The position numbers and the translations under genes were made by a program. A stretch of 64,000 nt of DNA from IMG/VR virus record IMGVR_UViG_3300031952_000006. One strand, 5' to 3'. The notes under the pieces were generated by a model. It was given only the letters and a program-made list of their open reading frames with translations. It had not been told where the DNA came from and made no database searches. This document shows, one piece after another, positions 1-64,000 of the stretch; positions within the stretch are counted from its first letter, which is position 1; each line of letters starts with the position of its first letter. The stretch is from a virus (lineage: Duplodnaviria > Heunggongvirae > Uroviricota > Caudoviricetes).

Positions 1-249
1 GAAGCAATGATGTGTGGACTTGTTACAGTAAGCTACAAATCCCATGATGTTGGTATGTTTATACGTAACGGAATTAATGGTTTTTATTCTGAAGACCCTA
101 AAGAATTGGCTGAATTTATAATATTTCTTTCAGAGGATAGCAGTGCGTTCAAAAAAATTGCTAAAGAAAGTTATAAAACGGCAATAGACATATTCAATAA
201 CGACCGATACTTGCATGATTGGCAAGAAACAATTTTCAGAATTATCTGA
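1..249 (+). CDS. 3' fragment of a glycosyltransferase (GT-B/GT4-like C-terminal half); gene begins upstream of the window
   Basis: Reading frame is open from nt 1. The C-terminal pattern resembles retaining GT-B glycosyltransferases. It sits at the head of the sugar-modification cluster. Confidence 0.4.
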   Translation, partial: EAMMCGLVTVSYKSHDVGMFIRNGINGFYSEDPKELAEFIIFLSEDSSAFKKIAKESYKTAIDIFNNDRYLHDWQETIFRII

Positions 250-282
250 TAAAAATAGATATTGGATAAGAAGGAGATAAAA

Positions 283-1005
283 GTGTCACACAACAATTCT
301 GAACACTATTCTAAAAAAAGCATAGATGCTTTGTCTGGAGCAAAATTTGATTTCTATGTAAAAACATTATATAATACATACAAATCAATAGCAGGAGCTA
401 TGCAAAAAAAGAATCCGACAGCGATAGGAGATGATACATATGTACTAGCAACCAATTCTGAAGAAATGCTTTATATTGCGCGTTATATTTATCAAACACA
501 TCAATTGGCTGTTCCTGGAGATATCATGGAGTGCGGTTGCTTCCAAGGATATTCTTCATGCTGCCTAAGTTGGGCTGTATCTTATTTTTCTAAGAAACTT
601 GTCATAGCTGATTCTTTTGAAGGACTACCTGATGTAGGTCATAAGGTATATAAGCCGCATGAATATAAGGGTGATTTTGATATTGTTAAGAATAATATAA
701 ATACATACGGAGTTCTGCAAAACGTTGAATTTATAAAAGGCTGGTATGAAGACTCTCTCAAAGGGTTTTCTAAAAAATTATCCATACTATGGATGGATGT
801 GGATCTCAAAGAATCAACTATGGATGTATTAAATAATGTGTATGCTTGCCTTGATGAAAGAGGTGTTATATTATCGCATGAGTATAAAGATAATTTAGAA
901 ACATCAGAAGTATACGAAGCTATCCAAAAATTCTTTTTTGATAAAAAGATAAAAATAAAAATAGAGAAACTGCATAACCATTTAGGTGTTATCTATACAG
1001 TGTAG
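283..1005 (+). CDS. TylF/MycF-family SAM-dependent sugar O-methyltransferase
   Basis: VPGDIMECGCFQGYSS and ILWMDVDLKEST match the macrocin-O-methyltransferase family signature. The ORF-track start at 262 is TTG. The GTG at 283 has an AAGGAG SD about 7 nt upstream. Confidence 0.65.
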   Translation: MSHNNSEHYSKKSIDALSGAKFDFYVKTLYNTYKSIAGAMQKKNPTAIGDDTYVLATNSEEMLYIARYIYQTHQLAVPGDIMECGCFQGYSSCCLSWAVSYFSKKLVIADSFEGLPDVGHKVYKPHEYKGDFDIVKNNINTYGVLQNVEFIKGWYEDSLKGFSKKLSILWMDVDLKESTMDVLNNVYACLDERGVILSHEYKDNLETSEVYEAIQKFFFDKKIKIKIEKLHNHLGVIYTV

Positions 1006-1043
1006 TCACCTCAAAATAAAAATCCAATTGGAGGGCATGATTA

Positions 1044-1802
1044 ATGGCAAACGAAAGGTCCTTGGTATTTAAAAATAGAGAACATGGTAGATACTGGTGG
1101 TTTAAGGCAGAGGGAGCAACATATGTTCCTCCAGTGTACTCATTCTTATCTGACGCTGAATGGAAAGTTATGGATGAATGGTATACAGAAACTGATGAAA
1201 AGAATCTTGCGGCAGAATGTAATGTATCTCTTATGTGTGTTCTTCAGGGATTTATTATGGGAAGTATAGTAAAACGTGTGGTGCAGTTTGGAACATCTCA
1301 GGGATACTCTGCGTTGTTAATAGGATTTATGCTACGAAAAATGGGATTAAAAAATTCTTTTGTTACTGTGGACAACAATAAACAAGCAAATGAATTTACG
1401 AATAGATATGTAGAAAAAGCCGGGTTAGCGGAATATATAAAAGTTGTAACAGCAGATTCTGCTGATCCTCGTTTACTAGAATATTGTAAACACCATATGA
1501 ACGGAAATCCTCAAATTATTGTAATCGATTCGTCGCATCAATATAAACATACGTTGCAGGAGCTTGAACTATGGTATCCCTATTTGTCAGCAAATGGTCT
1601 TATTTTTCTGCATGATACCAGTAAAAAAGCTATTGATTATGATTCTACACAAGCAGGGGGTGTGCAGAAAGCTCTTAACGAATGGTCTGAAAAAAATAAT
1701 ATAAATTATATAAATATAAATAAGCTAGCAGAAGTTCATACTAAAGCTTCTGAGTTGACATATCTCGATGGATGTGGATTGGGAATAATTCAAAAAATTT
1801 AA
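1044..1802 (+). CDS. class I SAM-dependent methyltransferase (CmcI/Methyltransf_24-like)
   Basis: GGAGGG SD. Glycine-rich VVQFGTSQGYSALLIG, acidic VDNNK after beta2, IVIDSSHQY...FLHDT. Confidence 0.5.
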   Translation: MANERSLVFKNREHGRYWWFKAEGATYVPPVYSFLSDAEWKVMDEWYTETDEKNLAAECNVSLMCVLQGFIMGSIVKRVVQFGTSQGYSALLIGFMLRKMGLKNSFVTVDNNKQANEFTNRYVEKAGLAEYIKVVTADSADPRLLEYCKHHMNGNPQIIVIDSSHQYKHTLQELELWYPYLSANGLIFLHDTSKKAIDYDSTQAGGVQKALNEWSEKNNINYININKLAEVHTKASELTYLDGCGLGIIQKI

Positions 1803-1815
1803 GGAGATTTCTTTT

Positions 1816-2514
1816 ATGATCAACAATATAACTTTAGCTACTCCTTATTACAATGCGGCAGATGTACTTCCATTACAATTGGAATATTGGAATGCATACA
1901 CTGACAATATAAAAAAGAATCTTAAGATTGTTCTTGTGGATGATTGTTCTAATGATGCACAAAAACTCTCAAACGTATTCAAAAAAATACCTGATTTGGA
2001 TATAGAAATATATGAAGTTCTTGAAGACATACCATGGAATGATGGCGGTGCTGGAAATTTAAGTGTATTTGTAACTAAAACAGACTGGGTTTTAAGAACA
2101 GATATAGACTACCTCGTACCAACTGATACTATGGAATACATTTTAAATACTGAATTTGATCCCACAAAATATTATACGTTTGATGCTATGTATCATCACA
2201 ATAAGCAAAAAATAGGTATTCATCCAAGTACACTTCTTATAACTAAAAAATTATTTATTGATTCGGGGGCGTACGATGAAGATTTTACGGGAAATCATGG
2301 ATATACTGACAATTTCCTCAGATTAAGATTAGATAACATAGCAAAAAATAACCATCTGAATAATGTTTATATCGAAGGAATATTGAATGGGTCAACTCAC
2401 AAATTAATACGAAATGATACAATTAATTACGATCTTCTTATAAAAAAAATAAATAATGGATTACCTATACCGACATCCCATTTAAGATTCAAATGGAAAA
2501 AGGTAGATTTATGA
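1816..2514 (+). CDS. family-2 glycosyltransferase
   Basis: N-terminal TPYYNA...LKIVLVDDCSND (GT2 DXD region). AAGGAGA SD. Confidence 0.7.
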   Translation: MINNITLATPYYNAADVLPLQLEYWNAYTDNIKKNLKIVLVDDCSNDAQKLSNVFKKIPDLDIEIYEVLEDIPWNDGGAGNLSVFVTKTDWVLRTDIDYLVPTDTMEYILNTEFDPTKYYTFDAMYHHNKQKIGIHPSTLLITKKLFIDSGAYDEDFTGNHGYTDNFLRLRLDNIAKNNHLNNVYIEGILNGSTHKLIRNDTINYDLLIKKINNGLPIPTSHLRFKWKKVDL

Positions 2515-3038
2515 AACTTCATATAGCTTGCGGAGAAAGATATTATACAGGGTGGGTTAATATAGATATTGGTCAATACAAAGTCGATTTGCACCATGAT
2601 GTAACAAAACCATTTCCTTTTGAAAAGGATAGCGTCGATGTTGCGTACTGTGAACACTTTATCGAACACCTTACCGTTGAAGAATGTAAAAATATGTTGA
2701 ATAACTGCTATGCTGTTTTGAAGCACGGAGGTGTTTTTAGAATAGCAACATTTGATTTGGATGAAGTTATCCAAAAGTATGTTACTGATTGGAAGGATCA
2801 GTGCTGGATTCCAAGCCACGCATTTATAAAGAATAAAGCTGAAATGCTCAATATAGCTTTTACTTGGTGGGGGCATCACTGGCTTTACAATGAAGAAGAA
2901 CTTATTCGTCGTATAAATGATTCAAATTTTAAAAGCAACATTCGAAAAGCTACATTGGGAATGAGCGAAAATAAAGATTTATGTAATGTGGAAACACGAT
3001 TGAATTCAACACTAATAATAGAAGCAATAAAAAATTAA
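2511..3038 (+). CDS. SAM-dependent methyltransferase (Methyltransf_11/23-like)
   Basis: LHIACGERYYTGWVNID (motif-I-like) and VDVAYCEHFIEHL. The ORF-track start 2493 overlaps the upstream gene. ATG 2511 overlaps its stop (ATGA coupling). Confidence 0.5.
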   Translation: MKLHIACGERYYTGWVNIDIGQYKVDLHHDVTKPFPFEKDSVDVAYCEHFIEHLTVEECKNMLNNCYAVLKHGGVFRIATFDLDEVIQKYVTDWKDQCWIPSHAFIKNKAEMLNIAFTWWGHHWLYNEEELIRRINDSNFKSNIRKATLGMSENKDLCNVETRLNSTLIIEAIKN

Positions 3039-3042
3039 AAAT

Positions 3043-3672
3043 ATGTCCAATAAAATATATGTATACGGTTGTGGCGGATTTGGTCAAGAAGTCACTGCAC
3101 TTGCTGAAAGAGTTGGATATACTGTAGTTGCATTTATCGATGATGCATACAAATTTAAAACATACGAAGGAAAACCTGTTTTAGATATAAATTCAATAAA
3201 AAATACGAGTAATATAACCATTGGTATAGGAAATCCAAAAGTAAGATTTAATTTATATAGCAAATTGACAAATCTTGGATTTGAACACTTTCCAAATCTC
3301 ATAGATCAAACAGCCGTTATTATGAAAAATTCAATTGTTGAAATGGGCTCTATTGTGTGCGCTGGAGTAGTAATTACAACTAGTGTCTATATAGAAAAAT
3401 TTTCCATAGTTAACATAAATGCAACTATCGGCCACAGAACAGTTGTAGGATGTTTTAGCAATATAGCACCCTTAGCAGCATTAAGCGGCGATTGTCACAT
3501 AGGAAAACAATGTTTTTTAGGAACAGGATCAAGCATACGAGAAAAAATAAAAATAGGTAACAATATTATAGTAGGAGCTGGTTCTGTGGTAGTAAATAAC
3601 CTTATATATGATAACTCCATATATGTTGGTAATCCAGCTAGATTTAAAAAAAAATTAGGAGCAACAAAATGA
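3043..3672 (+). CDS. NeuD/PglD-family sugar N/O-acyltransferase (left-handed beta-helix)
   Basis: N-terminal Rossmann-like KIYVYGCGGFGQEV plus C-terminal hexapeptide repeats (IGHRTVVG, IAPLAALSG, IGKQCFLGTGSSI, IGNNIIVGAGSVV). Confidence 0.75.
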   Translation: MSNKIYVYGCGGFGQEVTALAERVGYTVVAFIDDAYKFKTYEGKPVLDINSIKNTSNITIGIGNPKVRFNLYSKLTNLGFEHFPNLIDQTAVIMKNSIVEMGSIVCAGVVITTSVYIEKFSIVNINATIGHRTVVGCFSNIAPLAALSGDCHIGKQCFLGTGSSIREKIKIGNNIIVGAGSVVVNNLIYDNSIYVGNPARFKKKLGATK

Positions 3673-4742
3673 TACCTTTTTACAAACCAAGTATAGATAT
3701 AGATATGGTTGAAGAACGCGTAGTAGACGCTCTTAGAACAGGTCAAGTTACCAATTGGGGACTTTATACAAAAGATCTTGAGTCAGAAATAGGAGAATAT
3801 CTTGGAAAGCCTGTTGTGCTTACTGCGTGCGGAACCCACGCACTAACTTTTGGATTGCTTGCCCTTGCTCATTATGGCTTGATTCCAAAGAATGCAAGGG
3901 TGCTTGTACCATCATTTACATTTTATGCGAGTGTCCATGCAATCATCTGGGCAAATATGATTCCAGTATTCTGTGACATACATCAAGATACATATACTAT
4001 GGATATTGACTCAGCTGTTGGACAGTTTGATGCTGTAATGCCTGTCAATGTTTTTGGTGTTCACTATGATATTGATTATATTAAGAAAAAAACTAATAAA
4101 CCAATAATAGGTGATAATAGTCATGGATTCGGAGGCTCTTTTTCTAGTAAGAGAAATGGAACATTAGAAGATGTATCTTGCTTTAGCTCAAGTATTACAA
4201 AACCGATGCAAACAATTGAAGGCGGTATTCTTGCTGCCAATGCTAATATAGTTGAATTTGTACGAGATTTTAGAAACTGGGGGAGTCCCCACGGTCAGTA
4301 TGATTGTAAGTACGCCGGGCAGTGGTCAAAGATAACAGAAATAAACGCAATAGTTGGTTTGAGTAGTATGATGCATCTGTCAACCTCAGTTGATAGAAAA
4401 AATGAAATTGCCGATATGTATAAAGAGAAATTAAACTCATATGTTGAATTTCAAGTAATCCCTGAAAATATAAAAACAACATACAAAGATTTTTCTATTT
4501 TGTTCACAGAAAATTCAATACGGGATAAAGTGAGTAGTATTCTTGATGAAAATAAAATAGGAAATAAAAAATATTTTTATCCTCCCGTACATAAAATGCA
4601 GTGCTTTGGCAATACCTACTTATCTGAAAAACTTCCTATTACAAATAATATCTCAGACAGAATACTTTGTTTACCAATGTATGATTCTATTACCGAAGAA
4701 GACATTGATCATATTTGCAAAACAATTATCTCTGCGCTCTAA
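3669..4742 (+). CDS. DegT/DnrJ/EryC1/StrS-family PLP-dependent sugar aminotransferase
   Basis: IPFYKPSI...ALRTGQVTNWG...LTACGTHAL, and SFSSSITKPMQTIEGG (Schiff-base Lys context). Start overlaps the previous stop. Confidence 0.8.
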   Translation: MIPFYKPSIDIDMVEERVVDALRTGQVTNWGLYTKDLESEIGEYLGKPVVLTACGTHALTFGLLALAHYGLIPKNARVLVPSFTFYASVHAIIWANMIPVFCDIHQDTYTMDIDSAVGQFDAVMPVNVFGVHYDIDYIKKKTNKPIIGDNSHGFGGSFSSKRNGTLEDVSCFSSSITKPMQTIEGGILAANANIVEFVRDFRNWGSPHGQYDCKYAGQWSKITEINAIVGLSSMMHLSTSVDRKNEIADMYKEKLNSYVEFQVIPENIKTTYKDFSILFTENSIRDKVSSILDENKIGNKKYFYPPVHKMQCFGNTYLSEKLPITNNISDRILCLPMYDSITEEDIDHICKTIISAL

Positions 4743-4766
4743 TAAATTATATACGAGTAAAAATAT

Positions 4767-6521
4767 ATGTGTGGAATAGCAGGAATATTATACAAAAAGT
4801 CTGGAATGCTTAATACGCAGCAAGTATTGACTCAGTTTCAGAAAGTACTAAAACACCGTGGGCCAGATGATGAAGGAATTCATATTGATTCAACCTTTGG
4901 TTGCGCCCATGTACGTTTATCTATTGTTGATATTTCTGGCGGAAAGCAACCAATGTACACAGATGACTCCAAAAAAATAGGTATTGTGTACAATGGAGAA
5001 ATATATAATTATAAAGAATTAAGAGATACTCTTATACAAAAAGGATGTCGGTTCAAAACTACTTCTGATACCGAAGTAGTTTTACGGTTATACGAAACTT
5101 TTGGAAAAGATTCATTTGAAATGCTTAATGGCATGTTCGCTTTTTGTATTTGGGATAATCATGCTGATGCTATATATCTTGTAAGAGATCATATGGGGAT
5201 AAAACCACTCTATATATATGAAGATAATAATGTACTTATATTTTCTTCAGAAATTAAAGCTATTCTCAGCGTTCCAAACATTGATCTTTCTCTAGATGTT
5301 TATGGATTTCAAGATTACTTAATGTTTCGGTATATGCATGCTCCCTGTACGTTGTTTAAGAACATCTATCGTTTGACTGCGGGAACTTATATAGAATTCA
5401 AAGATATGCGTGCAGCAGCTCATGTATATTGGGATGTAGTATACAATCCTGATGAAACAACAACTATAGAGAATTTCAAAGAAGAAATACTATATACACT
5501 TGATACAATTATACAATCTCAACTTATGGGTGAAGTTCCTATTGGAATGCTTCTGAGCGGCGGTGTAGATTCAAGTATTATATCATACTTCATTCATAAA
5601 AACAATTCCAACCTCAAAACTTTTAATATTGGGTACCCTGAAGTAAATGAATTTGAATTTTCCCGTGAAGTTGCTAACCAACTCAGATTAGATCATATTG
5701 AAGTCGTAACAACACCTGATTCGTTCGTTAAGGATTTCCACAAAATAGCTATGAATCTTGATGAGCCTCTAGCTGATCCCGCGAGCTTTCCCTTATTTGT
5801 TTTGTGTGAAGAATTAAAAAAACATGTTACTGTTGTTCTATCTGGTGAAGGGGGAGACGAACTATTTGCAGGATATCCACAATATGGTAGAACCATGAAA
5901 ACCCAGGGAGAGGACAAATGGAAATTTGCATTATTCTTATCAAATAGCCATTACTATCTTAATTCTCATAAATTTATGCTAGATACGTCTCATGTAATGC
6001 AAGCACAAGAAAAATATAAAGAATACTTTGATAGAAACGGTGTGTTGAATGGAATGATGGCCTACGATCTTAAAACGTGGGTTCCTGAAGATTTGATGAT
6101 GAAGACTGATAAAATTATGATGGCGCATTCCCTAGAAGGCAGATTTCCTTTTCTAGATAAACGAATAATAGAGTTAGCTCATAGAATACCTGAAAAGTAC
6201 AAATTTAATGGTGTAACAACAAAATGGATTTTAAAAGAAGCCATTAAAGGAAAAATTCCAGAAAAGATAATTAATCGTCCAAAAATGGGATTTACTGTGC
6301 CAGTTGCAACAATGCTTGAACGAATGAAGCCGATAATATTAGAAACGTACTATGTGGCTAAATCAACTGAGCTAAGAAATGTTTTGAATATAGAAGAACT
6401 GCTTAATAATGCAGTAAGATACTATTCAAAGGATGCAACTATTTCTTCAACAAATGTGTGGACTCATTTTATATTGTTATACTGGTTCACGCGAGTATTT
6501 CCTGAATTTAAGAGGTTATAA
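4767..6521 (+). CDS. asparagine-synthetase-like glutamine amidotransferase (PseA/WbpS-type sugar amidotransferase candidate)
   Basis: MCGIAGI gives an N-terminal nucleophile Cys2. PP-loop LLSGGVDSS. 584 aa. Confidence 0.8.
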   Translation: MCGIAGILYKKSGMLNTQQVLTQFQKVLKHRGPDDEGIHIDSTFGCAHVRLSIVDISGGKQPMYTDDSKKIGIVYNGEIYNYKELRDTLIQKGCRFKTTSDTEVVLRLYETFGKDSFEMLNGMFAFCIWDNHADAIYLVRDHMGIKPLYIYEDNNVLIFSSEIKAILSVPNIDLSLDVYGFQDYLMFRYMHAPCTLFKNIYRLTAGTYIEFKDMRAAAHVYWDVVYNPDETTTIENFKEEILYTLDTIIQSQLMGEVPIGMLLSGGVDSSIISYFIHKNNSNLKTFNIGYPEVNEFEFSREVANQLRLDHIEVVTTPDSFVKDFHKIAMNLDEPLADPASFPLFVLCEELKKHVTVVLSGEGGDELFAGYPQYGRTMKTQGEDKWKFALFLSNSHYYLNSHKFMLDTSHVMQAQEKYKEYFDRNGVLNGMMAYDLKTWVPEDLMMKTDKIMMAHSLEGRFPFLDKRIIELAHRIPEKYKFNGVTTKWILKEAIKGKIPEKIINRPKMGFTVPVATMLERMKPIILETYYVAKSTELRNVLNIEELLNNAVRYYSKDATISSTNVWTHFILLYWFTRVFPEFKRL

Positions 6522-7258
6522 TGAATACACAAAATATATTATTTACCGGAGGATCTGGACTTCTTGGTAAAGAAATGAAAAAAGTAATACCAGATGCACT
6601 ATTTCCATCCTCAAAAGATTTTGATGTCACTGATGTTGACGGAATGAATACTACACTTGCAGTAATAAATCAAGTTGGAGACCCTATAAAAACAATGGTT
6701 CATGCAGCAGCATTCGTATCCCCTCCAAAAATTGAACAAGATCCTATGAAAGCATTAGCAGTTAATATTATTGGAACATCTAATATTGTTACGGTATGCC
6801 AGCAGTACAATATTCGCCTTGTTTATATATCTACTGATTATGTTTTTAGCGGGGAAAAGGGAAACTATGGTGAAGAAGATCCCATATATCCAGTAAATAA
6901 ATATGCTTGGAGTAAGCTTGGTGGGGAGTGTGCAGTTAGATTATATGATAAGCACGTCATAATCAGACTTTCTTTTGGACCTACTGAATTTCCCTATGAA
7001 GGAGCGTTCGTTGATCAATTGACTTCTCGAGAGCCTGTAAATGAAATAGCTCAGAAAATAGCAAAAATAGCAAAAAGCGATTTTCTCGGAATAATGCATA
7101 TTGGTTCTAAAGGAAGAACCGTGTATGATTATGCGAAATATGTCAGTCCAGAAAAACCAATAAAAGAAATATCTATAAAAGATATGAAAACAAAAGTTCC
7201 AAGAGATACTTCTCTCAATACCAATAAATTTGATACATTCATAGCAGGAGGTTGGTAA
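6521..7258 (+). CDS. RmlD-like NAD(P)-dependent sugar reductase (short form)
   Basis: ILFTGGSGLLG and YISTDYVFSG. Start overlaps the previous stop (TAATG). Confidence 0.6.
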   Translation: MNTQNILFTGGSGLLGKEMKKVIPDALFPSSKDFDVTDVDGMNTTLAVINQVGDPIKTMVHAAAFVSPPKIEQDPMKALAVNIIGTSNIVTVCQQYNIRLVYISTDYVFSGEKGNYGEEDPIYPVNKYAWSKLGGECAVRLYDKHVIIRLSFGPTEFPYEGAFVDQLTSREPVNEIAQKIAKIAKSDFLGIMHIGSKGRTVYDYAKYVSPEKPIKEISIKDMKTKVPRDTSLNTNKFDTFIAGGW

Positions 7259-7437
7259 TGATTGACGATTACTACTGTGAACATTGTAAAAAGATATTTG
7301 AATACAAAAAACCCTATGGTGAGGAAAAATTTCCAAATCACCCACAGTGTCCTGTGTGTAATACAAGAAAAACACGCAGAAAAATATCATTCAACGCTAT
7401 TATTCCAGATGATTTTAAATCTGTAAATAGTAGATAA
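7252..7437 (+). CDS. small zinc-ribbon protein
   Basis: CEHCKK...CPVCN. AGGAGG SD. Confidence 0.35.
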   Translation: MVMIDDYYCEHCKKIFEYKKPYGEEKFPNHPQCPVCNTRKTRRKISFNAIIPDDFKSVNSR

Positions 7438-7458
7438 AAACAAAACAAGGAGTATTTT

Positions 7459-8442
7459 ATGAAACTCATGGTTTTTGGCGGCGCAGGATACGTTGGAAGT
7501 GCCTTGGTTCCTGTATTATTGGATCACGGGTATGATGTAACTGTTATTGATCTACTGTGGTTTGGAAATCGCCTTCCAAAAGAAGTCAATGTTATCCAAA
7601 AAGATTTATTTTCTTGTACCGAGAAAGACTTAGAAGGATTTGATCAATGCATTTTCCTCGGAGGTTTATCAAATGATCCGATGAGTGAATTTGACCCAGT
7701 TAGAAGTTTTATTTACAATGCCTCGCTTCCGTCATATCTCGCATACATATCCCGACAAGCAGGAGTTAAGAGATTTATTTATGCATCGTCTTGTTCCGTG
7801 TACGGCTATACGGTTGATAAATTGTTCGATGAGACATCGAAAATTTCCTGCTTTTATCCGTATGGAATCGGAAAGCTTCAAGGAGAGAAAGGAGTCATGC
7901 ATCTTCAGGAGGATGACTTTTCAGTAATTTGCCTCAGAAAAGGAACCGTCTCAGGTTACAGCCCCCGACTTCGCTTAGATCTCATCGTAAATACCATGGT
8001 TCTCAATGCACTTACCAAAGGAGTGGTTACAATTAGTAATCCAGCTATCTGGAGGCCAGTTTTGTCGATGCAAGACTGTGTCTCAGCCTATCTCAGGAGC
8101 ATCCAAGCAAACTATTCCGTTTCTGGAGTTTTTAACATCGCTTTTGATAATTTTACTGTGGGGGAAGTTGGCTACACTGTAAAAGATGTTATTGAAAAGA
8201 GATATCCAGACAGACACATAAAACTTGATGTTAAGAATGTTCAAGATGTAAGAAATTACAAAGTAACCATCGAAAAAGCACGAACAACTCTGGGGTTTCA
8301 TCCAAGATACTCTGTTGCTGACATTGTTACTGAGTTGCTAGACAAGTGGGATACAATTCTTCCGCTAATCGACAAAGACGAATCCTATAACATTCGTATA
8401 TGCAAGAAACTTTTCTCTGATAAAGAAATTCGGATAGCGTAG
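7459..8442 (+). CDS. NAD-dependent sugar epimerase/dehydratase (extended SDR)
   Basis: VFGGAGYVGS, YASSCSVYG, YGIGK (YxxxK). AAGGAG SD. Confidence 0.75.
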   Translation: MKLMVFGGAGYVGSALVPVLLDHGYDVTVIDLLWFGNRLPKEVNVIQKDLFSCTEKDLEGFDQCIFLGGLSNDPMSEFDPVRSFIYNASLPSYLAYISRQAGVKRFIYASSCSVYGYTVDKLFDETSKISCFYPYGIGKLQGEKGVMHLQEDDFSVICLRKGTVSGYSPRLRLDLIVNTMVLNALTKGVVTISNPAIWRPVLSMQDCVSAYLRSIQANYSVSGVFNIAFDNFTVGEVGYTVKDVIEKRYPDRHIKLDVKNVQDVRNYKVTIEKARTTLGFHPRYSVADIVTELLDKWDTILPLIDKDESYNIRICKKLFSDKEIRIA

Positions 8443-8452
8443 GTATATTGAA

Positions 8453-9442
8453 ATGCTCACTAAAACAGTAAGTAACCCTGAAATTGCAGAGCGTCTGAAG
8501 AAAGATCCCTTTATCACTCTGTGGAAAAATAATTATGCAGAAAATCAAGCAAAGGGATACTTGTCTACCGAGAAGTCCCGTCCGCTACTGTTTATAAAAA
8601 ATACCAGACCGTATGCAAATTTACCAGTAGTCATTGTTGCTGCTGGACCTTCCTTGGATAAGAACATTCATCTCTTAAAAGAATATCAAAATAATTGCAT
8701 CATTCTTTGTGCGGATGTCATCCTCTTTAAATTACTACAGAACGAGATCAAACCGGATTTCGTTGTTAATATTGATCCGCATGAGTCTCTCAAAAAATTC
8801 TGGAATAATATTGATACTACAGAATTCACTCTGGCCTGTCCGACAACAACCAACCCTCGAACACTGGAAGCATGGAAAGGGCATGTCTATTTTTTCAATC
8901 AATCTGATCTTGATAAATCTCCAAAAGGAGAGGCGCTTAAGAAACTTATAAAACCAACAGAAGGGTGGGGTGTCCTTTCCAACAAATTCTTTGTTGGTGC
9001 GACAATGTTTCAGTTTTCTACCTATCTCAGTCCATCAGCTGTAATCTTAATTGGGCACGATTTTTGCTACACCGACGATAAGGCCTTCTGTGATGGTTTC
9101 CTTGATATAAAAATTCATCATGACGAGCATCCCATTGGATCAGAAGAACATAGATATATGATCGAAAAACTTAAAGCAGAAGAGATACATAGAGATGTCT
9201 CAATTAATCTTTCACCAACGGAGACCGTATGGACTTCTCAAACGCTACATCTTTATAAGAACACATTAGTAGGATTAATCAATACAGCTAAGTTGAAAGT
9301 TATTAATGCAACTGAAGGCGGAATTCTGACAGAAATAGAAAAAATGTCATTTAAAGATAGCCTCGAAAAATTCTGTCAAAATCCTATTACTAAGTTCGAT
9401 ACGTTCTCTATGCAAAAAAGAAAACACAAAAAGAGACGATAA
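8453..9442 (+). CDS. MptE/DUF115-like protein (core shared with Maf-type motility-accessory-factor glycan transferases)
   Basis: NLPVVIVAAGPSLDKN...CIILCADV pattern of the 6-hydroxymethylpterin-diphosphokinase-MptE-like/Maf core. Last gene of the sugar cluster. Confidence 0.5.
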   Translation: MLTKTVSNPEIAERLKKDPFITLWKNNYAENQAKGYLSTEKSRPLLFIKNTRPYANLPVVIVAAGPSLDKNIHLLKEYQNNCIILCADVILFKLLQNEIKPDFVVNIDPHESLKKFWNNIDTTEFTLACPTTTNPRTLEAWKGHVYFFNQSDLDKSPKGEALKKLIKPTEGWGVLSNKFFVGATMFQFSTYLSPSAVILIGHDFCYTDDKAFCDGFLDIKIHHDEHPIGSEEHRYMIEKLKAEEIHRDVSINLSPTETVWTSQTLHLYKNTLVGLINTAKLKVINATEGGILTEIEKMSFKDSLEKFCQNPITKFDTFSMQKRKHKKRR

Positions 9443-9536
9443 TCAACCTTAAAAATAGCACCTATCAAGTTATTTTTGATGTTAGCGACCTACCAAGTGT
9501 TCTTTAATCTGAAATTATTGCTATGAGAAAATATTA

Positions 9537-11735
9537 ATGATAGACCCCATAACCAATTTTGTAATAGCTTCTACAACACTTGAAGACAACTTAACCAAGT
9601 TTACGTTCAGTTTTACTAAACCTACGGGTGACATCGGTGGCTATTATTTATTCATGAGCTCTACAGGTGTCGCCTATATTAGCGTAAAAACTCGTATAGA
9701 TGCGTCACAACCACAAATAGATGAAGATCGAACGTATGATATCGATGGTGTATCGTATTTTGAATATACTACCGAATCTGATTATCATGACGGAAAAATG
9801 CTGTATTTTAAAATGCAAGCTCTCTCTGCTGCTCGAGAATTATCGGTTTTTTCTTCAGTTGAAATAGGATATTCTTATCCATCACAACCATTAAATCTTT
9901 TTGTACAATATAATGGAATTGATGCTACTCTTACATGGGATGAGATTGATTTTACAAACAATAAAAATTCAACATTCACTAATTACAATATTTATCGAGA
10001 TCTTGCTATACCATTAAATGGTACAACATTTGATTCTACTACAAATATCCTATCAAATACTCAATTTACTACAGGCAGTCTCATTTGGGTAATAGATATA
10101 TTTAAGAAATCCCAGTGGTTTGGCGCAGTTGTAGAAGAAGGAGTGTTTGATCTTACATCAACAGGACTTATTGGATACAGTGATACTTCATCTACATATA
10201 CACCAAATATAGATAACCTGAAAATATATATCGATTATAAAAACCCTGCTTTTATTGGAACATCTTCTACAGGACTTTATACGGATACAGCATTTATATT
10301 TGATCGATATTATATTTATTCAATTCGTTCAGCAGGATTGGGGGTGCGCCTTAGCTTTAGTACTCCTTATATGTGTTATGCAATTGACACTACAAATGCG
10401 TATCCATATTTAAGATCGATTGAGAACTCATCGACAGAAATTTTAAATGATCCTTATTGGAAAACATTAAAAGCTGTTCTTATCGATAAGAATTTTTATG
10501 ATAAAACACCGTTTGCTATTCCTTATTCTAAGGATACCACTTACAATCTAAAAGGTTATTTAGGCGTAAGTGAATGCAAATTTGATGTATTTGTTAATGA
10601 TATATACAGTTTTACTACATCAACTGGAGTTTACGGAGAATTTGAGATAAATTATATTTTTCCTAAAGGAAATATTTCAATGGTATTTCAAGCACGGGAT
10701 AAATATAATATAAAATTTTCTCGTAAAAGCGCTCCATATAGCATCAGAACCCTGAATTTGTATACATGGTATGCTGCAGTACTCGGCAGTCAGTATAAAC
10801 AAATTGATATTGAAGCGACAGCGATTAAATCAGATGTTTCTATAGAAACATGTCGCTATTCATATTTTGAAGACAGATTTTCTCCCTTTGTAGGATTGTA
10901 TAAAGAAGGAGATGAAGCTGAAGCTAAATTTACCAGTCTTGCTTCAACAAATTTCAAAGCATTTGAATATGCATCATATGATAAGTCTCTCCAAATGATG
11001 TTTGATTCATTCCAGGAAAACCTACTTGAACTTGATCATTATGAAATTCATTATAATATGAATTTATATGACACACAGAAAACAGCGTATACTTTCACAG
11101 CAACTTCTACTGGACTTGGAAGAGGTGACTATTGGTATGGTATAGCAGCATGTACACGCGATGGAGAAGAAACATCAGTAATTACCCTACGAGTGGATAG
11201 ACGATGGTGGCCAGAACCTTATATGAATGAAAACGTAATTATGTGGGATTATGTGTATGGAGCTGAATTTTATAAAATATATAGAGGAACCACCGAAGCA
11301 GACCTTTATTTTCTAACATCAACTGGAATGAATGTTGCTGTTGATATTAATGGAGAAACTCCCAATCCTGAAATTACACCAGTTCCATATAATTTTACAG
11401 ATATGTTGGAACCCGTTAACGTTAAACTGTATGATAAATACGGAGTAAATAATTTGTTCCTGAGACTTAAAAAAACATCGTCATTGATTATTCTTTTGTT
11501 TGGAGCAGGAAATAATGTTATTGCTGAGTTTGACTTGCAAAGAATTTTGTATCTTCTGAAAAAATTCATCCCACCTGAACTAAAATATTCGATAGTTTTT
11601 TCAAATGATACGAAGGTTATCTTATATCCAGATGGAATTGAAATCAATCTGGTCGAACCTGATCCAATATACGCTTATTATGATTTATCGTATTATTATA
11701 ACCCAAGTCTGGAAGTTGTTGAGGTCTACTCGTGA
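9537..11735 (+). CDS. large virion structural protein, tail-fibre/receptor-binding-like (732 aa)
   Basis: S/T/N/Y-rich beta-type composition with six [ST]STG motifs. First of six co-oriented giant ORFs. Confidence 0.5.
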   Translation: MIDPITNFVIASTTLEDNLTKFTFSFTKPTGDIGGYYLFMSSTGVAYISVKTRIDASQPQIDEDRTYDIDGVSYFEYTTESDYHDGKMLYFKMQALSAARELSVFSSVEIGYSYPSQPLNLFVQYNGIDATLTWDEIDFTNNKNSTFTNYNIYRDLAIPLNGTTFDSTTNILSNTQFTTGSLIWVIDIFKKSQWFGAVVEEGVFDLTSTGLIGYSDTSSTYTPNIDNLKIYIDYKNPAFIGTSSTGLYTDTAFIFDRYYIYSIRSAGLGVRLSFSTPYMCYAIDTTNAYPYLRSIENSSTEILNDPYWKTLKAVLIDKNFYDKTPFAIPYSKDTTYNLKGYLGVSECKFDVFVNDIYSFTTSTGVYGEFEINYIFPKGNISMVFQARDKYNIKFSRKSAPYSIRTLNLYTWYAAVLGSQYKQIDIEATAIKSDVSIETCRYSYFEDRFSPFVGLYKEGDEAEAKFTSLASTNFKAFEYASYDKSLQMMFDSFQENLLELDHYEIHYNMNLYDTQKTAYTFTATSTGLGRGDYWYGIAACTRDGEETSVITLRVDRRWWPEPYMNENVIMWDYVYGAEFYKIYRGTTEADLYFLTSTGMNVAVDINGETPNPEITPVPYNFTDMLEPVNVKLYDKYGVNNLFLRLKKTSSLIILLFGAGNNVIAEFDLQRILYLLKKFIPPELKYSIVFSNDTKVILYPDGIEINLVEPDPIYAYYDLSYYYNPSLEVVEVYS

Positions 11736-13906
11736 GAAAAAGACAGTTTGGTACTAAACGGTTAATATACGCAAGTGACCATAACACTGCTCAAACCTAT
11801 GGCGAGCTAAATACTCGTGAAGTAGCAGTGGATGGTGGGATTAAAGGTATTATTTATGGCGGGGTACTTATACCAAATACCGAAATTGAATATACAATAA
11901 TCCTTGAAGAAACTGTAGCAAGAACACTTGCTGGTGAAAGAATAGTAGTACCTTCCTCATCTAACCCTGTTGTAAATATTTTTATAAAACCATCTATCGA
12001 TCCAGGATTCGGAAACGAAGTTTGGGTAACAGCCTATATTGAATATACATATCAATTAGGAGAATTGGATATAGATGGCGACAACATACCCTATTACAAA
12101 GATTACCAAAATGGTTTTCAGATCGGAACTGTGCAAGGCGTAATTGCTCCGATAGGCACTGCAATAAAACCAAACATACCTTATGGAGCTGTTCTTCTTT
12201 GTGATATCCTGTACAACGCAAATCTCTATCTTACTGGAGCGATTCAGCAATCTGATATAAATACAGCTCGGCAAGATAGATTTGATAGCCAATCTTTTGT
12301 CAATCTTCTTGTAACAGGTACTGCCGATATATATGGTGTCATTATTGCACGAAGCGGTATCGATATGATCGGTACTAACTTCTTTAATGTGTCTGATCCT
12401 GTAATAGGAAGCGATGTTGGCGATAGAGATTATAATGATGTTCGCTACATTCTAAAGTCCGGTGATACGATGACAGGTACGCTCAATGTGCCAGATCTTA
12501 ATGTCAGCGCCAGCATGACTATTCAAAATCTTACTGCCAATGGCAATCTTCTTGTTGGGGGAAGCAGCGTATTCAGTGACAATGTTAATATTGCTGGAAA
12601 TTTGGCTGTTAACTCCGGTGGAGTATCCATTGGCCAGGATTTACGTGTCATCGGATCAATTGAGGGAAAAAGCGTTATTATACCGTGGCAAACAGCAGTA
12701 GATTACACTATTGGAGAAGTAGTTGTTTTTGAAGAAGGAATTTATAAATGCAAGGTAGATCATACCTCAACTGATTTCCTACTTCAAATTGTAAATTGGG
12801 AATCAATTGGTGGGGGCGGCGGAACAACGCACCGAGTGACTATAATAGATCATGGATTTGTTGTTGGAGATGTTTTAAGATATGATAGCCATGCTGATCC
12901 CAATGGATACACCAAAGCTAAAGCTGATAATCCTCACACACTGGGTCAATTTGTTGTTATTCGCATTCTTGATGCGGATAATTTTATAATATCGAGTGGC
13001 GGTTACTTTGAAGATACCAGCGCCACTCTTAATCTCATACCAAATACATGGTACTACTTATCTGATTCAACAGTTGGATTACTTACAGTAACAGAACCTC
13101 CGATATCAAATCCAATATTGTATGCTGTAGCAGCGCATGAAGCATATGTTTTTATATTCAGACCGGCAGTTGGTGCGATGCTTGCTGTTGATGAATATAT
13201 TGCAGAAACAGGACAAACAAAATTTGAATTATCTGTATTACCCATTCACCAGGATTATGTAACTGTTTCTATTGATGGATATGTCCAAAGCAAAAGTATA
13301 TATACATTTTTCTCTTCAACTGGAATAGTTGCCGGAATTCAATTTAACACACCCCTATCTGGTGGAGAAGAAATTAGATTTCAAATAGTCAGCAATGTTT
13401 TTTCTGAAGCTGGCGCAAATCTCGTAACTGATACTATTACTGCAACAACTGATGGTCAATTTACTGTTACAATGTCACGAGTACCTATCTCCAAAGAATA
13501 TATATTGGTATCAATTGATGGTGTTTTTCAACACAAAAGCGCGTTTGATTTCACTGACACGGTATTAACATTTGCAGATCCTCTTCTTACTGGAAACGAA
13601 GTTCAAATTATACATGTAGTTGGTATGAATATAGCTCTCGATCCTGCAGTAGTAAATTCTTTTGTTATCAATTCGTCAACGGGACAAGTCAGTATGAAAA
13701 ATCTTTCTGTTTCTAACGATGCTGGCGCGGGATTAGCAAATATAACAACATTTACTAATGCAAAAGACAATATATTGAGCACGGGTACAGGTTCTATAAA
13801 ATTGAAAGGTACGGGGACAACACAAGATAGTGCTGGTTGGCTTAAGGTATATATCGGAACTACTGCTTGCTATCTCCCCTATTTTACTAATATAACAGGC
13901 GTGTAG
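11732..13906 (+). CDS. tail-fibre-like protein (724 aa)
   Basis: Overlaps upstream ORF by 4 nt. Gly/Asn/Ser-rich shaft-like repeats (NVSASMTIQNLTANGNLLVGGSSVFSDNVNIAGNLAVNSGGVSIG). Confidence 0.5.
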   Translation: MRKRQFGTKRLIYASDHNTAQTYGELNTREVAVDGGIKGIIYGGVLIPNTEIEYTIILEETVARTLAGERIVVPSSSNPVVNIFIKPSIDPGFGNEVWVTAYIEYTYQLGELDIDGDNIPYYKDYQNGFQIGTVQGVIAPIGTAIKPNIPYGAVLLCDILYNANLYLTGAIQQSDINTARQDRFDSQSFVNLLVTGTADIYGVIIARSGIDMIGTNFFNVSDPVIGSDVGDRDYNDVRYILKSGDTMTGTLNVPDLNVSASMTIQNLTANGNLLVGGSSVFSDNVNIAGNLAVNSGGVSIGQDLRVIGSIEGKSVIIPWQTAVDYTIGEVVVFEEGIYKCKVDHTSTDFLLQIVNWESIGGGGGTTHRVTIIDHGFVVGDVLRYDSHADPNGYTKAKADNPHTLGQFVVIRILDADNFIISSGGYFEDTSATLNLIPNTWYYLSDSTVGLLTVTEPPISNPILYAVAAHEAYVFIFRPAVGAMLAVDEYIAETGQTKFELSVLPIHQDYVTVSIDGYVQSKSIYTFFSSTGIVAGIQFNTPLSGGEEIRFQIVSNVFSEAGANLVTDTITATTDGQFTVTMSRVPISKEYILVSIDGVFQHKSAFDFTDTVLTFADPLLTGNEVQIIHVVGMNIALDPAVVNSFVINSSTGQVSMKNLSVSNDAGAGLANITTFTNAKDNILSTGTGSIKLKGTGTTQDSAGWLKVYIGTTACYLPYFTNITGV

Positions 13907-13913
13907 GGCAACC

Positions 13914-16900
13914 ATGGACAAAATAGTATTCGATGCCAAAATACAAAATCTCTATAGTCCTGATTATGAGTATCTTCAGAATACTATAGATACTGAAATA
14001 AAGAAATCATTCAGACAGAATATTCAAAATCCTTTTGTCAGTGCTATCATTAAAGGATTTAATCTTCAAGCAAGTCTGACTGATCCTTCAAAAATTTTAG
14101 TATATCATGAAACCGGATACGGTGGTGTTATTACATCTACCGGTGAGCTTATTGAATCATCAAATAATATCGATCTTGTCGCACCTGCGGATAGTACACC
14201 TGGTGTAGTAAATTATGCATATATTCGGATATATTCTGTCTATGGTACATTTAATAAAAAGAATGAGGTAGTAGAAGAAGGTGTTCAGAAAAATATAGAT
14301 TTATATAACTATACAAAAACGTATGATCGTCTTATTACAAAATGGGAAATTAAAGTTTATACACAGAGCCAGTATCTTGCTTTAACTGACGCTGAAAAAG
14401 CTGAATTGCTTGGTCTTGGTTCTTTTGTTGCAAACGGAACGAATCCTATCACAGAAATAAGTACCGCTGGTCGTGTTTATACTCGCTCATTCATACAACA
14501 AAATTCTATAAAAACTGGAATGATTTCAAGCACGGGTTTTGTTATTACGCAACATAATGTTTCCACCTCAGAACAGACTGACGATCATTACGCAGGAACT
14601 CCCGTTTATCTCCAAGATGATGTTAATGAATTACGTACTCTTGTTCGTGAAATAAAAGGAACAGCAAATTACGATGATTTCATAGATAACTCGCTTCTTA
14701 CATCTGACTCATCGGCCAATAGATTGCATGGTAACGGTGTTCTCGCAGATGAATGGGATGAGCTTGAAGTAATTCCAAACAGTACTGGGCTTGCTGTTGT
14801 TGTTAAAGCTGGTAAAGCAATCGTTCGTGGTGGTGTATCTCACGTTCTTGAAAATGAAACAAAGCTTCTTATTCTTGAACCACAGGTTAACTATCAAGTT
14901 GGCGATTGGGCAACAAGAACGGGTGAAGAACATATTGTTGGGCACAAACCAACATCATTCTCTCTTGCTTATCAGAATGTTGGTAATCTCAAAATAACTG
15001 ACATCTATAATGAACCCTATCCAGAAGGTTTTGACGAAGGCATTGACTATATAGTTGATTATGAAAATGGTATTGTATATATTCCATTAATAGGAAGCAG
15101 GATAGCTGAAGAGAGAGTCAAGTGTTACTATCAATGGGGATATACTCGATACGACCTTGTTGAAATAGGTACAGGAAGTGATGTTAAATTAAAAACGGGT
15201 GTTGCCGGACCAAATGCGCAACCAGAAGCACCGGACACAAATTATCTTTTATTATATCAATTGAAAGTAGATCCTTTTGATAGAACAATACCGCTTGATC
15301 ATATAATTGATACAAGAGTATTTTCTCAATATATAAGAAATCTTTATGAAATAAATTCAACAGCAGAAAGTAAATATAATTTTACTATAAACAAGGCAAC
15401 ATTTCTTACATCATCAGGAGAATACGATAGTTTACATGCGCAATGGAGTATAACAACATACCGTGATGAAGATGTAGCAATTACCTCTACTGGCGGTACT
15501 AGAATATTGACAGCCGTTAGTTGTCTTCCTAACGATGAAGTTTGGCTTATTGTTGATAAAACTCCCTGGACGAATGCTATTACAGTAGAGCTTAATCCTG
15601 TTGCTGGATATCAGGAAGTAGGGCTTGAGGTAGCATCAACTGATACGTCTGGTTTGTATGAATACTCCGACTATTATTTTAAATTAAATGGAACAGAGTA
15701 TAAAACGACAACTTCCAATAGTGTTACCTATGAAGCAGTAGCTGCATTAATGCAAAGTGTTCTTTCCGGGTATCAGTACAATGTAAACTTTATAGTAAAT
15801 GATATTCGAGTTTCTGATAGCTATTACATAGGTACCGATTCCACAATTAATTTAAACCACTGTGCTACAAATTCTGGGGACTTGTTTCATAGTCTTACCG
15901 GATTTACTGCATTTGAACTTCCCTTTAGCAATTACCAAAAACTTGGTTTAACAACCTCAACAGGCGCTGCTTCTGGATTGGAAGCAAACACAACATATTA
16001 TTTTAAAGTTAATTCTGTAGAATATAGAATTCAAACTGCTACAAGTTTAACAATTAATGGCATAACAATATTAATAAATTTAGCAATAGCTGATGCTGGA
16101 TTTAGTGCAGTGGTAGACACAGATGATATTAAAATTTCATCTGAAACAGGAGCAGTCGCTCTTGATTTTTCAAATGGAGATTTATTTACCCATCTTACAG
16201 GTTTTTCTGATTTTGAACCTTCTGTTGATGGAGTCCTCGCAGTAGACACGTACCATGACATTGATCTTTCGTATAAAGACCATGTAGAAAAATTTCCAAT
16301 ACTTATTGAAGATAAACTTTCTGAAGGATTTCATAATATTAGATTAACTGTTAATTCCGTTAATGAAACTTTTACATTCTATAGTTTTTTAAGCGGTCGT
16401 TGCGATATTCTATATGATAAAGGTTTTCTTTATAGTGCAGATGAGACAGAACCGTATAAAGTTACGAACTACCGTGGTGTTCACTCAAAATTTTATGTAG
16501 ATCCAACAAACACAAGAAAAGCTCTTATCTACCTCGATAATAAAGAAATTTGCAGTTCTACTGGATTCTATCAAAACTATTGGGATGTTGAACAAGCATA
16601 TCCAGTAAGTAGAGTAGATAATCAAAATATTGTAACGGGCGGTACGCTGGCAATAACTGATTATATATTACCTACTGTTGACAATACAATGACATATACA
16701 GTAGGTAGTACAACAGTTACATGTAACTCTACAAGCATAATCAGCCTCCAAAATTATGACAGACTTTTTGCAACAACATGTGTTCCTTTGGGAGCATATG
16801 TGACTGGAATTACAGATTTAACTCATTTTGAAATGTCAGCCCCCGCAATTGAAAGTGGATCTAACATAGTAACAACAATAGAACACTTCACCAATACAGT

Positions 16901-17978
16901 TATGATTTTCTTTACACCTGCAACAACGTTACTAGCAGCAGAAAATCATCAAAGAGCCGGTGTGTATTTAACCTATTTAGGGACAGGTGGTGAAGGATAT
17001 CCTTGGGATCAGCTAAGCATTCGCATTCACGATGCCCATAATAATCAAGTTGGAGATATTGCATATAAGAATTATTCTAGTACTATCGTAGGATGGAATT
17101 ATTTTGAGATACCTGCTGCACTAATCGCAGGAAATCAATATCACTACCACGTATTAGTTCATGGAAGAGATGGAAGCAATCCCACAATACGAACTGCAAC
17201 TGGAAATACTACAAGCAGATGCTATGTTGAAATGTATAAACCATATACTGGTATGTACAAAGATTCTGATGTTATTAACATTATAAATTCAGCTGGATCA
17301 TCTATTGTTGCTATTCGAGCATCAACAGAAGATTCAGAGAATTTTCGGCATGATCAAAGTATTCTCGATATCATGGGTGTTGATTTCTCTGACAACACTA
17401 TTTGGGCTAACTGGTCGTATGAAACATATATAGGTATCGATGTAAAAACAGGTCGTGTTAAATTTCCTACTGGGTATGACGCAAATAATTATTGGGTAGA
17501 GTTCAATGCAAAACAACGAACTTCTGATTTTGATGCAAAAACAATAATGCGACATGGCGAGACAGAAACTGTTGAAGATACCTTTAGAAGACTCACACAC
17601 GAAGCATATACAATAACAATGAGGAGTGATGGAACACTGAGTGAAGGCGCACTTGTAAGAATCCATCCGAGTACGGGACTTGCTTCGTCAATAACAGACT
17701 ATAGTCAATGGCAGTCCTTCATCGGAATTTGTCATAGGATTCCTACTGTAAATAAATTGGGATATTCAAATCCTGTTGAAATTGCCGTAAGAGGAATTAC
17801 CGTTCTGGCTATTAGTGGTTCTCCTATTAGTGGTTCTCCTATTGTTGGGGATGAAATATACATAACAGCAGGCGGGTTAGCTGACAATGCAACAACAATT
17901 AGCATTGGTCTTGGAAAGAGAGTTGGTGTCATAATGCAAATTATTGACACAACGCACGTAAGACTATTCATCACGTAG
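13914..17978 (+). CDS. giant tail-fibre/receptor-binding-like protein (1354 aa)
   Basis: Recurrent [ST]STG motifs. SGSPISGSPI tandem near the C-terminus. Confidence 0.5.
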   Translation: MDKIVFDAKIQNLYSPDYEYLQNTIDTEIKKSFRQNIQNPFVSAIIKGFNLQASLTDPSKILVYHETGYGGVITSTGELIESSNNIDLVAPADSTPGVVNYAYIRIYSVYGTFNKKNEVVEEGVQKNIDLYNYTKTYDRLITKWEIKVYTQSQYLALTDAEKAELLGLGSFVANGTNPITEISTAGRVYTRSFIQQNSIKTGMISSTGFVITQHNVSTSEQTDDHYAGTPVYLQDDVNELRTLVREIKGTANYDDFIDNSLLTSDSSANRLHGNGVLADEWDELEVIPNSTGLAVVVKAGKAIVRGGVSHVLENETKLLILEPQVNYQVGDWATRTGEEHIVGHKPTSFSLAYQNVGNLKITDIYNEPYPEGFDEGIDYIVDYENGIVYIPLIGSRIAEERVKCYYQWGYTRYDLVEIGTGSDVKLKTGVAGPNAQPEAPDTNYLLLYQLKVDPFDRTIPLDHIIDTRVFSQYIRNLYEINSTAESKYNFTINKATFLTSSGEYDSLHAQWSITTYRDEDVAITSTGGTRILTAVSCLPNDEVWLIVDKTPWTNAITVELNPVAGYQEVGLEVASTDTSGLYEYSDYYFKLNGTEYKTTTSNSVTYEAVAALMQSVLSGYQYNVNFIVNDIRVSDSYYIGTDSTINLNHCATNSGDLFHSLTGFTAFELPFSNYQKLGLTTSTGAASGLEANTTYYFKVNSVEYRIQTATSLTINGITILINLAIADAGFSAVVDTDDIKISSETGAVALDFSNGDLFTHLTGFSDFEPSVDGVLAVDTYHDIDLSYKDHVEKFPILIEDKLSEGFHNIRLTVNSVNETFTFYSFLSGRCDILYDKGFLYSADETEPYKVTNYRGVHSKFYVDPTNTRKALIYLDNKEICSSTGFYQNYWDVEQAYPVSRVDNQNIVTGGTLAITDYILPTVDNTMTYTVGSTTVTCNSTSIISLQNYDRLFATTCVPLGAYVTGITDLTHFEMSAPAIESGSNIVTTIEHFTNTVMIFFTPATTLLAAENHQRAGVYLTYLGTGGEGYPWDQLSIRIHDAHNNQVGDIAYKNYSSTIVGWNYFEIPAALIAGNQYHYHVLVHGRDGSNPTIRTATGNTTSRCYVEMYKPYTGMYKDSDVINIINSAGSSIVAIRASTEDSENFRHDQSILDIMGVDFSDNTIWANWSYETYIGIDVKTGRVKFPTGYDANNYWVEFNAKQRTSDFDAKTIMRHGETETVEDTFRRLTHEAYTITMRSDGTLSEGALVRIHPSTGLASSITDYSQWQSFIGICHRIPTVNKLGYSNPVEIAVRGITVLAISGSPISGSPIVGDEIYITAGGLADNATTISIGLGKRVGVIMQIIDTTHVRLFIT

Positions 17979-17990
17979 AGGTTTCTGTTT

Positions 17991-20900
17991 ATGGGAATTA
18001 CAAAAGCAACTAAAAATGTAATAAATTATAGAGAAATAGTTGATATTACTATGAAGGATGCTGATATAGTTGGTATAAATCAACGCGCCGATGCAGCAGA
18101 CAGAAAAAACCTCGAGCAAGAAATACGTTTAAATTATCTTGAAGGAAGACAAAATTCTTCTTCTACTATTATGTCAGAATTGTATCTTGATGAATCTAAA
18201 ACCGATTTAACATACCTCAATGATGAAAAACCCGCTGAAATAATGGATGATAATGATTGGAATAACAATTGGAAAGAAACGCAACTACCTAGCCCTGTAT
18301 ATAAAAACGGATACATGCGCCCTCGACAAATTCCATACATGCTTGAAAACATGGATGAATACAATTTACTTGATATTTTAAATGGTGACATGGGAGGCAT
18401 GTCGAGGTATGATTCACAAAATGATTGTTATTGGATAATATCTAATCAAGGTGGTTCTAATACACAAGGTGAGATAACTCAAATAAGCCCGAAATTAAAA
18501 GATGGAAAAATAGAAGTTTTACGAAGATGGATGTTACCCGCACACGCACTAAAAACATGGTCAGGAATAGACTTTTATTATTTAGATAGTGTTACTACAT
18601 ATGTAATTGCTGTGGCACAAGGAACAGCAACAACAACATCTATACTACATGGTTGGGCATATAAGCATTATCTAGCAGGATATCCGCAATATTCGTATGT
18701 TATGGGTACGTCTAACGCTCAAAATGGAGATACACTTGCTCCATATCTTTTATATCTTACGGGTACTATGGCAATAGGCTCTCCAACAATAGCAACTGCC
18801 AATACAGCAAGTCTTAGAGTAGGAATGTGGATATCCGGCACAGGAATAACCTCTTGGCAACAGATAACTGCAATAAACAGTGCTACTTTTTTTACCATAA
18901 GCGCTCCATGTATTTCTCCTGCAGGTATTCAAGCTCTTGGATACTTTGATAATAATGGTGCCTTATACATATCTAATTCTTCTCCTGACATTGGATATTA
19001 CAATGATGTGGTTGAGTATGATACTACTTCATATGCGGTTTTAACATGTAATGGCACATCGGCTGTAAATCTTATAAGAAGAGATAAAAATAATTGGTCG
19101 ATTATAAGTGCAATACTAGGTTTTGAAAAATTTGTTGGAGGTTCTACTTCTGTACAAAGATCAATAACGAAGTCAGGAAATAATATTTATATACGTGTGA
19201 ATGATGCGGTTAATGATAAAAGATTTATTTATAAGTTTAATATAACTACAGATATTATATCGGGTGTAGCTGTAACCTGCTCTGGAAGATATGAACTTTC
19301 AAGAAATATAGATGATAGGTATGCTTCAGCAACTAATGCAGCTCCAGGTGGTATTGGTGTATCCAAAGAAGGAGATATCCTTGAAGTAACATCAACCCTG
19401 AATAATGGAAGATTTATATCACGCCGAGCTGTAAAAAATGCATTGATAGCGGAAAATCAAGTTACGGGTGTAACAAAACCATTAGGTGCCTTGGGGCCTG
19501 CCCAACCATACGGACCATCTGCATGCATGGTTGACACTGATGGTAATTATTGGACGGGTGACTATTATGTTTGGGGTGGGTATGTACCAAATAATACAGC
19601 AGGGCTGTATAGATATAAAAAATCTACCGGCGCAGTAACATCAGTGACCTTCACAAATGTAGGTGGGGGAGTAAATGCTATAATTGATGCATGCCACGAT
19701 GGTACGAGCGTATATATAGTTTTTTATTACGGTACCGGCGCAATTTACAGAATTGCAAAAGGTCCTCTTTCAACTTTGCTAGCAGGTATACTACCCAGTT
19801 CAATAGCTATAGGTTCTGGCGGGTGGTCATATCTTACATTCCCATCAGCAGCAAATACTGCACCTATATACGGATTAGCCTATGATTCTGATGCAGGTGT
19901 TCTTTTAGCGACATTATCAACAAATTATATTGCAACTATACCAACAGACGGTTCATCTTTTAATACAACTTCATATAAGTTACCTGCACCTACTAATAAT
20001 TGGTGGGGATGTGCTTATAAAAACGGAAATATCTATGTAAATGAAATGACGTTTGCAGCAACCCCATGTCGAGTCTCAGTTTTTGTTAAATCAAAAATGA
20101 CATCTACTACATGGTTTAGATCACATATTTATCAAGATCCACAAGATTCATTTGCTTCAAATTATTCTAATCAAGGAAGATACGGTATTGACTTTGATGG
20201 AAATGATTTAATAAGCATAAGCTATACAGCCAAGGTATTTACAAAGCATGCGACTCTCGTTGATCCTGATGTAATGCAATTGCATACATTTATTGATGGA
20301 AATAACATACTACCGACAAGCACAGTATGCTCTGCAACTCCCATAGTAGAAAGATACTTTGAACCAAATGAATTTTCTGATCCACGAGATGTCCCCGATA
20401 AAAATTATATGGTTTTGGGCTATGGTAAAGTATCCACAACCTACGGTGGATTCTCAGAACTGCATCTTGATGAATACTTATCTGACAAAAGCATTACCGG
20501 AAAAGATAGGTACGATGTAAGTAAAATAAGAACCAGACATTATTTGGGAGTAGCAACAAGCCCAAATAATATTGTAGGGTATTATACAGGATGGAACGGA
20601 GGTGTTCCTTCCACGACTTCTGTGTTTGTAGATAGAGACATGATTTTTGCAAGTATATGGAATCCAGGTGGTACGTCTGACTCAGGCCCAACTGTGTATA
20701 TGATTGATTTACTAAAAAGTAAAGCATTTTGCTTTGGTTCAGCATTTAATGTATCATACGGAAGAGCAAGTTACTGGGGAGCTCGATATAATGGAAACCT
20801 ATCCCAACGAAATGATAACCTTGGCTATAATATGAGCTCATCCCCTGAATTAGCTTTGAACACTAATGGAATTGCATATCATTATATATCATATGTGCAT

Positions 20901-29795: not shown

Positions 29796-29834
29796 GGCTG
29801 CCGAAAATAATAGAAACACACCAAGGAGATCACA

Positions 29835-30299
29835 ATGAAACTACTGAGCAACATTATTGAAAAACCTTTTATGTCTCTTATTGAGCACCGCCCCTGGGGA
29901 CATTATGGGTTATATTCGGATAATGAACACTGCACTACAAAAATATTGTACATAGCAAAAGAAGAATCTCTAAGTCTACAATATCATTTTCGTAGAGATC
30001 AATTATACGTTCTACTCGATGATGATTTCACTATAGATTACAGCAGTAGTGAAGTCCCCGAAGAACTTATAAACTTATCAATAGAAGACTGGCGCGTAAA
30101 AGGATTTGAAAAATTTCTTGAAGATCATATGATATCAACTCCCGGTTCTGAAGGGGATATGTTTGGTTTTAAACGTAAGATTTTACACAGAGCCGCATAC
30201 CACGGTAATAGAAAATACGGTCGTATTCTCGATGTTGCCTTTGGAGAAAATGACGAGTTAGACATTGTACGCATAAAAGATAAATATGGAAGAGTATAA
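29835..30299 (+). CDS. hypothetical protein (154 aa)
   Basis: AAGGAGA SD. Confidence 0.4.
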   Translation: MKLLSNIIEKPFMSLIEHRPWGHYGLYSDNEHCTTKILYIAKEESLSLQYHFRRDQLYVLLDDDFTIDYSSSEVPEELINLSIEDWRVKGFEKFLEDHMISTPGSEGDMFGFKRKILHRAAYHGNRKYGRILDVAFGENDELDIVRIKDKYGRV

Positions 30300-30532
30300 A
30301 GTAAGGCACCACTCAGTGGAGCAAACGCATACAGAATTATAAAGGAATCAAATTAAAAAGTAATGATAAGTTACTATAAATTTTTAATTATTTTTTTATA
30401 ATTGACAACGGTTTAGGGCATTCATACATTGTGTCAAAATCTATTCCTCAACCCCCTTAAAAATAATAACGCCATTATTATTTCTCTTTTGAGGAATAGA
30501 TTTTTAAAATATTATAAAATCCTATAAAACAG

Positions 30533-30561
30533 TTGACAATTTAATTATTCTGATGTATATT
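30533..30561 (+). promoter_or_regulatory. sigma70-like promoter (TTGACA-17-TATATT)
   Basis: -35 at 30533-30538, 17-nt spacer, -10 at 30556-30561. No ORF start for ~210 nt downstream. Confidence 0.35.
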
Positions 30562-30567
30562 TGAATC

Positions 30568-30666
30568 TGAAGCGAGAGGCTCCATTCTTCCTACACAGCT
30601 GTACCATAAGTTACCTCCATAACCTAAGAACCAGCCGCCCATGCAAGAATCGAGCCTCTTTTTTAT
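30568..30666 (+). ncRNA. candidate small RNA (~100 nt, GC-elevated, terminator-capped)
   Basis: Lies between the promoter above and a T6 run. Long-range stem AGAGGCTC (30575-82) / GAGCCTCT (30653-60) followed by TTTTTT. No convincing + strand ORF. Confidence 0.3.
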
Positions 30667-30777
30667 TCCCACCAAAGTCTCCAAAAAGCTGAAATATTGC
30701 ATGAATCTGTTCTCAAAAATACCTATATCTATAGTAAATAGACCGATACTATTTAAAAATACATATGGAGGATTGCT

Positions 30778-31062
30778 ATGACAAAATCCCAACCAAAAAT
30801 ACTATACTTTGCTCGAGATATGGATTTTCATGCAAGCAAAGCATGTGAATCGCACGATGACGCTGTTGCGTACATAGGTAGACAAAGCGGAAAAGGGTAT
30901 GTTGAAGTTTTCGAACTCGAGGGAGATTACTATTATTTTAAAACTGCAGAATGGATTGGTCCGGCGGATAGACACTCAGTCAGAGGATCTGTTTTTGGAG
31001 CTGAAGCGACAGAAGGAATTCACAAGAATTTTATTCCATTCATACTTGGTTACACTAATTAA
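30778..31062 (+). CDS. hypothetical protein (94 aa)
   Basis: GGAGGATTGCTATG SD. Confidence 0.4.
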   Translation: MTKSQPKILYFARDMDFHASKACESHDDAVAYIGRQSGKGYVEVFELEGDYYYFKTAEWIGPADRHSVRGSVFGAEATEGIHKNFIPFILGYTN

Positions 31063-31313
31063 TGTGATTAGTGCTCATAGTACCCCCGAGTTCATTCAAG
31101 GATAGTGTAGTTACTTACACTATCCAATTTTTTAATTTAACCAATAATAATCCTTCATTTTTAAAAATAAATATGTATTTTTATGAATAACCAGGATGAT
31201 AAAGATGGAAAATAAAAATTTATTCTATATTGAAGATTATACATTAATAGATATGATGGAGGATAGGTACTACAAAACACAATGAGCATAATCAAATCTT
31301 GGGGGGTACGATT

Positions 31314-31553
31314 ATGGAAATACGGCAGGGCTGGTATAAGCATTATCAAGGTAACTACTTCAAAGTAATTAACATTATGCAATATGTTGATTCGAACTAT
31401 TACTCAGAAGAAATAGTATATGAAGACAAATTGGGAATACGATGGACGCAGCCTCTTGAAACATTTTTTGGAACGGTTAATGTAGGTAAGAAAACAATTC
31501 CAAAAGTAACATACGTAGGGGGGAGGTTGCCAAAAGTAACCGTTGCTGAATAG
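31314..31553 (+). CDS. DUF1653-like small protein
   Basis: GWYKHYQGNYFKV...IVYEDKLGIRWTQPLETF resembles the DUF1653 core. The ATG at 31314 is preferred over 31299. Confidence 0.35.
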   Translation: MEIRQGWYKHYQGNYFKVINIMQYVDSNYYSEEIVYEDKLGIRWTQPLETFFGTVNVGKKTIPKVTYVGGRLPKVTVAE

Positions 31554-31565
31554 GGGAGGACTGCT

Positions 31566-31820
31566 ATGAAAAACCAGTATACTAACTGTGATGAATGTTT
31601 TTACTTATTTTTAGACGAAGTTCAAATAAATAATGAAACAGAGACAGCCTATCGCTGTGGCAAACCTGTCGGAACTGAGTCAACCAAAAGACTTGCTGTT
31701 GGTGGAATTGATCATGATATTATAATAATACTTAAAAAATCAGCAAGAAGTGTAGAAAAAGATGACGATACTATTGTAGCACCTGATTGGTGTGAAGGAT
31801 TCAAACCAGATTCAGATTAA
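31566..31820 (+). CDS. hypothetical Cys-containing protein (84 aa)
   Basis: GGGAGG SD. Confidence 0.35.
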   Translation: MKNQYTNCDECFYLFLDEVQINNETETAYRCGKPVGTESTKRLAVGGIDHDIIIILKKSARSVEKDDDTIVAPDWCEGFKPDSD

Positions 31821-31840
31821 TACTTACTGGAAGAGATAAC

Positions 31841-32083
31841 ATGAATATAAATAATGATCCTTTTGAATTTCTTGATTCTGAAGAAATCAGTGCTGCTAGG
31901 GTAGAAAAGCAAGAAAACATCACGCATACAACAATTTGTCCAGATTGCACACATATTATGGTACGTAAAGTATTCGATGGTGTTGTAGATACTGTAACAC
32001 TTATAGAATGCCCATATTCAGCTACAGTAAATATTCAAGAATTTCCAGTATTGGAATGCTCTTATTTTAAGAAAGAGCCATAG
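31841..32083 (+). CDS. hypothetical protein (80 aa)
   Basis: ORF with GGAAGAG upstream. Confidence 0.35.
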   Translation: MNINNDPFEFLDSEEISAARVEKQENITHTTICPDCTHIMVRKVFDGVVDTVTLIECPYSATVNIQEFPVLECSYFKKEP

Positions 32084-32107
32084 CAAAATTTTCTGTGGGG
32101 GAGAACT

Positions 32108-32356
32108 ATGATGAAATATGTATTACGCAGTACTCTTGTTCTTGGAATCTATTTAATTATAAGCTTACTTGCCACCATACTTTTTTCTGGATATACTGAA
32201 ACAGATATATTAATTGGAACGATACTGTGTGCTCTCTCAAACATAAGTGTAACAATGTTTTTAGACTATAAAAAAAAGGCAACACAGGGTAAAGTTGAAA
32301 GAATAAATAAAAATATACACAATGGCGTTTGGAGAAAAACAATTATAAATCTTTAA
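32108..32356 (+). CDS. small membrane protein (82 aa)
   Basis: GGGGGAG SD. Two predicted TM helices. Confidence 0.4.
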   Translation: MMKYVLRSTLVLGIYLIISLLATILFSGYTETDILIGTILCALSNISVTMFLDYKKKATQGKVERINKNIHNGVWRKTIINL

Positions 32357-32386
32357 ACGCGCACTCTCTTAAAAAAGGGGATTTTT

Positions 32387-33223
32387 ATGAAAAAGATATT
32401 TATTACTGTATTTATTTTTATAAGTGTTCTGTGCTACTCAAATACGAATGATGGAACAGCTATCATAGTATCTTATAATACAAAAAGACTAGGCCATGGA
32501 AATAAAAATTATATGGGCATGGCAGCAACTATTGCTAAAAGTGATGTTGTTGGGCTAGTTGAAGTTATGAATCGAGCCGGTCTCGATGAATTAATATATG
32601 CTTTAGTACAAACTACCAATGTACCTTGGGGATCTTTCATATCAGAACGAGCTGCTGGTTCAGATAGATATAAAGAATACTTTGCGTTTGTTTGGAAAAA
32701 AAGTAGAGTATCTCTTGTAAGATCTCTCGGATTTTATAAAGAACTTCAAGAATCTGATTTTGCTCGGGAGCCTTATGGAGTAGAACTTAAAATAGATAAC
32801 TATATATTTACTTATGTACTTTGTCATATTATATGGGGCACAGATGAGCAACGTCGCATTAATGAAATAAAACTTCTTCCAAAAGTATATACGTATTTTC
32901 AAACTATGAATGGAAATAATGACGATGTATACATAGCTGGCGATTTTAACATGGAGCCAAATAAGCCGGTATGGTCTTTTGTTACTAAATCAACAGATAA
33001 TATGCGTAGTCTTATTTCATACACACACAAAACAACAGTAGGTATGTCTGGACTCGTTTCAAGCTATGATAATATATTTATTTCTAAATATAGTGAATAC
33101 GAATTTATAATGGCAGGAGTTCTTAATATTCCTAGTAGTGTACCAAGAGCCAGCTATAGAGAAGATATATCAGATCATCTTCCCGTATATATTATAATAA
33201 ATACTTTACCAAAAATACAATAG
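32387..33223 (+). CDS. secreted endonuclease/exonuclease/phosphatase (EEP, DNase-I-like) family protein
   Basis: N-terminal signal peptide MKKIFITVFIFISVLCYS. C-terminal SDHLPV catalytic motif. AAGGGGA SD. Confidence 0.65.
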   Translation: MKKIFITVFIFISVLCYSNTNDGTAIIVSYNTKRLGHGNKNYMGMAATIAKSDVVGLVEVMNRAGLDELIYALVQTTNVPWGSFISERAAGSDRYKEYFAFVWKKSRVSLVRSLGFYKELQESDFAREPYGVELKIDNYIFTYVLCHIIWGTDEQRRINEIKLLPKVYTYFQTMNGNNDDVYIAGDFNMEPNKPVWSFVTKSTDNMRSLISYTHKTTVGMSGLVSSYDNIFISKYSEYEFIMAGVLNIPSSVPRASYREDISDHLPVYIIINTLPKIQ

Positions 33224-33226
33224 GAT

Positions 33227-33748
33227 ATGATGGAAGTACAAGACGCAATACTAAAAAGGAAATCAGTTAGAAGATTTGTTTCAAATAAGAGCATAGATGA
33301 TTCTGTAATAAAAAATATACTTGAGTTAGGAATACGTGCTCCTTCCGCTGGAAATCAGCAACCTTGGAAAATATTTGTTATCAGAAACCCCAAAACGAAA
33401 AGAAAACTTTCTGAAATAGCCTTCGGACAAGATTTCATAGCAGGGGCTCCAGTAGTATTAATGATATGTATTGATAAAAGAAAAGCAGCCGCTCGTTATA
33501 GCATGCGGGGTGTAGTATTATATAGTATTCAAGACACCGCAGCACTTATTGAAAATATTCTCTTAGCAGTTACTGATAAAAAGCTTGGTGCTTGCTGGAT
33601 AGGAGCATTTAATGAAGAACAGTGTTCTAAAGCATTAACACTATCTGATGACATGTGGCCAGTTGCTATAATACCTATAGGATATGAATCAGGTGGTTCT
33701 CCTAGAACTGATAGAAAATCTCTAGAAGAAATAGTCATATGGGATTAA
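33227..33748 (+). CDS. nitroreductase-family flavoprotein (173 aa)
   Basis: SVRRF...RAPSAGNQQPW matches the nitroreductase N-terminal signature. Confidence 0.65.
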   Translation: MMEVQDAILKRKSVRRFVSNKSIDDSVIKNILELGIRAPSAGNQQPWKIFVIRNPKTKRKLSEIAFGQDFIAGAPVVLMICIDKRKAAARYSMRGVVLYSIQDTAALIENILLAVTDKKLGACWIGAFNEEQCSKALTLSDDMWPVAIIPIGYESGGSPRTDRKSLEEIVIWD

Positions 33749-33768
33749 CTCATATAAAAGGAGATAGC

Positions 33769-34152
33769 ATGGGAAAACGAAAGTCTGATGATATTCTTGA
33801 TAAACTATACCCATTTATTGTTGATATACAAGCGTCGCTTGATAGATACGTATTGTATATGGTAACTATGTCTCTTCTTAAAATATCGATTGGTGATAAA
33901 AATACAATTAATGCTATCTTAGATAAATGGCTGACTGATTTTTTTAATGCAAATATAGATACAGTACAAGCAAAAGTTTCTGAGGCATTTGGGCCAGACG
34001 AACACGATGATGTAGCAGCACCCTTGCATTTAATTGCATTACAGTCAGTTACTAATGTTGCAAAAAAAACATTAATGGATTTACTCGAAGCTATTGAAAG
34101 TTTTTCTGCAAACGACTCTAAATATCAAAGTGCAACACGAATTAATCATTAA
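33769..34152 (+). CDS. hypothetical protein
   Basis: AAGGAGA SD before ATG 33769 (the ORF-track start 33739 overlaps the upstream gene). Confidence 0.35.
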   Translation: MGKRKSDDILDKLYPFIVDIQASLDRYVLYMVTMSLLKISIGDKNTINAILDKWLTDFFNANIDTVQAKVSEAFGPDEHDDVAAPLHLIALQSVTNVAKKTLMDLLEAIESFSANDSKYQSATRINH

Positions 34153-34390
34153 TTTTGTTTCTTTTTCGTATGATTTCTATCTTTTCGAGACGTGATAATC
34201 CTGTATGTATAAATAGTGCAAAAGACACAACAAACATAAAAATACCGAAAGACATTCCAGCAATCAATAAGAAAACAATATCTTTTATTGTAATATCTGA
34301 GCCATCAAGATACTCTGCATATATGTATAGAATAGTTCCAATAATACCGATAGCACACCACGCAATACCAACTTTGTAAAAAACTGTCAT
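34142..34390 (-). CDS. small membrane protein (82 aa), 3' gene of a minus-strand island
   Basis: Two TM helices. Co-oriented with five further minus-strand ORFs up to 36166. Confidence 0.4.
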   Translation of the reverse strand: MTVFYKVGIAWCAIGIIGTILYIYAEYLDGSDITIKDIVFLLIAGMSFGIFMFVVSFALFIHTGLSRLEKIEIIRKRNKIND

Positions 34391-34794
34391 TCTTCTTCAG
34401 TACACTCGATTTCGCTATCTGAATCATCTTCAATTTCATCTACAACAGCAGGACTGGCAAATGTATATGTAACAGACGTTTCTACAATAAAAAAGTACCC
34501 ACATTCAGGGCAGTCAACATCGTGATCTCCCTCTTCATAAATATCAAAATCTAAGAATATCTGAGCCTCAAATGTAGTATTGCATTTAGGACAACGAATA
34601 TATTTATCGTGGCGAACGGTCTCTTTTGAATCTTGAACAGCTACACAAGAATTACAAATTGTTTGGCATCCAGTTTTATTAAAAACCAAATAACGACCAC
34701 ACTTACAGCAGATTTCTCCAGCTTTTACTTGGGCTTCTCTATATGCTCCCCAATCGGTACCGTCATTTTTTGCAAAATTTTTAATATTAACCAT
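34387..34794 (-). CDS. multi-zinc-ribbon protein (135 aa)
   Basis: Four CxxC pairs (CCKCGRY, CNSC, CPKC, CPECG). Overlaps the downstream gene by 4 nt. Confidence 0.45.
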   Translation of the reverse strand: MVNIKNFAKNDGTDWGAYREAQVKAGEICCKCGRYLVFNKTGCQTICNSCVAVQDSKETVRHDKYIRCPKCNTTFEAQIFLDFDIYEEGDHDVDCPECGYFFIVETSVTYTFASPAVVDEIEDDSDSEIECTEEE

Positions 34795-34808
34795 ACATAA
34801 TTTCCCTA

Positions 34809-35174
34809 TTATTTTTTTGGAATATTTTTCACACTATCTGAATTAGCTAGAGGGATGAATTGTCCAAATTGCGTTTTGACAACACGCTTATATCCATTTT
34901 TTTCCATCATAGATATAAGTGCATGCTCACCAGGCATTTCTTTTTTAAATTGTGCGAGAGTTATTTCAACTCCACAATAAGTAACACCACTATGATTCTT
35001 TTTTATACCATATTTAATATCATCATCATTACCGGTTTCTTCTCTTTCAAAAAAACGATATCCATAAGATCCTTTAGGCAGCTTAATAGATTCTTTTCTA
35101 GTTTGTACTTCTTTCTCAGAAATAGCAGATACGACATTACCAGGAAAGAGAAATTCAACATATAATTTTAGCAT
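34809..35174 (-). CDS. hypothetical protein (121 aa)
   Basis: ORF in minus-strand operon. Confidence 0.4.
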   Translation of the reverse strand: MLKLYVEFLFPGNVVSAISEKEVQTRKESIKLPKGSYGYRFFEREETGNDDDIKYGIKKNHSGVTYCGVEITLAQFKKEMPGEHALISMMEKNGYKRVVKTQFGQFIPLANSDSVKNIPKK

Positions 35175-35183
35175 AACACACCG

Positions 35184-35378
35184 TCAATTAGCATCAAAGT
35201 AGTTTTTTTTAAGCTTCGATCCAGATAAATTTATTTGGTGCACTCCATCAAAAATTACATAAGGTGTCTTTAATTCTATTAAATCACACAACATATAGAT
35301 ACCTTTGCAGTAATCGCCATTATCAGAATGCAACTCATGAATAGCTCGCAATATTATTTCTTTCTCTGAGTCTAGCAT
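35184..35378 (-). CDS. hypothetical protein (64 aa)
   Basis: ORF in minus-strand operon. Confidence 0.3.
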   Translation of the reverse strand: MLDSEKEIILRAIHELHSDNGDYCKGIYMLCDLIELKTPYVIFDGVHQINLSGSKLKKNYFDAN

Positions 35379-35415
35379 TAACTATGTCTCAACACTCCTA
35401 AAAAATCAATTCTTT

Positions 35416-35835
35416 TTACAAAAGATGTACCATTAGTTCTTCTCGAGGAACATGTAGTAGAGCTTCCTTTTTATTCAGTAAACCTACTAATTCAAAAAAT
35501 TTTAAACCGATATCTGATTGTATTTTTTTCATTTCTACGCAGCACACGGGTGCTGCAGAAGATCTTTTAAAATAAGCTCGCATAATAGAACACACAGGAC
35601 AATAATAAAATAATGTGTTTGCTATATATTTATCCCACAGAGCATCCAATATTCCAACAACAACTTGATTTGTACAATAAAACTCTTTACCACACTTTGA
35701 TTGTACAAGAGGATCTAATACAATATCTTCTCCCATAAATGCATGTGAGTATGATTCAGGCGATTGTAAAAAAGATATACGAAACAAATTGCTTCGTTTC
35801 ATGAGATACATCATTGTTGGGGATACCACAAGCAA
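35416..35835 (-). CDS. hypothetical Cys-rich protein (139 aa)
   Basis: ORF in minus-strand operon. Confidence 0.4.
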   Translation of the reverse strand: MLVVSPTMMYLMKRSNLFRISFLQSPESYSHAFMGEDIVLDPLVQSKCGKEFYCTNQVVVGILDALWDKYIANTLFYYCPVCSIMRAYFKRSSAAPVCCVEMKKIQSDIGLKFFELVGLLNKKEALLHVPREELMVHLL

Positions 35836-35845
35836 ACTAATTCCT

Positions 35846-36166
35846 TTATGCTAAAACTTGTTTTCCTCTATCATACTCATTCAATGCATATTCAATACAT
35901 AATGCAATAACTTGACTCTCTGTTCTTTTATGTGTTTCTGCTAATTTCTCTACACGCATTTTTATATCTTTTGGCAATCGAGCCGATATCTGCTCCTTCT
36001 GTTCTCTTTTTTCCTTCGACCAGCGTTGGCCTTTTAATCCGGGCATACATTCTCCTATACAAGTCAATTCTAGTATAGTATAAATATTACTATTGATTTT
36101 TTTGTAAACAAAAAAATTAAAATAATGCGCATCAATTCTATTTTTTATTTGACAATCATCTGACAT
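35846..36166 (-). CDS. putative transcriptional regulator with C-terminal RHH-like segment (106 aa); first gene of the minus-strand operon
   Basis: ISARLPKDIKMRVEKLAETHKRTESQVIALCIEYAL resembles the Arc/CopG strand-helix-helix. Faces the palindromic operator. Confidence 0.35.
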   Translation of the reverse strand: MSDDCQIKNRIDAHYFNFFVYKKINSNIYTILELTCIGECMPGLKGQRWSKEKREQKEQISARLPKDIKMRVEKLAETHKRTESQVIALCIEYALNEYDRGKQVLA

Positions 36167-36173
36167 AATATTA

Positions 36174-36197
36174 TGTCTTTATTTAATAATAAAGACA
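36174..36197. promoter_or_regulatory. palindromic operator-like site in a divergent intergenic region
   Basis: TGTCTTTATT-TAAT-AATAAAGACA, with perfect 10-bp arms. Lies between minus-strand gene 35846..36166 and plus-strand gene 36201. TTGACA at 36149-36154. Confidence 0.4.
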
Positions 36198-36200
36198 CCT

Positions 36201-36677
36201 ATGAAAATTTTTATAATATCTACAGGAATATTACTACTCTTTTTGTTAATTGGAGACTGCATCTCTTTTTACATTAACAAAAGAAAAAAATGGATCGCAC
36301 AAGCACTTAGCATATTTTCCCGATTAGTTTTCTTTACCGTACTTATAAGAAAATTAATGAGTAATGAAGAATTAAAATATGATTTTGAAGATTTGTACAA
36401 AAATACATTACGACCAAATACATGGATGATGCCTAGATTTTGGATTTGGAAAATTGAAAAATGTATTGAGAATGTTACGTATTTTAACTATATCGCCGAA
36501 ACAGCACGACTGTATTCAACAGAATTTGAATTATACTGGACTCTATTTATTAGACAAAACAATTCTCTTACTTTGAATAATATAAAAAAATATAAAGATA
36601 TATTAAAAAATACCGGATTAACGCATACAATGAAATCAAAAAATGAAACCCCACTTGGAGAGAAAACAATACATTAA
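36201..36677 (+). CDS. membrane protein (158 aa)
   Basis: N-terminal TM helix. Confidence 0.4.
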   Translation: MKIFIISTGILLLFLLIGDCISFYINKRKKWIAQALSIFSRLVFFTVLIRKLMSNEELKYDFEDLYKNTLRPNTWMMPRFWIWKIEKCIENVTYFNYIAETARLYSTEFELYWTLFIRQNNSLTLNNIKKYKDILKNTGLTHTMKSKNETPLGEKTIH

Positions 36678-36750
36678 TTTGTAAAGCACTAGGCGGACTG
36701 CACGCAGGCGGTATTAAAATAGTGTGTCCTCATTATATTAAGGAGAAAAA

Positions 36751-37032
36751 ATGACTGGATGGTACCATTTTAAACGAAGTATCTATACGATAATTATTAT
36801 AATAATTCCTACAGCTATATATAATAATTTTTCCGCATATGGTTTATCACTTATTCCAATTCCAATATGTATAGTATCGTTCTTTATAAATATAACTATG
36901 TGGATAGATGATACAAAGAAATGGAATAAAGGTGTATGTAAGATTTGTAGTTCACCCTGGTTAGCTGCTGAAGGAAATGTGTATGACGAAACAGAATATC
37001 ATTGCAAATGTGGCAGAACATTTTGGTGTTAA
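36751..37032 (+). CDS. small membrane-anchored zinc-ribbon protein (paralogue of 38950..39192)
   Basis: AAGGAGAAAAAATG SD. Two TM helices then WNKGVCKICSSPW...CKCGRTFW. Confidence 0.45.
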   Translation: MTGWYHFKRSIYTIIIIIIPTAIYNNFSAYGLSLIPIPICIVSFFINITMWIDDTKKWNKGVCKICSSPWLAAEGNVYDETEYHCKCGRTFWC

Positions 37033-37048
37033 GAGAGGATTTAATGCT

Positions 37049-37375
37049 ATGGAAAATTTATCTGATAAATATTTACTCATGATAGAACCAGATTTGAAAG
37101 GAAAGGCATCACTGCTCCCCCTATTAGATGATATAACCAGAAAAACAATATATTTATATAGCTTAACAAAGCCATCTGAAGATAGCTATAGAGGGTTTCA
37201 TGCCACGCAAGACGGTCAAATATCTGATAACAAAGATCATATTCTTCCTAATGGTATAATAACCCACAGTCTGTGTGTCCATTATATTAAATATTATAGA
37301 CCTTATGTACCACAATCGGAAATAGACAAAATAAATAGATTATATACGGAATTAAATAGAAATGAAAGAGAGTGA
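37049..37375 (+). CDS. hypothetical protein
   Basis: The ORF-track start 36977 overlaps the upstream gene. ATG 37049 (MENLS...) is preferred. Confidence 0.35.
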   Translation: MENLSDKYLLMIEPDLKGKASLLPLLDDITRKTIYLYSLTKPSEDSYRGFHATQDGQISDNKDHILPNGIITHSLCVHYIKYYRPYVPQSEIDKINRLYTELNRNERE

Positions 37376-37625
37376 GGTTCGTGATATTATCTGCGAACTG
37401 CATCCCGATGAAGATTTTTTGTTTGCTGACGGATTTGATGCAGCTGTCATAGGTCTTTGTACAAAAACATATCGAGTTGTGTATTCTAAATCGAAGTGTA
37501 TAGAAATATTATCTAAAGATATGGATTATGAAGATGCTAGTGAACACTTTGATTTCAATGTTGATGGTTCCTATATGGGAGAGAAAACACCTATATTTGT
37601 TGATGATACATTATTTCAAAACTAG
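37362..37625 (+). CDS. hypothetical protein (87 aa)
   Basis: ORF, overlapping start. Confidence 0.35.
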   Translation: MKESEVRDIICELHPDEDFLFADGFDAAVIGLCTKTYRVVYSKSKCIEILSKDMDYEDASEHFDFNVDGSYMGEKTPIFVDDTLFQN

Positions 37626-37634
37626 GTAATACGC

Positions 37635-38036
37635 ATGAGTAAAAAAGTAAAGCACATGGATATCACAGAATTCAGAGAGAAGGGTTATCTTCAAGAAGTA
37701 AATAGAAGATTCTTTCATCCCATAGGGCTTGCTTTAGAAATAAGTATCTTTAAATGGTATGAAGGATTCCTATATCATATTGTTTCAGCATTTAAGATGT
37801 TAATACCAGGAACTCGCAAAGAAGAAATTACAGGTGTGTGGGATTATCGAGAAGATCCTGAAGGAATGTATTTTGATTTTGCGCATATGCACGATTCTTG
37901 TAATCCAGATAGAATAACACAGGCATTACTAAAACAAATGCATGTAGAAGCCGAAATCTTTAGTAGAAGAGAAATAAGAGAAAAAATGTTTGGTAATTAT
38001 ATAGAGCCAATTCCTGCAGGAGATCCTAGAAAATGA
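37635..38036 (+). CDS. hypothetical protein (133 aa)
   Basis: ORF. Confidence 0.4.
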   Translation: MSKKVKHMDITEFREKGYLQEVNRRFFHPIGLALEISIFKWYEGFLYHIVSAFKMLIPGTRKEEITGVWDYREDPEGMYFDFAHMHDSCNPDRITQALLKQMHVEAEIFSRREIREKMFGNYIEPIPAGDPRK

Positions 38037-38281
38037 CTGAAACACATTATTATAATCAAATAATAATTCATCTTGAGAACATTATACACAGACAGCGTAA
38101 TGTTATAACTTATTACAATCAAGGTCCTATAACAAGACTTTGGAGATGTCATGTAAACGACTTTAGTGTAGAAGTTGAATTATCTCTGGCTGCAGAGGAA
38201 AGAGCTCTGATAAAGCAACTTGAAAGTTTGAGACTAGAATTAATTGATTATTCAGTTGCCTATACTGAGGTAAAAAAATAA
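38033..38281 (+). CDS. hypothetical protein (82 aa)
   Basis: ATGA-coupled to the upstream gene. Confidence 0.35.
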   Translation: MTETHYYNQIIIHLENIIHRQRNVITYYNQGPITRLWRCHVNDFSVEVELSLAAEERALIKQLESLRLELIDYSVAYTEVKK

Positions 38282-38565
38282 TGAGATATCCCGGAATAGA
38301 TACAGTACATCCATGTCCTTTTGATAATGCTGTATCTTGTAATATGAAGATGTGTGAGTATTGCTTTGGAGGAATGTTACCTGGAGACTATATAGATATA
38401 GAAGAATTCTCTGTGGTAACGACACCAGCAGGAACAGGAGCAATATTGTGTAATCATACTGGATATTATCACACTGTGGCCTTTTTATGTTTTAAGAAAA
38501 GATTTCTTGCATGCGAAATTTGTGGAAAGTTAATTCCTCAAACAAAATGGAGGCTCAGTTTATGA
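38281..38565 (+). CDS. Cys-rich hypothetical protein (94 aa)
   Basis: Multiple CxxC. Confidence 0.35.
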   Translation: MRYPGIDTVHPCPFDNAVSCNMKMCEYCFGGMLPGDYIDIEEFSVVTTPAGTGAILCNHTGYYHTVAFLCFKKRFLACEICGKLIPQTKWRLSL

Positions 38566-38972
38566 AAGTAAAACATCAAATGGTTCATAAATTTACGGGG
38601 GAGCCTAATAAAAATGGAGATGTCTACGCACCTGGCTGCAAAGTGCAGGGATTAGATCAGACAATAGTGGTAACACATAATTTCAATGAAGATGTGCAAG
38701 TAGGCACAGCAAACAATATCACATTAGAAAAGGGAGTACTCTTTGCAGATATAACATTCACTGATACGAATAAAATATTAAAAAACTCTTATGTGACCCC
38801 TGCTTTTGAAATAATTGATCCCCCCTACGATCCAAAAGAAGATTTTGATGAGCAATTAAAGAAACCCATCAAAGAAGTAAGAATATTCTCACTAGGCTGT
38901 ACAATAAAACCAACAATCAAAGATTTAGATAAATTACCGAAGGAAGTATATGCACCTAAACCTCTCGAATGA
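38562..38972 (+). CDS. hypothetical protein
   Basis: ATG 38562 overlaps the upstream stop (ATGA). The ORF-track start 38511 lies inside the upstream gene. Confidence 0.4.
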   Translation: MKVKHQMVHKFTGEPNKNGDVYAPGCKVQGLDQTIVVTHNFNEDVQVGTANNITLEKGVLFADITFTDTNKILKNSYVTPAFEIIDPPYDPKEDFDEQLKKPIKEVRIFSLGCTIKPTIKDLDKLPKEVYAPKPLE

Positions 38973-39192
38973 AAATATGCTCTATGTAGTTGGAGCAATG
39001 ATACTTGTATTTCTATTTTTTAGTGTGGCTTGCTACATAGTTGATAGAATGAACTGGAATAAGGGGAAATGTCTCTGTGGGGAACCCTGGTATAATTTTG
39101 ACACAGATAGTCAAGGCGGTCGCGGATACTCGTGCAGAAAATGCGGAAAAACTATATGGATAAGCTATCCAGTAGATAAGAGGAAACAATGA
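38950..39192 (+). CDS. small membrane-anchored zinc-ribbon protein (paralogue of 36751..37032)
   Basis: TM helix then WNKGKCLCGEPW...CRKCGKTIW. Confidence 0.45.
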   Translation: MHLNLSNENMLYVVGAMILVFLFFSVACYIVDRMNWNKGKCLCGEPWYNFDTDSQGGRGYSCRKCGKTIWISYPVDKRKQ

Positions 39193-39449
39193 GAAGAGAA
39201 GACTGCATTATTCATTGTATCGGTCCCCATTGTGAAGGATGCTTAACATATAAAAAGGAAGAAACTCCTAAAAAAGAGGTTACCATGAAGTACAAAGAAA
39301 TTTCCTATCGATTAGTTAAAAATCTTGGTAACTACTCAACAGAAACAATTGAATTACTGGCAACAGTTGAGAATGATCAAGACATAGATGAAGTATTCAA
39401 AGAAGTAAAAGCAAAAGTTCAACAGTTGCTTGGGCAAATACCAAAATAA
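39189..39449 (+). CDS. hypothetical Cys-containing protein (86 aa)
   Basis: ORF, ATGA-coupled. Confidence 0.4.
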   Translation: MRREDCIIHCIGPHCEGCLTYKKEETPKKEVTMKYKEISYRLVKNLGNYSTETIELLATVENDQDIDEVFKEVKAKVQQLLGQIPK

Positions 39450-39524
39450 ATTATAGAATTTCTAGAAAAATGATTGACTTTTATTATATTTGTTATTATT
39501 GTTATAACATAACGAGACAATATT

Positions 39525-39685
39525 ATGAAAATGATAACAAGACATGATCTAAATCAAAGCTGCCTGTTCCCCTCAACAAAAGAGGGAAACCCAGCAGTAT
39601 ATTGGGAATTTGACATCTTCCGATGATGGAATACATAGTCTATGGAACCAGAAAAACGGAAGATGTCAAAATCTTCCGTTTTTTT
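39525..39685 (+). promoter_or_regulatory. attenuator-like leader: 33-codon uORF plus mutually exclusive antiterminator/terminator hairpins
   Basis: uORF 39525-39626 ends inside GACATCTTCCG (39612-22). That arm can pair with CGGAAGATGTC (39657-67). The same segment also forms the hairpin CGGAAGAT / ATCTTCCG (39657-64 / 39671-78) followed by T7. Confidence 0.35.
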
Positions 39686-39849
39686 ATGCATGGATGATCA
39701 AAATTTTATAATAGATATTCGTGATAGCATACTAACTCTTATATTTGTAGAAAAGCAAAATAATATAAAAATAAGAGATTTTATAAAAAATGCCCAAGTA
39801 GCTCAAATGGATAGAGCAATAGTTTTGTAAACTATAGGTTGTTAGATCA

Positions 39850-40020
39850 TACCTGACCTTGGGCTAAGAAGAAACAGCTTATTGTGCCTAGGGCACCCTC
39901 CATAAAACGGATGAATGTCTATCCATGCCGGACCGCACTATGAATAGACACCCATGAAACACTCACGTTTGAGGAGACACTGAGGCGATTTGGATTGGTC
40001 ATCCTTCTGCCCAAGAAAAT
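39850..40020 (+). ncRNA. ORF-free GC-elevated segment with long-range pairing; candidate structured RNA
   Basis: CTTGGGC(TA)AGAAG at ~39857-71 pairs with CTTCTGCCCAAG at ~40003-14, enclosing ~130 nt that contain the local hairpin GTGCC-TAG-GGCAC. There is no ORF on either strand in an otherwise gene-dense genome. Confidence 0.25.
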
Positions 40021-40103
40021 ATCAGTTAAGGGTGCTGCTGTTTTCTATTTTTAAAGATGTGTATTACTAAAAAAGATTCTATTTTATACTATCAGGAGTT
40101 CAC

Positions 40104-40454
40104 ATGAAAATTAATATCTGTATATTATTAATACTGGTTACCAGTATTTCTTGTTCATCCTTAGCTAAGCTGACAGTAACACCATCAGGAGCAACTATTG
40201 GTGAGAATCAATCGAAATCTTTTGTAGCCGAAGGTTTTGATAAAAAAGGAAAAAAAGTTAAGATAAATCCGGCATGGTCGGTCGATACTGGAGGAGAGGA
40301 CATAGGAACTTTAACACAGCAATCGAACACAGAAGCTACGTTTAGATCAAAAGACTTTGGGGTTGCTGTAATAACTGTTGAGGAAAAAAAGATAAAGGCA
40401 TCTGCAAAGCTTTTCATTGCAAAAAAGAAAGTACCTCACATGCCCCAGAAGTGA
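40104..40454 (+). CDS. Big_2-like (bacterial Ig-like) lipoprotein (116 aa)
   Basis: Signal peptide with lipobox-like LVTSISCSS, then a single Ig-like domain pattern (KLTVTPSGATIGENQSKSFVAEGFDKKGKKV...WSVDTGG). Confidence 0.5.
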   Translation: MKINICILLILVTSISCSSLAKLTVTPSGATIGENQSKSFVAEGFDKKGKKVKINPAWSVDTGGEDIGTLTQQSNTEATFRSKDFGVAVITVEEKKIKASAKLFIAKKKVPHMPQK

Positions 40455-40567
40455 GTATTTTATATAGGTATGAATTAGCCTTTAAATCGTTTACAGGAAT
40501 TACGCTATCAACTGCCTGGTTTAAATAAAGAGTAGATTTAAAAGATCCGGTGCTGTCGGATCTCTAT

Positions 40568-40645
40568 CGCGGGATAGACCAAATGGCTAGGTCGGGTGGC
40601 TCATAACCACTGTCATTTTTGGAGGTTCAAATCCTTCTCCCGCTA
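40568..40645 (+). tRNA. tRNA, anticodon CAU (Met or Ile2)
   Basis: Acceptor CGCGGGA / TCCCGCT (C1·U72 mismatch). D stem GACC/GGTC. Anticodon stem GGTGG/CCACT with loop CTCATAA. T arm GGAGG-TTCAAAT-CCTTC. Unusually long 9-nt variable loop. Confidence 0.5.
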
Positions 40646-40770
40646 ATAATGAAGTAGCAAGAGCGATAAGGGTTCTGCTACCTAATACTAGTTAAAGCTC
40701 CTTGAGTGTATTTCCTAGGTTTGCCTGGGCGTTAAACTCAAAAACGTAGTACGCTACTTTATTATAAAAC

Positions 40771-40910
40771 GCCGGAGTAGCCCAATGGTTGAGGCACTTT
40801 TATTTTGAAAAAGCTAAAAACTTTACAGTTGGCATTACTCGAATGATTCGTCATTCCATCTATGGTAACTTACAAGCAAACAAATCTGAGTTCGAATCTC
40901 GGCTCCGGCA
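40771..40910 (+). tRNA. tRNA-Lys(UUU)-like gene carrying a 72-nt structured insert at the variable-loop position
   Basis: Perfect 7-bp acceptor GCCGGAG / CTCCGGC. D arm. Anticodon arm CTTTT-ATTTTGA-AAAAG (U33, TTT, G37). T arm CTGAG-TTCGAAT-CTCGG. Insert 40814-40885 contains GAATGA-TTCG-TCATTC. Confidence 0.5.
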
Positions 40911-40935
40911 CTTTTTTAGATCAGTAAGGACTAAT

Positions 40936-41097
40936 GAAATATACGAAAAAGCAGCATCGTTGGACTAAAGAAGAAATAGAAGAACTCGAATCTTTAATTA
41001 TTACAAAAACTAATCCAGAGCTAGCTAACTATTTCGAGGTATTTCAAAAAGTTCGTAAGAGAGAAATAGATAAGATTAAGAAGGAAAAAAAGTAATG
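40936..41097 (+). CDS. Myb/SANT-like small protein (53 aa), paralogue of the N-terminal domain of the HNH gene at 44470
   Basis: KKQHRWTKEEIEELESLIITKTNPELANYF vs KKHHWTAEEIEKLKNLSHTKSNPEIAAYF. Confidence 0.35.
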
Positions 41098-41418
41098 TGG
41101 TATGTCAACCAAGCAGGAGAATCCTTTAAATTCAGGAATGTTCTTACAAAAAGAATATTTCAAACAGCAGCATATAGTAATTTTATAAATATTAACATAT
41201 TAGACAGCGATTCAACTATAATAAATATTAACAAAGAAAGAACTCTTGGAGTACCTATAGAGACACTGGCAACAAAGGAAGATGCAGATTTATTTGTTAT
41301 ATACATAACAATATGCTTTGCTCGAAAACGATCGATTTGCTCTTATGAGGCTTACGAAACATTTAGAAAAGAATATGAACACAAAGTTAATGGAGTAAAA
41401 ATAAAAAAATACGGATAA
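41095..41418 (+). CDS. hypothetical protein (107 aa)
   Basis: ORF. Confidence 0.4.
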   Translation: MWYVNQAGESFKFRNVLTKRIFQTAAYSNFININILDSDSTIININKERTLGVPIETLATKEDADLFVIYITICFARKRSICSYEAYETFRKEYEHKVNGVKIKKYG

Positions 41419-41427
41419 AGGAGAAAA

Positions 41428-41706
41428 ATGAAAAAGCTTGGTATGCATGAAGGTCCTGTACGAAAGGGCGGTATTAGTAACAATAATTCATCCAATAAAC
41501 CAGATATCGCACCAGCGGGCCAGGGTTTAACTATACCAAATGCGATAGCACAAATTGATAAAGATAAACCACTGCAAGTACTAGCACAAATAGATAATGC
41601 TATAGTAGCTCTATATGCAGGCGATAAAGGAAGTTCTATTTCAGCTCTTAAGAAAGCAAAAAATATTCTTAAAAATTTTTGTAACGATGGGGGACATTTT
41701 TGGTAG
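41428..41706 (+). CDS. hypothetical protein (92 aa)
   Basis: AAGGAGAAAAATG SD. Confidence 0.4.
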   Translation: MKKLGMHEGPVRKGGISNNNSSNKPDIAPAGQGLTIPNAIAQIDKDKPLQVLAQIDNAIVALYAGDKGSSISALKKAKNILKNFCNDGGHFW

Positions 41707-41773
41707 CTGTAACTCAGTGGTAGAGTCCTTGACTGTGGATCAAGTTACGTAAGTTCAATTCTCACCAGTTACC
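41702..41773 (+). tRNA. tRNA-His (GUG) with encoded G-1
   Basis: G-1 (41702) opposite C73. Acceptor GTAGCTG / CAGTTAC. D arm ACTC-AGTGGTA-GAGT. Anticodon arm CTTGA-CTGTGGA-TCAAG. Confidence 0.65.
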
Positions 41774-41808
41774 CAGTTTTTTAAAATTAAATGAAAGGAG
41801 ATACATGA

Positions 41809-42000
41809 ATGGATCTTAAAGAACTTAAAACAGACGCAACAAAAAAATTAAAGGAGATTGAGAAGAGTAAAAAAGCGCTTGATGCATTTCTTCTCAAAGT
41901 TGAAGAGATTAGAACTGCTCCAAAAGATAAGAAAGAGAAACTCACTGAAAAACTTGAAGCGTGGCTTGGTAAAGCAGGTATCGCTGAAATACTATCATAA
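41809..42000 (+). CDS. small coiled-coil protein (63 aa)
   Basis: AAGGAGATACATGAATG SD. Confidence 0.35.
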   Translation: MDLKELKTDATKKLKEIEKSKKALDAFLLKVEEIRTAPKDKKEKLTEKLEAWLGKAGIAEILS

Positions 42001-42026
42001 TAAAAATTCGCCATCCTTGTAGAGAG

Positions 42027-42401
42027 ATGGCGAATTATTCTATTTTTGTGGAGAATTTTATGTTAAAATATATGTTGTATGCACAAGCAGGCGAAGGTTG
42101 TGATTATACCATAGCCTGTGGAAAAGAAGTATACATGTTATCTTCTTCGTCCATAGAAGAAGCCAAAAAGGAGACAGAGAAATTCATAAAGGAAAATTTT
42201 AGTTCGGACGAACACAGATTGAAAAAAGCTATTATTTATGAAGTAACCAAAAAAGTGATACTCGATATTGAAAGTATATATAAAGTAATAACTGCTAAAA
42301 TTATAGAAAAGTCTCTGGATGAGATCGTTGAAAAAGAAAGAATGGAGTATGAACGCCTAAAAAGAAAATTTGAAAAACAATACAATACTGGGGCATGTTA
42401 A
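42027..42401 (+). CDS. hypothetical protein (124 aa)
   Basis: ORF. Confidence 0.4.
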   Translation: MANYSIFVENFMLKYMLYAQAGEGCDYTIACGKEVYMLSSSSIEEAKKETEKFIKENFSSDEHRLKKAIIYEVTKKVILDIESIYKVITAKIIEKSLDEIVEKERMEYERLKRKFEKQYNTGAC

Positions 42402-42679
42402 TAATGGCAACACAGGAAAAGATCGATCTCGTGTGTAACAATTTTGCAAAATTTTTAAAAGAAAAGAATAAACGCTATGGAGATTCCGCAATAGCTCCTA
42501 TGCGAATTTTTTCTAAAAGTGAGGCAGGAAATCAGATATGCAATAGGCTTGATGACAAACTTAGCCGCATAAAGAATAGTACTGAATTGAAGAAGAATGA
42601 TTGTTCAGATATTTTGGGATACATGGTTCTTCTTATGATTGAAAAAGATTGGACAGAATTTGATGATTTATTGGATTAG
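42395..42679 (+). CDS. hypothetical protein (94 aa)
   Basis: ORF. Confidence 0.35.
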   Translation: MLIMATQEKIDLVCNNFAKFLKEKNKRYGDSAIAPMRIFSKSEAGNQICNRLDDKLSRIKNSTELKKNDCSDILGYMVLLMIEKDWTEFDDLLD

Positions 42680-42866
42680 TATAGTATGGCAATTAAGTTA
42701 TTATCAGACTGCAGGAAATGTAGTTTTTACAAAGAATTGGCCTATGGCAGCCTAGTTATATGTTCTCAATTGAAAGATATTGGTGCTCTCATAATCTCCC
42801 AACCCAGTCACGATAATCCTGGATTTTCGAATGGAACTATGATTGTTCTTTGCAGGAAGGATTGAT

Positions 42867-43139
42867 ATGCAAAAATGTCCTATTTGTGGAACTTCTCTTA
42901 TTGGAAGGGATTATTATGAAGAAATGCATCTAAGTGAGGCTTACTGGAGATGTTCTCACGATCATTATTGGTATGAATTTTCATACGGAACAACTATTGT
43001 TACTATAGGAACAAAGGTATTATCAGAATATTACAGTGATTCAGATAAGAAAAAAACAGAATTCAGACGTGATTGCGAAAAAGCAGTTTTTCAGTATCAG
43101 CAAAGATATAAATCTGACTTAGTCGCATTACTTGTATGA
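42867..43139 (+). CDS. zinc-ribbon protein
   Basis: MQKCPICG...CSHDH. GGAAGGATTGATATG SD favours ATG 42867. Confidence 0.4.
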   Translation: MQKCPICGTSLIGRDYYEEMHLSEAYWRCSHDHYWYEFSYGTTIVTIGTKVLSEYYSDSDKKKTEFRRDCEKAVFQYQQRYKSDLVALLV

Positions 43140-43149
43140 GAAGTATATA

Positions 43150-43329
43150 TGGAAAAAGATGAACTTAAGGTGATAGGTAATTTAATAGACGTTTCATACT
43201 TTTTACTTAGCGTTCTTACAAACCAACTCAAGGCTCAGCATGGTTCCAATATAACTATAATTGGTTTGGATGAAGCTCATAAAAATATTGATGATGCGCG
43301 AGAATGGTATTTTAAAAAGGATATTTAAA
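43150..43329 (+). CDS. hypothetical protein (59 aa, below ORF-track cutoff)
   Basis: ORF MEKDELKVIGNLIDVSYFLL.... Confidence 0.3.
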
Positions 43330-43527
43330 ATGAATGAATTTGTACAATATATACGAGAAGGAATATTTATGTTTTGCGGATCAGTAGTTGTAGCAGCAGT
43401 GCTGTCAGGATTCTACACGATATTTTTTAAAAAAATACCTATGCTTTTTAAAAAGAATCAAAAATCTCCTATAGAAAAAACGGATATTCAGGATTTGGAT
43501 GGAGATATATATGCAACAGAGGATTAA
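43330..43527 (+). CDS. small membrane protein
   Basis: MNEFVQYIREGIFMFCGSVVVAAVLSGFYTIFF with one TM helix. The ORF-track start 43261 overlaps the upstream ORF. Confidence 0.35.
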   Translation: MNEFVQYIREGIFMFCGSVVVAAVLSGFYTIFFKKIPMLFKKNQKSPIEKTDIQDLDGDIYATED

Positions 43528-43690
43528 TTATTTTATAGCAAACAAAGACGTTCCTATAGGAAATATTGAGTATGTAACAAAAGATATGAATGCTCAATTA
43601 GAAAAATTGAATTTATCCCTTGATAAGATAATTTCTATTATCGAAAGAGATAGTTACTTTATCGTATTTTACAAGGATTACACAGAATGA
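43499..43690 (+). CDS. hypothetical protein (63 aa)
   Basis: ORF. Confidence 0.3.
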   Translation: MEIYMQQRINYFIANKDVPIGNIEYVTKDMNAQLEKLNLSLDKIISIIERDSYFIVFYKDYTE

Positions 43691-43920
43691 TACGAATAAC
43701 TGTAGAGTTAATTCCTTTTGGAATAAAAGGTCTTAAAAGAAATATTGGTGAGATAGTTATTATAAATAGCATTGATCATCCAAAACGTCCCGAATATGGA
43801 AACTATGAAGTTACGATAAAAGATATAGGAAAAGATATTATAAAGGAACTGACGATAACAAACCATAAAAGAAAAGAGGGAGTCTGGGTATTACTTAAAA
43901 AAATTTTAGAGAATATCTGA
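43687..43920 (+). CDS. hypothetical protein (77 aa)
   Basis: ORF, ATGA-coupled. Confidence 0.35.
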   Translation: MIRITVELIPFGIKGLKRNIGEIVIINSIDHPKRPEYGNYEVTIKDIGKDIIKELTITNHKRKEGVWVLLKKILENI

Positions 43921-43986
43921 AAATAATCTTGACAGTTCTGAGACATAGTATATATGACATACATATTAAATAAATTATAATTATTA

Positions 43987-44163
43987 TGGATAATATGAAA
44001 GAACAAGGACAAGATCAAGTTACCTTCTCTATAGGTTGCCCTTCAAAAGATAAAAGAGATTCGCTGCGAAAATTGATACGGAAAATAGCAGCAAATGAGG
44101 ATGTTAAGAATTTTGATATAATCTATAAAGCCATTGCGCTTTATAGTAAACAAATTAAATGAA
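43987..44163 (+). CDS. small hypothetical protein (58 aa), possibly RHH-like
   Basis: ORF downstream of TTGACA (43929-34) + TATATG promoter-like element. QVTFSIGCPSKDKRDSLRKLIRK. Confidence 0.3.
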
Positions 44164-44200
44164 AATTATTCAGTGACACGCCACCTGCGTCATGCTTACA

Positions 44201-44276
44201 AGCAAAATAGCTCAGTTGGTAGAGCAGAAGTCTCATACACTTTAGGTCGTCAGTTCAATTCTGACATTTGCATCCA
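44201..44276 (+). tRNA. tRNA, anticodon CAU (Met or Ile2), CCA encoded
   Basis: D arm GCTC-AGTTGGTA-GAGC. Anticodon arm GAAGT-CTCATAC-ACTTT. T arm GTCAG-TTCAATT-CTGAC. Acceptor pairs at 2-6 only (A1·A72 and A7·A66 mismatches). CCA at 44274-76. Confidence 0.55.
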
Positions 44277-44319
44277 AAATAGCATATGCTACTCGCGTGT
44301 CTTTGAATGGTTTATATAT

Positions 44320-44456
44320 GGGGAAGTAGCTCAGTAGTAGAGCAACTTACGGCAAAATAAGTGTTAAAACTTTTTAATTACTGTTACTCACGCAGTTCGC
44401 TGCGTCACATTCAGTAATTTACAAGCAATGCAGTGGTGCAACTCCACTCTTCCCCA
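44320..44456 (+). ncRNA. non-canonical tRNA-like gene with ~70-nt structured insert (homologous to the insert in 40771..40910)
   Basis: Perfect acceptor GGGGAAG / CTTCCCC. Canonical D arm GCTC-AGTAGTA-GAGC. Stem ACTTA/TAAGT with an 8-nt loop CGGCAAAA (no U33). T stem AGTGG/CCACT with atypical loop TGCAACT. Insert 44363-44430 has AATTACTG...ACGCAG-TTCG-CTGCGT...CAGTAATT. Confidence 0.4.
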
Positions 44457-44469
44457 AAATACATAACAT

Positions 44470-44994
44470 ATGTATAGTATGAAAAAACATCACTGGACAG
44501 CAGAAGAAATAGAAAAGTTAAAAAACCTTTCTCATACAAAATCCAACCCAGAGATAGCTGCATACTTTGGTATTACACCAAAAGCAGCTGAAAGAGCAAT
44601 GGCTAGGTATGGTATAAAAAGAGATAAGAAATTAATAAGTAAAATATTAAGTAATACTGGTAAAAAGAATCATGAGAAATATAATTATTTTGGAGAGAAT
44701 AATCCATTTTGGAAAGGGGGCATAAGCAAAAATAAGTACCATTATAAAAAATTGCAAATGCAGTGATATCCAGAAAGAGTAAAAGCGCGTAGGCTTGTTT
44801 ATATTGAAATAAAAGCAGGTAGATTAAAAAGAGGAAAGTGTGAGATTTGTAAAAAACTAAATGCCGAAGCGCACCATAATGATTACTCAAAACCATTAGA
44901 AATAAGGTGGTTCTGTAAAAAACACCATAGAGAGTATCATAATACTTTATGTATTTTAATTCTTTTCTCTTTCATACTTATTTCAATGAAATAA
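44470..44994 (+). pseudogene. HNH homing endonuclease (Myb-like N-domain + HNH C-domain) interrupted by a single in-frame TGA at 44764-66
   Basis: Same frame before and after the stop: ...KKLQMQ * YPERVKARRLVYIEIKAGRLKRGKCEICKKLNAEAHHNDYSKPLEIRWFCKKHHREYH (HNH motif). Sits inside the tRNA cluster. Confidence 0.5.
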
Positions 44995-45032
44995 TTATCA
45001 AAGAATAAAGGATTCCATCAGAGAATAGTTAC

Positions 45033-45104
45033 AAGCTTATTGTGCAATTGGTAGCACACCAGTTTTTAGGACCGGCAGTGGGAGTTCAAGTCTCTCTAAG
45101 TTTA
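45033..45104 (+). tRNA. tRNA with anticodon UUA (ochre/amber-suppressor-like), embedded in a stem-flanked unit 45010-45135
   Basis: Acceptor AAGCTTA / TAAGTTT. D arm GTGC-AATTGGTA-GCAC. Anticodon stem CCAGT/ACCGG (one A·C mismatch) with loop TTTTAGG (U33, TTA, G37). T arm GGGAG-TTCAAGT-CTCTC. 5' flank GGATTC...GAGAATAG pairs with 3' flank CTATTATC...GAATCC, then T6. Confidence 0.45.
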
Positions 45105-45144
45105 CACATACTATTATCAACTCGAATCCTTTTTTCAGTCATAA

Positions 45145-45447
45145 ATGGAGGTTCTTATGACACGCAGACAAAATGAAATAGCTCCTGTAGTAATCACACC
45201 ACTTAATGTAAGCGACGACATTCGCAACAAAATCTTTGTTACGATTGATGGCCGCGACTGGCAAAAAGATCTGTCAGAGCTTGGTCTCACCTTTGACTCT
45301 TCAGAGCGTGATATAATGTCACGTCTTACTCCGCTAATCCAGGAAGAGTTTAACCAAGACATCAGCGATACGTATAAGATTCGCAAGGCAATCAATAGTC
45401 AAAATATCTATGTTATTCCGAACAGTACTGCAGGAATTGTCCTGTAG
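45145..45447 (+). CDS. hypothetical protein (100 aa)
   Basis: AATGGAGG SD. Lies between the two stem-flanked RNA units. Confidence 0.45.
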   Translation: MEVLMTRRQNEIAPVVITPLNVSDDIRNKIFVTIDGRDWQKDLSELGLTFDSSERDIMSRLTPLIQEEFNQDISDTYKIRKAINSQNIYVIPNSTAGIVL

Positions 45448-45617
45448 CTGTTTATAAGCAGCGCCTCCATCAGAGTAGAGCTACAAGCAAATTTTCCAAG
45501 TTCGAATCTTGGAATCGCCGCAGGGCGATTTGGCCGATTGGATAAGGCAAAAGACTTGAAATCTTTGATATAGCACAAACGCTCTACTCAACTCGAGGCA
45601 CTGCTTATACACAGCTA
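45445..45617 (+). ncRNA. Y-RNA-like element: long bipartite closing stem plus circularly permuted tRNA-like module, immediately upstream of Ro60 gene
   Basis: The 21-nt arms 45445-65 and 45597-617 are complementary with 2 mismatches. A second helix AGAGTAGAGC / GCTCTACTC follows. The enclosed hairpins run in the order T-arm (CCAAG-TTCGAAT-CTTGG), acceptor-like (AATCGCC-GCAG-GGCGATT), D-like (GCC-GATTGGATAA-GGC), anticodon-like (AAAGA-CTTGAAA-TCTTT). Ends 14 nt before the Ro60 start codon. Confidence 0.5.
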
Positions 45618-45631
45618 TAAGGAGAATTATT

Positions 45632-47233
45632 ATGCAAGAACCAACACTATCCTATCTCTCTAATGAAGATCGTCTGAAAGCCTACAATGCCATCGTTGGA
45701 GGGTGCGAACACGTATACTCAAAAGGAAAACTACAGCATGAGAAACTTGCTGGAGTACTTAGCATATTCATTCAGCTTGCAGAGCATGATCCATACTTTC
45801 TTGCTCACTTTGCTTCATATGCTGTTAAGAACCTTGAAAGTAAAGACTTGAAGGTCATAGCTGCATTTGCAAACTCACTGTCTGATGCAGATGGTACTCC
45901 CTTCATCACCGGAAAGGATGCTCAAGGAAAACCTATCTATAGTCCGACATACAAGAAACCAAATCTTCGGTTGGTGTCACAAGCTGCTGTTCAGGAGTTC
46001 GATCCTAAGCTGGTGAATCGTATTATCGAAATTGCCAACTTAAAGCAATCGATCGGAACCAGAAGAGAGGCAACACACTTTGCCAATTCTTTAAAAACCG
46101 CTATCAAGAAATGGGTACGCTTTCGTGAACAAAATCCGAAGGCTCTTGAAGGTATGAAGAAATCAGGTTTCGCACCAACCTTCAAAAACATTTACCGGAT
46201 GATGCACATGAAACCAAGCCAGGAAGCTGCAGAGATTCTCGGTTGGAGACAGGGCAGCACAAAGAAAGGAAACGTTGAGAAGATTGAAAAAAGAAATCTC
46301 ATAGATTTCAAAGGGCTTACTGACATTCAAATTGCTCAGAAAATTCGTGATGAGAAGATCCCAGTCTTAGGCGCTATGGGAGCTCTACCTTCTAAGATAT
46401 CTCCCGTCATTGCTGCAGCTGTCCTTGAGCAAGCATCAGGAAACCAAGCAGTCATTCTCAGAAATCTGTTTGATAGTCAGGGTCTGCTTAAAGATAAAGA
46501 AGTAATGAGGGTCTTCACTGAAAAGATTCAGACTGCCAAAACAGCACTGGATAGGGTTGAAAAACTCAACACCGAAGTCGATGAAGAAGTTCAAAAAGTT
46601 CTGAAGACAGCTAAAGCTGATAAGCGTAAAAAGGATGTCGGAAATGTTGGACGTGCCTATATCCATATTGACATCAGCGGCAGCATGACCGGTGCTATCG
46701 AATTCGCCAAGAACAATGGTGCAATCATTGCTGAGTGTATTGAGAATCCTGCAGAGAACTTCTTCTGGGGAGCATTCAATACCAATGGATATTCTTTGTC
46801 TAAACCGGCATCATTTGAAAAAGATGCATTCATGGCTTCTCTGTATGGTCTCAATGCTGGTGGCGGAACAAACTGCCTTGCTTGCTACAGCGATGCTCGA
46901 AAGAACAACTGTGATATTGATATCTACATCACCGACCAAGAGCATATGGGAGAGCCTATTGACCAGCTCATTCTTAAATATGATGCGCAGGGATTCTCCC
47001 GGCCAAAAGCTGTCGTCGTTGTTGACTTTTCGAATGGAAGAAGCAATGGATCTTTTAAAGATCATCTTGAAAGAGTAGGGATTCCTGTTTCTGTTATAAA
47101 ACCGCAAGCACTGACAGAAAGTGCGCTGGTCTCTCAGGCAATTAAGACTGCTTTGAAGGGAGCTACTGCAGTTATTGATGAAATCATGAATACCCCGTTA
47201 CTCAAACTTCCAGCATACTGGGAAGCAGTGTAA
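45632..47233 (+). CDS. rsr: Ro60/Rsr orthologue (TROVE-like helical N-terminal region + C-terminal vWA domain)
   Basis: 533 aa. N-terminal ~340 aa helical repeats. C-terminal vWA with MIDAS DISGSM...T...ITDQE. Co-located with the Y-RNA-like element. AAGGAGA SD. Confidence 0.6.
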   Translation: MQEPTLSYLSNEDRLKAYNAIVGGCEHVYSKGKLQHEKLAGVLSIFIQLAEHDPYFLAHFASYAVKNLESKDLKVIAAFANSLSDADGTPFITGKDAQGKPIYSPTYKKPNLRLVSQAAVQEFDPKLVNRIIEIANLKQSIGTRREATHFANSLKTAIKKWVRFREQNPKALEGMKKSGFAPTFKNIYRMMHMKPSQEAAEILGWRQGSTKKGNVEKIEKRNLIDFKGLTDIQIAQKIRDEKIPVLGAMGALPSKISPVIAAAVLEQASGNQAVILRNLFDSQGLLKDKEVMRVFTEKIQTAKTALDRVEKLNTEVDEEVQKVLKTAKADKRKKDVGNVGRAYIHIDISGSMTGAIEFAKNNGAIIAECIENPAENFFWGAFNTNGYSLSKPASFEKDAFMASLYGLNAGGGTNCLACYSDARKNNCDIDIYITDQEHMGEPIDQLILKYDAQGFSRPKAVVVVDFSNGRSNGSFKDHLERVGIPVSVIKPQALTESALVSQAIKTALKGATAVIDEIMNTPLLKLPAYWEAV

Positions 47234-47234
47234 T

Positions 47235-47432
47235 ATGATTCGTGTAGGCGATATCTTACGAGGCTTTTGTTTTGGTTACTTTGGCAGAGATTCATTCGAT
47301 GATAAAATCGTAGAAGCGATGGGACCAGACTGGATCGTAGCCAGAGAAATAAACACAGGCATTGTAAGACTCGCTATACGAAATCATTCAGAGAGCTGGG
47401 AAAGTATTGAAAAGTCAATGAAAGGAGAATAA
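47235..47432 (+). CDS. hypothetical protein (65 aa)
   Basis: ORF immediately after the Ro60 stop. Confidence 0.35.
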   Translation: MIRVGDILRGFCFGYFGRDSFDDKIVEAMGPDWIVAREINTGIVRLAIRNHSESWESIEKSMKGE

Positions 47433-47433
47433 T

Positions 47434-47682
47434 ATGAAATTTGAAATTCAGCTTTTTAAATATCTTGGTATTGCTGTAGTCGGAGCAGCCTACTTCGGTG
47501 TCGGCATACCACTGCTTATCTCAGCAAATAATGATTTCCTGGCCTCTGCCGGAATAATTCTGATGTTATTGGGTATTGCTGGAATGATACTCTTCGTACG
47601 AAGAGAGGTTTTATTATATATGGATAAAAAAGGAGATGAAAAAGATGGATCAAAACATGAAACAAATGGTGGTACTCATTAG
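47434..47682 (+). CDS. small two-TM membrane protein (possible partner of the SPFH protein)
   Basis: AAAGGAGAATAATATG SD. Two TM helices. Confidence 0.4.
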   Translation: MKFEIQLFKYLGIAVVGAAYFGVGIPLLISANNDFLASAGIILMLLGIAGMILFVRREVLLYMDKKGDEKDGSKHETNGGTH

Positions 47683-48517
47683 TATTACTATTGTCGTTGC
47701 CATTGGAGGAATTTACGGCTGTTCTAGCTGTAAGAAAGTTCCTGCCGGTTATGTTGGCGTTAAGGTGTATTTGCTTGGTGGATCTAAAGGTGTTGATTCT
47801 GAAAAGCTCGGTGTTGGTCGGCACTTTATCGGAATGAATGAAGAATTGTATTTGTTTCCTACATTCAAGCAAAACTATGTATGGACCAAGTCAACCGACG
47901 AAGGAAGAGCACAAGACGAAAGTATAACTTTTCAAACTAAAGAAGGTCTTGAGATTGGAGCTGATGTCGGAATAACCTATTCAGTTGACCCTACAAAAGT
48001 TGATATTGTGTTTCAAAAATATCGCAAGGGTATTGAAGAAATTACCGACATATTTCTACGAAATAGAGTTCGGGATACATTCAACCTTGTTGCATCTCAA
48101 TATGATGTTGAATCTGCCTATGGTGAAGGAAAATCAAAAATGATTGAAGAAGTAAACACAACTCTCAAGGGAGAGCTTGAAAAAGAAGGTATCCTCATAG
48201 AGCGTGTTTATCTTATTGGTAAATTTCGATTACCTGAAGCAGTTACGACTGCCCTCAATGCTAAAATAGAAGCAACACAGAAGGCTCAACAATCTGAAAA
48301 TGAACTTCGTCAGGCAGAAGCAGAGGCAAAGAAAACTGTTGCATCTGCACGAGCGGAAGCAGAGGCAATTCGATTGAAACAACAATCACTTACGCCCCTT
48401 TTAGTTAAAATGCGATGGATTGAAGCGTGGGAGAAAGGTGGATCGAAGATGCCAATGGTTGTTGGCGGTAGTGGTAGTATTTTGAACATTCAGGATGTTT
48501 TAAAAGCTGGAGAATAA
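47636..48517 (+). CDS. SPFH/band-7 (stomatin/prohibitin-like) protein
   Basis: N-terminal TM helix, SPFH core, and a C-terminal coiled coil rich in A/E/Q (KAQQSENELRQAEAEAKKTVASARAEAEAIR). The true start may be a downstream Met (about 47657-47666). Confidence 0.6.
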   Translation: MKKMDQNMKQMVVLISITIVVAIGGIYGCSSCKKVPAGYVGVKVYLLGGSKGVDSEKLGVGRHFIGMNEELYLFPTFKQNYVWTKSTDEGRAQDESITFQTKEGLEIGADVGITYSVDPTKVDIVFQKYRKGIEEITDIFLRNRVRDTFNLVASQYDVESAYGEGKSKMIEEVNTTLKGELEKEGILIERVYLIGKFRLPEAVTTALNAKIEATQKAQQSENELRQAEAEAKKTVASARAEAEAIRLKQQSLTPLLVKMRWIEAWEKGGSKMPMVVGGSGSILNIQDVLKAGE

Positions 48518-48572
48518 GGAGTAGATAAGATACCCTTGTTTATTTAAGGGTATCTTACAACATTACAATAAA

Positions 48573-48758
48573 ATGAAAATTACAAATGATTGCATGGCCT
48601 GCGGTTCTTGTGAAGAACTTTGCCCCAATGAAGCGATACACCCTAAAAATTCAGGTAACAACTACAGCAGAATGGATATTGATGAAAAAAAATGTAGCAA
48701 CTGCGGAACGTGCTTAGAACAAGCCAGTTGTCCTGGGGATGCTATCACAGAGGATTAA
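48573..48758 (+). CDS. 2x[4Fe-4S] ferredoxin-like protein (61 aa)
   Basis: CMACGSCEELCP and CSNCGTCLEQASCP. Confidence 0.6.
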   Translation: MKITNDCMACGSCEELCPNEAIHPKNSGNNYSRMDIDEKKCSNCGTCLEQASCPGDAITED

Positions 48759-49074
48759 CATGAAAGATGATATAGAATTCACAGCCTGGATAGAATATTT
48801 TCCTAACTGTGCTGTACATGATGACGGTGTATTTAAAGAAGTGCATAAGTTTAAAAATATTGAAGAAGTTAAACAATACGCACTTAAGAGTATAAATGAA
48901 TTTCATATAATCGAACTTCGCTCTCTTAAATCAAAAGATAATTATACTATTGAATATGTACCCGATAGCCATATGTATGTTGGAATAATATTAAGAAAAA
49001 ATAATGAAATAATAGCCAGAGCAATCGAAGACGAAGATATAAATCTTGTATGGAGAAGCATCGATGATAACTAA
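48739..49074 (+). CDS. hypothetical protein (111 aa)
   Basis: ORF. Confidence 0.4.
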   Translation: MLSQRINMKDDIEFTAWIEYFPNCAVHDDGVFKEVHKFKNIEEVKQYALKSINEFHIIELRSLKSKDNYTIEYVPDSHMYVGIILRKNNEIIARAIEDEDINLVWRSIDDN

Positions 49075-49267
49075 TCAAAAACTTATAGAGAAGATAGCAA
49101 AATTTCAAGGCAATTCACGCATGCATTCATTAACGTGTGGAACGTGTAGTGAAGAACTCATCGGAAAGGAAGTTGATGGAGTAGTTATACTTGCTTGTGA
49201 GAAGTGTGACTACACACAAAAATTGCATGATAACCTAATAAAAGTAATCTGTCATTTTGCGGAGTAA
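49046..49267 (+). CDS. zinc-ribbon protein (73 aa)
   Basis: CGTCSEEL...CEKCDY. Confidence 0.4.
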   Translation: MYGEASMITNQKLIEKIAKFQGNSRMHSLTCGTCSEELIGKEVDGVVILACEKCDYTQKLHDNLIKVICHFAE

Positions 49268-49279
49268 TTAAATAATTAG

Positions 49280-49864
49280 TTGGGGGATATTATGACAAAA
49301 AGCATTAAAGAAAAGAAAGGTGTACCTGCTGCATCAAAACAACAGGAATCTCTCATTGACCATCTTACAGAGGTTCTCTATGAGAAAACCAATACCTGGG
49401 GAAACAAATACGGACTTTATAAAAAGGATTCACGGGAATCAGAAAGTACTAAATACTCAAAGAAAGCACTGCTGCTTGCGAAAGCAATTGATGGGCACGG
49501 CTGGGGAGGACATGATTCTTATCTTAGGGAAGCATTTGAAATTGCCATTGATGAAAAATTACCACCTTCAAAAAAAAAGAAATCAGTCGCTATAACGTAT
49601 GAATTAGGTGTTGTTGTAGTACCACTAAGTGATCCCAACGAGCACAACTACGCTATCGGGGAGTCTCTTCTAATTGTAAAATCTGATGGCAGAGGCGCTA
49701 ATGCAAGTTCTGAATCTGTAGGCAGGACCCTGCCAAATAATTCTTTAACAGCAATACGTCCTGCAACAAAAAATGAAATACAACAGTTGCTTGAAGATAT
49801 GCTACAACACAAAGGAAAAAGCTTTAATACCGTCATAGCATCATTCTTTTTAGAAAGTCTTTAG
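49280..49864 (+). CDS. hypothetical protein (194 aa)
   Basis: GGGGGATATTATG SD. Confidence 0.4.
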   Translation: MGDIMTKSIKEKKGVPAASKQQESLIDHLTEVLYEKTNTWGNKYGLYKKDSRESESTKYSKKALLLAKAIDGHGWGGHDSYLREAFEIAIDEKLPPSKKKKSVAITYELGVVVVPLSDPNEHNYAIGESLLIVKSDGRGANASSESVGRTLPNNSLTAIRPATKNEIQQLLEDMLQHKGKSFNTVIASFFLESL

Positions 49865-49875
49865 AGAGGTAATAC

Positions 49876-50904
49876 ATGACTTATTTGACAAGTACAACGG
49901 GGACACTTACTGGAATAAGTTCATTCAATGATGCTACTGCAACGGGAAATTGGATTACTTATGACAATACAACAACAATAAATATAACTTCTGCTACAAA
50001 TATTTATTACAATCCTACTCAGTACAATCAATACATAACTAATGGTGGAACAGCAATCAATTTTGGCATTGTTCAAGACAAGAAAGTTATTCATCCTCAA
50101 TTATATTTTAAATTTGTTAAATCCGAGATGACCAAGCTTGAACAAAAAGAAATGACAGAACGCCTCTTCAAACTACAAACCTTGGTAAAGCAAGCTGAAG
50201 ACCTTGGGCAGAAAGCGCTATATGAAGACTTCGCTCGTAAGATTGCAATTACAGTTCGTGAACAGGAAATAAATGTCTGTGGAATTGAATACATCGTTAG
50301 CAAAGGCTCTGTGGATAAATATAAAGACAAAGTAAAAGATGTTGATATAAAGTTCAGCAAGCTTGAGGAATATTCTCGACCAATACCGACCAATGTTAAG
50401 AAACGCTTGGACAAGTTTAAGAAGCTCATGATGTTTGATAATTACATGGTGCTGTACCTTGATTATAAAGAGAAAATTGATATAGATAACAAAAAGAAAG
50501 CTGTTGCTGAACCGAAGACCAATAAACAAAAGATAAAGGAAAAAGATCCGATTCTGTTTGGAACTCTTGATTATGAACCAGATAAGCTCTACTTCATTGC
50601 CGACTGGATTGATGAATACTGTGATCTTACTCTTGATAAATTCGTACAAACGATTAAAAAGAATGATCCTGAGTACGAACTCGATGGCATTGACGAACTC
50701 GATGAAGAATATATTCAGAGAATGGTTAAAGAATCAAGAGAACGATTTGTTAGGTTGAAAGAAACTGATCCTGGAACGTATAAGAAACTCATGGTAGATG
50801 AAGATATGTCGTATCTTAAAAAACTTGAGAAAAAAGAATCGCAGGAACAAAAGAAAACATTAAGGGAAATAATATCACAAAGATTAAAAAAAGGTGATAA
50901 ATGA
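49876..50904 (+). CDS. hypothetical protein with T/N-rich N-terminus and K/E-rich coiled-coil C-terminus (342 aa)
   Basis: AGAGAGG SD. Confidence 0.4.
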   Translation: MTYLTSTTGTLTGISSFNDATATGNWITYDNTTTINITSATNIYYNPTQYNQYITNGGTAINFGIVQDKKVIHPQLYFKFVKSEMTKLEQKEMTERLFKLQTLVKQAEDLGQKALYEDFARKIAITVREQEINVCGIEYIVSKGSVDKYKDKVKDVDIKFSKLEEYSRPIPTNVKKRLDKFKKLMMFDNYMVLYLDYKEKIDIDNKKKAVAEPKTNKQKIKEKDPILFGTLDYEPDKLYFIADWIDEYCDLTLDKFVQTIKKNDPEYELDGIDELDEEYIQRMVKESRERFVRLKETDPGTYKKLMVDEDMSYLKKLEKKESQEQKKTLREIISQRLKKGDK

Positions 50905-51488
50905 ATATTGTAAGATTTGAAAATTTAAACCTTCTCAGTATTGGAAATACAGTACAAATTTCTGGTATGATTTGGTCAGGTGAAGGAATAAATTACCTAT
51001 GCTACCTCCCCGATGAGTTTAATCCAGAATATGATACTGTGCTTATGCCACTGACACTGGAAGAATGGAACGAACTGGTTCGCCAGTCTGATATCATGGA
51101 AACAGAAATCCTTGCAAAGGATACTGACGGAAATCTTGTAAAAACTATCCTGAGAAAATCTACCAGACAGATCGATCAAACTATTCAATGGAAAGTATTT
51201 CACAGAGATAATTACACATGTCGCTATTGTGGAAAAACGGGTATACCTCTCAGCGTAGATCATGTTGTTCTATGGGAAGAAGGTGGTCCATCTACCGAAG
51301 AAAATCTTATTACTGCATGTAAAAAATGCAATAAAACTAGGGGTAGTCAACAATATCCTAATTGGTTGATAAGTGAATATTATTTTAAAGTATCAAGAAA
51401 CATCAATGAGGAAACTCGTAAAAAGAATGCTGCGATTATTCAAACTCTGTATTCAATTCCAATAAGGATACATATGAAATCAAGATAA
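50901..51488 (+). CDS. HNH endonuclease
   Basis: HRDNYTCRYCGKTGIPLSVDHVVLWEEGGPSTEENLITACKKCNKTRG. ATGA-coupled. Confidence 0.7.
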   Translation: MNIVRFENLNLLSIGNTVQISGMIWSGEGINYLCYLPDEFNPEYDTVLMPLTLEEWNELVRQSDIMETEILAKDTDGNLVKTILRKSTRQIDQTIQWKVFHRDNYTCRYCGKTGIPLSVDHVVLWEEGGPSTEENLITACKKCNKTRGSQQYPNWLISEYYFKVSRNINEETRKKNAAIIQTLYSIPIRIHMKSR

Positions 51489-51499
51489 GAGGAAAAACA

Positions 51500-51706
51500 A
51501 TGGGCGATTCAAATAAACCATGCCCAGTGTGTAAAGGTAAAGATGTGCTAATCGAAACCTACACCATAGAAAAATTCAAGTATTGTCGAATAGTATGTGT
51601 CAACTCCTGCCGAAAGGGAAATTGGTGCAAAAGCGCTGCTCGGGCATTAAAAGCCTGGGATGATAGAAAATGGTCAAAAACAGATGAACCGGGGTTACAT
51701 ACATGA
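51500..51706 (+). CDS. Cys-rich small protein (68 aa)
   Basis: CPVCKGK...CVNSCRKGNWC. Confidence 0.35.
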   Translation: MGDSNKPCPVCKGKDVLIETYTIEKFKYCRIVCVNSCRKGNWCKSAARALKAWDDRKWSKTDEPGLHT

Positions 51707-52539
51707 TTGATTTTGAAAAATTTACAATGGTTCAAACATTTATTGCACCCGTACTGAATCACAAGTGCCAATGCAATCGAAAGAAGTATACTGTTGAATC
51801 TGAGGATGGGTGGTATCGCATTACGGCTAAGGGGAACTTTATAGTGGAACGCATTCCTATTTCTGCTGAAATGGAAAGTTTTCCTGCCAAGAATATTATA
51901 AAGGGGTATACCTACGGCAATCAAATAGTATTTCAAAACTTTGATGTTGCCAAACGAAAAGCTGGAACTGATATGATGGCTCCTTTGGAGTTTAATCAAT
52001 CTGCAACATTTTCTTCAATAGAAGCAATCATTTGGGAAGATAAGCATATCTATTACTATCGTCCCAACTATGCAGATGTGGCAATCTATGAGGTTAAATC
52101 TCACTTTGACTCTGAAGAAGATATTCATACTGCTAAAGGTGTATCTCCTGAACTGAGAACACTATATCTCTTTCATGACATAGAACGCCAGCAGCTGCAA
52201 GAACTACAAAAAGCCATTCAACGAAAAGAAGAACAAAAGCAACGTGAAAAAGAACTGGAACAATTCAAACAAACCCTCCAGGGAAGATTGATTACAACAT
52301 TTAATCGCGCAGGGGCTCAAGTATTAAGTTACTCAGTATTACGAGATACTATTACTGTTGATTGGAAGCTTCTGGGATCAAACCAAGAGTTTAATTCAAT
52401 AATAGAACTTGAGACATTCAAAGTTCGAGAAGCTGGTTATTGCCTCAGCGGACATGATAAAGAACATACTGCACAGTCTATGGTAATGCTCGCTCAGGAT
52501 TACGAAGAGAGAGGATTAATCTACAAGACTCGGTATTAA
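51703..52539 (+). CDS. hypothetical protein (278 aa)
   Basis: ORF, ATGA-coupled. Confidence 0.4.
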   Translation: MIDFEKFTMVQTFIAPVLNHKCQCNRKKYTVESEDGWYRITAKGNFIVERIPISAEMESFPAKNIIKGYTYGNQIVFQNFDVAKRKAGTDMMAPLEFNQSATFSSIEAIIWEDKHIYYYRPNYADVAIYEVKSHFDSEEDIHTAKGVSPELRTLYLFHDIERQQLQELQKAIQRKEEQKQREKELEQFKQTLQGRLITTFNRAGAQVLSYSVLRDTITVDWKLLGSNQEFNSIIELETFKVREAGYCLSGHDKEHTAQSMVMLAQDYEERGLIYKTRY

Positions 52540-52565
52540 AATCTATTAAAAAGCATTAAAAAAGG

Positions 52566-52594
52566 TTGACTAACATTGCTATGCAACGTATATT
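52566..52594 (+). promoter_or_regulatory. sigma70-like promoter (TTGACT-17-TATATT)
   Basis: -35 at 52566-71, -10 at 52589-94. Positioned ~20 nt before the RHH gene. Confidence 0.4.
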
Positions 52595-52614
52595 GTATAT
52601 AAAAGAGGTATTGT

Positions 52615-52773
52615 ATGGAGAAAACAGAGCAAATAGGCGTACGCATTTCAAAGGAGATGAAAGATCAGCTTAAAAAATTAGCTGATTTGGAAAATAGAAC
52701 ACTTTCTGGCTACATAGAAACCATTCTTAAAAACACAGTACTTGAAAACACGAAAAAGAAAAAAATGAAATAA
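52615..52773 (+). CDS. ribbon-helix-helix (CopG/Arc-like) regulator (52 aa; below ORF-track cutoff)
   Basis: AGAGG SD. IGVRISKEMKDQLKKLADLENRTLSGYIETIL. Confidence 0.45.
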   Translation: MEKTEQIGVRISKEMKDQLKKLADLENRTLSGYIETILKNTVLENTKKKKMK

Positions 52774-52780
52774 TAAAATA

Positions 52781-53908
52781 ATGTCAGAATATTATAACAA
52801 AATACATTTTGAAACATATGAAGAATCATCAAAGATGATACATGCATACGTGCAACTTCCTATGATACCCTTCTACGAAATTATCGATACTCTCAATGAA
52901 CAATTAAAGAGTAAGTATACAGCATTTCCGTATGACAGTGCATGCAGCGCTTATGCAGAACATGTATTTGATAAACTCAAAAAGCATACAAGTGCTGCTA
53001 AAGGTGGTATTAATGAACTACGTTCCCGTTTTTGGGATATCTATATGCCTTATATGTTTTACAAATCAGGTAAGAAAGTATTCAGACCAACAAAAGAATT
53101 GGTACACATGCTGGTTGATACCGAATTAAAGAATCTTGATGCTTTTTTTGTGCAATCACCATTCAAATGCATTTTCATTGCAATACCATCCGAAGTAAAA
53201 CTAATGAATCCGTTCAATCTACCAATTGATGGATTATACATAGCAGTATTTAACAAAGATGAGATACACTTCGATGGATTCTCTGAAGAATTTCAAAAGT
53301 ATGAAAAATATAAAAATAGTAAAAATGTTGTTATCTGTGCCGTCAGTGATATTGTACTACCTTTAGATGATCCTCGAGAGACAATGTATTATTGGAACAT
53401 AGCATTACGTGACGGTGATTTATTTGAACAAATAGATGTCATACTTGAAAGGTATGATAAAGAATATCAAAAGAAAGAATATGATTACTGCAACAAAGCC
53501 TATGATAGAACATTTCTAGAAAACATTTTATCGTTTTCAATTAATACGCTACTATATATCAACTCAAAAGACCCAAAAGAATTTGGGATCACTCCTATTA
53601 AAAAGGCAAACGTACAAAATTTAAAAAACAAAGCAAAAATACGAAAAGCCCAAAAGAAAACTCAAATACCGTATTATACCATAGGTCAAAACATTACTAT
53701 TGATCACTCATATAAGAATGTCATAAAAATGTATGAACCTGAGTTATCTCATCAGAGAAAGCTTTCAGGTAAATGGATTGTTCGGGGTCACTGGCGTAGT
53801 CAAGCCCACGGAAAAGAATTCAAAGAAAGAAAGATTATCTGGATTCAGCCATATGCCAAAGGGGAGGAGTTTGCAGAAATTATTGAGAAAGAATACGTAG
53901 TAAAATAA
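52781..53908 (+). CDS. hypothetical protein (375 aa)
   Basis: ORF. Confidence 0.4.
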   Translation: MSEYYNKIHFETYEESSKMIHAYVQLPMIPFYEIIDTLNEQLKSKYTAFPYDSACSAYAEHVFDKLKKHTSAAKGGINELRSRFWDIYMPYMFYKSGKKVFRPTKELVHMLVDTELKNLDAFFVQSPFKCIFIAIPSEVKLMNPFNLPIDGLYIAVFNKDEIHFDGFSEEFQKYEKYKNSKNVVICAVSDIVLPLDDPRETMYYWNIALRDGDLFEQIDVILERYDKEYQKKEYDYCNKAYDRTFLENILSFSINTLLYINSKDPKEFGITPIKKANVQNLKNKAKIRKAQKKTQIPYYTIGQNITIDHSYKNVIKMYEPELSHQRKLSGKWIVRGHWRSQAHGKEFKERKIIWIQPYAKGEEFAEIIEKEYVVK

Positions 53909-53923
53909 AAGGACATAAATAAA

Positions 53924-55531
53924 ATGAAACAAACTGAAGCCATTGAAATTATAATGGGAGGGCATAATGTTTTTCTTACCGGCGCTGCCGGATCAGGAAA
54001 AACATGGGTATTGAACAAATGCATTGAAAAATTAACAGAAAGCGGCAAGGATGTCGCAGTAACAGCCACAACTGGCATAGCTGCAACACACATAGATGGA
54101 TCTACAATACATTCCTGGTCAAGAATAATGATTCGTGATGAATCAGATTTAGCTGATGATGATGTCATAGAACACATTGTTGAAAACGATAAGACTGCTC
54201 GTAAGAATATACGAGCATGTGATGTTCTCATAATAGATGAAATATCTATGCTACACGCATACCAACTTGATGCTATCGATAAAATCTGCAAAGGAATTCG
54301 AAGATCAACCAAACCTTTTGGAGGAATTCAAATTATCTTATCTGGTGATTTCTTTCAACTTCCTCCCGTTGTTAAAAATGGAAAGAAAAAATGTTACGCA
54401 TTTGAATCACAGACATGGACAAGAAGCAACATAAAAGTTTGCTGTCTTGAAGAACAATATAGACAATTAGACAAGGAATTCATCTCAATTCTAAATGAAA
54501 TAAGAGAAAATTCGGTTAGTCCGACATCAAAAAAACTACTCGATAGCCGATACCTTGCAAAATTAGAAAATGAAAGTACACCGTTAAAATTATACCCACT
54601 AAATCAAGATGTAGATTTAATAAACTCAAGTGAGCTTGCAAAAATAAATAAACCAGCGAATACATACATAATGAACTCCTTTGGTGATCCAAATATCGTT
54701 GAATCCTTAAAAAAAGGATGCATTGCCAAAGAAGAACTTTCATTAAAAATAGGAACTCCTGTTATTTTTATAAAAAATAACAGGAAGGAAGGCTATATAA
54801 ATGGAACACAGGGAGTCGTTATCGGATTTACAGAGCCAGATCTTGATACTGAAGATTTCGATGAAGATACCGATGAAGAATCTAATGATGAAGAATACCC
54901 AATAGTAAAAACGATTGATGGTAAAATAATTACAGCATCTCCTGAATCCTGGAAAAGAATGAGACATGAAAAAACAGAAGTTCTTGATGAGTACGGAAAT
55001 AAGATAATTAAAGTACGTGAAGTTACTATAGCATCAGTCACTCAAATTCCTTTAATACTTGGTTGGTCAATAACTACGCACAAAGTACAAGGAATGTCGT
55101 TGGATTGTGTCGAAATGGATTTATCACGAGTATTTGAAGAAGGTATGGGATATGTTGCACTATCTCGAGTACGAACATTAGCTGGCATACGTCTTTTAGG
55201 AATGAATCAAATAGCACTGCGAGTTAATCCTAAGATTATTGAAATAGATAATATTTTCAGGAGTGACTCATATAAAAACAAAATTGAATTATGCTCAAAA
55301 GTTATTCTTTCTGAAAATTCAGATGAGAATTACGATAAAGAAGACGCTGATCTCGATGATATTTTTAAATCTTTTTGTGATTATGTTACAAAACAAACTG
55401 GAGAAGGGGCATCAAGAAGAACCATGGAAGCACTGGAAATTCTTTTTAATAGAATTGTTTCAGATCTTGATACTATTGTACTTGAGGCTACTTCACTGCA
55501 TAAAATTAGTAAAAATACCAAAGTGTCATGA
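53924..55531 (+). CDS. PIF1/RecD-like SF1 DNA helicase
   Basis: Walker A TGAAGSGKT. Walker B LIIDEISM. QLPPV. C-terminal SITTHKVQGMSLD. Confidence 0.75.
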   Translation: MKQTEAIEIIMGGHNVFLTGAAGSGKTWVLNKCIEKLTESGKDVAVTATTGIAATHIDGSTIHSWSRIMIRDESDLADDDVIEHIVENDKTARKNIRACDVLIIDEISMLHAYQLDAIDKICKGIRRSTKPFGGIQIILSGDFFQLPPVVKNGKKKCYAFESQTWTRSNIKVCCLEEQYRQLDKEFISILNEIRENSVSPTSKKLLDSRYLAKLENESTPLKLYPLNQDVDLINSSELAKINKPANTYIMNSFGDPNIVESLKKGCIAKEELSLKIGTPVIFIKNNRKEGYINGTQGVVIGFTEPDLDTEDFDEDTDEESNDEEYPIVKTIDGKIITASPESWKRMRHEKTEVLDEYGNKIIKVREVTIASVTQIPLILGWSITTHKVQGMSLDCVEMDLSRVFEEGMGYVALSRVRTLAGIRLLGMNQIALRVNPKIIEIDNIFRSDSYKNKIELCSKVILSENSDENYDKEDADLDDIFKSFCDYVTKQTGEGASRRTMEALEILFNRIVSDLDTIVLEATSLHKISKNTKVS

Positions 55532-55540
55532 GGTGCATGT

Positions 55541-56110
55541 ATGGCAAAAACAATGTATACTGAAGAAGATATTCTCAAATCGAAAACTCCTATGGAATAT
55601 ATTGATCGATGTCTTAAAAGTAAAGTTTCCTGGGGAGAAAAATCAGCACTAGCGATACATTGGCAAAGAAAAACCGGACACACCAATAATGATATAAAAT
55701 ATGCACGTAACCGTCATCCTTATTGGAAAGCACGGAAGCTTGAAGGTAATACAGAAAGAAATCGAAAAAGAATGGCCGTACATAAGTATATGGCTAAACC
55801 CAAACATGTGTGGTCAGATAGTCGAATAAAGAAATTTCTTAAACTCAATCAAAAAATAAATGAAAAGTTCATCCATAGGGATTGGGAAATAGCTCAACTT
55901 ATGGAAACAACGATTGCAGGTGTTCAAGCATGGAGAAGAAAATACAGTCTTATCATGAAATTATTTAACAAGATGCATACCCGACCGGCAAAACGTGCGG
56001 AATACTTAATTCCTCTAATGCGCTCTAGTGAAACGGCTCTTAGAGCAGAACTGCAGGATAAGAATCCTACAATAAGTAATTTATTGATAAGCCAGAGAAC
56101 ACGGAAATGA
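55541..56110 (+). CDS. hypothetical basic protein (189 aa)
   Basis: ORF. Confidence 0.4.
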   Translation: MAKTMYTEEDILKSKTPMEYIDRCLKSKVSWGEKSALAIHWQRKTGHTNNDIKYARNRHPYWKARKLEGNTERNRKRMAVHKYMAKPKHVWSDSRIKKFLKLNQKINEKFIHRDWEIAQLMETTIAGVQAWRRKYSLIMKLFNKMHTRPAKRAEYLIPLMRSSETALRAELQDKNPTISNLLISQRTRK

Positions 56111-56412
56111 GCCAATCAAGCTGGTTGAACAACATAGCAGTTGGATATCAGTCCGGTTTTAGCTGCACGACAGGTTCTCAGAATATAGCTATAGGAACAG
56201 GCGCATTCATGAGTTATTCAGTTTTATGGTGTCCTACTTGTAATAAAACATACATCCGTCACCTTATGAATACATATACTACTTCATATGTTTGTAAATG
56301 CAATAGTCAATTGATGAAACTGGATATTAACCACAAAATAGTAGAAAAGTTTTTAGAAGAGAATGAGACAGAATATTTATCAAAAGAAGATCTTGTAGAA
56401 ATATTAGTATGA
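56107..56412 (+). CDS. zinc-ribbon protein (101 aa), tandem paralogue of the next gene
   Basis: WCPTCNK...CKCNS and C-terminal LSKEDLVEILV. Confidence 0.4.
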   Translation: MSQSSWLNNIAVGYQSGFSCTTGSQNIAIGTGAFMSYSVLWCPTCNKTYIRHLMNTYTTSYVCKCNSQLMKLDINHKIVEKFLEENETEYLSKEDLVEILV

Positions 56413-56687
56413 GCCATGAGTTTGACATCCATATTAAAGGTATGCGGATACCTGTAGTAAGACAATCCATGAATAATGCTCCAAGATTTTTTTGGTGTCA
56501 AACATGCGGTGCGGTGCACGATGATTTCGATACAGGAAACTTTGTAAAGTATGTTCTATGCTTTTGCGGTAACAGCAAATGTATAGAAATATTACATAAA
56601 GAAGATATACAAAAGATATTAGAGTATATGCTACAAAATAAAAAAGAACGTATTACCAAAGGAGACTTAACGGAAATACTAATATAA
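56409..56687 (+). CDS. zinc-ribbon protein (92 aa), tandem paralogue
   Basis: WCQTCGA...CFCGNSKC and C-terminal ITKGDLTEILI. Confidence 0.4.
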   Translation: MSHEFDIHIKGMRIPVVRQSMNNAPRFFWCQTCGAVHDDFDTGNFVKYVLCFCGNSKCIEILHKEDIQKILEYMLQNKKERITKGDLTEILI

Positions 56688-56751
56688 TAATTGACAACAT
56701 TCTTCAGTAATGTACGATAAACATATAATCTATGCTTGAAGGAGTTGCAGT

Positions 56752-57438
56752 ATGAATCTCATTCATAAATTAAACGAATACATACATAAGAAAGAGGAAG
56801 AAGCGTGGATTCCAAAAACGCATAAAGAATTAGATGCGCTAGCATATAAATTTTTTAAATTTCACGGAGAAGGTCTATATAATATCTGCTTTGAATCAAT
56901 AGACACTGATTTCGTATCAACGATGATATCCCTCATATCAGGCAAATATTCTCATGGATTTACTGTCTACTATTGTGAGAATATAAGAGCTAAATTAATG
57001 GATGATGAATGGCATCGATTAAAACTTAAATATTATACTTACTATGGTAATACAGAAGATAGTGATACCAAACTAGGAAAAATAAAAATTCTTGTTTTAG
57101 CAGGTGCTGATAGCAATGGAATGAATTATTTTGATTACAGTGCCTACCAAAAAAGAAAACAAGTTATCATGAAACCTCTCCTTACAGCAGCACAGGCAAG
57201 TTCGATACTACATTCATATCTTACTATTGATACAATGAATGCACCGTATGACTACATGGGATTAGTATTTTGGTGGTTTAATAGACTCTTCGACGATGAA
57301 CGTGCCTGGTACTGCAGTGAAATAATGTATGATACGTTTAAACAGGCCGGTATTCTTATAGCAGAAAAAGCTAATCCAGCACCAACTCAAATAGTTAATT
57401 ACGGTGATAAAATGCATACGATTATAAAAAAAGATTAA
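56752..57438 (+). CDS. putative permuted papain-fold (NlpC/P60 superfamily, YiiX/PPPDE-like) hydrolase
   Basis: His (KYSHGFTVYY) precedes Cys (WYCSEIMYDTFKQAGI), the permuted order. AAGGAG SD. Confidence 0.35.
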   Translation: MNLIHKLNEYIHKKEEEAWIPKTHKELDALAYKFFKFHGEGLYNICFESIDTDFVSTMISLISGKYSHGFTVYYCENIRAKLMDDEWHRLKLKYYTYYGNTEDSDTKLGKIKILVLAGADSNGMNYFDYSAYQKRKQVIMKPLLTAAQASSILHSYLTIDTMNAPYDYMGLVFWWFNRLFDDERAWYCSEIMYDTFKQAGILIAEKANPAPTQIVNYGDKMHTIIKKD

Positions 57439-57766
57439 TAATCCTGGCAGAGGAGGAGCACTGTTCTACCAGAATTATATACCAGTCGTTACAGTAATTT
57501 CTATATCTAATATTGTATGGTTAAATATTATTCTTCCGCCTATGTATCTTTTATTATCATCGAGTATTCTTCATAGCACTCGTCTTACTTCAGCTTCGAT
57601 AAGAATGCTATTATCGTTTATAATAAAATCTTTCTCTATGTATTTTATCTGGCTCAGTTCATTTATATTGTTTAAGCAGTATTTTTCATAATAATCCAAC
57701 TCCTACGTATATGTGTATAATATATAAAAAAATAAAAATAATTTAATTATTTTTAAGTAAGATTAC

Positions 57767-57808
57767 ATCTATTATCGGATTTTTAAAAATAAAAATCCGA
57801 TAATAGAT
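57767..57808. repeat. perfect 18-bp-arm palindrome inside a 390-bp AT-rich non-coding region
   Basis: ATCTATTATCGGATTTTT - AAAAAT - AAAAATCCGATAATAGAT. No ORF of 60 aa or more on either strand across 57439-57831. Confidence 0.5.
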
Positions 57809-57831
57809 TAAAGGACATATTGAGGTAATAT

Positions 57832-58149
57832 ATGAATACAATAAATATGTATCGATGCAGAGCAAACAAAAACCACATTTTTAAAAAGGAATCAATCAAA
57901 GAGGTTGGCATCTGTCCCAAATGTCATAACTTTGCTGATCGACTGCTCGGCCAAGAACAACATGAAGATACTATGCATCATAATGATTTATTAGAAGATT
58001 CTATTATTACTGCTGCAATATCAGTAATTGCTGACGATGTTATGGATCATAGTAGCACCGACAGCACATCTGATAATTCATCAAGTTCAGATGATTTTTC
58101 AGGGGGCGGTGGGGATTTTGGTGGTGGCGGCTCTAGCGGCGAGTGGTAA
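57832..58149 (+). CDS. zinc-ribbon protein with acidic/Ser-rich and Gly-rich tail (105 aa)
   Basis: CRANKNH...CPKCHNF...DFSGGGGDFGGGGSSGEW. GAGG SD. Confidence 0.4.
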   Translation: MNTINMYRCRANKNHIFKKESIKEVGICPKCHNFADRLLGQEQHEDTMHHNDLLEDSIITAAISVIADDVMDHSSTDSTSDNSSSSDDFSGGGGDFGGGGSSGEW

Positions 58150-58258
58150 TTCCTGATTGCACGATGGACTATCGGAAAAAAGATTGGAGATGCCATTAAT
58201 TATTTCAAACGAAAAGGTGCGGAAATAAAAAAATTTTCGTAAATAGAGGTATCTACGT

Positions 58259-58564
58259 ATGATGAGACTTAGAATAGAAACAGCAAATTTTTCAAATCAA
58301 AAAGAAACACATTCCTGTGAGATTGTTGATAATTCGTATGGGCCTGCTTCAACTGTTGAGGAGTATCTTATGATTTTTATGCGAGCTATGCTGGGAATGT
58401 CATTTTTAGAAGAACAAGTAAGCAAAGCAATTATAGAAATGGCCGAAGAATTAAAAATTGAAATGAAAACAAGAAAATTAGATCGTGCAAGCATTGTTGG
58501 TATTTTTGAAGAGGAACCCCCACAAATAAAAGACGAGACGACGAGACGCAGTCGTAAAAAATAG
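58259..58564 (+). CDS. hypothetical protein (101 aa)
   Basis: AGAGG SD. Confidence 0.4.
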   Translation: MMRLRIETANFSNQKETHSCEIVDNSYGPASTVEEYLMIFMRAMLGMSFLEEQVSKAIIEMAEELKIEMKTRKLDRASIVGIFEEEPPQIKDETTRRSRKK

Positions 58565-58623
58565 ATTGTCAACGTATACGCTCTGGAAACAATCGACTCT
58601 TACATTCTTAATGGAGGAAGTCG

Positions 58624-58902
58624 ATGGAGATAGATTTACGAGCATTGTTCTGGAAAGAAACGGGACATACGTCAAATACAGATAATTTATGCGAATGCGG
58701 CATATTCAGATTGCAAGATCAAGAATATATAGAATGGCTTGAAAAGCATCTTGAAGAGCACATGCAAGATGATATTACAGAAATACCTGAAACACAAGCT
58801 CGACGTATGGCCTGGAAAATATGTGACGCACTTGGATTAGAAAAAGCAACAACAGTTAATGTTGTAATAGATGTTTGGAAAGAATTCAAATATGTAAAAT
58901 AG
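58624..58902 (+). CDS. hypothetical protein (92 aa)
   Basis: GGAGGAAG SD. Confidence 0.4.
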   Translation: MEIDLRALFWKETGHTSNTDNLCECGIFRLQDQEYIEWLEKHLEEHMQDDITEIPETQARRMAWKICDALGLEKATTVNVVIDVWKEFKYVK

Positions 58903-58927
58903 GAAAGTATTTAAAATTTTAAATAAT

Positions 58928-59122
58928 ATGAGAGGCAATATGAAGAAACAAGTTTCGAAAGGTGCAAAGAAACCAGCAGCAGAAAAAAAGGCAGTAAAAG
59001 CTCCCGCAAAGAAACAAACCAAAAAAATTGAGGTTAAGAAATCAGCTGCAAAAAAACCTGTTGTTGCAAAGAAGCCGGTAACTGCTAAAGCTAAAGTTCA
59101 GCCAATCGCGCCAGTTCTTTAA
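58928..59122 (+). CDS. histone-H1-like Lys/Ala/Pro-rich basic protein (64 aa)
   Basis: KKPAAEKKAVKAPAKKQTKKIEVKKSAAKKPVVAKKPVTAKAK low-complexity basic repeats. Confidence 0.45.
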   Translation: MRGNMKKQVSKGAKKPAAEKKAVKAPAKKQTKKIEVKKSAAKKPVVAKKPVTAKAKVQPIAPVL

Positions 59123-59130
59123 TTAGTGAA

Positions 59131-59170
59131 ATACCCATGATAATCGTACGATCATCATGGGTATTTTTTA
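59131..59170 (+). terminator. intrinsic terminator
   Basis: ATACCCATGAT / ATCATGGGTAT 11-bp stem (59131-41 / 59154-64) followed by TTTTTT. Confidence 0.6.
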
Positions 59171-59445
59171 TATTATCTTTTATACAAAAACATCTGCTCG
59201 GGGGGGCACTGTTATTGGTGCTTGTGGGTGAGCAGATATCTCTGTTATAAAATACTTCTGAGTACACTTGAAAAATAGAATGTTACTAATAATATACATA
59301 CAAATTACAAAATAATCGATAAAAATTAATATACTTGCAAAAAACTTCAACTAGATTTATTAAAATACTAAAAATAAGACTTAAAAATAAAGGAAATCTT
59401 CTTACTTTTCATATATCAAGTATAATAAAAATATTAAGGCTTTCT

Positions 59446-60138
59446 ATGCAATTTATACACATACACACTCTGGATCATTTAATAAGAACAGCTAACAGCA
59501 AAGATCTCTCTGAAAGAGATTTAGCGAATTTAATGGACGCTGTTCTTGCTAATAAAGAAATAACCTCAGCCTTTGTGGATAGCTGGAAAAATTACTATAC
59601 ATCCGGCCCTTTTCACAAAGTTATGTATAAAGACATGACTGAATCTGAATTACAAAATAAAATAATTGAAGTAGTAATGAACGAGTTTAAAGCAGCCAAA
59701 GAAGAAATGGGTGCTACCTTCGATGAGCAAATCCATTATCTCATGGATCGTGCATTAGATCCGTTAGATCCATCTAGATTTATTTATATAGGAATATTAA
59801 AAGAATTAGGAGCAGAAGTTTCTGAAACAAATAAGATTAAAGTTCCCCCTGAGTGGTCAGAAGCAATTAAAAAAATTGATAACCTAAATAAACTATTTGA
59901 ATGGGCATACGAACAAGAATACGGAATACCTTTCGTTCGTTCATATGATATGACTCAAGAAGATGTGAATACTATAAAGAATACTATACTCAATAAATAT
60001 AAAAATCTTATTGGAGAACCAATACCTTTAGAAGAAGAAAGAGAAGCTATTCCTCTTAGAAGTCCATCAGACAAATTAAAAGCTATGGGGAAGAAAGATG
60101 TTACTGATCCAGAATACACAGTGCATCCCGATGAATAA
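59446..60138 (+). CDS. hypothetical protein
   Basis: ATG 59446 (MQFIHIH...) is preferred. The ORF-track start 59335 lies in an AT-rich promoter region. Confidence 0.4.
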   Translation: MQFIHIHTLDHLIRTANSKDLSERDLANLMDAVLANKEITSAFVDSWKNYYTSGPFHKVMYKDMTESELQNKIIEVVMNEFKAAKEEMGATFDEQIHYLMDRALDPLDPSRFIYIGILKELGAEVSETNKIKVPPEWSEAIKKIDNLNKLFEWAYEQEYGIPFVRSYDMTQEDVNTIKNTILNKYKNLIGEPIPLEEEREAIPLRSPSDKLKAMGKKDVTDPEYTVHPDE

Positions 60139-60258
60139 AATAAAAGGATCTGATTGAAAATTTGTTCTTATTTGTTTACTTTTTTAGTATAAAAATAGTA
60201 AATAAAGTGTTTGGAGATGTTGTACCCGTTTGGGGGGCGATTAAACGATCCTTATTTG

Positions 60259-60285
60259 ATACCGGAAGAAATTCCGGTATTTTTT
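60259..60285 (+). terminator. intrinsic terminator
   Basis: ATACCGGAA-GAAA-TTCCGGTAT followed by TTTTT. Confidence 0.6.
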
Positions 60286-60495
60286 GTCATAAAATAATAT
60301 AAAAAGCATTTGACGGATTTAAAGAGACATAGTAAATATCCTATGTATAATAAATTATGGAGGTACTGTGGTAGCATGAAAAAGGTCTTATGTAACATCT
60401 GTATTGATATAGTTGCATATTTAATTTTTGCACTTACTGCCAGTTGTGCCTTTTCTCTACTAGGGTGGATTGTATTTTAAAAAAGGAGAATATAT

Positions 60496-60849
60496 ATGAC
60501 AGATGAACAAAAAGTAAACGAACAGGAAGTAGGAGCTTTTGTTAGTTCCCTCAAACGAAACAACAAGCAAATAAGAGATGATCGAGCTGCAACTATTGCT
60601 GAAGATACTCAACTTGTTTATAAAAGAAAGATTGAAGATCTTGAAATGAGCATAAAGAAAATGGCGAGAGAGCAGGAAAACATGCTCGATCTTTCACCAA
60701 CGAATGCTCAAAGCCTTATTCTTGCAAGTGATTTTAAATCTCAAGAATATGCTGACAAGGATGTTGAACTCGGTGTTAAAATACGCAATGCTGAGATTAC
60801 TCTCGAAATCGCTAAGAAAAGATATACTTACTTATTCGGAGGCCAATAA
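60496..60849 (+). CDS. coiled-coil protein (117 aa)
   Basis: AAAGGAGAATATATATG SD. Preceded by TTGACG (60310) / TGTATAAT (60344-51) promoter-like elements. Confidence 0.4.
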   Translation: MTDEQKVNEQEVGAFVSSLKRNNKQIRDDRAATIAEDTQLVYKRKIEDLEMSIKKMAREQENMLDLSPTNAQSLILASDFKSQEYADKDVELGVKIRNAEITLEIAKKRYTYLFGGQ

Positions 60850-61742
60850 TGGGTGGAGGATCGTATTCAGTATCTAACGCAACTGCAAGTGTTGAAGCAA
60901 GCTATACGACTATGGATGTAAAAACTGGTCGTAGGATGTTTAGATCAAAGGAAGAAATATTCACACAGAAATCTATCAACAATGCAATGAATCCTTATGG
61001 AATCGTCGTTCGAGAATCCCGAGATTCTAAGGAACATCCAAATTCCTTAGCTATCGTTATCGCTCTGGATGTTACCGGATCAATGGGATCGGTTCCTCAT
61101 CACCTCATTACTACAGGTCTTCCTACTCTTATGGGAGAGATTCTTGAGAAGGGAATCAAAGATCCCCAGGTTCTCTTTATGGGAATAGGAGACCATGAGT
61201 GCGATCAATCACCCCTGCAGGTAGCTCAGTTTGAGTCCAGCGACGACCTTCTGGATAAATGGCTCAAGGATGTCTATCTCGAAGGTGGTGGTGGGGCAAA
61301 CTATGGGGAATCATATCATCTCGCGTGGTACTTGGCTGGATATCATACGGCTATTGACTGTTTCGAAAAAAGAGGTGAGAAAGGATTTCTCTTTACCATA
61401 GGAGATGAACCAGTTCTTAAAAAAATATCAAAAAGCAAAGTAAAGGATATTATGGGTGATGGTCAGTATGAAGATTTTACGCACGATGCCCTTTTAAAAA
61501 AAGCTATGGAGAAGTACAATGTGTACCATCTTCATATTAAAGAAACCGCAGCTGGAAGTCGAAAAGAAGTTATCGATGGATGGAAACAAATTCTTCACGA
61601 TAATCTCATTGTCGTTGAGAATCATAGTGAATTGGCAACAACCATTGCTGACATTATAATCAAAAACGCTGCTACAAAACCAGAACAGAAAGTTGATGTT
61701 AAAATAGATATTAAGATTGAGAAACCTGAAATAATTCTATGA
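60849..61742 (+). CDS. von Willebrand factor A (vWA) domain protein
   Basis: MIDAS VIALDVTGSMGS. 297 aa. Overlaps the downstream PurA-like gene by 4 nt. Confidence 0.55.
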   Translation: MGGGSYSVSNATASVEASYTTMDVKTGRRMFRSKEEIFTQKSINNAMNPYGIVVRESRDSKEHPNSLAIVIALDVTGSMGSVPHHLITTGLPTLMGEILEKGIKDPQVLFMGIGDHECDQSPLQVAQFESSDDLLDKWLKDVYLEGGGGANYGESYHLAWYLAGYHTAIDCFEKRGEKGFLFTIGDEPVLKKISKSKVKDIMGDGQYEDFTHDALLKKAMEKYNVYHLHIKETAAGSRKEVIDGWKQILHDNLIVVENHSELATTIADIIIKNAATKPEQKVDVKIDIKIEKPEIIL

Positions 61743-62905
61743 AAAAGAAGAAACTGTTGGCTGTAATCGGCTTGTTATATGGCGACGAAGGAAAGGGACT
61801 CACAGTCGATTACCTTTGCTCACAAAATCCTAACTCGCTTGTCATTCGTTACTCAGGCGGCCCTCAGGCAGGGCATACCGTGTGCTATAATGGCATGCGG
61901 CATGTCTTTGCTAGTTTTGGATCAGGAACATTTAGAAAAGCTCCAACGTACATTTCTAAATATTGTGTTATTGATCCTATCGCTATTTTAAATGAATACA
62001 CTATATTATTAAAGAAAGATCTTTCGCCTGTTCTTTACATTGATATACGCTGTCCGGTAATAACCCCTTATGATTCTTTTCATAGTGGGACAGATAAGCA
62101 GTTTAAAGAGAACGGAACCTGCGGGGTTGGCATTGGTTCTACGTATCAGCGAGAACAGGATTTTTATTCTTTAACATTTCTCGATTTGTTTTACCCGTCT
62201 GTGTTGAAAATAAAACTTGAGAACATTAGAAAATATTACAAAGGTAGAAAAGATTTTGATTTAACACTGTTTTTAAAAGGATGTTCTTTTCTTACAGATA
62301 CGTTGAATTCTGCCTACTTCATTAAAAGAGCATACGGAATACCAAATATAAAATGTTCTACGTATATATTCGAAGGATCACAGGGGCTTCTTCTGGATCA
62401 AAACATAGGATTCTTCCCGCATGTTACACGAGGAAATACGGGGAGCAAGAATATTATAGAATTGTGTGGAACAGAGGATATTGAATTCTACCTTGTTACG
62501 AGAGCATATCAAACTCGTCATGGAAATGGTCCGATGACAAATGAAAACATATCTCATAATATACAAATCAATCCAGATGAGACAAATAGAAACCATCCTC
62601 ATCAAGGTGTTTTTAGAAGATCACTTTTAGATCTCAACTTGATTCATTATGGGATAAGTAAAGATTCTGTTATCTGTCATGCAAAGAAAAAAACTCTGGT
62701 TATTACATGCTTGGATCATATTAAAAATTCAAAGGTGTTATTTGAAGATATGTATAGATTTGTAGCCGCAGATTCTGTTTGTCGAAGTTATAATGAAAAT
62801 GAATTTATTGGAAAGATATCTAAAATACTGGATATACCTGACGTTCTCGCAAGTTCATCAGATGAGTCTAAAAATATGAAGAAACTACATTTTAAGGGAG
62901 ATTGA
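61739..62905 (+). CDS. adenylosuccinate-synthetase-family enzyme (PurA-like, PurZ candidate), 388 aa
   Basis: P-loop GDEGKG, GGPQAGHT, FEGSQGLLLDQNIGFFPHVTRGNT, YQTRHGNGP. These motifs align with E. coli PurA GDEGKGK / GGHNAGHT / [24 protein letters not shown] / YSTRVGAGP. About 40 aa shorter than cellular PurA. Confidence 0.7.
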   Translation: MKKKKLLAVIGLLYGDEGKGLTVDYLCSQNPNSLVIRYSGGPQAGHTVCYNGMRHVFASFGSGTFRKAPTYISKYCVIDPIAILNEYTILLKKDLSPVLYIDIRCPVITPYDSFHSGTDKQFKENGTCGVGIGSTYQREQDFYSLTFLDLFYPSVLKIKLENIRKYYKGRKDFDLTLFLKGCSFLTDTLNSAYFIKRAYGIPNIKCSTYIFEGSQGLLLDQNIGFFPHVTRGNTGSKNIIELCGTEDIEFYLVTRAYQTRHGNGPMTNENISHNIQINPDETNRNHPHQGVFRRSLLDLNLIHYGISKDSVICHAKKKTLVITCLDHIKNSKVLFEDMYRFVAADSVCRSYNENEFIGKISKILDIPDVLASSSDESKNMKKLHFKGD

Positions 62906-62906
62906 T

Positions 62907-63350
62907 ATGGGAATGGTAGATCATGCAAAAGAGGAACTAAAATATTTGAGAGGGTCTGATACATCTCACGATGACATGCAAGACCTTATCGAAAAAAACA
63001 TTATTGAAATAATAGAAGTTTTCGCAGCGCAAGGGCACAGTGGCGGTTCGGCTGGTTATTGCATACCTATTATACATGCTTTGCTGAAGCAAGAAAACAT
63101 TACACCTTTAACTGGGGAAGATCATGAATGGCAAGAAGTTTCACCGGGAGTATTTCAAAATAAACGTATGAGTTCTATCTTTAAAGATAAGAACAGATTT
63201 GATGGTCAAGCATATTGGATAGATGGTAAAATCTTTTCAGATGATGGTGGAAAAACTTGGGTCACAAATAGTGATAGTTTTGTTCCTATTACATTCCCTG
63301 TTTTAGAGCTAGTTTCAGAAAGAATAATAAGAAAACAAGAAGGAGAATAA
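62907..63350 (+). CDS. hypothetical protein (147 aa)
   Basis: ORF. Confidence 0.4.
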   Translation: MGMVDHAKEELKYLRGSDTSHDDMQDLIEKNIIEIIEVFAAQGHSGGSAGYCIPIIHALLKQENITPLTGEDHEWQEVSPGVFQNKRMSSIFKDKNRFDGQAYWIDGKIFSDDGGKTWVTNSDSFVPITFPVLELVSERIIRKQEGE

Positions 63351-63352
63351 TC

Positions 63353-63571
63353 ATGAAAACGTATATCGGAACTAAAATTGTTAAAGCAGAACCAATGACA
63401 GAAGTTGATTTTTTTGTGAATATTAAAAAGCAAGAAATAGTCAGCGATAAAGACAATCGTCACGGCTATTTAGTTATCTATGAAGACGGATATCAAAGCT
63501 GGTCACCAAAAGAAACATTCGAGCGAGCATATCGAGAAGTTACTGATGAAGAAAAGAAGATGATCGGATAA
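63353..63571 (+). CDS. hypothetical protein (72 aa)
   Basis: ORF. Confidence 0.35.
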   Translation: MKTYIGTKIVKAEPMTEVDFFVNIKKQEIVSDKDNRHGYLVIYEDGYQSWSPKETFERAYREVTDEEKKMIG

Positions 63572-63648
63572 TTCTTATGTACTACATTACAGTAGAATTG
63601 GAATTAGATGTAACCAATTGGTGTAAAATAAATCAATAGAGGTAGAAC

Positions 63649-63969
63649 ATGATCTTATTTGATAAAGATGAGTATGGTTACAAACTTGTTGATAATGATT
63701 ATAATAAAATTATAATGCGTATCAAGGAACCCTGTATTTGTTTTTCTTATTCAACATCACTTGGTGGTTGTCTACACAAGTTTGGTGATTATGATTTGGT
63801 TAAAGACTGGTATGATACTGCTCGAAAAAAATATATTGATGCTGAATATCCTAATGAAGCAGAAGAACTAAAATTATTGTATGGTAGTATACCAGTAGAA
63901 GAACTAAATAAATGTATAGAGATATCTGGATATATTGGAAAGTTGTATGAAAAATCAAGTCATATGTAA
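63649..63969 (+). CDS. hypothetical protein (106 aa)
   Basis: GAGG SD. Confidence 0.4.
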   Translation: MILFDKDEYGYKLVDNDYNKIIMRIKEPCICFSYSTSLGGCLHKFGDYDLVKDWYDTARKKYIDAEYPNEAEELKLLYGSIPVEELNKCIEISGYIGKLYEKSSHM

Positions 63970-64000
63970 TAAATTAAATACGAAACATTGTCTTAGAGTA

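What the first reader, a model, noticed from the sequence alone, without database searches (positions are those of the whole stretch)
45445..47233. Y-RNA-like structured RNA immediately upstream of a Ro60 (TROVE+vWA) orthologue
The 173 nt before the Ro60-like gene fold into the architecture described for bacterial Y RNAs (YrlA type). The two 21-nt ends (45445-65 and 45597-617) are complementary with two mismatches. A second ~9-bp helix follows (AGAGTAGAGC / GCTCTACTC). The closed region contains tRNA-like hairpins, including a textbook T-arm CCAAG-TTCGAAT-CTTGG. The element ends 14 nt before the start codon of a 533-aa protein whose C-terminus is a vWA/MIDAS domain (DISGSM) behind a ~340-aa helical region, which is the Ro60/Rsr layout. 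Ro60-Y RNA pairs are known in a few bacteria and mycobacteriophages. A phage-borne pair of this kind, together with the unusual module topology described separately, makes this the strongest candidate for a new RNP system in the window.
Basis: partly seen in the sequence, partly recalled or inferred. Interest (0 to 1): 0.85.

Follow-up and report, generated by a model that had tools for sequence, protein, structure and literature searches.

The report
Phage Ro60-like protein with tRNA-shaped partner RNA
A phage gene for a very divergent Ro60-type RNA-binding ring sits next to a 173-base RNA that is a circularly rearranged tRNA on a long stem, and the same stem "handle" is also attached to ordinary tRNAs nearby, which suggests that one protein ring docks onto a whole set of tRNA-like RNAs.

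Summary

The RNA is YrlA-like in layout: T arm, closed 7-bp acceptor, then D arm. It fails the Rfam YrlA/Y RNA models and lacks the GNCGAA motif. It keeps a full anticodon arm, so the long stem leaves from the variable-arm position.

The new point is that the stem is a recurrent "handle": helix, conserved internal loop, helix, then UACAAGC.
- **In the window:** it occurs five times between 40.8 and 45.6 kb. It flanks two whole tRNAs and forms a giant variable arm in two others.
- **In relatives:** it occurs 90 times on the gene strand and 0 on the other, around homologues.
- **Relatives with CCA:** 8 of 27 permuted copies encode NCCA after the acceptor.

Best reading is a Y-RNA-type RNP whose handle docks the Ro60-like ring onto tRNA-shaped cargo. 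Binding is inferred, not shown. I rate it a new variant of a known kind.

The parts
45445..45617 (+). 173-nt structured RNA: a circularly permuted, closed-acceptor tRNA mimic on a long stem (topology i)
   Evidence: z = -8.53. 25 of 51 pairs compensatory. ARAGORN calls a tRNA (Ser-like, UGA) after in-silico re-permutation.
45445..45467 (+). Handle stem 1, 5' strand. It pairs with 45595-45617. The outer 17 bp are sequence-invariant in six orthologues and the inner 5 bp covary.
45468..45472 (+). Conserved internal loop, 5' side (CAUCA). The opposite side is AACUC at 45590-45594.
   Evidence: Family consensus is 5' C(A/C)NNR and 3' NAACU(C/U), followed directly by stem 1.
45473..45481 (+). Handle stem 2, 5' strand. 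It pairs with 45581-45589 (9 bp).
   Evidence: 7 of 9 pairs show changes on both sides.
45482..45488 (+). Invariant UACAAGC junction motif. CUAC at 45481-45484 fits the YUAY that begins the variable region of YrlA.
   Evidence: PMC4201824.
45496..45512 (+). T arm CCAAG-UUCGAAU-CUUGG
   Evidence: 4 of 6 pairs compensatory.
45513..45530 (+). 7-bp acceptor-like stem AAUCGCC/GGCGAUU closed by GCAG (no CCA)
   Evidence: All 6 alifold pairs show compensatory changes.
45533..45548 (+). D arm (GCCG AUUGGAUA AGGC) with A14 and G18G19, preceded by U8
   Evidence: The Rfam tRNA model aligns 45524-45584 at 28.2 bits, against a gathering score of 29.
45550..45566 (+). Closed anticodon-like arm AAAGA-CUUGAAA-UCUUU. 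Positions 34-36 vary among orthologues (UGA, UGU, ACA, UAA).
45632..47233 (+). Ro60-like protein, 533 aa: a helical ring domain plus a vWA domain with MIDAS D347, S349, S351, T413, D435
45145..45447 (+). Conserved 100-aa ORF immediately upstream. Its UAG stop is the first 3 nt of the RNA.
   Evidence: tblastn finds homologues in 50-59 of the loci, directly upstream of the Ro60-like gene. No family hit.
45003..45140 (+). Handle flanking a whole tRNA (topology ii): tRNA anticodon UUA at 45033-45105, with UACAAGC at 45030
   Evidence: (44.3 bits).
44155..44321 (+). Handle flanking a whole tRNA-Met(CAU) at 44201-44276 (topology ii), with UACAAGC at 44197
   Evidence: (33.3 bits).
44320..44456 (+). 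tRNA whose variable-arm position holds the handle closed by a UUCG loop (topology iii; handle at 44376-44426)
   Evidence: Rfam tRNA 40.6 bits with a 76-nt insert.
40771..40911 (+). tRNA-Gln(UUG) with the closed handle between the anticodon arm and the T arm (topology iii; handle at 40827-40877)
   Evidence: Rfam 39.6 bits. ARAGORN models a 61-nt intron..
51703..52539 (+). Conserved 278-aa protein that travels with the Ro60-like gene. Function unknown.
   Evidence: Found in 37-38 loci. AF2 pLDDT 89.5 but no PDB fold match at E <= 1e-3.
27574..28164 (+). ThiF-family (E1-like) protein, 196 aa, found near the Ro60-like gene in 10 loci

Best explanation
The 173-nt element is the RNA partner of a phage-encoded, highly divergent Ro60-type ring protein. 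It is a Y-RNA-like molecule built as handle plus cargo.

**The handle.** It is stem 1, then a conserved internal loop (5' C-A-N-N-R, 3' N-A-A-C-U-Y), then stem 2, then single-stranded UACAAGC. It is the proposed docking site for the Ro60-like ring. That step is inferred.

**The cargo.** It is a complete tRNA cloverleaf in circularly permuted order: T arm, a 7-bp acceptor closed by a tetraloop, D arm and anticodon arm. The molecule is therefore a tRNA mimic that cannot be charged as made, like YrlA. The architecture is shown.

**Making the RNA.** It lies in the same transcription unit as the gene. It is probably cut out of the tRNA-array/Ro60 transcript at its long, nearly perfect 21-bp outer stem. 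That step is inferred.

**The wider family.** The same handle is attached to genuine tRNAs. It flanks them, or it replaces their variable arm. In relatives it also carries permuted tRNA genes that encode NCCA plus a linker. The RNP most likely brings the Ro60-like ring to tRNA-shaped RNAs of the phage's own tRNA array. The purpose would be maturation, quality control or protection, or tethering a host tRNA-binding enzyme. This last step is inferred by analogy with Ro60/Y RNA/PNPase complexes.
For: **Protein**
- The top 12 Foldseek hits are all Ro60/TROVE, with E 1e-9 to 2e-6.
- phmmer finds a collinear match to human Ro60, E = 3.7e-4.
- The MIDAS residues are invariant in 52 sequences.
- 12 of 52 members weakly hit Pfam vWA_Ro60.

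**RNA**
- z = -8.5, with covariation.
- It shows the YrlA hallmarks: same strand as and adjacent to the gene, T then closed acceptor then D order, and YUAY (PMC4201824; bioRxiv 312249).
- Re-permuted in silico, 24 of 27 such elements, including this one, are called tRNAs by ARAGORN.

**Handle**
- An independent stem-1 test gives 57 of 75 instances with 7/7 pairs, against 2.2% of controls.
- Under Watson-Crick-only selection, G-U outnumbers A-C 56 to 22.
- The strict census finds 90 copies on the gene strand and 0 on the other in 357 kb around homologues. It finds 1+1 in 185 kb of control viral DNA.
- In the window, copies lie only at 40.8-45.6 kb.
- Handles also carry 12-48-nt non-tRNA cargo. 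That fits a protein-docking unit.

**Context**
- 156 of 158 flanking tRNAs are on the gene strand.
- A homologue with only 25.6% identity in Virus Rctr197k directly follows a 33-tRNA array.
Against: - No experiment or computation here shows that the protein binds the handle.
- The handle and the gene both live in tRNA arrays, so their co-location could be indirect.
- I could not test tRNA arrays that lack the gene. The IMG/VR pattern scan returned only chance hits.
- The known Ro60-binding motifs are absent: no GNCGAAN0-1G and no Rfam Y RNA/YrlA match.
- No Pfam TROVE hit. A family profile finds nothing in PDB sequences.
- 44 of 80 homologue loci show no exact-motif handle. Many are short contigs, and some carry variants (CACAAGC; GCUU loop).
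- Rctr197k shows no handle.
- Other conserved neighbours could be the true binder: the 100-aa and 278-aa proteins.
Confidence: 0.55

Rival explanations
1. The handle is only an RNA-processing signal. It would be an RNase III/E/P entry site or a leader-trailer duplex that organises cutting of the long tRNA-array transcript. On this view 45445-45617 is a degenerate permuted tRNA left at the end of the array, and the Ro60-like gene is merely a neighbour.
For: In topology ii the handle pairs the 5' leader with the 3' trailer of otherwise normal tRNAs. The outer stem here is a 21-bp near-perfect duplex, a plausible RNase III substrate. The handle and the gene both sit in tRNA arrays. No Ro60-binding motif is present.
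Against: A leader-trailer signal does not explain the closed handle sitting inside tRNAs at the variable-arm position. It does not explain handles with 12-48-nt cargo. It does not explain sequence-specific conservation of loop and junction nucleotides while the helices covary. The mimic is conserved with compensatory changes in every arm, so it is not decaying. No handle was found in the Rctr197k array.
Confidence: 0.2
2. It is a circularly permuted or split tRNA gene whose product becomes a working tRNA. RNase P and 3' trimming would open the acceptor. The two pieces would then stay paired through the handle or be ligated, and the tRNA would be charged and used in translation.
For: 8 of 27 permuted relatives encode NCCA directly after a 7-bp acceptor strand, followed by a 6-35-nt linker, and 4 more encode NCC. 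24 of 27 become ARAGORN tRNAs when re-permuted. The 7-bp acceptor is the RNase P determinant that lets M. smegmatis YrlA be cleaved and CCA-added (PMC4201824). Permuted tmRNA genes that give two-piece RNAs are a bacterial precedent (background knowledge).
Against: In this window's clade the acceptor is closed by only 3-5 nt and has no CCA. Positions 34-36 differ among close orthologues (UGA, UGU, ACA, UAA) while the rest is conserved. There is no BHB motif at the termini, and no RNA ligase was seen among the window ORFs scanned. A 30-bp rod at the variable arm is unlikely to fit the ribosome (inference).
Confidence: 0.08
3. It is a cis-acting leader of the Ro60-like mRNA. A tRNA-shaped 5' UTR would be bound by the protein itself or by a tRNA-binding factor to control translation of the gene 14 nt downstream.
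For: The stem ends right at the Shine-Dalgarno sequence (AAGGAG, within the 14 nt before the ATG) and no terminator separates RNA and gene. In 11 of 36 handle-bearing loci an element ends 60 nt or less before the start codon.
Against: Handles are mostly not next to the gene: 72 lie upstream at a median of 823 nt and 18 lie downstream. The same handle is attached to ordinary tRNAs. The SD and ATG lie outside the structure.
Confidence: 0.07
4. It is a DNA-level inverted repeat (a recombination or replication site), or a chance palindrome.
For: The long inverted repeat also scores on the minus strand with the covariance model (62.7 bits against 203 on the plus strand).
Against: All copies have one orientation (90 to 0). 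There is a G-U over A-C bias. The tRNA arms inside are asymmetric, and z = -8.5.
Confidence: 0.02

Closest known systems
YrlA-type bacterial and phage Y RNAs with Rsr/Ro60 (Chen et al. 2014, PMC4201824; structure in bioRxiv 10.1101/312249)
   Same: Both are encoded next to a Ro60-type gene and on its strand. Both have a long stem plus a tRNA-like domain with T arm, closed acceptor-like hairpin and D arm in that order. Both have YUAY at the start of the variable region and the tRNA elbow nucleotides. YrlAs are already described as resembling circularly permuted tRNAs with closed acceptor stems. The 7-bp acceptor matches M. smegmatis YrlA. YrlA is also known in 22 phages.
   Different: There is no match to the Rfam models and no GNCGAAN0-1G motif. 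In YrlA the Ro60-binding stem continues from the anticodon-stem position and there is no closed anticodon arm. Here a complete anticodon arm is kept and the stem leaves from the variable-arm position. The stem carries its own conserved loop and UACAAGC signature. It is shared with genuine tRNAs in two further topologies. The partner protein lacks a detectable TROVE signature.
Thermus phage phiLo Ro60 with Yrl1/Yrl2 (PMC12135203; PDB 9KOP, 9L5Y)
   Same: It is a phage-encoded Ro60 ring plus vWA with Y-RNA-like RNAs encoded just upstream. It is a top structural match to the model here.
   Different: The phiLo Yrls were picked by a CGAA motif in a large bulge and are not described as tRNA-shaped. 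Sequence identity to the phiLo chain in the structural alignments is 11-14%. No tRNA-array context is described there.
Circularly permuted tRNA genes of Cyanidioschyzon merolae, other algae and Thermofilum pendens (PMC3978253)
   Same: The 3' half (T arm and acceptor 3' strand) is encoded upstream of the 5' half. Relatives of this element encode NCCA plus a linker between the halves. The same structure serves as an intron-like insert in non-permuted tRNAs.
   Different: Those genes use a BHB motif, a splicing endonuclease and a circular intermediate. Here the termini form a long helix with a symmetric internal loop, not a BHB. The hosts are bacterial or phage. The window's copy has no CCA or linker. 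As of 2014 that review listed only algae and one archaeon.
Two-piece tmRNA from permuted ssrA genes (background knowledge; cited in PMC3978253 as Mao et al. 2009)
   Same: It is a bacterial tRNA-like RNA encoded in permuted order, whose pieces stay together by base pairing.
   Different: tmRNA has an mRNA-like part and partners with SmpB. It has no relation to Ro60 and no shared handle.

Membership tests
Ro60 / TROVE protein family | Pfam TROVE domain (PF05731) detectable in the N-terminal ~340 aa | tested here: not met
   No TROVE hit at E <= 1 for the window protein, for any of 52 family members or for 10 distant relatives.
Ro60 / TROVE protein family | Fold: alpha-helical (HEAT-like) ring domain followed by a vWA domain | tested here: met
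Ro60 / TROVE protein family | MIDAS motif DxSxS...T...D in the vWA domain | tested here: met
   D347, S349, S351, T413 and D435 are invariant in 52 sequences.
Ro60 / TROVE protein family | Significant sequence similarity to known Ro60 proteins | tested here: inconclusive
   phmmer to human Ro60 9nen_A gives E = 3.7e-4 and is collinear. The family profile finds nothing in PDB sequences. Weak vWA_Ro60 hits appear in 12 of 52 members.
Ro60 / TROVE protein family | Binds a Y RNA on the outer surface, and single-stranded RNA ends in the central hole | not testable with these tools
   This needs EMSA, RIP or a structure.
YrlA / Y RNA (Rfam; Chen et al. 2014) | Match to the curated covariance models | tested here: not met
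   The only Rfam match in 45380-45680 at E <= 10 that has meaning is a partial tRNA hit of 28.2 bits.
YrlA / Y RNA (Rfam; Chen et al. 2014) | Encoded within 4 kb of the Ro60 gene and on its strand | tested here: met
   It ends 14 nt upstream of the ATG on the same strand. The same holds in orthologous loci.
YrlA / Y RNA (Rfam; Chen et al. 2014) | tRNA-like domain in the order T arm, closed acceptor-like stem-loop, D arm, with elbow nucleotides | tested here: met
   The T loop is UUCGAAU with G53-C61, and U8, A14 and G18G19 are present.
YrlA / Y RNA (Rfam; Chen et al. 2014) | GNCGAAN0-1G (Ro60-binding) motif near the 5' end | tested here: not met
   No GNCGAA occurs within 45445-45617 on either strand.
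YrlA / Y RNA (Rfam; Chen et al. 2014) | Ro60-binding stem continuous with the 'anticodon stem' (no closed anticodon arm) | tested here: not met
   A closed 5-bp arm with a 7-nt loop (45550-45566) aligns to the tRNA anticodon arm. The long stem joins between the anticodon arm and the T arm.
YrlA / Y RNA (Rfam; Chen et al. 2014) | Conserved YUAY at the start of the variable region | tested here: met
   CUAC lies at 45481-45484. UAC is invariant in the orthologues and across the handle family.
Canonical tRNA gene | Contiguous cloverleaf with free 5' and 3' acceptor ends | tested here: not met
   ARAGORN finds no tRNA at 45445-45617. Rfam tRNA gives 28.2 bits, below the gathering score of 29, over the 5' half only. 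The acceptor is closed by GCAG.
Circularly permuted tRNA genes (algal/archaeal type) | 3' half encoded upstream of the 5' half, giving a full cloverleaf after re-permutation | tested here: met
   ARAGORN calls a tRNA in 24 of 27 re-permuted elements, including the window's.
Circularly permuted tRNA genes (algal/archaeal type) | BHB motif at the paired termini (3-nt bulges separated by a 4-bp helix) | tested here: not met
   The termini form helix, opposed 5x5 internal loop, helix. There are no staggered 3-nt bulges.
Circularly permuted tRNA genes (algal/archaeal type) | Removable intervening sequence between the acceptor 3' end (CCA) and +1 | tested here: inconclusive
   The window has only the 4-nt GCAG and no CCA. 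Among relatives, 8 of 27 have NCCA followed by a linker of 6-35 nt.

The most novel reading that the evidence does not exclude
The conserved handle is a portable docking module for a previously unrecognised branch of Ro60-like rings that live in phage and bacterial tRNA arrays. By attaching the handle in three permutations, the system loads the ring with tRNA mimics, with precursor tRNAs and with mature-shaped tRNAs. The three permutations are around a tRNA, in place of its variable arm, or as the open ends of a permuted tRNA. Some cargo comes from the first permuted tRNA genes seen outside algae and archaea, which would mature into two-piece, CCA-ended tRNAs. The RNP would be a tRNA maturation, repair or protection machine, or a decoy against host anticodon nucleases. 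It would also give a direct evolutionary link between tRNAs and Y RNAs.
Probability: 0.3. Interest if true: 0.85.

Novelty: new variant of a known kind. Interest (0 to 1): 0.7.

Why it matters
Why bacterial Y RNAs mimic tRNA, and what bacterial or phage Ro60 does with them, is still open.

- **Scale of the family.** This Ro60-like family is large and unannotated. An HMM search found 449 clusters at 50% identity with E <= 1e-3. It sits systematically inside tRNA arrays.
- **The RNA link.** One conserved RNA handle links a tRNA mimic, genuine tRNAs and CCA-encoding permuted tRNA genes.
- **What it would provide if binding is confirmed.** It would give (a) a defined, mutable docking motif for a Ro60-type protein, (b) natural intermediates between tRNAs and Y RNAs, and (c) a candidate phage system acting on tRNA supply during infection.
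- **Practical warning.** TROVE HMMs and the Rfam Y RNA models miss a whole branch of these RNPs.

Tried and rejected
- **Rfam.** At gathering and E-value thresholds it returned nothing but tRNA.
- **Family libraries on the Ro60-like protein.** Pfam, PHROGs and NCBIfam gave no family.
- **Family profile against PDB sequences.** No hit.
- **Search of cultured phages.** blastn found nothing. tblastn found only two distant relatives.
- **Co-occurrence test.** I scanned IMG/VR with GTTCC-N11-17-TACAAGC-N60-90-ACTTGAAC. The 21 matches were all chance hits, with no stem pairing, no tRNA cargo and no Ro60-like gene. The pattern was too narrow: it missed L005 by one base. The test is uninformative.
- **Search for an enzymatic partner.** The conserved 278-aa neighbour folds confidently (pLDDT 89.5) but has no PDB fold match. 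The 100-aa neighbour has no family. ThiF-like is generic. No RtcB, RNA ligase or PNPase was seen among the window ORFs scanned.
- **Promoter and terminator scan.** Promoter counts equal those of shuffled sequence, and no terminator separates the RNA from the gene.
- **BHB or archaeal-type intron reading.** Rejected, because the loops are opposed rather than staggered.
- **Virus Rctr197k.** It has the gene after a 33-tRNA array but no handle.
Full report
**1. The observation**

- The ends 45445-45465 and 45597-45617 pair at 19 of 21 positions.
- A 9-bp second helix pairs 45473-45481 with 45581-45589.
- The T arm CCAAG-UUCGAAU-CUUGG lies at 45496-45512.
- The element ends 14 nt before the ATG of a 533-aa ORF (45632-47233) that carries DISGSM.

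The fold is not chance. The MFE is -70.5 kcal/mol against -38.9 +/- 3.7 for shuffles, z = -8.53.

Close homologues of the ORF carry the same RNA in the same place. In a six-sequence alignment, 25 of 51 predicted pairs keep pairing through changes on both sides. That compares with 12.4 +/- 2.2 in column shuffles and 2-8 when partners are slid. Every helix except the D stem and the anticodon stem covaries.

**2. The protein**

No Pfam, PHROG or NCBIfam family is hit. TROVE is not detected in the window protein, in 52 family members or in 10 distant relatives.

Other evidence does point to Ro60.
- phmmer finds human Ro60 collinearly at E = 3.7e-4.
- An AlphaFold2 model from a 52-sequence alignment (pLDDT 82) matches only Ro60 proteins over its full length.
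- The top 12 Foldseek hits are all Ro60/TROVE.
- The MIDAS residues D347, S349, S351, T413 and D435 are invariant.

The family is large and unannotated. The word-indexed search found at least 311 homologues. The exhaustive HMM search found 449 clusters at 50% identity. I therefore call it a Ro60-like protein by fold, not a demonstrable TROVE-family orthologue.

**3. Anatomy of the RNA**

Read 5' to 3', the parts are:
- stem 1 (45445-45467);
- internal loop CAUCA;
- stem 2 (45473-45481);
- UACAAGC;
- a 7-nt linker;
- the T arm;
- acceptor 3' strand AAUCGCC, loop GCAG, acceptor 5' strand GGCGAUU;
- UG;
- the D arm, with A14 and G18G19;
- A;
- an anticodon-like arm AAAGA-CUUGAAA-UCUUU;
- a 14-nt linker;
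- stem 2', then AACUC, then stem 1'.

The Rfam tRNA model aligns 45524-45584 (acceptor 5' strand, D arm and anticodon arm) at 28.2 bits, just under its threshold. The T arm lies upstream of that stretch. The element is therefore a complete tRNA cloverleaf in circularly permuted order. Its acceptor is closed by a tetraloop, and it is opened in the variable region, where the long stem is attached.

I removed the stem in silico and re-ordered the halves. ARAGORN then calls a tRNA in 24 of 27 such elements, including this one.

**4. Comparison with YrlA**

Chen et al. 2014 and the YrlA structure paper describe YrlA as follows:
- a Ro60-binding stem with a GNCGAAN0-1G motif;
- YUAY opening a variable region;
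- T arm, closed acceptor-like stem and D arm;
- the Ro60-binding module continuing from the anticodon-stem position.

They already regard most YrlAs as resembling circularly permuted tRNAs with closed acceptors.

This element shares several of these features. It sits on the gene's strand and next to it. It has the T, AS, D order. It has YUAY (CUAC at 45481-45484), the elbow nucleotides, and a 7-bp acceptor like M. smegmatis YrlA.

It also differs. No Rfam match appears even at E <= 10. There is no GNCGAA. A closed anticodon arm is retained, so the stem occupies the variable-arm position rather than the anticodon position. It works like a YrlA by architecture, but it fails the membership tests for the curated family.

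**5. The handle recurs**

A covariance model of the element hit many places per locus around homologues, all on the gene's strand. It also hit two further sites in the window that contain ordinary tRNAs.

Inspection shows a shared module. It consists of stem 1, an internal loop (5' C-A/C-N-N-R, 3' N-A-A-C-U-C/U), stem 2 and UACAAGC. It occurs in three topologies.
- **(i) Permuted, as here.** The open ends of stem 1 are the RNA ends.
- **(ii) Flanking a whole tRNA.** In the window these are tRNA-Met 44201-44276 and the UUA-anticodon tRNA 45033-45105. The AAGC of the motif forms the start of the acceptor stem.
- **(iii) Closed by a loop and sitting between the anticodon arm and the T arm of a tRNA.** In the window these are 44320-44456 and 40771-40911. 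Rfam and ARAGORN model them as 76-nt and 61-nt inserts.

A scripted census over about 80 non-redundant loci gave roughly 41 copies of type i, 28 of type iii and 19-28 of type ii.

Stem 1 was not used for detection, so it serves as an independent test. It is fully paired (7/7) in 57 of 75 instances, against 2.2% of controls, and its sequences differ widely. Under Watson-Crick-only selection, G-U outnumbers A-C 56 to 22, as expected for an RNA read from this strand.

With strict criteria there are 90 handles on the gene strand and none on the other in 357 kb. Control viral DNA (185 kb) has 1+1. In the 64-kb window, handles occur only between 40.8 and 45.6 kb. Some handles carry only 12-48 nt of non-tRNA cargo. 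Motif variants exist: CACAAGC, and a GCUU loop.

**6. Relatives with real acceptor ends**

In the window's own clade the acceptor is closed by 3-5 nt and has no CCA. In more distant loci, 8 of 27 permuted elements have N73-CCA immediately after the 7-bp acceptor 3' strand, followed by a 6-35-nt linker and then position +1. Four more have NCC. By chance, about 0.4 of 27 would be expected to show CCA at that position.

These look like genuine permuted tRNA genes. RNase P plus 3' trimming would convert them into two-piece tRNAs held together by the handle. That is the same shape as topology iii, but with an open variable arm. This step is inference.

The window's copy looks like the closed, non-chargeable derivative, that is, a true mimic. 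Its positions 34-36 vary among close orthologues (UGA, UGU, ACA, UAA) while the arm is otherwise invariant. That argues against a decoding role.

**7. Context**

The Ro60-like gene is embedded in tRNA arrays. Of 158 flanking tRNAs, 156 are on its strand. A homologue with only 25.6% identity in Virus Rctr197k directly follows a 33-tRNA array, though without this handle.

Several neighbours are conserved.
- A ~100-aa protein lies immediately upstream (50-59 loci).
- A ~278-aa protein is found in 37-38 loci.
- A ThiF-like protein is found in 10 loci.
- A 342-aa transposase-like protein is found in 9 loci.

None could be assigned a function. The 278-aa protein has a confident model but no PDB fold match.

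One homologue sits in a small island of a bacterial chromosome. The system is therefore not strictly viral. The window itself looks phage-derived: it has PHROG hits, HNH, AcrVA2-like, PIF1 and PurZ-like genes, and its relatives occur in IMG/VR.

**8. Mechanism**

*Shown:* the RNA structure, its permuted-tRNA architecture, the recurrent handle, the Ro60 fold of the neighbour, and the array context.

*Inferred:* the Ro60-like ring docks on the handle. The conserved loop and UACAAGC nucleotides, set in covarying helices, are what a sequence-specific protein site looks like. The cargo presents a tRNA shape to a tRNA-binding effector, or is itself the client. This would parallel Ro60/Y RNA/PNPase complexes and the phiLo Ro60-Yrl-PNPase complex.

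*Release of the RNA:* cutting it from the operon transcript at the 21-bp outer stem is plausible but untested. No promoter or terminator signal stands out.

I put 0.55 on this reading. The main rival (0.2) is that the handle is only a processing signal of the array and the gene a bystander. That reading does not explain topology iii or the tiny-cargo handles.

**9. Novelty and limits**

Ro60-Y RNA pairs in phages are known. Examples are the mycobacteriophage YrlAs, phiLo and the jumbo-phage ROT/TROVE proteins. The bare finding is therefore a new member of a known kind.

Several things appear new. I did not find them in the paper library that I could search.
- This is a TROVE-invisible Ro60-like branch.
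- The stem attaches at the variable-arm position.
- A single handle is shared by a mimic, real tRNAs and CCA-encoding permuted tRNA genes. Permuted tRNA genes were previously listed only for algae and one archaeon (PMC3978253).

The key gap is that protein-handle binding and genome-wide co-occurrence remain untested. My one attempt at a collection-wide pattern scan returned only chance matches.

Noticed in passing
window 45033-45105; L013, L017, L015, L022 (alignment A5): The handle-flanked tRNA has anticodon UUA (an ochre suppressor by ARAGORN) and a G3:U70 pair. Its orthologues in close relatives carry ACG, GCA and UCG in an element where mean column identity is 83%. The anticodon triplet is therefore hypervariable.
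   Followed up: partly
window 61739-62905 and 29121-29795: A PurZ-like ORF hits phrog_1211, '2-aminooxy adenylosuccinate synthetase', at E = 1e-51. There is also an HD-domain ORF. Together they hint that this phage may use 2-aminoadenine (Z) in its DNA.
   Followed up: no
window 49876-50904: A 342-aa ORF matches a PHROG 'transposase' family (E = 1.4e-21). It is conserved near the Ro60-like gene in 9 loci.
   Followed up: partly
L006 1492-1543, 1733-1795, 2135-2179; L009 4764-4814; L031 3436-3474; L062 387-413: Here the handles enclose only 12-48 nt of non-tRNA sequence, for example a lone D-arm-like hairpin. The handle can therefore exist almost on its own.
   Followed up: no
L095 6348-13975 (same island as L077): A homologue lies in a bacterial chromosome between threonine-biosynthesis genes and RecQ. 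It sits in a ~7.5-kb island with about 14 tRNAs (several with handles), an RNaseH_like (PF04308) ORF, the 87-aa and 266-aa partners and a ThiF-like gene. This may be the minimal gene set of the system.
   Followed up: partly
L117 (Virus Rctr197k, KX853510.1 184234-190096): A homologue with 25.6% identity is annotated only as a misc_feature. It directly follows an array of 33 tRNA genes on the same strand. No handle was detected there.
   Followed up: partly
window 45445-45461 with 45601-45617: The outer 17 bp of stem 1 (UA.CU.U.UAUAAG.AG / CU.CUUAUA.A.AG.UA) are sequence-invariant in six orthologues, although the inner part of the same helix covaries. This suggests a second sequence-specific site, for a processing enzyme or a protein.
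   Followed up: no
window 45445-45447: The UAG stop codon of the conserved 100-aa ORF (45145-45447) is the first three nucleotides of the RNA's closing stem.
   Followed up: no
window 52781-53908 and 53924-55531: By the precomputed Pfam hits on the identical contig L001, these ORFs are AcrVA2-like and a PIF1-family helicase. A Band_7 protein and a small ferredoxin follow the Ro60-like gene.
   Followed up: no
L044 109-1620: Seven consecutive covariance-model hits lie upstream of the homologue. They are handle-bearing tRNAs and permuted tRNAs, and they form a dense array of these elements.
   Followed up: partly

What the first reader, a model, noticed from the sequence alone, without database searches (positions are those of the whole stretch)
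45496..45566. tRNA-like module of the Y-RNA-like element is circularly permuted (T-arm, closed acceptor stem, D-arm, anticodon arm)
Inside the closing stem the hairpins occur in the order T-arm (45496-45512), a 7-bp perfect stem closed by a GCAG loop that mimics a joined acceptor stem (AATCGCC-GCAG-GGCGATT, 45513-45530), then TG, a D-arm-like GCC-GATTGGATAA-GGC (45533-48), and a perfect anticodon-arm-like AAAGA-CTTGAAA-TCTTT (45550-66; U at loop position 2, triplet TGA). Reading round the circle gives acceptor, D, anticodon, T in the canonical order. This is the topology of permuted tRNA genes, known from a red alga and some archaea. It has not been described for Y-RNA tRNA-like modules, which normally lack an anticodon arm.
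Basis: seen in the sequence. Interest (0 to 1): 0.7.

Follow-up and report, generated by a model that had tools for sequence, protein, structure and literature searches.

The report
Permuted tRNA mimic in phage Y-RNA
A small RNA gene next to a phage Ro60-like gene folds into a complete tRNA shape whose parts are encoded in rotated order; this layout is already known for bacterial Y RNAs, but here the rotation point differs and unrotated sister genes lie nearby.

Summary
The four hairpins are real, lie at the stated coordinates and are not chance. RNAalifold on a MAFFT alignment of 20 homologous elements from other metagenomic or phage contigs returns the same T arm, closed 7-bp acceptor stem, D arm and 5-bp/7-nt anticodon arm. 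Compensatory changes occur in 18 of 20 pairs. A covariance model built without the window finds 45482-45569 at 71.5 bits (E about 1e-11).

YrlA Y RNAs have been described explicitly as circularly permuted tRNA mimics with closed acceptor stems (Chen 2014; Wang 2018).

Three things are different here:
- The anticodon arm is a closed hairpin.
- The RNA ends leave the cloverleaf at the variable-arm position and form the Y stem, which has a conserved bulged helix plus an invariant UACAAGC.
- The same window holds sister genes with the same Y site, either as a hairpin in the variable arm of a normal-order tRNA-like gene or as a stem flanking a normal tRNA.

The neighbouring 533-aa protein has no Pfam or PHROG match but is Ro60-like by fold. 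The anticodon triplet is not conserved among close relatives. The best reading is a non-decoding tRNA mimic on a Ro60-like scaffold, which makes it a new variant of a known kind.

The parts
45440..45445 (+). Outer extension of the closing stem. TCCT (45440-43) pairs with AGGA (45620-23), which lies in the Shine-Dalgarno of the Ro60-like gene. The stop codon of the upstream ORF (TAG, 45445-47) lies in the stem.
   Evidence: MFE fold. An anti-SD CTCC is also present upstream in L010 and L011 (sequences).
45446..45467 (+). 5' strand of the closing helix of the Y stem (AGCTGT-T-TATAAGCAG-C-GCCTC). The last 4-5 bp form the conserved, covarying N-U-Y-C / G-R-R-N helix.
45468..45472 (+). 5' side of the conserved internal loop (CAUCA). 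Its first C is the conserved unpaired C of the family motif R-U-Y-C-C-(A/C)-Y. Predicted Ro60-contact site.
   Evidence: Consensus of the canonical Y sites among 46 scored. Compared with GGUCCGA, the motif contacted by X. laevis Ro60 (Chen 2014). Protein binding is inferred.
45473..45481 (+). 5' strand of the inner helix (GAGTAGAGC).
   Evidence: Compensatory changes occur at all 8 inner-helix pairs predicted on the 19-sequence alignment.
45482..45488 (+). Invariant heptamer UACAAGC, the hallmark of the whole family. Its UAC may correspond to the conserved YUAY of YrlA.
   Evidence: Invariant in A2, A3 and A4. Present in all five family members of the window. YUAY is described in Chen 2014.
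45489..45495 (+). 5' linker (AAAUUUU) between UACAAGC and the T arm. Its length is 1-12 nt or more in homologues.
45496..45512 (+). T arm: CCAAG-UUCGAAU-CUUGG.
   Evidence: G53, U54, U55, C56, A58, U60 and C61 are invariant in 20 of 20.
45513..45530 (+). Acceptor stem of 7 bp closed by the tetraloop GCAG. The 3' strand is 45513-19, the loop 45520-23 and the 5' strand 45524-30.
   Evidence: All 7 pairs show compensatory changes.
45531..45532 (+). U8 and G9.
   Evidence: U8 is invariant and position 9 is a purine in 20 of 20.
45533..45548 (+). D arm: GCC(G)-AUUGGAUA-(A)GGC, with A14, G18, G19 and A21.
   Evidence: GG is present in the D loop in 19 of 20.
45549..45549 (+). A26.
   Evidence: A in 19 of 20.
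45550..45566 (+). Anticodon arm: AAAGA-CUUGAAA-UCUUU.
   Evidence: U33 in 17 of 20, R37 in 20 of 20, A38 in 17 of 20; the triplet is free.
45567..45580 (+). 3' linker (GAUAUAGCACAAAC) between the anticodon arm and the inner helix.
45581..45589 (+). 3' strand of the inner helix (GCTCTACTC).
45590..45594 (+). 3' side of the internal loop (AACUC). It is part of the family motif Y-N-A-C-U-Y-G-R-A-Y.
45595..45618 (+). 3' strand of the closing helix (GAGGC-A-CTGCTTATA-C-ACAGCTAT).
45632..47233 (+). Gene for a divergent Ro60-like protein (TROVE ring plus vWA with a DxSxS MIDAS motif), the presumed protein partner.
   Evidence: AlphaFold2 model, pLDDT 80.6. The 12 best Foldseek PDB matches are all Ro60/TROVE structures, including Thermus phage phiLo Ro60 (E down to 3.5e-10, TM about 0.5). 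phmmer against PDB gives human Ro60 at E 3.7e-4. Pfam gives only a weak vWA_Ro60 match in 9 of 37 homologues. No PHROG match.
45145..45447 (+). Small ORF (96-100 aa, beta-grasp-like). It is a conserved partner immediately upstream and is fused to the N-terminus of the Ro60-like protein in many relatives.

Best explanation
Segment 45496-45566 is the tRNA-like module of a Y-RNA-type element of about 175 nt (45446-45618). The element is encoded on the + strand between a small beta-grasp-like ORF and a divergent Ro60-like gene of a large uncultured phage.

The module is a complete tRNA cloverleaf in circularly permuted gene order: T arm, 7-bp acceptor stem capped by a tetraloop, U8-R9, D arm, A26, then a closed 5-bp/7-nt anticodon arm. 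The two ends of the RNA leave the cloverleaf where a tRNA has its variable arm. There they pair into a 9-bp inner helix, a conserved internal loop with an unpaired C, and a closing helix of 20 bp or more. The invariant heptamer UACAAGC sits at the junction.

Proposed mechanism:
1. The Ro60-like ring binds the conserved Y site.
2. The L-shaped tRNA body, held together by the usual D-loop/T-loop contacts, is presented as a non-decoding tRNA mimic to a tRNA-recognising partner. This is the role proposed for YrlA.
3. In the window's clade the acceptor stem carries a plain tetraloop and probably stays closed.
4. In more distant relatives the loop starts with N73-CCA followed by a spacer. It is probably opened by RNase P and trimmed, as shown experimentally for M. 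smegmatis YrlA, giving a two-piece RNA.
5. The element most likely arose from the junction of two tandem copies of a normal-order tRNA-like gene that already carried the Y site as a long variable arm. Such genes still lie in the same window.

Shown here: the structure, its conservation and covariation, the Ro60-like fold of the neighbouring protein, and the sister topologies.

Inferred: protein binding, the mimic role, processing, and the origin.
For: Structure:
- MFE fold and z-score.
- Independent MFE folds of 25 homologues give the same architecture in most.
- RNAalifold on MAFFT alignments gives 4 arms with 18 of 20 pairs compensatory. The full element, including the closing and inner helices, gives 35 of 37.
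- Pair counts with shuffle and slide controls.
- Leave-out covariance model: 71.5 bits. There are 19 clean family members at 54 bits or more in other loci.

tRNA-likeness:
- Rfam tRNA half-match.
- ARAGORN calls tRNA on re-permuted constructs of 24 elements at 11-13 of 16 cut lengths, against sporadic single calls in shuffled controls.
- The tertiary-contact nucleotides are invariant.

Y-RNA context:
- The element lies 14 nt upstream of the start codon of a Ro60-fold protein, on the same strand.
- The Y-site consensus R-U-Y-C-C-A / A-C-U-Y-G-R-A-Y has a covarying helix.
- It resembles the GGUCCGA motif contacted by Xenopus Ro60 (Chen 2014). From my own knowledge, it also resembles the ACUUGAC of human Y RNA 3' strands.

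Known precedent:
- YrlA is a permuted tRNA mimic. M. smegmatis YrlA, which has a 7-bp acceptor stem, is cut by RNase P and receives CCA in vivo.
- A phage Ro60 binds phage Y-like RNAs and host PNPase (PMC12135203).

Non-decoding:
- The triplet differs among close relatives on identical D and anticodon stems: TGA, TGT, ACA, TAA.

Variable-arm position of the Y stem and origin:
- Window genes 40771-40910 and 44320-44456 pass Rfam's tRNA threshold (39.6 and 40.6 bits) with a 68-76-nt insert that is the same Y site as a hairpin followed by UACAAGC and the T arm.
- Eleven such genes give 24 of 27 compensatory pairs.
- Acceptor loops begin N-CCA in 7 of 20, where 1 in 64 is expected by chance.
Against: - There is no expression, end-mapping or binding data of any kind.
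- No Rfam Y_RNA or other family match was found.
- The bacterial GNCGAA motif is absent from the 5' strand.
- The T and D stems vary freely here, whereas they are nearly invariant in YrlA. The effector may therefore differ from YrlA's.
- U33, R37 and A38 are conserved, U34 is frequent (12 of 20), the acceptor stems are 7 bp, and N73-CCA is encoded in relatives. These are features one would also expect of working tRNAs.
- The closing stem sequesters the Shine-Dalgarno of the Ro60-like gene, so part of the selection on the stem could be cis-regulatory.
- About 5 of roughly 25 permuted relatives lack a clear anticodon arm.
- The candidate set was picked by a parser that required T-stem and acceptor pairing, and I chose by eye those with an anticodon arm. 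The percentage paired is therefore partly by construction. The variety of pair types is not.
Confidence: 0.55

Rival explanations
1. It is a real permuted (or split) tRNA gene. RNase P and 3' trimming or CCA addition open the acceptor loop. The result is a two-piece tRNA held together by the acceptor stem and the long Y helix, or a ligated tRNA after excision of the Y stem. This tRNA is charged and decodes.
For: - The cloverleaf is complete, with 7-bp acceptor stems, all tertiary-contact nucleotides, U33 and R37.
- ARAGORN accepts the re-permuted sequences.
- N73-CCA is encoded in 7 of 20 acceptor loops.
- Anticodons are diverse and often have U34, as in phage tRNA sets. Tandem arrays of three or four such units occur in L020 and L032.
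- 15 of 33 ordinary ARAGORN tRNAs in these loci start inside UACAAGC, within the same Y stems. One homologous series reads CAU, GAU and UAU, all compatible with the isoleucine box.
- Wang 2018 raised this possibility for YrlA.
Against: - The triplet changes across amino-acid boxes among close relatives while the body stays the same. The permuted element reads TGA, TGT, ACA and TAA. The stem-flanked element reads UUA, ACG and GCA between phages whose Ro60-like proteins are 78-95% identical.
- Discriminator bases do not match the implied identities (sequences).
- No bulge-helix-bulge motif is present, and no splicing endonuclease is known in bacteria.
- No RtcB or other ligase was recognised among the 20 ORFs scanned at 32-63 kb.
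- A variable arm of more than 30 bp carrying a 60-kDa ring is unlikely to fit the ribosome (inference).
- In the window's clade the acceptor loop is a bare tetraloop without CCA.
Confidence: 0.12
2. It is a decoy or sponge. The tRNA-like body, with its variable anticodon loop, baits host tRNA-targeting defence enzymes (anticodon nucleases and the like) or tRNA-modifying enzymes. The Ro60-like ring stabilises the decoy or hands the bound or cleaved RNA to an exonuclease.
For: - The geometry of the anticodon loop is conserved (U33, R37, A38) while the triplet varies fast.
- In the sister element at 45007-45132, the anticodon loop is among the regions that differ most between the window and a phage whose Ro60-like protein is 95% identical. 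The loops read UUUUAGG and CAACGAA, while 46 nt of the Y stem 5' strand are identical. The variable region and T stem also differ, the T stem with compensatory changes.
- The Ro60-like gene is genomically linked to phage tRNA arrays even at 25% identity (Virus Rctr197k).
- The review literature places phage TROVE proteins in RNA-repair and conflict systems (PMC7824862).
Against: - The idea is purely inferential.
- Fast change of the triplet is equally explained by lack of constraint.
- No nuclease, repair or defence-related gene was identified next to the element.
Confidence: 0.15
3. It is mainly a cis-acting leader. The long stem pairs the end of the upstream ORF with the Shine-Dalgarno of the Ro60-like gene. 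The tRNA-like fold is an operator through which the Ro60-like protein, or a tRNA-binding factor, controls translation of the downstream gene.
For: - The MFE fold pairs TCCT (45440-43) with AGGA (45620-23) within AAGGAG, 8 nt before the ATG.
- An anti-SD CTCC is also found upstream in L010 and L011.
- The scans found no distinct promoter or terminator signal bounding the element.
- The element sits exactly where relatives have an uninterrupted fusion gene.
Against: - The same Y site and tRNA modules occur many times away from any start codon, in tandem arrays and downstream of the Ro60-like gene (L004, L020, L032, L033). The fold is therefore selected independently of the Shine-Dalgarno.
- SD pairing is weak in L008.
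- This reading can coexist with the best explanation.
Confidence: 0.1
4. It is a decaying junction between two adjacent tRNA genes: the T arm and acceptor 3' strand of one, then the acceptor 5' strand, D arm and anticodon arm of the next. It has no function of its own.
For: - Junctions of neighbouring tRNA-like genes do give weak hits to the permuted model (28.5 bits or less in the window).
- The likely evolutionary origin is a tandem dimer.
Against: - The acceptor strands are perfectly complementary and covary at all 7 pairs.
- The closing and inner helices, which span the whole unit, covary at all 17 predicted pairs.
- The unit is conserved from 95% down to about 50% identity of the neighbouring protein.
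Confidence: 0.03

Closest known systems
YrlA Y RNAs (S. Typhimurium YrlA, PDB 6cu1; M. smegmatis YrlA; mycobacteriophage YrlA-like RNAs)
   Same: - Encoded next to a Ro60 gene on the same strand.
- A long stem is formed by the 5' and 3' ends.
- The internal module has the order T arm, closed acceptor stem, D arm, that is, a circularly permuted tRNA mimic.
- A conserved UA(Y) lies ahead of the T arm.
- A 7-bp acceptor stem, as in the M. smegmatis RNA that RNase P cleaves.
   Different: - The anticodon arm is a closed 5-bp/7-nt hairpin. In YrlA an open stem leads to the Ro60 site.
- The break is in the variable region, not in the anticodon loop.
- There is no GNCGAA motif. The site reads RUYCC(A/C)Y / ACUYGRAY plus UACAAGC.
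- The T and D stems vary freely instead of being nearly invariant.
- The protein partner is a very divergent Ro60 with no Pfam TROVE match.
Circularly permuted tRNA genes (Cyanidioschyzon merolae; Thermofilum pendens)
   Same: - The 3' half (T arm, acceptor 3' strand) precedes the 5' half (acceptor 5' strand, D arm, anticodon arm).
- The acceptor stem is initially closed by an intervening loop.
- The termini pair with each other.
   Different: - There is no bulge-helix-bulge motif at the paired termini.
- The paired termini form a conserved helix of about 30 bp with a protein-site-like internal loop.
- The anticodon is not conserved among close relatives.
- The setting is a bacterial-type phage.
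- There is no evidence of circular intermediates or of a mature tRNA.
Class II tRNAs (Ser, Leu, bacterial Tyr) with a long variable arm
   Same: - In the normal-order sister genes (40771-40910 and 44320-44456) the Y-site hairpin occupies the variable-arm position.
- The window module has a 3-bp D stem, the sequence UGGCCGA...AAGGCA, the loop CUUGAAA and G73, all like bacterial tRNA-Ser(UGA). The comparison with E. coli tRNA-Ser is from my own knowledge.
   Different: - The arm is 60-90 nt long with a conserved internal loop and UACAAGC.
- In the finding itself the arm is open-ended and carries the RNA termini.
D. radiodurans Yrn1
   Same: - A Y RNA with a T arm and a modelled 5-bp 'anticodon arm'.
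   Different: - The orientation of the arms differs, the loop is 6 nt and the D arm is incomplete (Chen 2014).
Thermus phage phiLo Ro60 with Yrl1/Yrl2
   Same: - A phage-encoded Ro60 ring with phage-encoded Y-like RNAs upstream of the gene. It is among the best structural matches of the window protein.
   Different: - The phiLo RNAs were identified through a CGAA motif and a stem-bulge-stem shape. No tRNA-like module is reported for them.
Two-piece (circularly permuted) tmRNA genes
   Same: - A permuted gene order of a tRNA-like domain in bacteria and phage-related elements.
   Different: - ARAGORN finds no tmRNA in the window.
- tmRNA has no anticodon arm and carries a tag reading frame.

Membership tests
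YrlA-type Y RNA | Encoded within about 4 kb of a Ro60 ortholog on the same strand | tested here: met
   The element ends 14 nt before the ATG of a Ro60-fold protein on the + strand. The same arrangement occurs in L001, L008, L010, L011, L013 and L019.
YrlA-type Y RNA | Module with T arm, closed acceptor-like stem-loop and D arm in that order, with tRNA tertiary-contact nucleotides | tested here: met
YrlA-type Y RNA | GNCGAAN0-1G motif near the 5' end (presumed Rsr site) | tested here: not met
   There is no CGAA in 45446-45481. The family consensus is R-U-Y-C-C-(A/C)-Y instead.
YrlA-type Y RNA | Nearly invariant T-stem and D-stem sequences | tested here: not met
   Four of five T-stem pairs and two of three D-stem pairs change on both sides among 20 homologues.
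YrlA-type Y RNA | Anticodon-stem equivalent formed by the 5' and 3' strands and leading to the Ro60 site | tested here: not met
   A closed 5-bp/7-nt hairpin follows A26. The strands that lead to the Y site leave from the variable region.
YrlA-type Y RNA | Bound by Ro60/Rsr; carries tRNA modifications (pseudouridine 55, dihydrouridine) | not testable with these tools
   This needs immunoprecipitation and modification mapping.
Metazoan-type Y RNA (Rfam RF00019) | Match to the Rfam Y_RNA covariance model | tested here: not met
   No hit was found even at E up to 10 on 45380-45680.
Metazoan-type Y RNA (Rfam RF00019) | Terminal stem with a conserved bulged helix (GGUCCGA / UUGAC) | tested here: inconclusive
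   The window has GCCUC-C-AUC / ACUC-GAGGC and the family has GUUC-C-A / ACUUGAAC. The plan is similar, with an unpaired C and ACUUGA. The comparison with human Y RNA sequences is from memory.
Circularly permuted tRNA gene | 3' half encoded upstream of the 5' half; re-joining gives a canonical cloverleaf | tested here: met
   ARAGORN calls tRNA-Ser(tga) on the re-joined sequence with a short variable loop.
Circularly permuted tRNA gene | Bulge-helix-bulge motif at the paired termini for the splicing endonuclease | tested here: not met
   The paired termini have a 5-nt by 5-nt internal loop between a 9-bp helix and a helix of 20 bp or more. They do not have two 3-nt bulges 4 bp apart.
Circularly permuted tRNA gene | Anticodon maintained as a decoding element | tested here: not met
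   The triplets are TGA, TGA, ACA, TGT, TAA and TAA on the same D and anticodon stems in the closest six homologues.
Circularly permuted tRNA gene | Circular intermediate and a mature, charged tRNA | not testable with these tools
   This needs RT-PCR across the junction and aminoacylation assays.
Ro60/TROVE protein (neighbouring gene) | HEAT-repeat ring plus a vWA domain with MIDAS | tested here: met
   The fold search gives full-length matches to Ro60 structures only (top 12). A DISGS motif is present in the translation. Sequence models fail: there is no Pfam TROVE match, and a profile against PDB gives no hit.

The most novel reading that the evidence does not exclude
The Ro60-like protein and its Y site form a phage platform for tRNA biogenesis or protection. 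Under this reading the Y site is a handle built into phage tRNA genes in three topologies: flanking leader-trailer stem, variable-arm hairpin, and permuted. The permuted units, including this one, would then be matured by RNase P and CCA completion into two-piece, chargeable tRNAs, or into anticodon-nuclease-resistant substitutes, carried on the ring. That would be the first permuted or split tRNA system in bacteria or phages, and a direct functional link between Ro60 and tRNA supply.
Probability: 0.15. Interest if true: 0.9.

Novelty: new variant of a known kind. Interest (0 to 1): 0.6.

Why it matters
Y RNAs are thought to derive from tRNAs, perhaps from dimeric tRNA transcripts, but intermediates have been missing. 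This window holds three forms side by side, all sharing one conserved Ro60-type site:
- ordinary-looking tRNAs flanked by the site;
- normal-order tRNA-like genes that carry the site as a long variable arm;
- the permuted form.

That is a plausible living series for how a tRNA becomes a Y RNA. It also suggests that a Ro60 site can sit on the variable arm.

The window further exposes a large family of Ro60-like proteins in big phages. The family has more than 300 metagenomic homologues, no Pfam or PHROG match, and often carries an N-terminal beta-grasp domain. It is tied to tRNA arrays.

If the RNAs are processed or charged, this would extend permuted or split tRNAs to the bacterial virus world.

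Tried and rejected
- blastn (distant mode) of 45100-47300 against 50,697 GenBank phage records gave no match.
- tblastn of the protein against the same records gave only two distant hits: Virus Rctr197k at 25.6% identity and LR756511.
- Rfam gave nothing but tRNA in the window. No Y_RNA or other family appeared near the element even at E up to 10.
- Pfam at 1e-3 and PHROGs at 1e-5 gave nothing for the Ro60-like protein or the small ORF. A profile of 37 homologues against PDB sequences gave nothing. Only the fold search identified the protein.
- The collection scan with TACAAGCN{6,20}GTTCRAATC was heavily contaminated by ordinary tRNA genes, probably tRNA-Val(UAC), whose anticodon loop reads cUUACAAgc and gives the common 12-nt spacing. 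It yielded only a few real members: L122, L134, and probably L072, L119 and L130.
- I first thought the module descends from tRNA-Ser(UGA). That is only weakly tenable. The class II look holds for the window's clade, but other members have class I D arms and the triplet is not conserved.
- A possible pairing of CAAG (in UACAAGC) with CUUG (3' motif) finds no covariation support. The window has CUCG with an unchanged CAAG.
- The intergenic gaps of the Rctr197k tRNA array show no recognisable Y site.
- The promoter and terminator scan was uninformative.
- No RNA ligase, kinase-phosphatase or CCA-adding enzyme was found among 20 ORFs at 32-63 kb. The matches were HNH, PIF1 helicase, nitroreductase and an adenylosuccinate-synthetase-like protein. 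The downstream ORF 47636-48517 is SPFH/Band 7.
- The scan of GTDB genomes found a single relative, on a 9-kb MAG contig.
- The fold of the small ORF gave only weak beta-grasp-like matches. The afdb50 library was unavailable.
- Supplementary alignments of Chen 2014 are not held and the Annual Review paper is not held. No direct sequence comparison with a bona fide YrlA could therefore be made.
Full report
OBSERVATION

The window sequence reads, from 45496:
- CCAAG-TTCGAAT-CTTGG (T arm)
- AATCGCC-GCAG-GGCGATT (seven perfect pairs closed by a tetraloop)
- TG
- GCC(G)-ATTGGATA-(A)GGC (D arm with A14, G18, G19 and A21)
- A
- AAAGA-CTTGAAA-TCTTT (5-bp stem, 7-nt loop, U at loop position 2)

An unconstrained fold of 45440-45625 returns exactly these four hairpins inside a long stem (-77.7 kcal/mol, z = -8.9, none of 200 shuffles as stable). 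Rfam's tRNA model aligns 45524-45584 as acceptor 5' strand, D arm and anticodon arm at 28.2 bits, just under its threshold of 29, and finds the T arm missing where a normal tRNA would have it. When the two halves are re-joined in silico, ARAGORN calls tRNA-Ser(tga).

SURROUNDINGS

The element fills the 184-nt gap between a 100-aa ORF (45145-45447) and a 533-aa ORF (45632-47233).

The 533-aa protein has no Pfam or PHROG match. A profile of 37 homologues finds nothing in PDB sequences. An AlphaFold2 model (pLDDT 80.6) has as its 12 best PDB matches only Ro60/TROVE structures, aligned over the full length. They include the Ro60 of Thermus phage phiLo (E down to 3.5e-10, TM about 0.5). A DISGS MIDAS motif is visible in the translation. 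The label 'Y-RNA-like element next to a Ro60 gene' is therefore justified, although the protein is very divergent.

The protein has more than 300 metagenomic homologues. It has almost none in GenBank phages or in GTDB genomes. Several homologues lie on IMG/VR viral contigs of 20-253 kb, and other members of the RNA family lie on contigs of up to 949 kb. One window ORF matches phage family phrog_16728 at 1.6e-142. The window is most likely part of a large uncultured phage.

CONSERVATION

I fetched 59 loci around homologues of the protein. The same unit stands directly upstream of the gene in L008/L009 (95% protein identity), L010 (79%), L011 (78%), L013 (64%), L001 (54%) and L019 (53%). It also occurs elsewhere in many loci, sometimes as three or four tandem copies (L020, L032).

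The evidence for a conserved structure is as follows:
- Each homologue, folded on its own, gives the same architecture in most cases.
- RNAalifold on a plain MAFFT alignment of 20 modules predicts a 5-bp T arm, a 7-bp acceptor stem, a 3-bp D stem and a 5-bp anticodon stem. Of these 20 pairs, 18 show compensatory changes.
- With that structure, 99% of cells are paired. The covariation score is 0.948 against 0.236 in shuffles (0 of 500 reach it) and 0.11-0.19 when partners are slid by 1-3 columns.
- The full-length alignment of 19 elements adds a 9-bp closing helix and an 8-bp inner helix. In all, 35 of 37 pairs are compensatory.
- A covariance model built from 17 homologues, leaving out the window and its near-identical L008/L009, finds the window element at 71.5 bits (E about 1e-11) over its whole length. 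Nothing else in the window exceeds 28.5 bits.
- Across 57 sources there are 19 clean members at 54 bits or more.

One caveat applies. The candidates were found with a parser that required T-stem and acceptor pairing, and I then chose by eye those with an anticodon arm. About 5 of 25 permuted units lack a clear one. The percentage paired is therefore partly by construction. The diversity of pair types and the leave-out score are not.

WHAT IS CONSERVED IN THE MODULE

The following positions are conserved among the 20 homologues:
- U8, G10, G53, U54, U55, C56, A58, U60 and C61: 20 of 20.
- GG in the D loop: 19 of 20.
- A26: 19 of 20.
- U33: 17 of 20.
- A purine at position 37: 20 of 20.
- A38: 17 of 20.

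These are the nucleotides that hold a tRNA in its L shape and give the anticodon loop its U-turn.

The triplet itself is free. Among the six closest homologues, which share the same D and anticodon stem sequences, it reads TGA, TGA, ACA, TGT, TAA and TAA.

The acceptor loop is a tetraloop in the window's clade (GCAG, TCG, TTCG, GAAG, TTAG). In 7 of 20 members it begins N-CCA followed by a spacer, where 1 in 64 is expected by chance. In L019 the spacer itself is a hairpin.

THE Y SITE

About 40 canonical sites, among 46 scored, give this consensus:
- 5' strand: R-U-Y-C-C-(A/C)-Y, then an inner helix of 8-10 bp, then the invariant UACAAGC.
- 3' strand: inner helix, then Y-N-A-C-U-Y-G-R-A-Y.

The four pairs next to the internal loop covary: GUUC/GAAC, GUCC/GGAC, AUUC/GAAU, CCUC/GAGG and GCUC/GAGC. 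The following C is always unpaired.

This is the plan of the Ro60-binding helix of animal Y RNAs. GGUCCGA is the motif contacted by Xenopus Ro60 (Chen 2014). The ACUUGAC of human Y RNA 3' strands is from my own knowledge. The bacterial GNCGAA motif of YrlA is absent, and Rfam's Y_RNA model does not match.

SISTER TOPOLOGIES (outside the finding's coordinates, but decisive for interpreting it)

The heptamer UACAAGC marks four more genes in the window.

Genes 40771-40910 and 44320-44456 pass Rfam's tRNA threshold (39.6 and 40.6 bits). They have an open acceptor stem, a D arm and a T arm, plus a 68-76-nt insert. In 40771-40910 the insert follows a normal anticodon arm. It reads: inner helix, UACUC, a hairpin closed by UUCG, CAUCU, inner helix, UACAAGC, linker, T arm. 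That is the same Y site as a hairpin in the variable-arm position, and it is an exact circular permutation of the finding. Eleven such genes from several loci give 24 of 27 compensatory pairs.

Units 44175-44301 and 45007-45132 are Y stems that enclose normal-order tRNAs: tRNA(CAU) at 44201-44276 and tRNA(UUA) at 45033-45105. There, UAC|AAGC runs into the acceptor stem. In the Ro60-like loci, 15 of 33 ARAGORN tRNAs start inside this heptamer.

The Y stem of the finding therefore occupies the place of a long variable arm. The permuted form is what one obtains from the junction of two tandem variable-arm-type genes. The acceptor loop then corresponds to N73-CCA plus the intergenic spacer. This fits the dimeric-tRNA origin model quoted by Wang 2018.

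COMPARISON WITH WHAT IS KNOWN

Chen et al. 2014 described YrlA as V region, T arm, closed acceptor stem and D arm. They showed pseudouridine 55 and dihydrouridine in it. They also showed that M. smegmatis YrlA, the one with a 7-bp acceptor stem, is cut by RNase P and receives CCA in vivo.

Wang et al. 2018 solved the structure. In it the anticodon stem is formed by nt 15-27 and 83-93, that is, by the 5' and 3' strands leading to the Rsr site. [quoted passage not shown]

The permutation as such is therefore known. What differs here:
- a closed canonical anticodon arm;
- the break in the variable region;
- a different Ro60-site motif;
- freely varying T and D stems, which are nearly invariant in YrlA;
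- coexistence with non-permuted sisters.

On these tests the element is not a YrlA in the strict sense. It is a new variant of the tRNA-like Y RNA kind.

MECHANISM

Best supported (confidence about 0.55): a non-decoding tRNA mimic is held on the Ro60-like ring through the Y site and offered to a tRNA-recognising partner. The acceptor stays closed in this clade and is probably opened and CCA-completed in relatives. The structure and its conservation are shown. Binding, the partner and processing are inferred from YrlA and from the phiLo phage Ro60-Yrl-PNPase work.

Rivals:
- A true permuted or split tRNA (0.12). It is favoured by the completeness of the cloverleaf, U33/R37 and the encoded CCA. 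It is disfavoured by triplet drift across amino-acid boxes on a constant body, by mismatched discriminators, and by the absence of a BHB motif or a ligase.
- A decoy for tRNA-targeting enzymes (0.15). It is suggested by the fast-changing anticodon loops on conserved bodies.
- A cis-acting translational operator (0.10). The outer stem pairs with the Shine-Dalgarno of the Ro60-like gene, but the same fold recurs far from start codons.
- A dead tRNA junction (0.03). This is contradicted by the covariation.

VERDICT

The finding is a new variant of a known kind. Its interest is moderate to high, mainly because of the three coexisting topologies and the unannotated Ro60-like family tied to phage tRNA arrays.

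Noticed in passing
window 40771-40910 and 44320-44456 (+): Two normal-order tRNA-like genes pass Rfam's tRNA threshold (39.6 and 40.6 bits). Each carries a 68-76-nt insert that is the same Y site as a hairpin closed by UUCG, followed by UACAAGC and the T arm. In 40771-40910 the insert sits in the variable-arm position after an anticodon arm (CTTTT-ATTTTGA-AAAAG). In 44320-44456 the anticodon arm is replaced or has an 8-nt loop.
   Followed up: yes
window 44175-44301 and 45007-45132 (+): Y-type stems with the same internal loop (CACCU/UACUC and CAUCA/AACUC) and UACAAGC enclose normal-order tRNAs: tRNA(CAU) at 44201-44276 and tRNA(UUA, reads the UAA stop) at 45033-45105. In phages whose Ro60-like proteins are 78-95% identical, the homologous units keep the Y stem but differ in the anticodon loop. 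The first series reads CAU, GAU and UAU. The second reads UUA, ACG and GCA.
   Followed up: partly
window 45440-45443 with 45620-45623: The closing stem extends outward, so the end of the upstream ORF (TCCT, with stop TAG at 45445-47) pairs with AGGA of the Shine-Dalgarno AAGGAG of the Ro60-like gene. An anti-SD CTCC is also present in L010 and L011. This may indicate translational control.
   Followed up: partly
window 45145-45447 (+); P0084 residues 10-86: The small ORF upstream is a conserved partner, found in 31 loci. It has a beta-beta-alpha-beta-beta (beta-grasp-like) core and an invariant C-terminal P-x-S-x-A-G. In many relatives it is fused in frame to the N-terminus of the Ro60-like protein (the 600-644-aa homologues). 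In the window's clade the RNA element sits exactly at that domain boundary.
   Followed up: partly
L181 (Virus Rctr197k, KX853510.1 180303-189853): The only annotated GenBank phage with a clear relative of the Ro60-like protein (25.6% identity, annotated 'conserved hypothetical') has the gene directly downstream of an array of at least 29 tRNA genes. No UACAAGC-type Y site was seen in the array gaps.
   Followed up: partly
L019 1342-1444; L035 and L044 about 1270-1400: These are variants of the permuted unit. L019 has two alternative acceptor 5' strands (GGAGAAA and GGAGAAG) separated by a small hairpin after GCCA. L035 and L044 have a T arm and an acceptor with N-CCA and an insert of about 50 nt, but no recognisable D or anticodon arm.
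   Followed up: no
L002 2100-2200; L024/L025 upstream of the gene: These are minimal versions of the element: the Y site and UACAAGC (L002) or only the bulged helix (L024) with a short hairpin instead of a tRNA module. The tRNA-like part is therefore dispensable in some relatives.
   Followed up: no
window 61739-62905 (+): This ORF matches adenylosuccinate synthetase (Pfam PF00709, E 6.5e-44). In phages such genes can be PurZ, which is used to make 2-aminoadenine DNA. I did not examine this further.
   Followed up: no
window 47636-48517, 50901-51488 and 53924-55531 (+): The neighbouring genes downstream of the Ro60-like gene are an SPFH/Band 7 protein, an HNH endonuclease and a PIF1-like helicase. 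No RNA ligase or repair enzyme was recognised.
   Followed up: no
Viral-contig scan, loci L060-L179: The motif TACAAGC followed 12 nt later by GTTCRAATC is mostly the anticodon loop and T arm of ordinary tRNA genes, probably tRNA-Val(UAC). Pattern searches for this family need the Y-site context as well.
   Followed up: yes
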